From NCBI GenBank assembly GCA_977030845.1, contig OZ365114.1, positions 18,414,001 through 18,478,000 on the forward strand: a DNA stretch of 64,000 nt, given 5' to 3'. The stretch's first letter is position 1, and each line of letters starts with the position of its first letter. A model generated the notes under the pieces. The model saw nothing but the letters and a program-made list of their open reading frames with translations. It was not told the DNA's origin and did no database searches. Shown here one piece after another: positions 1 to 64,000 of the stretch. This stretch comes from Fimbriosthenelais zetlandica (Eukaryota). The translations under genes and the position numbers were made by a program.

Positions 1-2149
1 GCCCATTTAATAAACAAGATGGGGGAAGGGGATGGGGGTGGTAAGCCCCCCTAGTCCCCTACTCCTCCGCCCCCACCCTGCCCCTTCCTGATGTGGCAAG
101 GTGACAGTACGACTGACCTAGATACTCTGCTTTTCTTTCCCGTCCTCCCACTTCAGTAGTCTGACTGAGGGAACCTCAATTAGTATAAGGCAGGGAAGAA
201 TACCCCATCTATCCTTATGAACCTGGCTTGTACTCTGAAGGGAGATTGCATTAGATGCGGGATGTTAAAATAACACTCTTGATAATGAAGTGTGATTAGG
301 AATTTCCATAATTTTCACATAAGACTCATCCATTAGAGGTGGTAACAATGGCCAAGAGTGTCTTTATATACACAATCTTCCTTTGTTGTCTTTGCCTCTG
401 TTCTTCTTCCTTTGAAGACGCAGTAGTTGCAGTTTAAGTTTAATCAAGTGCGGCCATACCGACCGCTCTTCTAAGCATACTTCTGCATTAGGGATTCCTG
501 AATCACGGTTGACCTCTGACACTAATCAACCCAGGATTGCCCTGTTTGACCTTGACCTAACCTCGGGCTGACCAGGGGGGTATTGCCCTCCTCCAGGGGG
601 AGTTTCCTGTCTTGATAAATGGGTCAGAGGTGAGGCAAAGTAACCTTGGTAAGCATGGTGGAGAAGGAAGGGCCTAAAGGGGAGGTCTTCATTCCCATCA
701 TGGAAACGTCAGATATTCGTGCCCGTCCTCTCCATACTAACCTCCCCACTCATAACTCAATGTGCAGTGACATCTAGTCTAACATGATGAATGATCAACT
801 ATCATGAAATATTATACTCTCAGCGGCACTATCTTTCTTCTGCCTCTGATTTGAAGGATGTTGGCAGTGTGATATAATACTACGCCGCCCGAAACTTTAT
901 GCCTCTAACAACTCATAAACACCCTGAACTCACCAACTAACTGAGGACACCCCCAAATAATCTGTTTTCCAAAAAGCCCAAGGGCAAGCCTGTCTGGGGC
1001 AGAATCGTTCAAAAAAGGTCTGGGTGGAGCCAATGAAGAACTTGTCAGCAGAATCAAATGCGAATGACATTTGTGTCCACCGATCTGCCTGTATAAGTGC
1101 CTTCATACAACCAGATAAGAAGTTCAGCCGGGCACCTCCCTAAGCTGGAATAAATAGCTGGTGTCTTTCTGGATCTAGGAGACTGGTTGACCGAAGTCCT
1201 GGTTGATCTGAGGGATGCAGCATGAGGTGTGATATCTCTATGGCAATGGTATCACCCAAGTCAATCCTGGATCTGCCGAGTTTCCGGCAGTGAACGAGGG
1301 TGTAGCTGTTGGTGGAGATGGAGCTGGTGGTGGTGGGTGTAGTCGGTCTTAAATCAGGTAAATCTATCACTGCAGCTGATGGCCTTATTCACTGGCTGTC
1401 CTTGGTCTACCACTTTATACATACTGACAGGACACAATGGAGTTAGGCCATCCGACATAGAGATGACATATTTTACAAATCGTTCATCCACCCGTCCCTT
1501 GATATCTGCCACAGCAGCTGAAAGTTTTCCCTTTGCCAGGGTGATGCACACCTTAGTCTTTTTATTAAAAAAAATAACTCACCAACCCTTGGTATAAATC
1601 GTATTGTTTAGGTCACTCACCTGAATAAAAGAAAAACGCAATGATAAAAATGCAATGATAAAATATGTGAACAACAATAGTGATATCGGGAAAGACCCTA
1701 AAAAAAGCCTAAACTTGAGAAAGTACCTTTTGGCATGCTTCATCTAGAGCGGGGTTCTCATCATTTATTATTCACTAATCTGCTGCTGATAATGATAATT
1801 CAACATAGAGCCATAATACACGATCCGTCAGCAGGATGTATAGGGAAGTGGTGGCCCTGTCTTCCACCCTCCAGCCCTATAGATGCCCTTCCTCCATAGA
1901 CCAACTGGCCTGCTGTCTTAGAGAAGGTCATTTAAGCTGACAGTCAATGATTTATCGTTGCATCAGAAAGAGGAAAATGGGATGGCGTTTCCAGAGGCAC
2001 CATCCCCAACTCTTATTTTCCTCTCTGTCTTTCTTCTGCGCCAATGAAGGCATTGTCTAGCCTAGCGACACATCCCATTGGCCTGACTTACATGATGTAT
2101 CGGTTCTATTTTGAAAAGCAGCCGTCCGGGGGAAATTCATAAATAACTC

Positions 2150-2700
2150 TGGCAAACGATGTTCAGCATTTATTACCGGATATGAATCACTGAGCTTGTA
2201 GGCCTAGAGCCCAAGTAGTCACTGAGACAAGAATTTTTTTGCAATTATCTCATACAATATTGTTCTACGGTTGATCAAGGCTTAACATTCTCTTAATTGC
2301 CAAGTGTAATTCCATCTTCATTCCGATCAAGTGAAGCATTAAGGTGAATAGCACATCCAATCAGCACCCATCACTCATTCTCTTTCATACAAACTATTCT
2401 ACCTGGTACTCGAATAACTGCTCGTCTGAATTAATTGATCCAGGATTGGCAAAGACCTGTATGCATAAACGAGGCTTCAACTCTTCAATTTCCTGGATCC
2501 TCCTCGAAAAATATGGAAATATATGCAGGGAAGATTCAGAAGGAGGGCTTTAGCCAGGAATCCAGGATTCTTTTCCTCTGCACCATGGAGGACACTGGTT
2601 GTGCAGGACATGCAAGAAGCCCAATTAATGTCCATCTACTCGATATTTCCCAAGCAGAGGCACTGGAACGACTAGGGAGGAGACAGTGTTGCCATGGTCC
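2150..2700 (+). mobile_element. Eroded DIRS-like retroelement remnant (RNase H / downstream MT-like region)
   Basis: Stop-interrupted frame reads ..SRIGKDLYA*TRL..SAPWRTLVVQDMQEAQLMSIYSIFPKQRHW, resembling the DIRS motifs DLFA and FPP-x-L..WPxQxW. Boundaries approximate. Confidence 0.3.
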
Positions 2701-5699
2701 GCTGAGCTATTTGGCTTATGTTATTCACAAAATGTCACTATAAGGTAGGCTTAACGGTCTCCCCGGTCCAGCCTGGTGGGGAGCCGGACCTGAGTCAGAC
2801 CCTCATACTCACTGCTTCCTATCTTAAGTCCTACCAATGGATGACGCCAGAGAGGTAACCAAAGACTTTAACAAGGGCATCCTCAACCTGGGCAGATATG
2901 CAGGGAACTGTGTGTACATGATCCCCAAATAAATTGCTTAATTTACATAGCAAACTCCACAGCAAGGTAGGAAAAGCCACATAATCCTCAAGACTGGTGA
3001 TCTTTTTTTTGTCTGCTCAAAGTTTGGGTAAGTCTATAAATCCTCTGACTACTGACAGATACAACGAGTCAGGCACATTTTAAATCTAAATAGGTCTTAT
3101 TTTAAGTCATATCTCGAATCATTTACATTGCACAGATGAGTGAGATACATATCTAGGATATAAGAAAAACAGCATGCATAAAGAAGCACTGAACTGCAGG
3201 TTTCCTCACTGCACAATTAACCGTGAAAATAATCACTATAGCTATCTAGTGTCTGCAATTGTCATCTCGCCCTATTACCGGGCAGTCTCCCTGGCATGAT
3301 CATTTGTAATAGAAACAGATAAAGCAATGAAGATGTACGAAGGAGGTGTGAGCAACTCCTTGTATCAATTATGGAAGAAACATATGAGTTGAAGGTCAGA
3401 GTTGTCACATCATTACACATCTACCTGGGCTTATTGGAAGAACTACTGCTATAATTCACACCTCCTTATGCTCTGCCTTCCTCCAACTAACCCTACAGCA
3501 GTCTAACCTTTCCACGGGTGTATGGATACATCATGGCAGGCCAGGGCTGAGCCCAATAAAATCTTGCCATTAATGAATATTTGCTATCATTACAATGCAA
3601 CGCACGAGGGCGTTTATATCATCACCTGAGCATCTATCTCATCTCCCCGTGGTATGTTGCGACATATGTAGCTCTCACCTCTACGGCTGGGCTGCAAGGC
3701 TTCAAAAGCCTGCATAAGCCCTGCCCATAGATCCCCTTGTGGGGAAGATAAATTTTCCATGTGAAAGTTAGCCGATGGAGGCAGGAGGTAATGGTTTACC
3801 TTGAGCGCTCAGGAGCCGAGCCAGGTGATCCATCTTCTTCATAACACTGACCCACACCTCCACGGCGCCGTGCCCAGAACACTCTGTACATATGCATGCT
3901 GCATCTCTGAGACCAAGCAATTCCATACATAGCAATGTTAGGACATAAGACAGCCATGTATAACATGTCTCTGCGTAAATGGTACTGCCAGGGGTAACTG
4001 CTTCTGTAAATGGTATAAGGAGAGGCCTGTGCTAGAGCATGAGGTAGAATAAAGCAATCGATTTCACCCCATGAACTATGCAGAGCCCTTCTTCTGAAGA
4101 GGAATGTATGGGAAAGGCAGTCCCATCCTAAGGGCAAGTATAAATTCTTTCTATTCAATATTGAAACATCAATGGTGAGGCATAGGCTCTTTGAAGACGT
4201 AAAACAACAAAGATTTGATAGGCCCTAAGGTGCAGTCATTTCAGCATAGTACATGTCTTGTTCTTCCTAAAGCTGTTATAATATTGTGGGAAGCTGCATA
4301 GAGGGGCGAGTCAAGCCCCACTGGTTGACCCAGCTAACACCACAACAGATTCATCCCCTGCCTGCCAGCCTGTGATCAGGGATCCAAAACTGATCCCATC
4401 CAGGACAAGATTAGACTTGCCAAAGCCACGCAGGATAAAGCCATCGATGATAACCCTTTGAACCAGCATCCCTAAATGAGTTTTGCTCTAGGGGACACAG
4501 GCAAGATTGTGGAGAGATCAATGTGTGGGATGATGAAATATTAGAGGCAGCCTCGTCTGTGTGGGGAGGACAATGAGACTATGTCAGGGGGAGGTAATAT
4601 ATAACATATTTAATCTGTACCTCCAGCAGTCCATGCCAGAATCAACATGGAGGAAGGAGCTGTCCATTCCTGCCTTATTGCCTGTGTATAAGTGGCCTGT
4701 ATTGGCATGAATAGAAAATCACCGCCGATGCCTCTGTATAAAAACGTCTTGTTTTCTTATACATCACACCTCAATAAAAAATTCAAGGCCCAATAACCCC
4801 AGCTTCTATGATAACCCGGCTAGGCCCCCATATAAATGATGTACGCATCTTGCAAAGCGGAATAAAAGGGTAGAGGTGACTTAACAAGTGGATGATGGTG
4901 GGTCGTTTCACGTTGCTTCTTTAAAATCACAATACCTATTTGCAGATAATTGCTTCGCCCACTGATACGCCGGAGTCTATTCAGAGTGAAAATGAAGCCG
5001 TCCATGCAAGCTCGCAATAGCTATTAGTGTTAACATCATTTTCGTGGATGTCTAATGCCGTGCGGCCAGGCTATTTGCTGCTACTCACTGGCTTTGGACT
5101 TTGGTATGTGAAAGGGATGGGGAGATTGTGAAAGCCAATGTGCATCCATTCTCTGCTAATGCAGAGTCAGGTGCTTCAGACACATGCAACTTTACCACTC
5201 ACCTGTGTGGCGTGGCATGGAATCACGATGAAGAAACTCAGGACATATCAATTAAAAGGACTCCCTTTCTTAAGATCTACATATACCTCTATCGAGGCTG
5301 TTCATTAAAGGCAGATGATTAATGAAAGGAAGACCTGCATGTGGTGTTGCCAGTGGGTTGGGCGGGGGTGTGTGTTATAAGCAGGTGATTTGGGAAAGGT
5401 TTCGTGTGGGGTGTGCATGCACGCTAACGTAATAGCAGTATAAAAGCATTGGGAACCAGACTGCCAGGCACCATATACATTGGCTCGTGGAAAAAAGGAT
5501 AGCCTTCCCCATTATTGAACAGTGGTTTCAGGGGAAGGACGTTTACTAGATCCTCTTTCAGATTTCTCACTGTTCCCATCTCCCTTTTTACCATTGCTTA
5601 CAGGTGGTCCTGGGGAGGGGTTTTAAGTGAAATTCATGTTATATGAATAACCCATTGACACTAACATGTAAATGGGGAGTACTCTCATGGAAGCCATAA

Positions 5700-6070
5700 A
5701 AAGTCGCTACACGAACATGTGCACACATTATGTACCATACCTTCAATCCTTTCAGACATTCCCATTGTGGCAAACAAGTCTCTTAATTGTTGCCATAGTT
5801 GATGCTTCTATTCTGATGATGAAAAAACAATTACCCAGCCACACACATGAAGTGACTTCAAGAGGAATTATTTATTTAGGTATTCTTCCCAAGGCATATA
5901 AGAAATATGTTTACTCAAATGATGAAGAAATCATAGTTTTTGAGAGTATCAGATGCATAAAACTTGTGGTTCAGCATATTGCAAATGCTATGGAACCTTG
6001 TGCTGTTCAGTCACAGAACACACAATCTGGACAAACAATATCAAGTCATCGTTCAGAGACTTGTCCATAA
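5700..6070 (-). mobile_element. Eroded Gypsy/Ty3 integrase remnant
   Basis: Frameshifted minus-strand translation gives IEASTMATIKRL / RDLFATMGMSERI, resembling the integrase segment T.STATI..LR.LFAT.G.PE.I. Confidence 0.35.
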
Positions 6071-9000
6071 ACATCCAGGATCCAGTCTGCATCTATATAT
6101 AACTGACCAGGCTCAACCATCGTTTCCCTGGCAGGGAGACAATATGCTAGGCATGGCTCCCATATACTAGTATAAGGAGGCGATCACCGCCCCAGTTTGT
6201 GATGATACTTCATTTTTATAGGAATTTATGATGTCATATGTCCAGAGACCTGCTTTATGTCAGCTGTCCTTCGTCAGGCAGATCTGGCTCTAGGCGTTTG
6301 GGTGATCGGAAAAGAGGTGGATGAATGGACGATGTAGTGAGAAAGGAATGGACGAAACAGTCCAAACATGTGAAAAAGATGTCATTTATGTATACATACA
6401 TATAGGGCCGGATAAATGAAAAAACGCATCAAACAAGGCCCAAACATCAGGCTCGGATTCAGACCACTGCACTTGCCATAGCATCCCTCACACTCACAAA
6501 AGCATTGATAGGTATTAGTAAAAAAAATAAAAGGTTCAGAAACTTATTTTTATCAATGTATATGTACGTATTGCCGATAAGGCAGATTGGGTCTGGATCC
6601 AGGCCTGAGAGAAGAACTGTGCAAGCAAGATCATTTTCCACCACCAGCATACGTCCTCGAGACAGGCATCGAATAACCACACAAGGCCAGATGGTGCCGA
6701 TAAACGATCCTCTCCTACAGTGCTAATTAAGGAGGTTCGGCTAAATAGCATGTTTGCTGAAAATTATCCTGGCATGGTGTTAAAAAGATAGTTGGTGCCA
6801 CCATGAGGGAGGCCATAGCTTGTCAAGTCACACCTCTGACACCTGGCCATATACACACCATAGGACTGAACCTTAACCTCACAAGGTCAACCAATGAAAG
6901 GGATCCGACACCAGGTGGTGTGCTGGGTGCGTAACCCCTGACCCTTCACACCTAGTCACGTGACATAATGGCGCCATCAAAATATGGTAGCGAGAAGACA
7001 TGCAACACTGACAGTCCCGACCCTTCTCCTCTGTCTAGACCCCACCTTCTGGATAGCATAAGTATCCACCTATTGCTTGCTTGTTCACTTAAGGGAATAT
7101 TTCCATGTAAAACATAAGGAATCACACCATATGGTTGAAGGAATTAAGTTTTGTTGAATGAATAAGGCAGGTGTTATGTAGTACAGAATGGTTTAACAGG
7201 GGTTGCCGCAATACTGAGTGAAAAAACTACCAGAGTCCTACCCGAACTGTCAGGATGGATGCAGTAATTCATTCGTCACTCATTCACTTTGTTCTCAGGA
7301 GAGGCCCGGTGAAAAACCCACTATAAATATTCTATATTCTCCCAGAGTAAAATCCACTCTTGCTTCTATTCTGTATGTAAATGGTTGACAACGTTCCATT
7401 GGTTGGGTACAGGAGGGGCTAACCTCGTTCATTGTCGCTCAGCAGGGAATGGTGGTGGTTGAAAGTGGTGCCTTTTTAGATCATTTCCGCCATAAATCAT
7501 TTGATGGTGAAACGGCTAAATTACTCTTAGACTGACCTTTAAGGTCACAATTCTCCCTGCAGCGACGACTAGCAACATACTCTATAGCTCATAACAGAAA
7601 GTATTCAATACATCATAGGTCTGAAAGGCTCCAGATCTGAGAAGAGATATATCAATAAATGGCCACTGCGACTTCCATTCCATTAACACAAGCCCTTTGG
7701 GACATGTACAAGGCTTTTTCCTGTCTTCATCCTTTGGCCTGACTCTTGGAAAAGCAATAATTCTTTTCTGTTAAATAGCTGACTACATGTAAAGTGAGAA
7801 TGTCAAATGTGAGAAGGCAAATAAAAAGCGGGTAACCTGTAGAGATTCAATGCGCAGAAGAAACTGATAAGGATCAGATTGCAGCAGGACATAACCTACC
7901 ACAAATGCCACTCTTGCTGTATGCTACAGTATATATCAGGAAGGACGGTCTCTTAAGACAACAGGCCACACTGGTTTATGGAAAAAAGTTTAATGAAAAA
8001 ACGATGGTGACAAACGGCTGACAACTCGTCATTTCACCATTATTTTCCACAGATAATCTTTTTTTATACTTCACTGATATTACTTTCTTTATATTAGAAG
8101 TGACAGCTTAAATTATGGCATTTACTTTTTCAGTCATTTCTCAGTGTTCCAGGGATATAATGGAGAAGGCCACATCCCATATGTTAGCTTCCAGATCTTA
8201 CAACGAAGGAGGGTATTCACATTTCCATCAAAAACATTGATAGACCTACTGGATAAGCAAGATTTATAAGGATGATCATGGTATAATATAAACCACAAAA
8301 TGACGGATTGCCAGCCTTTTTAAATTATCAATACGCAATTAAATTGGAAGCAATCGGCTTTTCGAAATTCCAAATTAGCATTTTTAGTCCATGTGAAAGC
8401 TCTTGATGAACCACATATCCACGAGTGCTCCTGAAACTGGATTCTGAGAAGCGACCTTTTGACGATACTTTCACCGACATCTAAGGCACGTAATAAAGGC
8501 GCCTGTGAAGGAGCTACTAAATAGATCTATGCAGAACCTCTCTAGTAGCAATCATTAGCAGGACTAATCCATTGATTTAGGAATTATGGACGGCTCTTCA
8601 ATCGTTTTGAACAAATTATTGCAGGCGCCTTCGTTCCCGGCACAGGCACATGATAATGATCTATGAAGCCTATAATTATATCTACTATTAGATACTGCTT
8701 ATTATTTCTTAATTAGCAATACCAGATACTCCTCAAACATCAGAATTATCTTGGGAAGAACCACCCCTCACTCGCTCTGCTCTGCCATCATGAAAATCAA
8801 TCGGCTAGGAAGGATAGCACAGAGGGTGAAATCAGGTTTGATTATCCATAATTGTGCCTTATTCCTACAATAAAATCAGCAATGAGGGCATAAATCACAT
8901 TTAGTGTTTCACACGCTCTTTGAGAGCCAGCCTCTGAAAAATACCCACCAAAACTGCCTGTGTGCGGGGTTGAGAGGTTAATAAATAATGTTCAGACTTG

Positions 9001-9484
9001 AATTTGCACCGAGCAGCCTATATCAACAATGCTATTCGTCTGACCACTCATGCCATGTTTACCACACTCAGGTCAACATCAACGTAGAATGGATGGGCGT
9101 GAGGCCTTGCATTGGATGGAAAAGATATTTATTATTTTTTTACCACTAGGCCACTCTCTTCCCTCTGACATCCCATTCCACTGACATCACATAACAGAAT
9201 CGACTGGGGTAAAAATAACGTGACCTTATTATAGATATGGATTATCAATCCTAATCAGAGAGTGCTTAGGGGATTTAGGACATAAAACTTCAGCCCGGAC
9301 GTGTTCTGGTTCGCAGGGTAAGCCCAGTTGCACCCAAGTATTTATGAGACGCGGTATAAAAAGATCTTTGGGCACCAATAATGTCCTGAGCCATACAAAA
9401 CGGTGCAGAATTCGCAACAGTTCGCCAACCTGAACAGCTACAGATACTCCAAATGTGGAGCAAAGACTGAAGACATTCAGTTTT

Positions 9485-9625
9485 ATGGAAATGAGCGAAC
9501 GAGAAATCCGGTATCAGAAACTCGAGTTTTTACTAAACAAGTGGAGCAATTACACCTCGTATATCCTGGGCCATATGGGACCTCAGAAAGAGGAAGAGAG
9601 GAAAAACGTGGAGGACAAAGTATAA
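9485..9625 (+). pseudogene. HELLS: HELLS/LSH (DDM1-family) N-terminal helix fragment, copy 1 (46-aa mini-ORF)
   Basis: Translates to MEMSEREIRYQKLEFLLNKWSNYTSYILGHMGPQKEEERKNVEDKV*. Aligns with human HELLS [35 protein letters not shown] (recalled from memory). Confidence 0.75.
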
Positions 9626-9778
9626 TATAATGTCTAAGGCTGTAGCAAAACGTGGTGGACTTGGGTAAATATAATGTGCCTTTATTATACATATGGATGC
9701 AGAAATTGCAACAGTTCGCCAACCTGAACAGCTACAGATACTCCAAATGTGGAGCAAAGTCTGAAGACAGTATGTTCT

Positions 9779-9895
9779 ATGGAAATGAGCGAACGAGAGT
9801 ATCAGAAACTCGAGTTTTTGCTAAGTAAATCGAGCGCATACACCTCGTACATCCTGGGCCATATGGAATGCCAGAAAGAGGAAGAGAGGAAATAG
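9779..9895 (+). pseudogene. HELLS: HELLS/LSH N-terminal helix fragment, copy 2 (38-aa mini-ORF)
   Basis: Translates to MEMSEREYQKLEFLLSKSSAYTSYILGHMECQKEEERK*. LLSKSSAYT..L..ME.Q.EEE.K matches the HELLS pattern [14 protein letters not shown].LEEQK. Confidence 0.78.
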
Positions 9896-10874
9896 GTGGA
9901 GATAATGTAAAAAAAAAAAGCAAATGAAAGCACTGGTGGAGGATAAAGTACCGTCTAAGGCTACAGCAACATGAAACAAATGCTTCCCCAGGTGCTAAAA
10001 TTACTTTTGACTTGGGTAAATATAATGTGACCTTATTATACATATGGATGCAGAAATCGCAACAGTTCGCCAATCTGAACAGCTACAGATACTCCAAATG
10101 TGGAGCAAAGTCTGAAGACATTAAGTTCTATGATAATGAGTGAACGAGAAATGTATCAGAAACTATACTGATATACTGCAGTAATATGATATATATGAAA
10201 TATACTGCAGTAAAATATATAATGGAAGTCAGTCTGAAGTGGCAATAATGGTAGCTAAAGATCATATGACTCAACAATGGTGCTTATGTTATAACCTTTA
10301 CCGAAATCCATGGTAACATATATCTATGTGATTAAGTTTAGTGTGAGAAAATTTGATTACATATTAGTTGGGAGTCTACTTTAAAAACTGGTTTGAGGGC
10401 AATGATAACGGGACGTCAGTTAGAACTGTAATGGATGTTTCTTGCCTTGGTAGAGTTGGTAAATCTATTATTATTCCACCACTGTATATCTAGAATAGGT
10501 ATAGTAAGTAAAGCATTGGGCAATTTCATTTTTAGTCATATATACCCCATAGATACTGCTGTTCAGTTGGTTATGTCATTTTTTAAGAAGTTACAATAAA
10601 ATAGGCCTACAGGTCATTACATTCAGGCTGAAAAAAAACACTGTAAGGCATCAGCAAGACCAACAGAGTTAGCCAACCTCAAAGCTCTTTATTCAACATC
10701 AAGCCAATTGCGAGTACAATCCAATCAACAAGCTGATTGGAAATATTTCTCTCAGCTAGAGAAGAAGAAAAAGACAAGATAGAGTCTGTGTCTTTTTTTA
10801 GCCAACTTTTACAGTCCTGGCATATTATCGACTTTGCGAGTCTGTATCTCAGCTTCTAAATGTAATGGGTTCAG

Positions 10875-11024
10875 GTCCTCAGTCCTACAGATCTCAGACA
10901 GCTACTGGACCGATCAGGGCTCCATGATGGAGAAAAGGCAGGCCTGGCAAAAAAGAAACTCGCTGCCAGTTCCGAAAAAACAGAAGGTGTGGAGGGGGTT
11001 TTTAAAGTCCTGGAAGAGGATGAT
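10875..11024 (+). pseudogene. HELLS: HELLS/LSH extreme C-terminal exon fragment, copy 1
   Basis: After a putative acceptor (gggttcag|GTC) it reads VLSPTDLRQLLDRSGLHDGEKAGLAKKKLAASSEKTEGVEGVFKVLEEDD. Compare human HELLS VISDKDLELLLDRSDL...GIFKILE (recalled from memory). The frame stays open to 11183. Confidence 0.78.
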
Positions 11025-11741
11025 ATACTGATATACTGCAGTAATATGATATATGATATATATGAAATATACTGCAGTAAAATATATAATGGAAGTCAGT
11101 CTGAAGTGGCAATAATGGTAGCTAAAGATCAGATGACTCAACAATGGTGCTTATGTTATAACCTTTACCGAAATCCATGGTAACATATATCGATGTGATT
11201 AAGTTTAGTGTGAGAAAATTTGATTACATATTAGTTGGGAGTCTACTTTAAAAACTGGTTTGAGGGCAATCATAGCGGGACGTCAGTTGGAACTGTAATG
11301 GATGTTTCTTGCCTTGGTAGAGTTGGTAAATCTATTATTATTCCTCCACTGTATATCTAGAATAGGTATAGTAAGTAAAGCATTGGGCAATTTCATTTTT
11401 AGTCATATATACCCCATAGATACTGCTGTTCAGTTGGTTATGTCATTTTTTAAGAAGTTACAATAAAATAGGCCTACAGGTCATTACATTCAGGCTGAAA
11501 AAAAACACTGTAAGGCATCAGCAAGACCAACAGAGTTAGCCAACCTCAAAGCTCTTTATTCAACATCAAGCCAATTGCGAGTACAATCCAATCAACAAGC
11601 TGATTGGAAATATTTCTCTTAGCTAGAGAAGAAGAAAAAGACAAGATAGAGTCTGTGTCTTTTTTTAGCCAACTTTTACAGTCCTGGCATATTATCGACT
11701 TTGCGAGTCTGTATCTCAGCTTCTAAATGTAATGGGTTCAG

Positions 11742-11891
11742 GTCCTCAGTCCTACAGATCTCAGACAACTACTGGACCGATCAGGGCTCCATGATGGAGA
11801 AAAGGCAGGCCTGGCAAAAAAGAAACTCGCTGCCAGTTCCGAAAAAACAGAAGGTGTGGAGGGGGTTTTTAAAGTCCTGGAAGAGGATGAT
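11742..11891 (+). pseudogene. HELLS: HELLS/LSH C-terminal exon fragment, copy 2
   Basis: Same 50-aa translation as copy 1, with a synonymous cag>caa change. The frame stays open to 12050. Confidence 0.78.
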
Positions 11892-12602
11892 ATACTGATA
11901 TACTGCAGTAATATGATATATGATATATATGAAATATACTGCAGTAAAATATATAATGGAAGTCAGTCTGAAGTGGCAATAATGGTAGCTAAAGATCAGA
12001 TGACTCAACAATGGTGCTTATGTTATAACTTTTACCAAAATCCATGGTAACATATATCGATGTGATTAAGTTTAGTGTGAGAAAATTTGATTACATATTA
12101 GTTGGGAGTCTACTTTAAAAACTGGTTTGAGGGCAATGATAACGGGACGTCAGTTGGAACTGTAATGGATGTTTCTTGCCTTGGTAGAGTTGGTAAATCT
12201 ATTATTATTCCACCACTGTATATCTAGAATAGGTATAGTAAGTAAAGCATTGGGCAATTTCATTTTTATATACCCCATAGATACTGCTGTTCAGTTGGTT
12301 ATGTCATTTTTTAAGAAGTTACAATAAAATAGGCCTACAGGTCATTACATTCAGGCTGAAAAAAAACACTGTAAGGCATCAGCAAGACCAACAGAGTTAG
12401 CCAACCTCAAAGCTCTTTATTCAACATCAAGCCAATTGCGAGTACAATCCAATCAACAAGCTGATTGGAAATATTTCTCTTAGCTAGAGAAGAAGAAAAA
12501 GACAAGATAGAGTCTGTGTCTTTTTTTAGCCAACTTTTACAGTCCTGGCATATTATCGACTTTGCGAGTCTGTATCTCAGCTTCTAAATGTAATGGGTTC
12601 AG

Positions 12603-12752
12603 GTCCTCAGTCCTACAGATCTCAGACAACTACTGGACCGATCAGGGCTCCATGATGGAGAAAAGGCAGGCCTGGCAAAAAAGAAACTCGCTGCCAGTTC
12701 CGAAAAAACAGAAGGTGTGGAGGGGGTTTTTAAAGTCCTGGAAGAGGATGAT
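12603..12752 (+). pseudogene. HELLS: HELLS/LSH C-terminal exon fragment, copy 3
   Basis: Same 50-aa translation. The frame stays open to 12902, with an in-frame 9-nt deletion downstream of EEDD. Confidence 0.78.
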
Positions 12753-13554
12753 ATACTGATATACTGCAGTAATATGATATATGATATATACTGCAGTAAA
12801 ATATATAATGGAAGTCAGTCTGAAGTGGCAATAATGGTAGCTAAAGATCAGATGACTCAACAATGGTGCTTATGTTATAACTTTTACCGAAATCCATGGT
12901 AACATATATCGATGTGATTAAGTTTAGTGTGAGAAAATTTGATTACATATTAGTTGGGAGTCTACTTTAAAAACTGGTTTGAGGGCAATGATAACGGGAC
13001 GTCAGTTGGAACTGTAATGGATGTTTCTTGCCTTGGTAGAGTTGGTAAATCTATTATTATTCCACCACTGTATATCTAGAATAGGTATAGTAAGTAAAGC
13101 ATTGGGCAATTTCATTTTTATATACCCCATAGATACTGCTGTTCAGTTGGTTATGTCATTTTTTAAGAAGTTACAATAAAATAGGCCTACAGGTCATTAC
13201 ATTCAGGCTGAAAAAAAACACTGTAAGGCATCAGCAAGACCAACAGAGTTAGCCAACCTCAAAGCTCTTTATTCAACATCAAGCCAATTGCGAGTACAAT
13301 CCAATCAACAAGCTGATTGGAAATATTTCTCTCAGCTAGAGGCTGACGGAGTAGATGGAGGTGGGCGGGGAGACCTTGAGCAGGAGCCGGTTGTAAGCAA
13401 AAATACTGAATTGTTAAATTTTCTTGAAAATTATATTCTAAGTTTACATTACTTTTACGTCTCAAATGCCCCATCTTTCGCGAAATTTCCCATAAATTTC
13501 CATATTATCGACTTTGCGAGTCTGTATCTCAGCTTCTAAATGTAATGGGTTCAG

Positions 13555-13704
13555 GTCCTCAGTCCTACAGATCTCCGACAGCTACTGGACCGATCAGGGC
13601 TCCATGATGGAGAAAAGGCAGGCCTGGCAAAAAAGAAACTCGCTGCCAGTTCCGAAAAAACAGAAGGTGTGAAGGGGGTTTTTAAAGTCCTGGAAGAGGA
13701 TGAT
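13555..13704 (+). pseudogene. HELLS: HELLS/LSH C-terminal exon fragment, copy 4
   Basis: Same translation except E40K, plus a synonymous aga>cga change. Preceded by a longer AT-rich intron-like stretch (about 13408-13554). The frame stays open to 13863. Confidence 0.76.
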
Positions 13705-14159
13705 ATAATGATATACTGCAGTAATATGATATATGATATATATGAAATATACTGCAGTAAAATATATAATGGAAGTCAGTCTGAAGTGGCAATAATGGTA
13801 GCTAAAGATCAGATGACTCAACAATGGTGCTTATGTTATAACCTTTACCGAAATCCATGGTAACATATATCGATGTGATTAAGTTTAGTGTGAGAAAATT
13901 TGATTACATATTAGTTGGGAGTCTACTTTAAAAACCGGTTTGAGGGCAATGATAACGGGACGTCAGTTGGAACTGTAATGGATGTTTCTTGCCTTGGTAG
14001 AGTTGGTAAATCTATTATTATTCCACCACTGTATATCTAGAATAGGTATAGTAAGTAAAGCATTGGGCAATTTCATTTTTAGTCATATATACCCCATAGA
14101 TACTGCTGTTCAGTTGGTTATGTCATTTTTTAAGAAGTTACAATAAAATAGGCCTACAG

Positions 14160-14450
14160 GTCATTACATTCAGGCTGAAAAAAAACACTGTAAGGCATCA
14201 GCAAGACCAACAGAGTTAGCCAACCTCAAAGCTCTTTATTCAACATCAAGCCAATTGCGAGTACAATCCAATCAACAAGCTGATTGGAAATATTTCTCTC
14301 AGCTAGAGGCTGACGGAGTAGATGGAGGTGGGCGGGGAGACCTTGAGCAGGAGTCGGTTGTAAGCAATATTTAGTGTGGAGAAGGCAGCTGTGTAGGTAG
14401 ACACTGACCCATGGCCTTACTTGACCTGATGGATGAAGCACAACCATCTG
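14160..14450 (-). mobile_element. Eroded L1/Tx1-like LINE reverse transcriptase remnant; part of it is co-amplified in every array unit
   Basis: Minus strand reads WVSVYLHSCLLHTKY..AQGLPAHLHLLRQPLAERNISNQLVDWIVL, then (frameshift) NSVGLADALQCFF. This resembles RQGxPLSPxLFxxxxEPLAxxI and YADD. Confidence 0.45.
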
Positions 14451-14849
14451 TTTGTTGGGCTGAGGATAAGCGACTTACAACAAGCATCTAGCAAGGAGAG
14501 TCTGGAGCAAAGGCCTATAATGCTGTGGAAGCTGAAGAATGGCAAAACAGCCAGCATTGTCCCTGCTTTTTGTCCATAAAATCCCCCACCGATTGGCTCC
14601 GCTGGTAAAGCACCATCAAATAAAGCCTGGATGGAGGCGCGGAGAGGCAGACTGCCGTGTCATAGCAAGGCAAGGAGTGAGCGCTTTATGCCTGCCATAA
14701 AAATAAAACTTTGTTTGATTGAACTCATCAAAGAGATCCATCTAGGAAATCCCAGGTTTGTGGCGTGCTGGTGTAAAAGTGTTGGGCAACCATGGTGTAG
14801 ACAGGAGATTTATGTCGGTGATAGAGTTGGGGGGATTACCATTAAGACA

Positions 14850-15800
14850 GCGAATCACCAGGGATGGGATTATAGAGCATTAATCAAAGATTGACAAGTT
14901 CTCTGTTAATGCAAGACATTGAGAAGACCAAAGCCTGGAGTAGCCCACTAATTTTGAAGCTATCTTAAGATGGGCCTAAGACTGAATAATTTATAGCACT
15001 AATCAATGTTGGGGATGCATCATTGCCATCCTTCTTTCAATCCTTTTGTTCTTAAAAGGGACTCTTAGAATAAAGGGGGAATGATGACATTCACAGGCGA
15101 CTAAGGCTGTTGCCATTCATCGTTATTGCTTTCTTTCATCCCACAGAATATTGAGATTTTAAAGGAACAGTAAAAATAGCTCTGTGGTGAAAAAATTTAT
15201 ATATATGACCACATTCAATTGATTGGTCCAAAGTTTTCTTTATCATCCATCCAGGTGCATAATGCCCCAATACTTCTTTCACTGCTTTGGTAAACTTATT
15301 TTGCTTCCCATTATTGCTCACTAACTGTCATATATCAGACCTGCAAAGCCACAACTTTGGCATAATCATTTCCTTTCAAGCCTTAAGCACAAGGCATAAC
15401 CATGTTTTTATATGTAATTATGTTGCCTAAAGGCACAGGCCTGCGGACATGGGCAATTTGTTAGTGGAATAGGGCGCGGGGCCATATGACAGGAGGGAAG
15501 AAATGAATACAATAGAGGTAGCTTTAGGACGGGCCTGGTTGTCATTGGTGAGACGTGGGAGAAAAGGTTGATCAAGTCCTGCCACACACCGGATGGTCAC
15601 AGAAACGGAGGGCCAGGAAAATGTCAATCGGCCACATAGAGATAAAGCTTAAAAGGACAGGAGGTCTTTTGGTAGCGAGCTGAGGTGAGCAAGGACGGCT
15701 GCACACAGACAGGCGTGTGGCAATAAATGCTTCATCTTCTTTAGAACAAAGTCCAAGCATACATGGCTGTAGGTAGACATGTGATGGTTAATAGTAGGAC
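14850..15800 (-). mobile_element. Eroded Gypsy pol remnant (RT to RNase H, colinear motif order)
   Basis: Successive minus-strand fragments: SVCSRPCSPQL (SxSPWxSP), FLPRL..KATS..LLSYGPAP (YPLPRI..DLxSGY), KNMVMP (MPFGL), KEVLGH..GHIYKFFHHRAIFTVPL (YLGH..YYxKF..A.IxxPL), NDASP (DAS). Confidence 0.5.
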
Positions 15801-16399
15801 CAACACTGAAATGAAAGGTAAGGGAGTGGCCAAAAGAAGGCTCCTGCATGCCATGAATTTATTTTCTTGAGTACTTCTTATGGTACATTCGCCAATCATT
15901 CTAAATGACAAAGATATGCAAGAGAAACGTTGATTAAAAAGCTGAAAGGACACGACCTGTGGCATGCTTATTGCTCTAGCACTATTGATTTATGCAAAGG
16001 CCCAGAGGTCAACCTGAGTACAGAGACCAGTTTCAATGACAAATCACACCAACCTAATCTGTAATACAAACAATTGTAAAGCAATCAGTTGGAACGGTGA
16101 AGTCTATTCTCCTACATGGCCTCAAGACAAAACCATGTTAATACAACATCGCCACCAACTCCAAGCACAGGAAACTACCCAGAAATGCTCAAAAAGAGCC
16201 GTGGAAAACTCAATGATACAACGGAACCAAACGAGTTCCCACTGAGTTAACCCACATTATGCCATTCCAGTTTTACTTAAATTCAACCCATGTGGAAATG
16301 GACCCTGAAATGCCATGCTATATTTAGCACAATCTGCACCAAATGGAACTTTAAACAATAGCAGGTAAGGATGGTGCTTTTTTCTAACTCCACCCATGG

Positions 16400-18140
16400 T
16401 TATTGGTTCGGATGTAAAGCCTGACTAGCTCTCAGACTGACAGGATTTAAGGTGGTCGAGTTACTCTGCATTTTTAAGCCTCTGGCAATGAATAATTCAC
16501 CATGATCTATTTTCTTGGCATGCACGGACAACAGCTGTTGTGAGTCCAAAAGCGGACATTTTCTCAACTAAGAATTTCCCTGCATCGATTGAAAATACCA
16601 GAATTGCGATCCACTTATAAAACTGTGAATGATGCGTAGAAATTCAAACGTGAACAAGCTTTGGGGTCAGGAGATTGCGGCATACCTTTTCAGACTCGAA
16701 TGACAAGTGCGGCCATCCCACTTGATTTAATTCCCTGACAAATGTACTGGGATTTCTCACCGGAGGCCATGACACTTTGCATAATGAAATACCTCTCGTT
16801 CAATCTCCCATATTGTCCTCACCGGGTTGACTCCACTGAAACAGGCTGGTGAATCATGAGAACCATTTATCAGTGGGACCCCCTTCCCAACAAGGCTTCC
16901 TCAATGGGAACTTGAGGTATCCTCCGGAACACAGCAATGAGTGCAAGGTTTCTGTCAGAGATAGAGCCAGCATTTCACCTGCAGGCAAAAGGGACCCAAC
17001 ACTTACAACTCTTTACAGGGAAGTGTACTGCAATATTGATTCCTGGCCAGAGAAGCCCCGAGAGTCCAAGCATCCATGTAAACCTGGGTCAATAGCGCTT
17101 AGTAGTATTGACATTGCGACCTAGTAGGACAAATGAGGTAATTGATCCCAAATTGAAACTCATCTCAGGAAAATTGTAGAATATTCAATTAGGCCTGATG
17201 GGTTTTCCTCGGACAATGATTGATGGCAAGCATATATATGTTTGAAAGGGCTGTATAGTAAGGGCAGGGGGTTTTCGCCTCGAAGGAATAAGGCTAGTCA
17301 CAGCATGTGGTCCAGTCAATGCCATTCCTGCTCAGCATTCAGCGTCCCAGTGGAGGTGACCGTACGTGGTCAAGATCAACGGTCAGTTCGCTAAGAAGGT
17401 CATCCCATCCATCATGGTCAGGTCATAACAGCAATGTCCTTATACACATGTAAGTGAAGCCTCAAATAACAGAACCTTACAGATAGGGGGTGGGCAACGC
17501 ATCTCATACAAAAGTTAAAATCTGAAGGTGAAAGGTTCAAGTAGTTTGTATTGTATATGTTGCCAAGTACCAATTGAATTCCTCGAGACAACTTAAGGTG
17601 GGACATAAGCCCAAAAGACAATAATAAACTAGAGTCAATGTGAGGTGCCCTGCCATTTGAAGGTTCTTAGTCTGAAGGACAAAATTCTGAAAAATAGTGA
17701 CAGGACTTCATAAGCAGAAATTCGGAAGCTAATCACGACGGAGTAGTAAACAAGATACCACAGTAAGTGAAGCATATGCAGTGGTACACTTCTTTTCCGC
17801 CTTTCATCTCACCAATCTGCCAGCACAAAATTTGCCCCTCCTTCTCTGCACATTGGCCACCTACCAAGCAAATGGTTCGACGGACGACTGCAGCTGGCAA
17901 TAAGTTGCAGAGATGGGACTGAGGTATTCAATATGACAGCTCCTGTAACACAATCAGAATCTCGGTCCCTACCCAAAGTATTACAACTGATGCCTCCATA
18001 AAACTACAGACAGACTGCAGGCAAGTTCCCCTACTCACAATCTCTTTGCCACACGTGATATGACAAACCTTTCTGAAGGCGACAAGTGCTTGGTAAAACA
18101 TGGAATTCCCCTCTTCTTTAAAGTATGAGAACTGGAACAT
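16400..18140 (-). mobile_element. Eroded DIRS retroelement remnant (RT and RNase H)
   Basis: Colinear minus-strand traces: FRLRTFKW (FKM), LVLGNIYNTNYLNLSPSDF..LRLHLHVYKDIAV (YQF..LPFGL..SP..F / YLDD), QVYMDAWTLGAS (TDAS..GWG), QPGEDNMGD (HxPGxxNxxAD), QVGWPHLSFES (WGxPxxDLFAS). Confidence 0.5.
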
Positions 18141-18559
18141 CTCCCTTTTTAACAGTGCTACGCAGATTCAAATTAAGCAGCCAAATTGAATTCACCCAGT
18201 CGCCTACGCCAATGAAGATTCAATTTTCAGCGTAGGGACGTGACATACGGTCAAATGCTAGTGTTCCTAAAATGCTTAAATTGGGGATTTACTGTAGCCA
18301 TGCAAAGCTGAGTGCTCAATTTAGTGTGCTAAGTTACCACCTGAGCAGGGAGGGCCAGGGTCAGGGTTCAAGGTCACATAGGGTAACCCAGGAGTGGGGT
18401 CATCTCTCCATTAAAGGCACAACCAATCTTGGAGAGCAATAAGGTTTGTTAAGAAGCCTGCAGCCTCGACTCACAGTCTCACCCTATGTCACATCATTAG
18501 AGGCAGCCTTATAGAGGATACCCCATGTACGGCTCTTAGCACGGAAACCTGAATTATAT

Positions 18560-20050
18560 ACCAGCAAAAAGGGGCGCCTCCAGCCCAAATCGCTGATAAA
18601 AGGATGACCAAAAAGAACCTCACATCACATACAAAGGAAAAGAAGGAAGACACAAAAAACTTAGGCTGAGAGCTTTAGCATTCTGTCAAATACATTTGAA
18701 ATATTCAAGGGAGTAGAGAGTTCTGTGGAAGGAAAAGAGAATCCTTTGCTCGAGTGTGGATTTCCTTCGAATTTAATCATCAGAGTTCAATGCTTAAAGC
18801 AAATCACAATGCTCCTGATAAAGGAGCTCGACGTCTTTAAAATATATAGGATCAGAAAAGGCTTTTAAGGGGAGCATAAGTCAAAGGTCTTATGACAAAG
18901 TCGTGCGAAAACCGAAGCTTAAAACATCTGCTGAGTGGATAACTCAATTCCAAAAAAGGCTCGCTTCTAAGGAGCTACAAAATGCACCTCCTCTAATGGT
19001 GTCCCAACTCTCAACCAATTCAGCAGTGGGAGAGGTAAAAGCAGGGAAAAGGAGTGAAGGGAGGAAAATCGTCCGCCAAGTCACTTCAACAGATTGATCT
19101 ATGGCAAAAGGACATTAGACTTTTCATTTTTAGTCGTGTAATGTAAACTGGTGATCAAAAGGAGATTCCATTTATCACCTAGTATCCTGTAGCCAGCAGC
19201 AAGTGGTGCTGTCACATGATAATGGCAGCCACTTTACCAACTGTGAATTGCTCGGTTCTCACTACACTCCCTACATACAAAAAGTGGCACAAGAAGTGCG
19301 GATGGACGTGTAGGCAAATGGTTTTCTCCATTGTTCCAGCTGGGAAAACGAAGCAATCAATCGTGTGTTTGTCTTGTTGTAATTGATCGTATGTGAGAAA
19401 GAGCGCACATTTCTCAAGGCAAGCAGTGGGCACAGGGACAAACTGTTGCAAACACATCAAGCGATATAGCCATGCCAACACAACAGAGCACATTTTACAA
19501 CTCACGACAGACAAACACGGCAAGCACAATGGCAAATTGTGTCGGTGGCAATTCTGAGGAACAAAGTATGGATCAGGAAAAGATGGGCAGCCAAAAGAAA
19601 TTTTACGGCATGCTGCAGTATCAAATATCTTCCAAAAGTTCTCCAGTTCACCATTTACAATTTGAAAACTTGGCATACTGGCTTGGCAAAGCTTCCTTTG
19701 AGGTATTTCAGCTGGTGAATGCCGTAGTTCAAAAAAGACAGCAATTTAGTGAAGTAATTGGCACCTTTCAGGCCAGTGTTCGCCTGCTCCTCAGTTTATA
19801 GATGAATGATTTTTCAATAAGCCTTGGTTCCGGTGATAAACAGCAATGTTCTCCCTACCTGCTTGATGAATACCAGCAACAAGCCCCCATCATCGACCAT
19901 GTATTATCTGCCTGTCAATGTATGGCAGCGAATCAATTACTGTAAGACTGATGGGGAGCCTGGGAAAAAAACAAGGGTGCAACCAAGCACAACTATCGTC
20001 TATTGTGATTCACTCATGTCATGTATTGTAACAGGGTGCACATATGCCTG
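18560..20050 (+). mobile_element. Possible eroded DDE DNA transposase, family unassigned
   Basis: Frameshifted traces VVLSHDNGSHFTN and QMVFSIVPAGKTKQS resemble the SDxxxxQFxN and FxxxGHGK motifs of several invertebrate transposases. A Cys-rich tail follows (RPCIICLSMYGSE). Confidence 0.25.
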
Positions 20051-20337
20051 GCCGAACATCAATGAGAAAAATAGAGGAGGTGGGATGAAAGGTTTGAGGG
20101 AACCAAAGACAATGATGGCCACCAAACCTAAAAGCGAGGCCAGCAGTTTGATTGAATGAAGGTTAGGTTGCAGGCTATAGAGGCAGGGATGGCAGAATGT
20201 TAAAGGTACCCTAGAAGCTTCCTATTTCAAGGAAGGAAGGAAGCTATGTCCCGACCCTTCCTGGCTGCACCAACCATTTTCTTACATATTTCATACCTTT
20301 TTCTTAAGATATATATATAGTATCCAAGTGAAACAGC

Positions 20338-21020
20338 AATTGGCACTTCATACTATAGGGACCACCTAAATGTAAATGGCACTAAATTTGCCCACCTTAA
20401 CACATGTAATGACGACATTGAGGCACAATGGTTGGTATACAAACACAACCATCTCAAATCTTTGCTCATTGGAAACATATACCGACCACCTGCTGGTAAC
20501 CTAGGTAACATGTTAGATTACCTCACCAACACATTAGAACAAATTGATTGATTGATTGAATGGAGTTTAACGTCACTTTCAAAAAATGTTCAGTTATATC
20601 ATGACGGTGCCTACTTGTGACAGTGAGCCCAATGCTCTTTTATAGTGCTGCCTCACTGAGGTATCATGTCGCAGGCACATGACATGATATCTCACCCAGT
20701 CATATTATACTGACACCGGGTTGACCAGTCCTAGCACTTTCCTCTTTTTGCTGAGTGCCAAAAAAAGGTAAAACTACTAGGGACCCAGACCACTGGTCAT
20801 TGGGAGAGCCATCAGACACAGAGCAAATAATACTGTTAAACAAGCCAGAGCAGAAAGCAGACAATCCGAAAAAATTCTGGAGACAGGTAAACGACATTCT
20901 TGGCATGGGCAAGACCAATCACAAATTCACACTTGAAGATGATTCTGGGGAAGAAATACCACCGGAAAAAACGGCAGAATTCACAAATGACTATTTTGCC
21001 ACAATAGGGCTGAATAGCTG
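20338..21020 (+). mobile_element. CR1/L2-group LINE ORF2 fragment (APE endonuclease and EN-RT linker), interrupted by a SINE
   Basis: Reads IGTSYYRD..DIEAQWLVYKHNHLKSLLIGNIYRPPAGNLGNMLDYLTNTLEQID (IYRPP motif). After the SINE it reads NPKKFWRQVNDILG..TAEFTNDYFATIG. Confidence 0.78.
20544..20780 (-). mobile_element. 5'-truncated SINE with (TCAA)n tail and a Meta-like central domain
   Basis: A (TGAT)n run lies at the left edge. The internal CACCCAGTCATATTATACTGACACCGGGTTGACCAGTCCTAGCACT matches my recollection of a conserved invertebrate SINE core. The tRNA head is absent and no TSD was seen. Confidence 0.6.
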
Positions 21021-24000
21021 AAACCGCTGGATAAATATCCTAAATAAAAAAAAACAGGCTTCTCTCATAGTTAAGGTCACGTTTGTAGATATGTTGCCCT
21101 TAATCAATAACAGGAAGGATACAATTTTGGCCTGCATGATAAATCATACTCCTTGAATAACAAACCAAGGTCTTAGCTAAGATGCAGTTTCTATACCGAG
21201 TATTATTGTGATTATAGCAGGCTTTAGTCACAAGACGATAAAGTGAATCAAATGCTTAACGGTACATGGGAAGCCAATATCTGCAACTTTTATTCCGAGA
21301 GAGATAGAGCTTTGCCATCGAGCCTCGTTAACATTTCACAAGTCAGGCCTCTGCGCCGTTGGTGGTGTACCCTAGCAAGCACTTCTTTTCCCATCCATAC
21401 AAATCAAGACGAGCAAAAATTGCAGCTTTATGGCCAATTATCGTCCAGGTAGGCACTCGGAGGCGGTCGGAGGTCCACCCTCTCTGTCTGCTTGTCATTG
21501 ATCCAGAGGCTTGGGATTACCATGGTAACAGCAAACCCCTCTGTATCAATAGAAATGCCAGGCCATCAGCACGAGGGATGGCTTTACCATTGATACAAGA
21601 CCTTTATGGGAAACAAGAGGGCCCATCGTCTGACGCTCACAAGAAAGCTGACCACACTAAAAGCACCAAGTTTCCCATTTAACTCTTCCACTATGGAGCA
21701 ATATATACAGAGCCGGCAAAGGGAGGCATTATTAGACTGGAAGTGGGGTGTCTCTATCGTGTCTATCCCAAATCAAGACCGCCACGTCTTTACACCCACC
21801 ACTCATTCAATATTGGCCACCAATGGTCAGGGCCAGTTCTATGGCCAAATTTCCAAACAGGACTTTGTGTGAGGTACGACGATCTATTGGGTGTTATTTA
21901 GGCAGGCGTGTATGGGTAGGCTCAGTGCACACAAGTTCCTTTAGATTGGCCTGCATTCAATCACTCTCTGCAAAGTGGGCTTCTCTGCCTTAACCGCCCC
22001 CAGACCTGTCCAGCTATGAGGACACCGCCTTTCACTTGGAGAGGTCCGTTGTGAAAAGCCAACAGAGGTCTGTAGCCTAGCTTTTGCTGAAATGACACCT
22101 CAGATAAACTCAAAGACCTGTAGAGGACAGAAGAGCCAATACTGGAGGGTTGAAAACCCTGTCAGAGTGCCGACTCTCAACCCTGCAGGGTCAACGCCTC
22201 CTGTTGCACGGAAGGCTGGAGAAGGGGATGAATTCTGTCCTTCCACAAAGGTTCGCGCCTTGACTTTTCAGTCATTTCTTCACAGAAAGCTGTGAGGCAA
22301 CGAATACAGAAGTGAAGCCGAAAAATAAACAGATAACGTCCCCAGGGAGTGAGGGTATGAGAAAATATGGGAACAAACAGAGATGCCTGAGGCATGGTAC
22401 CATTTACGTACACTGCTTACAATTCAAAAATAGCGTTGGGAAATCTAGGACTGTATGGTCAAAAGAAATATTGTCCTTGACTCACCTCACCCAGAAGATT
22501 TATAATGTGGATCGATATATACGTACCTGAAAGAAGAAAATAAAAAATATAAGAATATGCAACACTGACATATATGACTAGGATCTACTGATATTACATT
22601 AGACTACAAATTTCTATACATGCTATTGTATTGTCATATGCTTTAAAATCAACCAAAGAACATTGTAAGAAGATTGTAATAAAATATAGCGTGGTTATCA
22701 TTACTACATCAAAGACTATACTTCGTTAAAAGTTTTAGAGTGTGTAAGCCAGCATCGAATACTTCCAATATCATCCTTTCGTCGTTATCTTTTTGGGTCA
22801 TCCGCTCCTCCTGTCCTTTAAGAGTAATATGAAGTACAACGCTTTATGGATCTCATGTTTATTAGATAACATCTTGATGGGCTATTTTTCTTTAATCAAG
22901 GAAGCAATGACATAGGGGCCAAGGGCTTGGTATTTACGTCCTCTTATCAGTGAGAGATAATAGGGCTAGGAGTCATTTTATCCTCATATAAGGCGATAAA
23001 TGGTCATTATGGAAGCACTCCGCATTAAAAGTGCAGAGCATTTACAAAGGCCTAGAGCTAATTTCACTGGGACAACATGCTACATAGATAAGGCCTAAAC
23101 TTGGCTTTCTAGACTCGGGGCACGGGATAGTTGATCTCGATATTATGAGAATTTAAATAATCATTACGTCATAGATTACTAAAGAGATACGAGAAAAATT
23201 TGCAGAGTCAACATAGCCTAGAGGGCGCTGAGGGAGAAGCCCACGCCCCTTTTTTCCCCCATCTTGTCAAAGTCTGTCCCCAGCCTTATCCATGTTGCAG
23301 TCTGCTCATATCAAATAAGCTGACCTTTTACATTGGGCTTTGAAGTTGGGATAAAAAGTGATAAAAGATGGGCCGGGGCCAGTGAGGCCTCCGTGATGAA
23401 ACCTTTGTAGGAAGGATGGAGTTGTGAGACTATCATTAAAACCAGGAAGCTTAAAAACTACTCCGGCGAGCAGATCAGAGATACCTGGCATCCGAGGGAA
23501 TCTTCGTAGCTGGTTTTCAGAAAGACCTCGAAAAAAGACTTCCCACCAACCCATCACAGCAGCCAAGATATGTAGCTATTGCCATGGCCTAAGTGGTCCC
23601 CAGGTAAATTAAGTATCATCCATTTATCAAATTTTCACTGCAGCAACACTTCTTGGCTTTAATCTTGGCTATGGAAATTGGCCGGAAATAAGGGGCTGCA
23701 TATGTAATAGAGGTGCCATCACCTTTCATCCATTAGCAAATGCAGGCTCCTACTAAAAAAGGGGAAAAGATTAAAGGTAAATTTTGATATAGAAGGGAAG
23801 TGAGGTATTTAGTGGTGCATTAAAATAGGGTGGAGTATAAAGTAAGTGGTTGGAGAGGTAATTCATGGCGGATTAATCGATTCACATGCCATTGAATGGT
23901 GTCAGGAGCTGCATGAACGCCAAATCCAGGCGCCTCCAGCTAGATAGCTAATCTTAATATTTAATCCGCTGAAAAACCGTGGAGGATGTCCGTGATCCAC

Positions 24001-24099
24001 CCCCACAGGCATTAAACAGCTTCAGGGCATTAACATATGCAAAGCCGGTTAGGCCTATATTGAATACAGAATACCAATATCTATATTCTTCTATTGTGA

Positions 24100-24780
24100 G
24101 GTGTTGCAATCCTCATCGGACATGAAATTTCAAAAATAGTTTCATGTGCTAAGGCCAAAGTATGCCAATCAGGGTAGAGGTGTTTAAGTGTTAATTAGCC
24201 TGGGATTCATTAATTAAGCTTCATTCATTATCTTCCCGTTGTGGTTCTCAGCCTTCTCATCTCAACTTTGGCCAAAGATTAGGCCTCCTTCAGATAAGTG
24301 GCTTGCATCCTGGATCCAAGTCAAGGAAAGCCAGTCTCTACATTTGACCACTAGCTTAACCACTGCAGCCCAGCTTTGATCTTGAAATAATTCATCCAGC
24401 AAAGGACAAAGCTGGTGCTAGATTCCCAAACTTATCAACCCCTCATTTACTGTTACACTGGCACTTAGACTCAATGCGAGTCAGATTAATTTAATGACCA
24501 AGCTGGCGATGAACAATCAGATTGGTTCAAGGGACTGGAAGTCAGTGCAACATGGGAATGTCTAAACATTTTATTGGAAATTTATTGGCCAGCATGTTGG
24601 CCATTTTATATAGCAGAATGCTGGTAGCAGAAGTACCAACTATATTTACAAACTGACCTCGAGTATAAGTGAACATACTTTTATACGTTGGTACTGCATG
24701 GTTTGCCAACAGATGCAAAAGGTTTTCTCTTCTGGACGAGGGCCAACTGATGGTCACCAGATGGGGGATATGTGAAAAGC
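24100..24780 (-). mobile_element. Eroded L1/Tx1-like LINE RT remnant
   Basis: SILLYKMANMLANKFPIKCLDIP resembles DxKIxAKxLANRxxxxL; LAFLDLD follows further on. Confidence 0.3.
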
Positions 24781-26099
24781 TGTTGATTGTATAGGCTGGT
24801 CCTTATACAAATAAACACCATGGACATTCATTAAGGTAGAATTAAAGGCATGATCAAAGGGAAAATTGGTGAACAAACCAATAGATATGGAAATGTTATA
24901 GGAGGATCCCTGCTGAGCATGAATATGAAGAACACCCAGAACCCCAGGGTATACTTTGTCTGTATGTCTCCTTCATTGTCTCTGAGCAATGCAGCAAAAT
25001 ACAATCAACGTCAACTGTGTTGTCCACTCCTGTCCGAGAGCTTTGATCGACCGTGTAGCATTGTCACAGTGAGAACAGTGAGCTATTATTTACAGCCCTA
25101 TCGGCCATCAATATAGGCCGTGTTTACAGTGATTTGATGGGCCACTGCAGCCAGAAGCTCCAGTTATTTCTGTTATTTACATTCAGGGTCCTCTCCCCCC
25201 AGGCCACCTGGTCTGTCCTGGTCAAGGGTCAGGGAGACCACCTGCCCTGTCGGGTGGGAGGTGAGCGTTCTACCAGCAGGCCCGAGCCAGCCCGAGCAAA
25301 TACCAGCTCTGATAGAATGATCAAACCATACATCACAGCATATACCTCCCACTGGCCATCCTTCACGTGCCCTTTACACGTCTTCATGCAGCAGCATGTT
25401 CTACTCAACAGTTGTCTCTTAGGATTTTTTTTCCAGAAAGATGTAGGGTTTTCTGTTGCAGGTATGACCCTTCTAAATGCTTATAATAGAGACAAAAGTT
25501 AAGACGAATTTTCAACGCGATTATTACAGTTACATGTGCAACGGTTACCTAGCACTTAAAAATATGTGCTCAAATGGGGTAACAGTAGCTAGCAGTGTAT
25601 CTGAAATCTGAGAATCGCATGTTCTCCAACTATAGGAAATGTATAAAGCGATATTGCTTTCTGCTTGCTGAGCAATGTCTAGCCATCACTTTCAACCAAT
25701 TTTCTTGTCTGGAAAGTGCATGCAATTGTATGTTGCGTCTTATTTTTCCATTTGTAATGTCATATTGTGTGGAGGCAGCATTACTGTGTCTATAGATCCT
25801 GGGAAAGAAGACATTGGCCAGATACAGATCATCAATCTGCTTCTATAAACCCAGTGACTTTTATTTGAGAATTCACAGAGGATCATTTCTCAAATATATA
25901 CTTGCCAGGCGCAGCTAGTTATGCATGATCAAAAACAGATGACAAGTGAAAGGTCCACTCTAAATCCCTATTTTTATTCCCAGGCAGAATTCTGCCACTG
26001 ATCGATAACTAATCTCCTATCGATAATTCCCGCTAAATGGGGTCTCTAGCCGTATCATTCTATGGGCACTTGATGTTGGTTGTATTATTTCAAATCAAA

Positions 26100-26450
26100 A
26101 GCTGTTGATAAGTAAATAAATAGGCTGCCTATTACTTTTGCATTTGTATGTAAGCCTTACTACATATGTGAATATGGCAGGCAACTCCATGACTTCTGTA
26201 TTTAAGCCCTTTTCCAAGAGACCAGAATATGTCAAGAGACACAATACATCATCGTCCAACATATTCACCCATTCATCTGAGGCAAGGCACGGGTACTTTG
26301 TGAATACTTTCATGAGCAAACACGAGCCTCCATTCACATCAGAAATTGTCTGTATGCGCACAGAATGACAGACAATGGGCAGAAGACGACAACTTCATTT
26401 GACAGACAACCTGTTACTCGGCTCATGATGTCCATGGAAATGCCTTCCAC
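26100..26450 (+). mobile_element. Eroded Gypsy integrase remnant
   Basis: ARHGYFVNTFMSKHEPPFTSE resembles ARHGxPxxxxSDNGPxFTS. NGQKTTTSFDRQP then resembles GxKHxTTSxYxPQ. Confidence 0.45.
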
Positions 26451-27489
26451 TTGATTCTCTTCGGTAGGGTGGATGAGGTGATAGTTTACCATGTTTTTCT
26501 AAGTACAAGCCTTGCCTCGAATATAAGCTTCATACATTCATAAGCCAAAGAGGAAGACACTGTGTCAGATTTATAAGCATAGAGGCAATGCTCAAAGGCT
26601 AGAAAAGGCTTTTGATAGTGTCATATGAATAACTTCATAATTCATGCACAATGACTTGGGTAAATACGGTACAGAGGACAATGGAGGCAACCTGCTTCCT
26701 GTTTCGCCCAACACCGCCACATCTCCCACGCCTCTTGAGGTATTGCCTTGACAGCCGCATTGTTAAAGGCAAGCTGCAAGTGAGGGTGAGAAATATGAAG
26801 CTCGGTGCAAACTGACAGTCACTCAATGACTTAACATTAGGTGGAAATAAAGGGATGTAAGGTGTGTAAGACGAGAGGAAAGTGGTGGATAAAACAGTAG
26901 GCCAACCACAGTCATAAATCAACAGTGACAGAGAGAGCACAAGAGCAGCATTCTTAGCTGATGACAGCAAAGATCTGATCCGAGCATTTGGTGACAAAGC
27001 ATCTACAATACCTGGAGTCATAATCAAGATATGAAATGACATACATGGGCTCATATATTTAAGATGGAAGTCTGCCTACAAGATCTCAAGTAGACGAAAA
27101 TGACACTCGAAACAGGTTTAACATACCAACCTAGGAAATGTGACAGGGAACGATAGTAAATCCAAGAAATGTACTAGATAATTTCATCAGCCTATATGAG
27201 AACTAATGACATCCGGATTGAAGAGATGATGAGATTTTCCACCTATACATAGATCTAGAATGACCGTGATACCACGAAGTGCCATCTGACCCTCATCCAT
27301 GACATAGAATGGCGAGCCATAAGCTATGACGTCCCTGTCAGGAAGGCAATGACATTGCAATCAAGACAAGAGCCTTTTTCTCGCCACGTTGAAGCGACAG
27401 CAGGAAATTAAACAAGTCAGTGAATAGGGCTTTCTGAAGTACTTGTAACCTGATACTTCATAATCTCAGGCTTTATTGGCACAGCCTCA

Positions 27490-27745
27490 GCTCAGAATGA
27501 CTGCAGATGCAAATCTACAGGATTATCGCATAATGCGGCCACATCGATGCCGGAAATGAAAACTTTTCTTTTTCCCTCTTTCGCTCCACTTTTTGACATT
27601 TGCATTGCCAACGCGCTCAAAGAGAAAAGGAGTGAAAGAAAACCTGGCATTGCCATTTTTCTCAAACACATTCCTTCCCAAAGACTCATTGGAAGATTGA
27701 TGCCAGTGCTCGCTTTTCATTGTGGAGCACACACATGAGGATATT
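27490..27745 (-). mobile_element. Eroded MULE-like transposase remnant
   Basis: Stop-interrupted frame HNEKRALASIFQ*VFG..CQVFFHSFSL*ARW..FSFPASMWPHY resembles DFExAL..A...VFP..GCxFH..Q..WR and FPPxxW. Confidence 0.35.
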
Positions 27746-28249
27746 GTCTTATGAATGATTGATCCAATGGCGAAATGAAAGTGGAAGAACGACGTAAATA
27801 TTCATCGACACAGTTGAAATTTAACCTTCCTGCATTAAGGAATTAGCTATCCAAGCCTGGCTATATATAGTATATGAGAAATATTAGAGTCTCCTCATCT
27901 ATAGTTCTATACATAACATTTCTATTTTTTAATTGACGCATAACATCATTGAAGATTTTAAAGCCTTACATATTATATACACCCATGTTTTTTCTCATTA
28001 TCGGGTTTCTATTCTCGAGCAAAATCCACTGAGGTTTTATTTTTATGTGTTTTTTATGTCATGCAGTATCCCATCCTTAAGTCACATAAAATACATCCAG
28101 AACATGATATACACAGTAGACAGCCTATTAACGAGTATAGCCTCCATGCTGATTATAGATTCAATCTGAACAATCCATTACCAGGAAGGGTGACAAAATG
28201 AAATGACAAAAACTGGAGTGCTAAAGTCTACATGACAAGCAGGTAATTG

Positions 28250-29300
28250 TCCACATCATTAGCGCCTGTCTGACGCTTCTAATAGAAGAATCAGCATATT
28301 GCCGACGCTAGTGTGAATGGCAGCCACGAGTGGCTCAAAAACAGTTGATGACCCACAATAAAGATACGGGTGGTTACAGCAGCAAATTGCATTTGACAGT
28401 CCAGCCAGTTTTCTCTCGATCTCATAATTACTCTTCCAAAATCTAGGTGTTTTGTAAGTGAAAACGTTCAGTGGTTGCTCCCATTGCATATCAAAGATGA
28501 ATCAGAGATGTTTTTCGAATAGTGGTGAGAGGGCTTTGGGAAGTTTTACTTCTGTTAGGACTGTAGTCACCAAGTCGAGTCGGGATATCTGTAATCAATG
28601 CCTCCATTTCTCCAAAAGGCTCACCATGACAAAAGGTCAGTAGAGTAGGGGGTTTTGTCCCATATAATATGGCAAACCCAACAGTGTTCCCTTTGGGTAT
28701 GAGCAGAAAAACACCATGAGAATAAAGAGGCCTTTGACACTGGAGATAATAGGCTTTAGTATACTCTCATATGACCAACGTGGGAAGGCCTGTTTTGTAG
28801 CACATAGACCTATATAGTGAAGAATCTCAGTAACCACAAACAATTCAATAGGCTGGATTCGTCCTCATCCATAGTTGTTCATGGTAGTGACGATATTGTG
28901 TTGTAGAATCACCCTATGGATACCAGTATGACAGAGGATTTTACTTAAGGGAGAAGGGCAGGAAGTGGATATGAAGAGGGCCAAGTCACTTGCGACCTGT
29001 CGTTATAGGGTCATAATTCCACTCTGAGGCTCACTCAATGGACCCAATAAAACCTTCTCTCAGGCTCTGCTATATGGGCCATTTGAGGATGGTCCCCAAA
29101 ATCAGAGTCACAAGGGCCCTTTAGAACAGAGCTGAGGCATGTTAACATTGATATAGCCCCAGCCAAACACATCGAAATTTGTTGAATGCATATCCTTAAC
29201 AGAAACGTTTTCCCAGTTTTGAATTGCATCTTTGAGAAGAGAAAAGATTGATAGAGGCCAAGAGTATAGCAATTTGTTGAGAACAGAAAAAGTGTGTTCT
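28250..29300 (-). mobile_element. Eroded RTE-like LINE reverse transcriptase remnant
   Basis: Colinear traces: SSVLKGPCDSDF (KxKGD..CxNYR), KQAFPRWSYESIL (KAFDxV), GLPYYMGQNPLLY (GxPQG..LSPLLF), LNVFTYK..EIERKLAGLSNA (VxxFxYLG..EIxxRIxxAxxA). Confidence 0.45.
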
Positions 29301-30799
29301 ATAACCACTCATGTATCTTAACCTTATGCTAGCACTCGGGAAAAAGTGATCCGCATATAGAGCCCATTACCCTGAGAGCGGGCGCTAAATCTGAACCATG
29401 TTCCATTAGACTTCAAAATCTAGAGGTAAATGCATCACAATCCCTGGTCCCAGCAGTATAAGAAAATGGTGATTTAAGGCCACACAACCAGTTAATCTAA
29501 TGGGAAGCTAGCGTGCCAGTGAGAGCAGCTGGTATTGTGCGCGAGCTCTATCTAAACAACAGTCAAGTTGCAAAGCTTCAAAAAACACCCACCTCAACTG
29601 ATGTAAAATCAACACGAGGGTGATAAAGAAGTATACTGTGGGGGTCGTTTGTTGTTGGATAATCATCCCCAGTCAAGAGCCCTGTGTCATTACGGGTAGC
29701 TATAAGTAAGCTGGGTTGGCCAGGCTGGGGGACTGACCAGCCGGTTGGAACTATCAGTGTTAGGACAGGGCCTCGGTGATAGGGCCCTCTGGGTGGTCAA
29801 CGCCAAGGAGGAATATGAGGGCAATAGGATGTTTTTCTAACCCAGAAGTCAGTGTTCCAAAGCTTGTATGATGAGAGAAGGTCATAAGTATTAATACTGA
29901 AACCATATTTACATGGATATGACATCCCAATGTCAAAAGCAAAATGTCATTTGAGCAGATAAACAATTACATATATATACTGCAGTTGACATTCAATTCC
30001 CGACTAGAATAACAATAACATAAATGGCCAATTACCACAGATTTATGGAAGAATGGTTTAGAATGGACACCCTAATCCCGTACTGAAGTCAAAGATCAGA
30101 CAAAATGCCACTATTGCAGCAATTGAGAGTCACTGGTTGGGGCACTATTTCCTGATTTCTTGCCGGAAATCGGAAGTCCTCTCCCCCATTACTGCTAGCA
30201 CGAGGGCATTTATACCGTGCCATTCTAACCTCCATACTTGTCAGCGTTGTAGTACATGGCCATAACCAGCATAACCACGTGCACCATGAAAACACAACCA
30301 GATGCCTATAGGCAGTTCTCTACTGAAGTAGGCCAAATCAATGCTACTGGAGAAATGATTCAGATTATGAGCAACAAGGACGAAAAACAGCACCACATCA
30401 AAGGCTTCCTCATAAACAATTCATCAAAAGAGGAAGAAATGGATGAATGGACCCTGGCAGTAACCGGTTCTCAACGACATGACGCTTTTGTAGCAGCTCA
30501 TGCTCGGGGCCATCCGTGACCCTCGGACACATCCTTTCATGGACTTTCACCATGTATTTAACTGAAATAAAACACTTCCTTCCTTTACTTACTCCCCTGG
30601 ACAGTGACCTTTTCATTTCCAAAGATAAAAACTTGATGACATGGCTTCACAGACTTTTAATTATGATTAAGAACTCTGAAGGTTGAACTTTAACTGCTGG
30701 ATTTGATTTCAAGAATTCAAAGGTCTTTTGTGCAAATTTGCATGCTGATATTATATTATAGGCCCAACAATGAGATCAGGATTACCAACCCAGATCATT

Positions 30800-31010
30800 G
30801 CAGACAATGGGGATACACACATCAAAGAATTCTTGAGGGAGATATCCTCAGGACTATATACCTCACAGCTCTTTTTGCAGCAGCTTCTCAGAAATGCGAA
30901 AGAGTTTTCTCTCGTTTATTCTTAGGACTAAAGTCTTTACATACAGATGGCCTCACATCTGCTTTAAAGGCGATGGGCTTTTATTCATCCAGAGCACATA
31001 TCTCATGAAG
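30800..31010 (+). mobile_element. Possible hAT transposase C-terminal dimerisation remnant
   Basis: AAASQKCERVFSRLFLGLKSL..LTSALKAM resembles PxSSAxCERxFSxxxxxKxxLR. An alternative reading as a minus-strand DIRS recombinase tail cannot be excluded. Confidence 0.3.
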
Positions 31011-31039
31011 AAATTTGTATCACAGTCTATCCCACAACC

Positions 31040-31260
31040 TGAGGTTCACGCTGCAGATTTTCCATTGGTTGGCAATGTCTTTTTTTCATTTGGCAAATGA
31101 GTATGGTGATCTACAGTGCCACCTACATGGGACTGCAATGTATGGTAGAGCCGGAACTGAATGGCCTTTATCGATCGCACAAAGCTAACGATTTCTCCCA
31201 CTCGTGAACAGGGCAAAAAAACTTGGCTAACAATCGCTGGTTTCTTTATCTCGGACAATC
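31040..31260 (-). mobile_element. Possible DIRS tyrosine-recombinase remnant
   Basis: KPAIVSQVFLPCSRVGEIVSF..IQF..LQSHVGG resembles KTxFLxALASxxRVSExxAL..F..LxxxPGF. Confidence 0.33.
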
Positions 31261-31659
31261 ATTCCTCCCTCCACCATTACAACCAGCCCGGCTGATTATT
31301 TTTCCTTTTTACACGCTCTTGAAAAAGCAGTGAATGCCCTGCTGAGCCATGCCATGTAAGCGGTCAATACATTGAAAACGCATAAATTTATTTTTTGTGC
31401 ACTTACATTTATTGTGTCATTTCTGCCATTTGAAACTCCGGCTTAATTTGTGCACATTTTACCCCAAATTAATATACTTCCTGGACCAACTATATGCCTA
31501 AGTAAGTTTTATTAAATTATATTGGCGCAAAAATAACGTTTGGCGAATAGAGGAAGGTTGGGTGAATTTGTGGGTTGGGTTTGCTGGGGCTATTATAGTA
31601 GAGAGGTGATAGGAGGCCAGACTCCTATTGGGAGGCCACACACAACAGGCTGCAGGGCT

Positions 31660-32520
31660 CGGTATTAATTAAACCAGCTGCACGTTTCATCAAGAAAATC
31701 CATTATCCAGACTTGTTTATGACTTGTACTGCATAGCAAAACGATGTTTTTGACGTTGCCTTTATCATATCCACAAGAATTTATGTTAATGGAAAATATG
31801 TGCTTCTTACTCACCACAGCAACATTCTGAGGTTCGTATCTACACAATCCAGGTTGTTTGGAGGATGCTGGACAAATTATTGTGATTCAGCTTGAAACAT
31901 TTCATGAGAGACTGTATGAGTATCCGGGTAGAGCAGGCCTGGATAGCGAGGGCCAGATCTGCTCTGGGATGTGGTATATAGATGCAATCGATAGGTTATA
32001 AACCAGCAAATCAATAGGAATGACTCTCCAAATTCTTATATGCATGTATTCCAATAGGTATACAGACCCAGCCAGACCAGACGAACACTTTGTAGCCTAT
32101 GCATCTCAATGGTTGATCAGTCGATAAAATTTGCTCTCCGGGTATTGTAAAGTTAACACTCTTCCGACAGCTAACTGGGAATTTGCCACCTATAGGAGGA
32201 TAACTAACGAAGCCAATAATAACCAAGTGATTTCCAGTTAGAAATGAATGATAACATAGGTTATAGCGTGACAAGGAAACACACTGTCGGCTCTCTCTTG
32301 ATTCACCATATACAGTGGTAGAAATGGCTGACCCTTGATAACCCAGTTAACAGCAGTTGGGATATTGCTACTTCCGTAATAATTTATCTCGCCCAAAATC
32401 CGAGAAAGAAAGGAACATTTAGTGGTGTATCGGTCATTCGGCTGGCTTGATGTATACAGACCCTAAAAATATCTTCCGAGGTTTACGAGGTGTGGTTTGC
32501 CTCAACTCCGACTCTGGCTT
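31660..32520 (-). mobile_element. Two eroded LINE APE-endonuclease fragments
   Basis: KHIFSININS..K..DETCSW (SxNxxS..ETW) at 31665-31847, and RKIFLGSVYIKP (IxGxxYRPP) near 32470. Confidence 0.38.
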
Positions 32521-32619
32521 TTACACTCCTCTCATAACTCATGGAACAATAACATAATGAAAACAGAGCCTGTACTCCCGCAACCATCAGGAACCAATCT
32601 CCACCCTAACAAAAAAATT

Positions 32620-33050
32620 TATGAGTAAAAGATCAAAAGCAGAGAAGTGGACTATAGAGCAGAGTGTGCGTGCTCAGGCTTTATCACACATAAGAGAGAC
32701 TTTGGCATGTTGGCTACAACATGCATTATTGAAACAAACCAGTCACACACACAGCCCAGAAAGGCAATCAATTTCCCCAACTCTTGCTGGTTATACAACT
32801 CAACCTCCAGCAAAATGTATAAAATGCTCCCATTTTCATGGAAACGTCCATCAAGCATGCATGCTGGTGGTGGTGATATTTTTCCACTTACCGTCATGTT
32901 AATTTTATGACATTTATTACTGGATGTATATACATGGTGTTTTGTATCTAATGACAACGTTGGAATTGTCATCTCTACATACGGGTGTAATGCGCATGAC
33001 AGGAAGCTAGTCACGCAGGCTGGCGCTTGGTATCAAGGCCTGATATTCCC
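32620..33050 (-). mobile_element. Eroded Gypsy RT remnant, apparently interrupted by the TIR element at 33051
   Basis: APACVTSFLSCAL (APxxF..) and KLIAFLGCVCDWFVSIMH..MPKSLL (xxxFLGxxxYY..PL). Confidence 0.4.
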
Positions 33051-33248
33051 CCTGTAGTATAACAAGAGCGAGAGGTGGCTGCGATTTTTCGCAGAAGATA
33101 TGATCGCAGGAAAAATGCTGCGAAAAGTTCAGCGAGCGCTAGCTGGCCTGGCAGCTAACGAAAACGCTTCCTGCGAAAAATGCTGCGATTGAACTCCAGC
33201 GAGGAGATCTGCGAGGTGAACATCAGCGAGTGAACATCAGATATGATA

Positions 33249-33400
33249 TCTCAGATATGGTTATCTCAGATATGGTTATCTCAGATATGGTTATCTCAGA
33301 TATGGTTATCTCAGATATGGTTATCTCAGATATGGTTATCTCAGATATGGTTATCTCAGATATGGTTATCTCAGATATGATATCTGAGATATGGTAACAT
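33249..33400 (+). repeat. 15-bp tandem array (TCTCAGATATGGTTA), 8 perfect copies plus degenerate flanks; left subterminal array
   Basis: Read directly from the sequence. Confidence 0.97.
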
Positions 33401-33930
33401 CAGCGAGCGGATGCTTCGAAATCGCTGTTGCTATGGAAAATTTCGCTGTTGCTATGAACAAATTCGCTGCTGCTATGGAAACAGCGAGTGTGCCTTTGCT
33501 TCCCGCCTTTTCACAAGGTTTTCTCACAGAGATTTTCGCAGCGTCCCCTCGCTGAAGATATGATATCAGAAGATATGTTAACATCAGCTAGAGGAACATC
33601 AGATATGTTAACTCTCGATATGGCTGAGGCGGCCTCCTCTCGCTGTTTCCATAGCTGCAGCGAATTTTCGCTGTAGCCATGGAAACAGCGAGCGCACTGG
33701 GGCCAGTAACCTGTCCCTTGGTTCCCGCCCTATAGGCCTATAAAAACGGTATAGGACATTTCCCTTTTGGTTTAACAATTAGCCTAAGTTATCTGCTTCA
33801 TGTCTAGGCCTAGGCCTAATAGGCTATAGGCCTAATGATATTAGGCCTATTAGCCTAGCCTAACCAGATAGCCTAGTTATGACCGTCCCATCGGTGTGGT
33901 AGTCATGAGAAGAGGGGAGGGTTCTAAGCC

Positions 33931-34376
33931 TATAGCCCGGCCTAATCTTCTACGCCTAGACTATCTTTCAGGGATACAAGCTGAGGACAGTGGTGTGGCC
34001 TAAGCTACAATTTCAAATAGGCCTAGGCCTAGGGCCTACCCTAATGCATAGGCCTAGATGTAGGCCTAGGCCCTAACTGTTAGTCTAAGGTTATAGGCCT
34101 ACAATGGCCAGATGACCAGTACAAAATGCCATCTCTAAAATCAGTTAGAGGCCTATAACTATAACTAGGCCTAATAAACTATAGCCCGGCCTAATAGGCC
34201 TCTTCTACGCCTAGACTATCTTCCAGAGATAGGCCTACAAGCTGAGGACAGGGGTGTGGCCTAAGCTACAATTTCAAATAGGCCTAGGCCTAGGACCTAC
34301 CCTAATGCATAGGCCTAGGCCTACATAGGCCTAGGCTCTAACTGTTAGTCTCAGGTTATAGGCCTACAATGGCCAG
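33931..34376 (+). repeat. Internal direct duplication (about 180-195 bp, two copies) saturated with TAGGCCTA motifs
   Basis: tatagcccggcctaat..caatggccaga occurs at about 33931-34112 and 34180-34376. Confidence 0.93.
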
Positions 34377-34385
34377 AATAACATG

Positions 34386-35507
34386 GGGCTCGTTTCACAA
34401 TTAAGGACAGTGTCGTTCACTAGAGTTAAGGACACTTTGCATTACATAATTAAGGACAGCCATCGCTAAGATAACCATTAAGGACAGAGGGTTAAGGACA
34501 ATATGTCCTAATGTCACTACAAACGTTGGATTTTAAGGACAGCCCCTAAGGTCGTCCTTAAAATATCCAGTGTTATTTTGGTAGTCTTTAAGCATTTTAA
34601 TTTGTATAAATTAGGATAAAATGTGTCTACAAGTGGAATTTGGGTCAATATCATTTACCCTATTGCGTTATCAGACAAATCCTTTACATGTTTATGGTAT
34701 AAAATTAAGCTGAAACTTAGCACCTTTTCACCACATTTTCATCGAGTCTGCACTGTCCTTAAGCCTGTCGTTAAGTTAAGGACAGGCACCTGTCCGGCTG
34801 TCGGGGCGGGAAGTTATATCAAACCTTAGATCATCATGGAGTGTATGGTTAGACTGAGGAGAGTGTATAGACAGAGGGTGGATCCTGTTGTAATTTTTAA
34901 TCGGGGAGGAATTATGTTGGGAGGTTTCGGAGAGTCCTTAGATGGCCTATAAGTTATAATATCGGAGAGATTTTGGCGTACGCCACAGGCACAGTCACTG
35001 TCACTGTCACTGAGTCAGTGGAGAGGCTTTCCCAAAATTACGATTTTAGAGGCAAAATTTATAAGAAATATTCAACATACCTAGGCTATTTTCACCCCAG
35101 TCGATGGATCATTCCATGTTTCATACTTAAGGAATAAACTATAACAGAAATGCGACCACAAATAATGCAGGAGTTGTCTGCTCCGACTTACGACGTGAAC
35201 TAAGTCTGACGTCAACCAGTCACGTCATGTAGCCAAGGCTCCTTGAAGTAGGCAAGGCTCCTTGACGTATCTAAGCGTATCCACGTTACATCCGCCCACG
35301 GGGCGCCTTATTGTCATGGATAGGGGGTCTCTAGGAAGGATCGCTAACATTACTAGTGAACGACAGTGCTATTAACGATCCTACATTATGAAACGAGTTA
35401 ATGCAATTATCACTAAAATTGGGAAAATCGTTCATTAACTGAAATAAGGATGTGTCCTTAATTAAGGACAATAACAAGGATTTCGTCCTTAATTGTGAAA
35501 CGAGCCC
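34386..35507 (+). mobile_element. PIF/Harbinger deletion derivative nested in the larger TIR element, 3-bp TSD ATG
   Basis: TIRs GGGCTCGTTTCACAATTAAGGAC / GTCCTTAATTGTGAAACGAGCCC, flanked by ATG on both sides. Many TTAAGGAC subterminal motifs. A remnant RLRRVYRQRVDP..F..GRFR near 34850-34940 resembles the Harbinger transposase N-terminus. Confidence 0.87.
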
Positions 35508-35686
35508 ATGATTAACTAAAATCAGTTAGAGAGCAGCGAGCGGACGCTTCATAATCGCTGTTGCTATGGAAAATGTCGCTGTTGCTATGAAAAATTTCGC
35601 TGCTGCTATGGAAACAGCGAATGTGCCTTTGGTTCCCGCCTTTTCACAAGGTTTCACACAGAGATTTTCGCAGCGTCCCCTCGCTG

Positions 35687-35763
35687 ATGTTACCATATCT
35701 CAGATAACCATATCTCAGATAACCATATCTCAGATAACCATATCTCAGATAACCATATCTCAG
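35687..35763 (-). repeat. 15-bp tandem array (ACCATATCTCAGATA), about 5 copies; right subterminal array, inverted relative to the left one
   Basis: Read directly from the sequence. The innermost unit is the exact reverse complement of 33381-33400. Confidence 0.96.
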
Positions 35764-37006
35764 CGAGAGGAGGCTGCGAATTTTCGCAGCCCACTGCTCG
35801 CAGCGTCTGATCGCTGAGGGGCGTTTCGTTAACTCCAGCGATGCGAGGGATGTTATGCAAGCGGGAGCCATCTAGCGCTCGCTGAACTTATCGCAGGACT
35901 TGGGCTGCGATCATATCTTCTGCGAAAATTCGCAGCCTCCTCTCGCTCTTGTTATACTACAGGCCCATTGTGTGATAAGCTGCAGCATTTTCCACAGTCA
36001 AACCCCTGGACGGGATATTTCTGGCTCGCTCAAATAATGAGACTGCGCCACAAGTCACTCTGCTTCAAAGTGGTGGAGGAAAGGTTTTTTAAACGAGTCC
36101 ATTTCCTCCAGTGGCATGTCTTCACGTCCCGGTTAAAGTTCATTTAAGAAAGAAAAAGCTGGAGGCCACGGGAAAAATGAACCAATTACAAGTGTGAAAC
36201 TCGCGAGACATGCTTTAAAAGTTCTCCCAACTTCCAGCTCTCTTCAGTTCTGACATAACGGATCCGCGCTCCGCTTCCCCCCTCTTATTCTCGGTGGAAG
36301 TCAATGACAAGTCAATGGCGAACACTTGTGTATAAGCATGGGCCAATGTTTATACCAGCAGTGGGTAGGCCATTAACGTGCTGATCTTGTTGAGTTTATT
36401 TAAGAGCAACTCTCGCAGCAATATCCTGACTCTGAGCTAATTGATGTGAAGGGAGCAACTGGCCAGAAGAGCAGAAGAGGGAGGGAGATGGTTTGTGCTT
36501 GGGAGGCTGTAAACATGCCCCCCACACTGCAATCATTTAACTCAACCTTACATAGCCAGCCTTGGTGGTGGTTAGACACTCGAAATATATTCACCGATTG
36601 CTTCCATGAAAATGCGATGGATAAATGTAGTGCTTTCTTTTAGTTACCAAGAGAATTTTGGTGGCGAGCAAACGGTCCAGTCAATAAAGGAGGTACTTTA
36701 CTCTGCCAAAATTTCCTTTTCCTCATTCGTAAACTTATGGAAATTCAGTAGGGTATATACTAAAGTGAGTACACAACAAAACACATAAAACCCAGTCCAC
36801 TCAGGGGCCTAGCACTGAGCTTGGCAAATATCAATAGGCCACTCAGTCCGCCTCAAACAATGCTCCCGAGTACAAGATTACAGACAGATAGGTGTACTTA
36901 GATCAAATGTTTCTTCCAGGGGAGGTTGGATGGATGTATATATGTATGGTGAATTGTATACGGATGAAGATAAATATTTGTCTGTATAGAGTCTATAGTA
37001 GACTAA

Positions 37007-37082
37007 AGAATTGACAGAAGTGAATTGAACCAAGTTGATATCCACAGAATTGACAGAAGTCAATTGAATCAAATCGATATCC
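37007..37082 (+). repeat. 39-bp tandem duplication (2 copies)
   Basis: agaattgacagaagtgaattgaaccaagttgatatccac is followed by agaattgacagaagtcaattgaatcaaatcgatatcc. Confidence 0.85.
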
Positions 37083-39559
37083 GTCACAAGCTAGAATGAA
37101 ACTTTATCAGCAAAACTGACATCTCTGAGTTCCCTTTTCCACTATTAATCATAAGACCTCGCTGTCTACCTATACATTATTTCTCATGGTAAACTGATGG
37201 CTTTACAAAGTGGAAATTCCAAGCATTGCCCCAAGAGAAGGCTCAGAAGCATGTAGGATTAGCTCGGTTGGTCAGAGGTCGTAGAGTGTTAGTTTTAAAT
37301 CTCTAGCCGGACGTTTAGCATGATGAGAGCAGGGAGAGCAGGTGGTGTGGGGGCACCTTGGTCTGCTCTTACACCCGTCTCCTTTATCTAACACTCTCCC
37401 GGCTACAGTAAACCAAGGCTGGCTCATCATGAGCTGCTCATTACTCGCTCCGCTCGTCTTCTGAGCAGGTGAAATCAGGCTTCTTCAAGCATGAGAAGAC
37501 CTTCTACAACTAATGTATATCTTACGACTCAAACACGATTTGTTGCTTCAGTTGGCCTAAAAGTTGCAGCCCTCCCATGTTGCTTTGTTTGAGTGAATTC
37601 ATCCTAATTGATAGGCGTTCATATTATGGGGAGAGCAGTGCCAGAGGTTTGTAAAGGCAATTCAATGTTGAAATCATATGGAGAGGCAATGACATGGAGT
37701 GAGATGTCAGATGCCAATCACTAGCTTTACCTTGTTAATGGGGAATGGATGTTAATATTCATATTGGCACATAGCACATCACATTAGTCTGGATGCTGAT
37801 ATATAAGGAGGCCATATAAACTCAGATTTACCTGGTTAGGTTATACTCTGAGTCACTGTCTTTTCACCCTTCCATATGTTGAACTTTGGACGGCACAGCA
37901 TGAAGCAGGAGCTGGCATGGTGTATAGTACACTATACACCAGACAACCATTTTCACACGCTTTACCTCACCTGTCACTTAGCACTGCCTCTACCGGTAAT
38001 TAAGCGAGCTGCTCGCCCGCTCAGTACCCACTCCTGCTGGACGTGGGAACTGCTCACCTTTGCTAAGCTCCCGTCAGCTAAATCCCACTCACATAAATGA
38101 TAGATGTGGATATTAGGTGCTATGTTTAGCTCCTAATCGTGCTTTTGAAGGCAACATTTTTAGGAGAATGGAGCTTTGGTGAATGGAAAACAATGGCAGC
38201 TCTATACCTTGGAGCCTACCTGTACAATAGACAGAACTGGTTGACTGCTCCAATTTCTATGATAATACAGAAGAAAATCCTTTGTAGTATTCCACAAAGA
38301 ATCTATCGCCGACATACATGAAAGAAAGTAACAAAGAGTCATAAGAAAAATATCATATCATGCTAGTTTTTCGTAGCAAACCTACCTTATTTATATCCAC
38401 TTGTTGGTAGTAATAATTATCCACTATTTTGAAGTAATAAAACAGTTCTTCACTGCTGACCCAACTCGTATCACCTGGAGGTCCCATGATGGAGGTGGGG
38501 AGGTGGTAGTAACAGTACCCCCCTCTGTCCCCCTCCTCCTCCTCCAGCTCCCCCATACAGGAGGACTCCCCACTGCTGGAGGAAGAAGATGTCCGTGGTG
38601 CGCTCCTCACCATACTCCACAACTCCAGAGCCTGCTGGAGGTAGCGTAATCCAAGCGTTGTCATCTAATGTACATGGTCTATATATCACTTGATTATTGT
38701 CTGCCTGCTTTGGTTTACATCTAACAACCAGTCCTTTTTATATTTCCAATCCTATTGATTCAATGACGAACAATATCACAGTTTCAAAATCTTGCTACTA
38801 TGAATTTCAGAAATCGTCATGTCATTCATATGCTTTCCCTTTTGCCTTCTTGAGAAGGTCGTGAATAAGCAAAACAGTATCGCTTTCGTGGAATATTATC
38901 CAAAGGTCGATATAAAGGAAAGTCAAATTACAAACTTAAAAGTATACCTCCTGAGGACATTTATAAATACCAAGGAAGGTTTGGGCTAATGTCACGCCTA
39001 GCAATCATAAGGTCTGTGTAAAATTCAAACATCTGTTCCTTCAAATGCGGCCTGTGAAGTCCGGAGATGGTTCAATGCGGTCCCAACTCAGCACATGAAC
39101 CGACTCTGTCCATGAATACCAGGAAAATAGAGTCTGAGAGTAGTGGGAGGGTCTCCAGAGCCCAGAGGGGGCGTGGCCAACTCACGGGTCGTAGATCTTG
39201 ATGAGTGTGAGACAGATGTACTCCAGTGGGAAATGAACACACACACACTGACCCACGCACCCACCCACATGCACACAGAGGACGATTGGGTATGTGTGAA
39301 GTAGGTGGTTCCTATCACTCTACAACCTCCAGTAAATTGTGATTCATGAGGTCCAAGAGGAACCGAGCAAGACCAGGAGGAAGAACACACACACTCCCGC
39401 CACTTACTGGAGGATCCTAGAGGATGAGGCTAATGGGGGAGCTTCCTAAAACTTAGGTCTAAGGAGCTGGTCTTTTAACGCGGTAACAGCGCCCATTAGC
39501 ACCAATTCAGTCCCCTCTTCCTCTGGGTTAATTGCTTCTATAAGCAAACTTTTGTTCTT

Positions 39560-40560
39560 ATACGTCAAACTGCTCCTATGAGCTCATGAGCAATTGTTCC
39601 TAGATTTCACCAGCTCACATGAACTCCGAGCCTTTTGTACCTTTTGGTTTGCAGCAAACGGCCCTTGTCCTCCGTCCGCTGTGAGGGGAAACATAAGGGG
39701 AGAAATGGGGCAAAGAATTAGTGGGTTTGAGTGAAATGAGGGTGAATAATAAGCTTCCTTCAGAGCTTTGGAATTAAAAGCTAGATCTGCTTTGAATGGC
39801 AAGTGGTGATGCGCATGGCAGCGCACTTTGAATTAAAAATATCTAGTTTTTATAAGGCTGAATTTACATGAGAGGGGAATACAACTGGAGTGGAAGATGA
39901 TTGAAAAGCAGAGAATTTTATTCTACCGAAAAACCGCAGATTGATGGTATTGGGACTTTTTCAGAAGGTAAAGTAAATGCTTTTTTATTACAGTTGATGA
40001 GACTGGGTTGCTCACTGGGGTAATGGCCAATGCTCAACCTCTCGATTGTCTATCTCTACCCAAGGCGGTTCGGACAATCGAGAGCTCAATTTGTTGGCAA
40101 CCGGCAAAAAAACAAACCGCCACTTGAGAATCAATCCCACTGATGGCGTTTGGACTTCCGCTTTCTGTGGCTGACACCGAGTCCCACTCAAAGCGCTGGT
40201 AGCAGGAGGGCCCTTTACAGGGGAAGGCTTTCCTTCCCCCAGGACAATGAGGGCCCTCAGGCAGGGCCCAGAGAAAGAAGGAGAGAAAGGGATGAGCAGC
40301 TACTACTCCCACTATGCTTCTCTTCTTACAGCAATGTGCCCTACTTTCTCCTGTTCCTTGGAGAAACCCAGAGGGAGCAAGGAGAGGGAATAGTGGCCAG
40401 ATGGGGTGGGGTATATATTAAATATGTTATATATACAATACGGCCACAGCTGGCTGGGTAAGAGCTGTTGTCTCCCCTATATACCACCCCAGCCTTGGAT
40501 CCTATTCGCAGGCTCCTCCGCAAACAAAGCCATCGACCAGGCGAGGAATTCCTGAGAGCC
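39560..40560 (+). mobile_element. Eroded DIRS RT / RNase H remnant
   Basis: DWVAHWG..DNRELNLLA (GWGAH..HINxLELxA), KALVAGG (YxxxQGG) and LPYIPPQPW (YAFPP) occur in colinear order. Confidence 0.4.
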
Positions 40561-41569
40561 ACTCACTGAGTCTCTCTCTACTTTTCTCTCCTCAACTCTT
40601 CCTCCATCAGTCCCTGGACCAAGGCCTCTTCACAATGAATTGGGCCGGCTGGGACTCCTCGTCTAATCGTGCGCCAAATAACACGTCCATCTCAATCGAT
40701 GGTACAAATACACAAACCACACTGGCGGTTTGAGGCCACTGATAATTGATATAGCAATGAATGACTATGGTTTACAATGCCAGGCTATGGTGAGAGATGC
40801 ATGGGGAGTGGTGTTTGCAGGGAGATATTGTCATCTCACTGTAATCACTGACAAGAGGGGTCTATAATCTGCTATGATCACTGTTCCCAGTGGATTATCA
40901 CTCGTCCAGGGTGGTTAATCCATGAGAGGGGGGTGTGTGATTTGTGAGAGTCGCCCTCCTGATAATGCGGCTGGTAGTGGGAGATTAACAGGGTCAGCAA
41001 TGGTAGGAGGGTAAGGTCGGGTCATGCTATACTAGAACAACCAGCATGTGGCTCTGTTTACATTCGATATTGTCAGTGACTCATCTGCTCTACTAAACCT
41101 GCTCAGGACTTTCAAATTTGGGTAGATTTTCATTTATATAAAACATGACAAATCATGTGCTGCATGTCAAATAAAGCACATGGTTTTTCAAGGGCTACTA
41201 GAAAGTAAAAGCATTGGATATTGATTACAATGTGTTATGCGCACAGCATGCTTCCATTTTCATTATCTTGATGGATAACCATGCCATGAAAAACCATGGG
41301 TAGATAGCACTAGATTTGCCAAGGGGTCTTAAAAGAAAAAATGGCAAGTCTAATAGGCCGAGCCATCTCAAGGACCACTTATCCTATCTACCCATATAAC
41401 GGGCAGAGTTTAGCGGCTTATAACCAATAATCCCATCTCCCTCTCCCTGCCTAATCCCACATTACACTGAAGGATCCAATAAATAAGCCTGATAAATATT
41501 CAAATAACTACTTGAAATCATACGGCCTTGTAAATAATTCCCACCTGCATGTCACCCATTATGATTTAT

Positions 41570-42780
41570 AGCCATTTCATGTCTGATCCATTTCTGCCTG
41601 GGGTACTATTACCGTAATGGCCTGTCTTTATAAAACAGTCCCCAATCAGTACCCGCGGGGTAAGTGGTGGGAGGGGGTGCATTATTACTGGGGGTGCGGT
41701 AATATCAGGCCATCCACCCCATACATCAACTATATGATCACTGTGAAAGCCTTTGTTGTTGAGAACACAACCCAAGGGTGAAGCGCAGCGAGGGAACACA
41801 TTCACTGACGGTGAGGCACTGATGGGATGTCCCTGATTCAAATCCAAATGGTTACCTCTCATAATTCAGTAGCATCAAGGACCCAAGAGTGCAGCTGAAA
41901 TTGATTATCAGCTAAGGATGGGAGGTTCTATCAACAACAATTTTAAGTGGAATGTAGGCAAAATACAAGAGGGTCCCCTTCCTGAATGAAGCTTGCGAGG
42001 CACGCGCCTGGGGCCGAGTATAGCCCAGGTGTGTTTGGTATCTAGCCACGTGGCTCTGTGTGCGTCTGTCTATCTGTGTGTATTCAGGACACAGGTAGCG
42101 GTGGGTAACCACAAACTAATATGGCGCAGGATGACCCCGCCCTGTCATACCCCAGCCAAGCTGTCATGGTAACAAGGGTGGTTGCTAAGCAACCTAATGA
42201 ATCTTTCTCCTCGGCTGGACCACCGCTTTTGAGTCAGCCACTCCACCCCTGACCCACACCTAGTGAGTGAGTGAAATCGTGTCAATGGCAATGGTTGTAT
42301 GGATTTTTTTCTTTTGTCCCCCGCTTTGAAGCCACTATTTATTTGTTCACAGGAGGTTTTCAGTGAAATCGAGCATAACTTTCATAAGTATGCCATAATT
42401 ATCAAACAATCAAACCAATTTTCTATTCCCATGGTGAGCTATTCTGTTGTCCCTCGCCTCATTTATCCACATAGATTTTACCACCAACTCTCCCCGAAAT
42501 TGATGGGGGAGACATGAGCCAAGATGGCTGTTAATGGCCACATACTGACTCCATGATGGACAGTGATGGGAGAGATGTGGTGGTAGGTTGGCAGATAATA
42601 ATTGACCTTTCTCCTGGTAATCTTGATAGGGTGATAAGAGGAGGATGTGGATGGCCGTCTCCCACCTGCCAACTCCTGCCAGTGGTTCCCGATCCACTCT
42701 TTTCACCAGGTGTATAATGTCAATTAATTCCCTGAATAAACCTTCATTTCCTTCCTTCCAGGCATGGCCTGGCACTTAAT
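41570..42780 (-). mobile_element. Eroded Gypsy pol remnant (RT then RNase H)
   Basis: VAINSHLGSCLPH (DxxxLN..PxP), THLGY (YLG), CASPLGCVLNNKG (DAS..GxGxVLxQ) and IGDCFIKTGH (GxxFxxxTDH) occur in colinear order. Confidence 0.45.
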
Positions 42781-45700
42781 TGGATGTTCGTTACTAAGCA
42801 ACGTGAATCCTAATCAATCCTTCTGCTGAACACCTTTTGGACCAGTCGCTAATTAAATGAGTAAATATAGGCAAGATTTCATAGAAACTATCAGAGAAAT
42901 GATATCATTCAAAACAAGATTCCCAACCCAATTCTTTTGCGGCAACTTAATTGGGAGGAAGGCAGCCGGCAAAAGCCAGGTGAAAGTATTTAAGAAGTTA
43001 TAAATAAATGTTCCACGAAGTACTTTTTCAAAGTAAAAGTAAAGGTAATATTTCGATACAGGTGAGCTCCTGCTGAGGTAATACAAGAAGGCCATCTGTT
43101 GAAATGAGGTTTGCCATAAATATCTCAAACCTCCCACAGTGGTGTAAATCCCGATGCCTTTTAGACAGAAAAACTTCTAGGACTAGGCTTATGTTTGTTC
43201 ATTAGTAAACGCCCACCCTCGGGTCGTTATGTCCTATAAATACAGGCGGATTCTTTCTTGCTTACAACATAAATCCCCTGAAACAAAAACAGAGGGGATG
43301 ACTTTAGCTTGCGCCTGGCAAACAAGATGCTTTCTGGCGGTTTATCTCTTACAAATTATTCACAGAAAAGACTGGTAGAAACTGGCTGAAAAACAGCTGC
43401 TCAGAGGAAAACCTGATGATGATCAAGTTGACAGCTTCCAGAGGTGGTGGTGGCCTGGACTGGGGCGTTGAGGGAGGGTAATTAATACCTCACTAGCTTA
43501 TGACTGGTGTCCTCACGACGAGCAGGTGTGGCCAGGTAAACTAATCTCACCACAACCAATATCTCTAGCCGGAGGCCACCTGTCCAAGCCCAGGGCCATT
43601 CCTACTACAAGCAGGGATCAAATCTCTCCAGCTTTTGTGTAACGCCTGGTTCTACACCTGTTAAAGTCCCGGAGCCTGTTTCAAAACAACCATCAGCAAT
43701 GCTAGGTATAAGGGAACTTTCTCCGCTGAAACGGGTCCCTGATGATCAAATTACCGGCCCACCTTTAAGACTTAATCATATACCTTCTTCAGCTTTCAAT
43801 GTCTCTCTCTCTCCCTTTTACTGTACAATGTAGTGGCAACAAATGGTTTTAGCCATTCTATATCTGGCGTGTTTAAAAACTCCCCATATCACCTTTATCT
43901 AGGACAAATCTGGCAAGAAGGTAGATTGGCTTCTGCATAAACAATAGGCGATAAATGTGACAAAAGGGCAGGGGGATTCAATTACAGACTATTGATTCAC
44001 TTCTTTGAATGAAAAAGAATATTATCAGGCTCTGATCTTTAGTTGGCTAATGGATCCTATACTTATTTCCAGAAAGACGCAACCAAGAACTCCATATTGT
44101 GAAGGGCAATTAGATGTACACTAGCAAAATACTATGAATGGTTTCCTTAATATCTGCTCCAAAATTATTTTCACAGAAGTAAGATAAGCACCTATGGTAA
44201 ATCCAGACGTATGATGAATTTTTAACTCCCGCTCGTATTGGTTCCTTTATTTGCAACTCCAGTTCAGGATGTCCCGTCACCAGAATTGCTCCCAGATCAG
44301 ATGAAGGGACCGACGCGGCGATGGGAGGAATAAATAATTTTTCTCTGCCCCTCCAGCGCTGTAGGTATAGTACAGATTTCCACTTCTGGAGGTGACCGGA
44401 TCAATATTCCCCTTGGGAGCAATGTAACTGAATACTTGCTGTATGTATTTCTGTGTATGTGTATATACATACATCAAGGTAATAAAACTAGTGTTAGTAT
44501 AGATGGGGTGTCAGTCGGCGAGAGATAAATGGAGTGATGTATTATGCTCCTATCACATGCAATATAACAATATCTCAGGCTCGCACACGCTCCCTCCCTC
44601 CTTTACCACCTTGCCTTAGGGTAACACAACAACTGCTGCTGCTCTTGGGCCATGGGGTCTGCTTGCTTTAAGCAACACAAGCCCGTCATGGACAGCCGAG
44701 TCCTCCTTCACACACTGGATGGATAATTGTATCAATATCTCCCTTGCTCCCAGTAATATCCAACTGGTACATTCCCATCGCGAGCTGCTGCTCCTTCTCC
44801 ACCTTCACTTAAACCAACTCAGAGTCGCTCGATCCTTGTACTGTAGTTTCTGTGTTAGTTAGTGACCGACCCTGAGCTTCTCACTTATCACAGTGGTAGT
44901 CACTGAGTCACTCAGACTCAGTTGTTCAACTGTCCGTGGTCTCTCTTCATGGATATAGGGTATCCAGGTGTGCTGGGTTTTCCCACCTCTTCTTCCTTTT
45001 CCTCCTGGGCCACTATCTCCTGCTCGGAGCAGCTCCTAGTCCAACAGGTGAGTTGAACACCTGGAGAAGTAAGTGTGTGTAGGTGGTATTTCACCACCTA
45101 GGCTCCTGGAGGAGCAGGAGTAAGAGGAGGGAGGGTGGAGGTAGGTGTATTGGGACCCATGACTAGTCTAGGCCGGGTAGCGTGGTGGTGGTGGTCGGTG
45201 GGCTGGGTGTGTAGTAGCTGATAGTAGTACAGGGAGCTTCCCCCACTCTCTACTGTTGTGAAGCTGGGGAGCCGTGGGTGTAAACACGACCATGCTGCTC
45301 CACGGCCAGCCAATGAGAGGTCCCGTACTGGCGGACTATGAGACACCTGACCAATCACAGGGGATGTAACATGGATGGTCCCAAGCATCATGGTTGTCTT
45401 GGTAACTGAAAAGCGGTTGTGTGGGAAGGGCCAAGCAGAGAGGGGAATAGGGAAGGGAAATAAGGAGAATGGATGAATTCATCATTATTTAAAATGTGCG
45501 TTTTAGTATGTTACATGTTACAGTGCTAAGGGAAGTCAGGTTCATTTAGGTAAACTCTTTTTATGATTCTATATAGTTATATCTCTATTCTGAAAAACAG
45601 GGGACACTGTAGGAATAGATAGTCTTTCAGCATGGGGCCATTAAGCCACATAATAGAGGCACTTCCACCATAGACGGGTGATGTTCGGTTGATAGGTAAG

Positions 45701-46559
45701 GGACAGGCATATTTATATAAATGTATGCTATCTCCAGAGGTTAGCCCACACTAAAAACATCCCCAGTACACATCCGTGACCCATAGAGGGGCTATGGCCC
45801 TCCAGGGGCTTCAGGCAATGTCTTATCACCCTCTCCCACTGGTATTTTCTCTATTTCAAACCCTAGAGAATGTCCGAGCCTGGGGTAAGTAAGGAGGGTG
45901 GGGAGGGGCAATGAGCGAATGGATGGCTGAATATTTCAAACCATCACTTATGAGGTCATGAATAATTCGAGGAACACATCCTCTTTGTATGGAGAAGCAT
46001 TTGCCCTGCTCCGGCCTAACCTATAATATTGAATGTCAAATTAACATAACGCATAAGTGATAGTTCTGGCAATGGATGTGGGATTGTCCTTTTTGTATCT
46101 GTAATGGACTTATTATCATCTGACACGAGTTTCTGGCATGGTGTTTAGTTAGGATACTCTGTGCCATGCACTTCACTGTTCAGCAGTCTGATATGCTGCA
46201 AACAAGACAAGTTGGCAATGAGTGTAGCCTCCATGGTGAGAATGTGGGATAGGATTCAGACCACCCATATCTTGCCTTTCTCTAATAGCGGAGAGGGTAA
46301 CTAAATACATCTCGCCAGCATCCTTATATCCAGCTACACTTGGCAGTAGAGAGGCTGTTGAAAGAGCATGGAGTGGTCTGGGTCCCGCAGAGAGGCACGG
46401 GTCTGAGGGCGAGGAGGTGGAACTGCTGAAAAACCATCTAAAAAAGAATCCCTAATTGGCAACGCTTCTAAACTAAAGGGGGCTCAGCGAGCCTCGTCGA
46501 TTGTTGCCTTGGGTTTGCCTGTAATGATCGAAGTTTTAAATGTAAAAGAGAATGGGAAA

Positions 46560-46860
46560 GACCTGGCAACTTAACCGAAAAGAGAGAATGCACATGGACA
46601 ACACAAAACATGTCTGATGGTAATTGCAGTGTCGTTGGGAAAAGCTGATTCACTGACATGCGCCCGGACAACCGACATGAAGACAGATCAAGGCCCTGCT
46701 AATGGTAAAAGATATGCCAGGGCAGCAATGACGATCCAAACCCTCTCAAATTTAATGAACATGCCTTGTTTTCCGCCTGATGCCCAAGGCCTATATGGTG
46801 GTAGGGAGGGCACACAATGCACCCCTTGCTGCCTGGGGCTGGAAACGGCTGCTTCATCTC
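46560..46860 (+). mobile_element. Eroded Gypsy integrase remnant
   Basis: KTDQGPANG..MPCFPPDAQGL resembles xSDQGxxF..TxxYxPQxxG. Confidence 0.4.
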
Positions 46861-47546
46861 CTCCGGCCACGCGCGACCCAGGCAGGGGGACACTACAAAC
46901 TATTCATTTTCAAACGGTACATAATTTAGTACCCGTACCATAAAAAGTGGATGAAACATTGCCATTTCATAGAAATCCATTGTTCATCTCTACATTCAAT
47001 GATCAATTCTTCAACCTATATTCAATGATATAACTGTCGCAGGGCAATGAAAACTTTTGCCTATGACACACACACAAATTTCTGTCCGCGAAAATATGTA
47101 CCTTTAGGGGAGGGTATGACGCGTGCGGATATAATGTGAGGGTGGGTGTGTGACATGGTGCGCGACATGTGATGACAGGTGTGGGGCTAGTTTGTTCTCT
47201 TTTCCACCTACTAGATACCGACAAGCATGCTCTGCTTGATTGTGCTCGTTGATATAATCACTCTACTCATCTCATCAGCCTCCCAATCTTGAAGGAACTT
47301 GATTTGGCTCCCAGATAATGAAATTGGGGAGAGTTGGTTCTTTTCCCTTTGATTTTTGCCAGTCCCTGACAATGGACCGCGCCACTGATAATCAGATCAT
47401 TATGTGGTCTGACATCATCGAAAAGCTTTGTGTCTTGGTATACAAAGCAAATTTCGAGAAAAGTTCATTTCATCTAGAGATGAATTATGCTGAATTCTAT
47501 TATATCTAAAGCATCCAGGTGCAATTCCAGATTTTCCATAGATTTT

Positions 47547-47578
47547 CTCCACCGCTCGAAGAAAAACGAGCGGTGGAG
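47547..47578. other. Perfect GC-rich hairpin (12-bp stem, 8-nt loop); possible Helentron/HINE-like terminus
   Basis: CTCCACCGCTCG-aagaaaaa-CGAGCGGTGGAG. The hairpin is certain; the element assignment is a guess. Confidence 0.6.
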
Positions 47579-49202
47579 GCTAAAGCATAGTTAGTAGGCT
47601 TAGAGAATGTCAATAAAAGTCTCTTACAATCATGGGGTAATATTTGCTCGCCCAGCTGGTGTAAATATGCAAAAGGGACAAGTATCAGTCAACTATCACG
47701 GCACCCGGCCGCCAGGCAGATGGCAGTGGTGTGCCTACAGATTGACAGGTCATCCAGTCACGTGCCGCCGTCCACGTGCCAGGCTTTTATCTAGGCCACG
47801 CCCCCTGGCCTCTTACCTTTCAGCAACATGTGCTTTGGTGGTAAAAATTTACCATAAAGTGCCTGTCGGATCTGGACTGTATCTTTGAAGGCAGCTTTTT
47901 AAGTGCTTTTCAGTTGGTCGTCCACATGGACCGCTGTTTCAGGATACACTAATGGTTTGAACAGACTAGTGCAGTATGCAGGCGACTTTTTAGAGACGCA
48001 CGCAGCCTAAATCAAGCATGACAAAAAACGCAAGAAACCGTAGGCGTTTGCAGTCTGTTCCAGGTATAAGGGACCTCCTCCCCAGAAAGTGGTTATACTT
48101 CTTCACAAAGAACTAATCTTTGAAGACCTAAAGTCAGTCTTAGGTGGTGAAACATTGCTTAAAGCAATGCTTAGTCTTTTTTCAGGAGACAAACAGAAGG
48201 AAGAGGAGTGAGGTACCAGAACTTCCATTAAAAAGTCAGAGAGATACCTGGTAGATAAAGTGAGGAGTGACACAACACGCAACTTGCATCTCTATACTAC
48301 AAGCCACATAGATTTCAATGGTGGCCAGCTTCAAATACACTGAGTCATATTCAGTACCACTCTAGCCAGATAGACCTTCAGAGACAGAGTATAGTCTTTG
48401 TGGACTATGTTTACTGTCATTCACATGTCAAAGTTCCACATGCCTTGAGGACTTAACTATGAATATTTTTTACCTGAAGAATAAACATACACACGTGCCA
48501 ACACCCCAAGGCTCTATTACTGATTTGTCCCGATTATATTTCACCCAGAGCGATGACTTATGCCTTCATAAAATTAATGTGCCCTTAGATTTTTGACATC
48601 ATGGTCTTATAACAAAGAAAGCCAGGCAGTTGAACCACATTGAGTATCAAGAGGTGGTGGGACTTGGTTCTATATATATATACAGGCGAGTAGGTTTTTA
48701 AGAGTAAAGGCCTTGCTTGGGGCTGAGGGTTAGTCTACACTTCCTTCTTCCCTTTCCATTTGATGAAGTCGCCCGTGCCGACTAAATGTGTCTCCCGTTA
48801 TCACATTACAGTTCTGCTCCCGTGAGGAATGTCCAATTTTCTGCCCATGCACACTGCTACATCTTAAAGAATCCGTGAAATTTAAATCAAGTTTATGGAG
48901 CGAGGCCTACTTCCGTAAGGTCCCCCGAGACCATTTGACTCAAGGGCCAGTGGCTAGCAATGGTCCTACCTTTCATACAAGGTGATATATATATCGATTA
49001 TAGATTTCAAACTTTGGTTAGGGCAAGAAACTTCATGATTTTTCATGTAGGCCTAGGCAACTTCATTTAAGAAAAAGACCCGTCATACCAGAAAATGCAC
49101 AATAATAATTATTCGCAAGGAGAATAATAAGGCCAAGTGAAAAGACTGGGCTGATCTGTCCTCCCGTCATCCCCAGGGAGTTGAAAGTGAAGTGAAATAT
49201 GA

Positions 49203-49590
49203 GGTTCAGTTGTGATTGGTTAAATCTCACAGAGCGGGAAAAATTTCGCGCGTAGACGGTTCAGTTGCGATTGGCTGAATCTCACAGAGCGGGAAATATT
49301 TCGCGCGGAGGCAGTTCAGTTGTGATTGGTTGAATCTCACAGAGCGGGAAAAATTTCGCGCGGAGACAGTTCACTTGTGATTGGTTGAATCTCACAGAGC
49401 GGGAACAATTTCGCGCGGAGACAGTTCAGTTTTGATTGGCTGAATCTCACAGAGCGGGAAAAACTTTCGTGCGGAGACAGTTCACTGCTGATTGGAAGAA
49501 TCTCACAGAGCGGGAACAAATTCGCGCGAAGACAGTTCAGTGCTGATTGGCTGAATCTCACAGAGCGCGAAAAACTTTCGCGCGGAGACA
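49203..49590 (+). repeat. 55-bp tandem array, 7 copies, CpG-rich
   Basis: The consensus agttcagttgtgattggttgaatctcacagagcgggaaaaatttcgcgcggagac recurs at about 49203, 49258, 49313, 49368, 49423, 49479 and 49534. Confidence 0.97.
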
Positions 49591-49640
49591 GGAGGCGCAT
49601 GCGTAGGCGAACTGTCGCGGCACATGGCGTCAGATTTGAA
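49203..49640 (+). promoter_or_regulatory. Cell-cycle-promoter-like motif cluster (CCAAT and E2F x7, NRF1, YY1/ATG, CHR)
   Basis: Each unit has ATTGG, GCGGGAA (GCGCGAA in the last unit) and TTCGCGC (TTCGTGC in one). GGCGCATGCGTA follows at about 49594, cacATGGCG at 49621 and TTTGAA at 49635. Motif matches only; no activity evidence. Confidence 0.4.
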
Positions 49641-63227: not shown

Positions 63228-63900
63228 TCACTGCATGAAGGTACCGGTTTGAACCCCAGGTTGGTAATGCCTCCAATATATCACACTGCTTGAGGTGGCA
63301 GATCTTAACCATAATAAACCCCGGCATTTCATACTATATATTGCAAAGTCTGTCACAGGATTTTTTTCCATTACGAATAGATACTCTGCAATGTAGATAG
63401 CAACTTGATGGAATATCATTCCTTAGATGACCAGACGAGGGATAATCTCCATGATGGAATTAGCCGCACGTACATAGAGATCAGCGGTCATATTTTGTCC
63501 ATCTACATCAGCAGGAAGGTATTCTAATGTATGGGGGAATATGGAATCCTGACAAGGGGGAGAGGGATAATAGTGGGCTTGGAATGGGGCGGTCATCCTA
63601 TTATTATGTGACTGTCGTGAATGCTGATTTGATGATCCGAGTGTGTGTATGAAGCCAGAGGCCCACCAAGGACGTCAACCAGCAGAAATCACCTAATGAG
63701 TAGCCACCCACATTGCCTCCACCCACACCCCCACCTTACACAAACCATATGCCATACCGAGACAGTGAGGCATGGAAGGATCGGGCAAGGGGCAGGTAGC
63801 CTTGCAATGTGCCTCCCATGAGATGCCTCTCAGGATCGGCCCCTGATGTCGTTGCGAGACAGAGAGGCATTTAGGGGGCTGGTATTTTCTCACTCAGAGT
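63228..63900 (-). mobile_element. Eroded Gypsy integrase remnant (two colinear pieces)
   Basis: TCPLPDPSMPH..GVWVEAMWV (LxPLPxPxxP..GxxxxxVxVD), then EYLFVME..YWRHYQP..TGTF (YxxVxxD..RxxxPxxxxxDxGxxF). Confidence 0.38.
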
Positions 63901-64000
63901 TCATCCACACCCCTTTATTACTCTGTCCCCCTGTCACAGTGTCAGTTAATGCTCATCAGGGAAACGTCCAGCGACTGTCAACTGAACAATCGCTTGGAGA

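What the first reader, a model, noticed from the sequence alone, without database searches (positions are those of the whole stretch)
9202..14367. A HELLS/LSH (DDM1) gene apparently stripped of its helicase core, with only its two termini amplified in tandem inside a transposon graveyard
Seen in sequence: three copies of an exon encoding EIRYQKLEFLL.KS..YTSYILGHM..QKEEERK lie directly upstream of four copies of an exon encoding VLSPTDLRQLLDRSGL...GVFKVLEEDD, all on the + strand. N-terminal copy 3 is fused at 10163/10164 to the tail of the C-terminal exon. I found no SNF2 motif (DEMGLGKT, DEGH, TGTPLQN) in the window. Established knowledge: these two peptides resemble the N-terminal helix and the extreme C-terminus of HELLS/LSH/DDM1, the remodeller needed for DNA methylation and silencing of repeats. 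Inference: a host anti-transposon gene was captured, internally deleted and recently amplified among TE remnants. It could supply small RNAs that tune HELLS, or helicase-less peptides that interfere with it. The N and C matches are independent and point to the same gene, which argues against chance.
Basis: partly seen in the sequence, partly recalled or inferred. Interest (0 to 1): 0.88.

Follow-up and report, generated by a model that had tools for sequence, protein, structure and literature searches.

The report
Broken, core-less HELLS gene relic
This stretch of what earlier scan notes call an annelid genome holds only the two ends of the chromatin remodeller gene HELLS, each copied in tandem, with the motor domain deleted, and it looks like a decaying pseudogene rather than a working regulator.

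Summary
Positions 9202-10163 carry two full copies and one truncated copy of an exon whose peptide matches the CC2 helix of human HELLS (residues 60-98). Positions 10164-14367 carry four copies of an exon matching the last 47 residues of HELLS, inside five near-identical (98-100%) copies of a roughly 600-nt 3' block.

Both matches beat 20,000 shuffles, and the cross-controls are null. Four 70-residue blocks of the HELLS ATPase core find nothing in the 64 kb, so the motor really is missing here.

The signs point to decay rather than function:
- N1 and N2 differ as neutral DNA would (3 synonymous changes, 10 non-synonymous; the coding part is no better kept than the flank).
- N2 ends in a stop, and N3 is a 34-nt stub fused at 10163/10164 to the tail of the last exon.
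- All last-exon copies share an 8-nt duplication that removes the expected stop.
- No hairpin, antisense copy or transposon termini were found.

No sequencing run was listed, so expression is untested. The best reading is an internally deleted, non-processed HELLS pseudogene whose ends were amplified by local tandem duplication. Transposon capture and a regulatory role are unsupported. I could not search the rest of the genome, so I cannot say whether an intact HELLS exists elsewhere. Interest is low.

The parts
9202..9657 (+). N unit 1: shared 41-nt head (9202-9242), a roughly 150-nt insert absent from N2 and N3 (9243-9392), a conserved upstream stretch, and an exon-like ORF at 9485-9625 (46 aa, MEMSEREIRYQKLEF...) that matches HELLS CC2. 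This is the best-preserved copy and keeps EIRY as in human HELLS.
9658..10008 (+). N unit 2: the same exon at 9779-9895 (38 aa), with an in-frame 6-nt deletion and a TAG directly after EEERK. It extends further 3' than N1.
10009..10163 (+). N unit 3: truncated. Only 34 nt of coding sequence remain (10130-10163). It ends at the deletion junction 10163/10164.
10164..10761 (+). First copy of the 3' block, joined directly to N3: the tail of the last exon (from the last base of the EEDD codons), a 3'UTR-like sequence with AATAAA about 440 nt downstream, and sequence up to ...AGCTAGAG. Four further copies lie at 11024-11628, 11891-12489, 12752-13341 and 13704-14308.
10762..12752 (+). Three type-1 units (867, 867 and 861 nt). 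Each holds a 59-nt filler of unknown origin (10762-10820, 11629-11687, 12490-12548), the last 54 nt of an intron ending in ttcag, a last-exon copy (10875-11024, 11742-11891, 12603-12752) and the 3' block.
13342..13704 (+). Type-2 junction and fourth last-exon copy. 13342-13392 is an open 51-nt stretch ending in a GTAAGC donor, read here as the 3' part of the upstream exon. That reading rests on frame and splice signals only; similarity to human HELLS is nil. 13393-13554 is a 162-nt GT..AG intron. 13555-13704 is the last exon.
14309..14367 (+). Truncated second type-2 junction: the same 51-nt exon-like stretch plus gtaagcaa. The array ends at 14367/14368.
11022..11044 (+). 8-nt tandem duplication (GATATACT twice) directly after EEDD, present in all copies including the one fused to N3. 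With two copies the frame stays open for 55 more codons. With one copy the reading would be ...EEDDILQ followed by TAA. This is inferred to be a shared frameshifting lesion that predates the amplification.
   Evidence: direct reading

Best explanation
This is a non-processed, internally deleted HELLS pseudogene. It may be a dead duplicate, or it may be the dead original; which one is not known.

Shown:
- Genomic pieces from the two ends of one HELLS gene lie in gene order on one strand.
- The 3' pieces still carry an intron.
- The ATPase core is absent.
- A stub of the CC2 exon is joined to the last bases of the coding sequence.

Inferred order of events:
1. An old local triplication of the CC2 exon with its short flanks, after which the copies drifted neutrally.
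2. An 8-nt slippage duplication that destroyed the stop codon.
3. A recent tandem amplification of the 3' end (part of the upstream exon, intron, last exon, 3'UTR) by unequal exchange or replication template switching. This produced two junction types.
4. A deletion from the third CC2 copy to the tail of the first last-exon copy, which removed the whole core. A second break cut the right end of the array.

Nothing indicates that the locus makes a functional product.
For: - HELLS origin of both ends. Human residues 60-98 form the CC2 helix of the autoinhibitory coiled coil (PMC12885070).
- Core absent, although it is far better conserved than the ends that are detected.
- Intron retained upstream of every last-exon copy (ttcag acceptor; a full 162-nt GT..AG intron in unit 4). 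So this is not a retrocopy.
- Junction 10163/10164 joins the N exon to the last-exon tail.
- Neutral drift of the N copies. N1 and N2 differ at 13 of 114 coding positions against about 7 of 81 upstream. Three changes are synonymous and ten are non-synonymous, spread over five codons plus a stop codon in N2 (counted).
- The stop-destroying 8-nt duplication is shared by all copies.
- Copy-specific indels and two junction types argue that these are real, distinct copies.
- No short predicted protein in the 5.8-billion-protein collection shares words with either peptide.
Against: - The parent gene, or an intact HELLS elsewhere in this genome, could not be looked for.
- Expression could not be tested; no run was listed.
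- N1 and N2 both keep an ATG-started open frame, and the three indels among the N copies are all multiples of three. This is a weak, post hoc hint of past coding constraint.
- The 55-codon open extension after EEDD in AT-rich DNA is somewhat unexpected by chance (about 0.02 by my estimate).
- The order of events is inference only.
Confidence: 0.7

Rival explanations
1. Transposon-carried cargo. A Helitron-, Pack- or CACTA-like element picked up the two ends of HELLS and amplified them.
For: Gene fragments that keep intron sequence and lie in the same orientation are typical of DNA-transposon capture (general knowledge). The region is gene-poor, with no ORF above 154 aa. The copies in both arrays share the same start but have variable ends.
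Against: No terminal inverted repeats flank or bound the arrays. The unit ends show no TC...CTRR-type termini in a consistent position (reading). There is no other copy in 64 kb and no transposon protein domain in the ten longest ORFs. The copies are strictly tandem, not dispersed.
Confidence: 0.12
2. A functional derivative. The locus would express CC2-only microproteins or an N+C mini-HELLS that interferes with HELLS-CDCA7, or it would be a small-RNA source that tunes HELLS.
For: N1 and N2 start with ATG and cover the helix that contacts ATPase lobe 1, whose surface CDCA7 is proposed to compete for. Candidate donors after N1 (AAC|GTGGAG and AAA|GTATAA) are phase 0, which is compatible with the phase-0 acceptors of the 3' exons (reading). 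Transposon-borne fragments of silencing genes that make regulatory RNAs have a precedent: rice miR820 and DRM2 (my own knowledge).
Against: The N copies diverge neutrally. N2 is cut by a stop, and N3 lacks the conserved IRY. The last-exon copies run on into 55 codons of AT-rich, low-complexity sequence. There is no inverted or antisense copy and no stable fold. No Rfam match was found. No relative was found in the protein collections.
Confidence: 0.06
3. Part of a live HELLS gene. For example, N1 could be a genuine first coding exon with the core exons beyond the window, or these could be alternative exon cassettes of the kind earlier notes report for this genome.
For: Earlier notes on this genome describe many tandem alternative exons. 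N1 is well preserved (EIRY, LL, Y, M, EE as in human).
Against: The N array abuts the C array with no room for a core. No core block is found in the 50 kb downstream or the 9 kb upstream. The N3/last-exon-tail junction is a deletion scar. N2 and N3 are defective, and the last-exon copies lack a stop.
Confidence: 0.07
4. Assembly artefact: a collapsed, expanded or mis-joined repeat.
For: Near-identical tandem units are hard to assemble. The copy number is non-integer (about 4.75 units), and the right end is abrupt.
Against: The units differ by private substitutions and indels: a 6-nt deletion shared by units 3 and 4, a 9-nt deletion in unit 4, a 7-nt deletion in unit 1, and two junction types. 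Assembler loops do not usually produce such differences.
Confidence: 0.05

Closest known systems
Non-processed (duplicated or unitary) pseudogenes and gene relics with internal deletions
   Same: Homology to a parent gene, retained intron, large internal deletion, premature stop and frameshift, neutral divergence of copies.
   Different: Both surviving ends have been amplified in local tandem arrays, and the parent is a genome-defence remodeller. Whether an intact parent still exists is unknown.
HELLS / LSH / DDM1 subfamily of SNF2 ATPases
   Same: The N peptide aligns to human HELLS 62-98 (16 of 37 identical), which is the CC2 helix. The C peptide aligns to 791-831 (about 40% identical, with one 11-residue insertion).
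   Different: No ATPase lobe 1 or 2, no CC1, and no intact reading frame. It is derived from the family but is not a member in any functional sense.
Transposon-captured fragments of host silencing genes (rice CACTA-borne miR820 against DRM2; Pack-MULE and Helitron cargo). Cited from my own knowledge.
   Same: Fragments of a gene that silences repeats, copied outside their gene context.
   Different: No transposon termini, no hairpin or miRNA-like fold, and copies that are tandem rather than dispersed. No small-RNA evidence.
Tandem gene-derived small-RNA loci such as Drosophila Su(Ste). Cited from my own knowledge.
   Same: A tandem array of fragments homologous to a protein-coding gene.
   Different: Su(Ste) yields antisense transcripts and piRNAs. 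Here all copies are in sense orientation and no RNA data exist.

Membership tests
HELLS/LSH/DDM1 (functional SNF2 remodeller) | SNF2 ATPase lobe 1 (motifs I-III: GLGKT, DEGH, TGTPLQN) | tested here: not met
   The regex scan is empty. Human blocks 213-283 and 348-416, verified, give no hit better than E 0.12.
HELLS/LSH/DDM1 (functional SNF2 remodeller) | ATPase lobe 2 (motifs IV-VI: FSQ, DWNP, QAQDRCHRIGQ) | tested here: not met
   Blocks 597-666 and 667-737, verified, give no hit better than E 1.4. The only trace is an isolated exact CCNHPYL at 28361-28381 on the minus strand, with no flanking similarity.
HELLS/LSH/DDM1 (functional SNF2 remodeller) | N-terminal coiled coil (CC2 helix) similarity | tested here: met
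   The role of CC2 is described in PMC12885070.
HELLS/LSH/DDM1 (functional SNF2 remodeller) | C-terminal tail similarity (DL..LLDRS.L ... G.FK.LE) | tested here: met
   phmmer alone did not find it in the PDB or in 1.84 billion representatives.
Non-processed pseudogene / gene relic | Retains intron sequence of the parent, so it is not a retrocopy | tested here: met
   54 nt of intron with a ttcag acceptor lie upstream of all four last-exon copies. Unit 4 has a full 162-nt GT..AG intron.
Non-processed pseudogene / gene relic | Disabling lesions | tested here: met
   Core deletion with junction 10163/10164; TAG in N2; N3 truncated; an 8-nt duplication removing the inferred stop in all last-exon copies.
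Non-processed pseudogene / gene relic | Neutral sequence evolution | tested here: met
   N1 and N2 differ by 11.4% in the coding part against 8.6% upstream, with 3 synonymous and 10 non-synonymous changes. The numbers are small.
Non-processed pseudogene / gene relic | No functional transcript | not testable with these tools
   No sequencing run was listed.
Transposon-captured gene fragment | Element termini (TIRs, or Helitron 5'-TC / CTRR-3' with hairpin) and target-site features bounding the cargo | tested here: not met
   No inverted repeat of 18 nt or more spans or flanks 9.2-14.4 kb. No consistent termini are seen on direct reading.
Transposon-captured gene fragment | Dispersed copies in the genome | not testable with these tools
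   None within the window. The rest of the genome could not be searched.
Small-RNA source locus (hairpin or dual-strand) | Inverted or antisense copies, or a stable fold | tested here: not met
   All copies are on the + strand. The fold z-score is -0.39. No Rfam family matched.

The most novel reading that the evidence does not exclude
The core-less locus is expressed. It would act on the intact HELLS-CDCA7 machine either through CC2-helix microproteins (N1, N2, or an N+C mini-protein) or as a sense template for small RNAs against HELLS. That would make it a self-made brake on the remodeller that keeps repeats methylated.
Probability: 0.04. Interest if true: 0.75.

Novelty: new member of a known kind. 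Interest (0 to 1): 0.2.

Why it matters
As it stands this is an annotation point: a HELLS-derived pseudogene that should not be called as a gene, and whose ATG-started mini-ORFs should not be taken for microproteins without RNA evidence.

It would matter more in two cases. First, if a whole-genome search showed that this is the only HELLS locus, the annelid would have recently lost a remodeller that usually travels with CDCA7 and DNMT1 (PMC10538959). Second, if the locus proved to be expressed, it would offer a natural CC2-only fragment for testing HELLS autoinhibition.

Tried and rejected
1. phmmer of the C peptide against 1.84 billion representatives returned only bacterial repeat proteins, by chance. 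A 50-residue query cannot reach significance at that database size.

2. The C peptide alone, and joined to the upstream exon-like piece, gave no PDB hit. Its homology showed only in the directed comparison.

3. Pfam has no model for these regions. The protein atlas search was uninformative.

4. All three word-indexed protein searches found no candidate. The length filter excludes full-length HELLS, so I never obtained an annelid HELLS sequence.

5. Two metagenome scans gave nothing for C and one false positive for N. That hit, L001, is a bacterial contig where the match lies antisense to a 433-aa ORF.

6. For a time I read the 600-nt block as an intron upstream of a penultimate exon, with the EEDD|TATACTG point as a repeat junction. 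I dropped this reading because it needs the same breakpoint to be used five times. Reading the block as the native exon tail plus 3'UTR needs only one deletion junction, and the 8-nt duplication then explains the missing stop.

7. The exon-like 51-57 nt at 13336-13392 shows no similarity to human HELLS. It remains a guess based on splice signals and frame.

8. The CCAAT/E2F-like array at 49.2 kb was tested as a possible true HELLS promoter. No HELLS exon lies downstream or upstream of it.

9. The CCNHPYL hit was tested as a relic of the core. Nothing beyond the 7-mer aligns.
Full report
**What is in the sequence**

The region 9202-14367 consists of two adjoining same-strand tandem arrays.

The first array has three units starting at 9202, 9658 and 10009.
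- All three begin with the same 41-nt head.
- They share a well-conserved stretch of about 90 nt followed by an ATG-started exon-like frame.
- Unit 1 carries an extra insert of about 150 nt (9243-9392).
- Unit 2 extends furthest 3'.
- Unit 3 stops after 34 coding nucleotides, at 10163.
- Identities among the units are 75-94%.

The second array runs 10164-14367. It holds five copies of a block of about 600 nt and four copies of a 150-nt coding stretch, each preceded by 54 nt ending in a ttcag acceptor. Identities are 98.1-100%. No other copy of either unit exists in the 64 kb. Private indels and two kinds of unit junction distinguish the copies, which argues against an assembler loop.

**Are the peptides HELLS?**

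Yes, for both ends.
- The N peptide (9485-9622) has human lymphoid-specific helicase, residues 60-98, as its best hit among 177,635 PDB sequences. The E-value is only 0.13.
- The C peptide found nothing with phmmer, either in the PDB or among 1.84 billion representatives, where only bacterial repeat proteins appeared.
- I therefore had the PDB tool print human HELLS 737-838 verbatim and compared directly.
- BLASTP of the C peptide against 792-838 gives E 4e-6 with 19 of 47 identities and one 11-residue insertion.
- Smith-Waterman scores are 75 for N1 and N2 against residues 60-98, and 62 for C against 737-838. None of 20,000 composition-preserving shuffles reaches these scores. The crossed controls (N against the C-terminus, C against the N-terminus) sit at the shuffle mean.
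- Within the window, tblastn gives E 2e-6 for N and 2e-3 for C, and nothing else comes close.
- According to the 2025 cryo-EM study, residues about 62-100 form the CC2 helix of the autoinhibitory coiled coil. This helix packs on ATPase lobe 1, and CDCA7 is proposed to compete for its surface (PMC12885070).

**Is the core missing?**

Exact-motif scans find none of the SNF2 signatures.

As a stronger test I verified four 70-residue blocks of the human ATPase core against the PDB entry (213-283, 348-416, 597-666 and 667-737) and ran them against the window. The best hit was E 0.12. These blocks are far better conserved across animals than the two ends that are readily detected, so even a moderately decayed core would have shown.

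The single oddity is an exact CCNHPYL at 28361-28381 on the minus strand (E 0.004). Nothing around it aligns to HELLS or scores in Pfam, and its PDB hits are at E 0.5 or worse. I leave it as unexplained and possibly chance.

**Anatomy of the 3' array and the junction**

After the EEDD codons the frame stays open for 55 more codons of AT-rich, low-complexity sequence. This is not how HELLS ends; the human protein has 11 residues after the LE of FKILE.

The sequence directly after EEDD contains GATATACT twice in tandem. With one copy the reading would be EEDDILQ followed by TAA (reading). I infer a slippage duplication that destroyed the stop. It is present in every copy, including the one fused to N3, so it predates the amplification.

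On this reading the 600-nt block is the native exon tail plus 3'UTR, with an AATAAA about 440 nt downstream. The point EEDD|TATACTG is then ordinary sequence, and only 10163/10164 is a rearrangement scar.

The real unit junctions lie after ...AGCTAGAG and come in two types:
- Three units continue with a 59-nt filler of unknown origin.
- Two units continue with a 51-nt open stretch ending in a GTAAGC donor. In unit 4 this is followed by a full 162-nt GT..AG intron that is in phase with the last exon.

The 51-nt stretch is probably the 3' part of the upstream exon. It has no measurable similarity to human HELLS, so this stays a guess.

The array ends abruptly at 14367, 8 nt into that intron.

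**Function or decay?**

The evidence points to decay.
- N1 and N2 differ at 13 of 114 aligned coding positions and at about 7 of 81 upstream positions.
- Three of the coding changes are synonymous. Ten are non-synonymous, clustered in five codons.
- N2 has a TAG after EEERK.
- N3 has lost the conserved IRY and is truncated.
- All copies are in sense orientation, and no inverted repeat of 18 nt or more exists in 5-19 kb.
- The N array does not fold better than shuffles (z -0.39).
- Rfam and tRNA scans are empty.
- No short predicted protein in the 5.8-billion-protein collection shares words with either peptide.

Two weak points run the other way. N1 and N2 both keep an ATG-started frame, and the indels among the N copies are all multiples of three. 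The long open extension after EEDD is also a little unlikely by chance. Expression could not be examined, because no run was listed for either query.

**Transposon capture?**

I found nothing for it.
- There are no bounding inverted repeats.
- No consistent Helitron-like ends appear on direct reading.
- The ten longest ORFs of the window carry no transposon protein domain.
- An RT-like ORF noted by eye at 20755-21021 has no Pfam hit or homologue.
- The window contains few dispersed repeats.

The window is certainly gene-poor, since no ORF exceeds 154 aa. 'Transposon graveyard' is nevertheless not something I could confirm.

**Verdict**

This is an internally deleted, non-processed HELLS pseudogene whose two ends were amplified by local tandem duplication. 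The N-array duplication is old and the C-array amplification is recent.

Earlier notes of this scan call the genome an annelid and report many tandem alternative exons in it. That possibility does not fit here, because the arrays abut each other, two of the three N copies are defective, and all last-exon copies lack a stop.

I could not search the rest of the genome. The one question that could raise the interest therefore stays open: whether an intact HELLS survives elsewhere, or whether this is the dying original.

Noticed in passing
window 49204-49660: Seven tandem 55-nt units, each with an inverted CCAAT box (GATTGG) and a TTTCGCGCG E2F-like site. They are followed by GCGCATGCG, ATGGCG and TTTGAA, so this looks like a cell-cycle promoter array. 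I tested whether it could be the true HELLS promoter and found no HELLS exon on either side. Already noted by the scan as s1-223669.
   Followed up: partly
window 28262-28501 (-): An 80-codon open frame contains an exact CCNHPYL, the SNF2 signature just after lobe 1 (tblastn E 0.004). Nothing else in the frame aligns to HELLS, and Pfam and PDB searches are not significant. It could be a lone relic of the deleted core or a chance match.
   Followed up: yes
window 33051-35963: A composite repeat: inverted copies (33051-33428 against 35658-35963, 73-90%) and a direct copy (33401-33567 against 35534-35699, 92%), built around 15-nt microsatellites (TCAGATATGGTTATC about 10.7 times, and its complement 4.8 times) and 21-nt repeats.
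   Followed up: no
window 9243-9392: An insert of about 150 nt is present only in N unit 1, between the 41-nt head and the conserved upstream stretch. It is either a small insertion in N1 or a deletion shared by N2 and N3. No tRNA or Rfam match.
   Followed up: partly
window 11038-11090 and the equivalent positions in the other units: The motif ATATACTGCAGTAA recurs about 36 nt apart within an AT-rich, microsatellite-like stretch. The units differ here by 7-nt and 9-nt indels, so this is a slippage-prone spot next to the 8-nt duplication.
   Followed up: partly
window 20755-21021: An 88-aa ORF (…KKFWRQVNDILG…) looks by eye like the start of a LINE reverse-transcriptase ORF. No Pfam hit and no homologue were found.
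   Followed up: partly
L001 298-384: The only metagenome 'relative' of the N peptide lies on a bacterial contig, antisense to a 433-aa ORF. It is a false positive of the pattern scan.
   Followed up: yes
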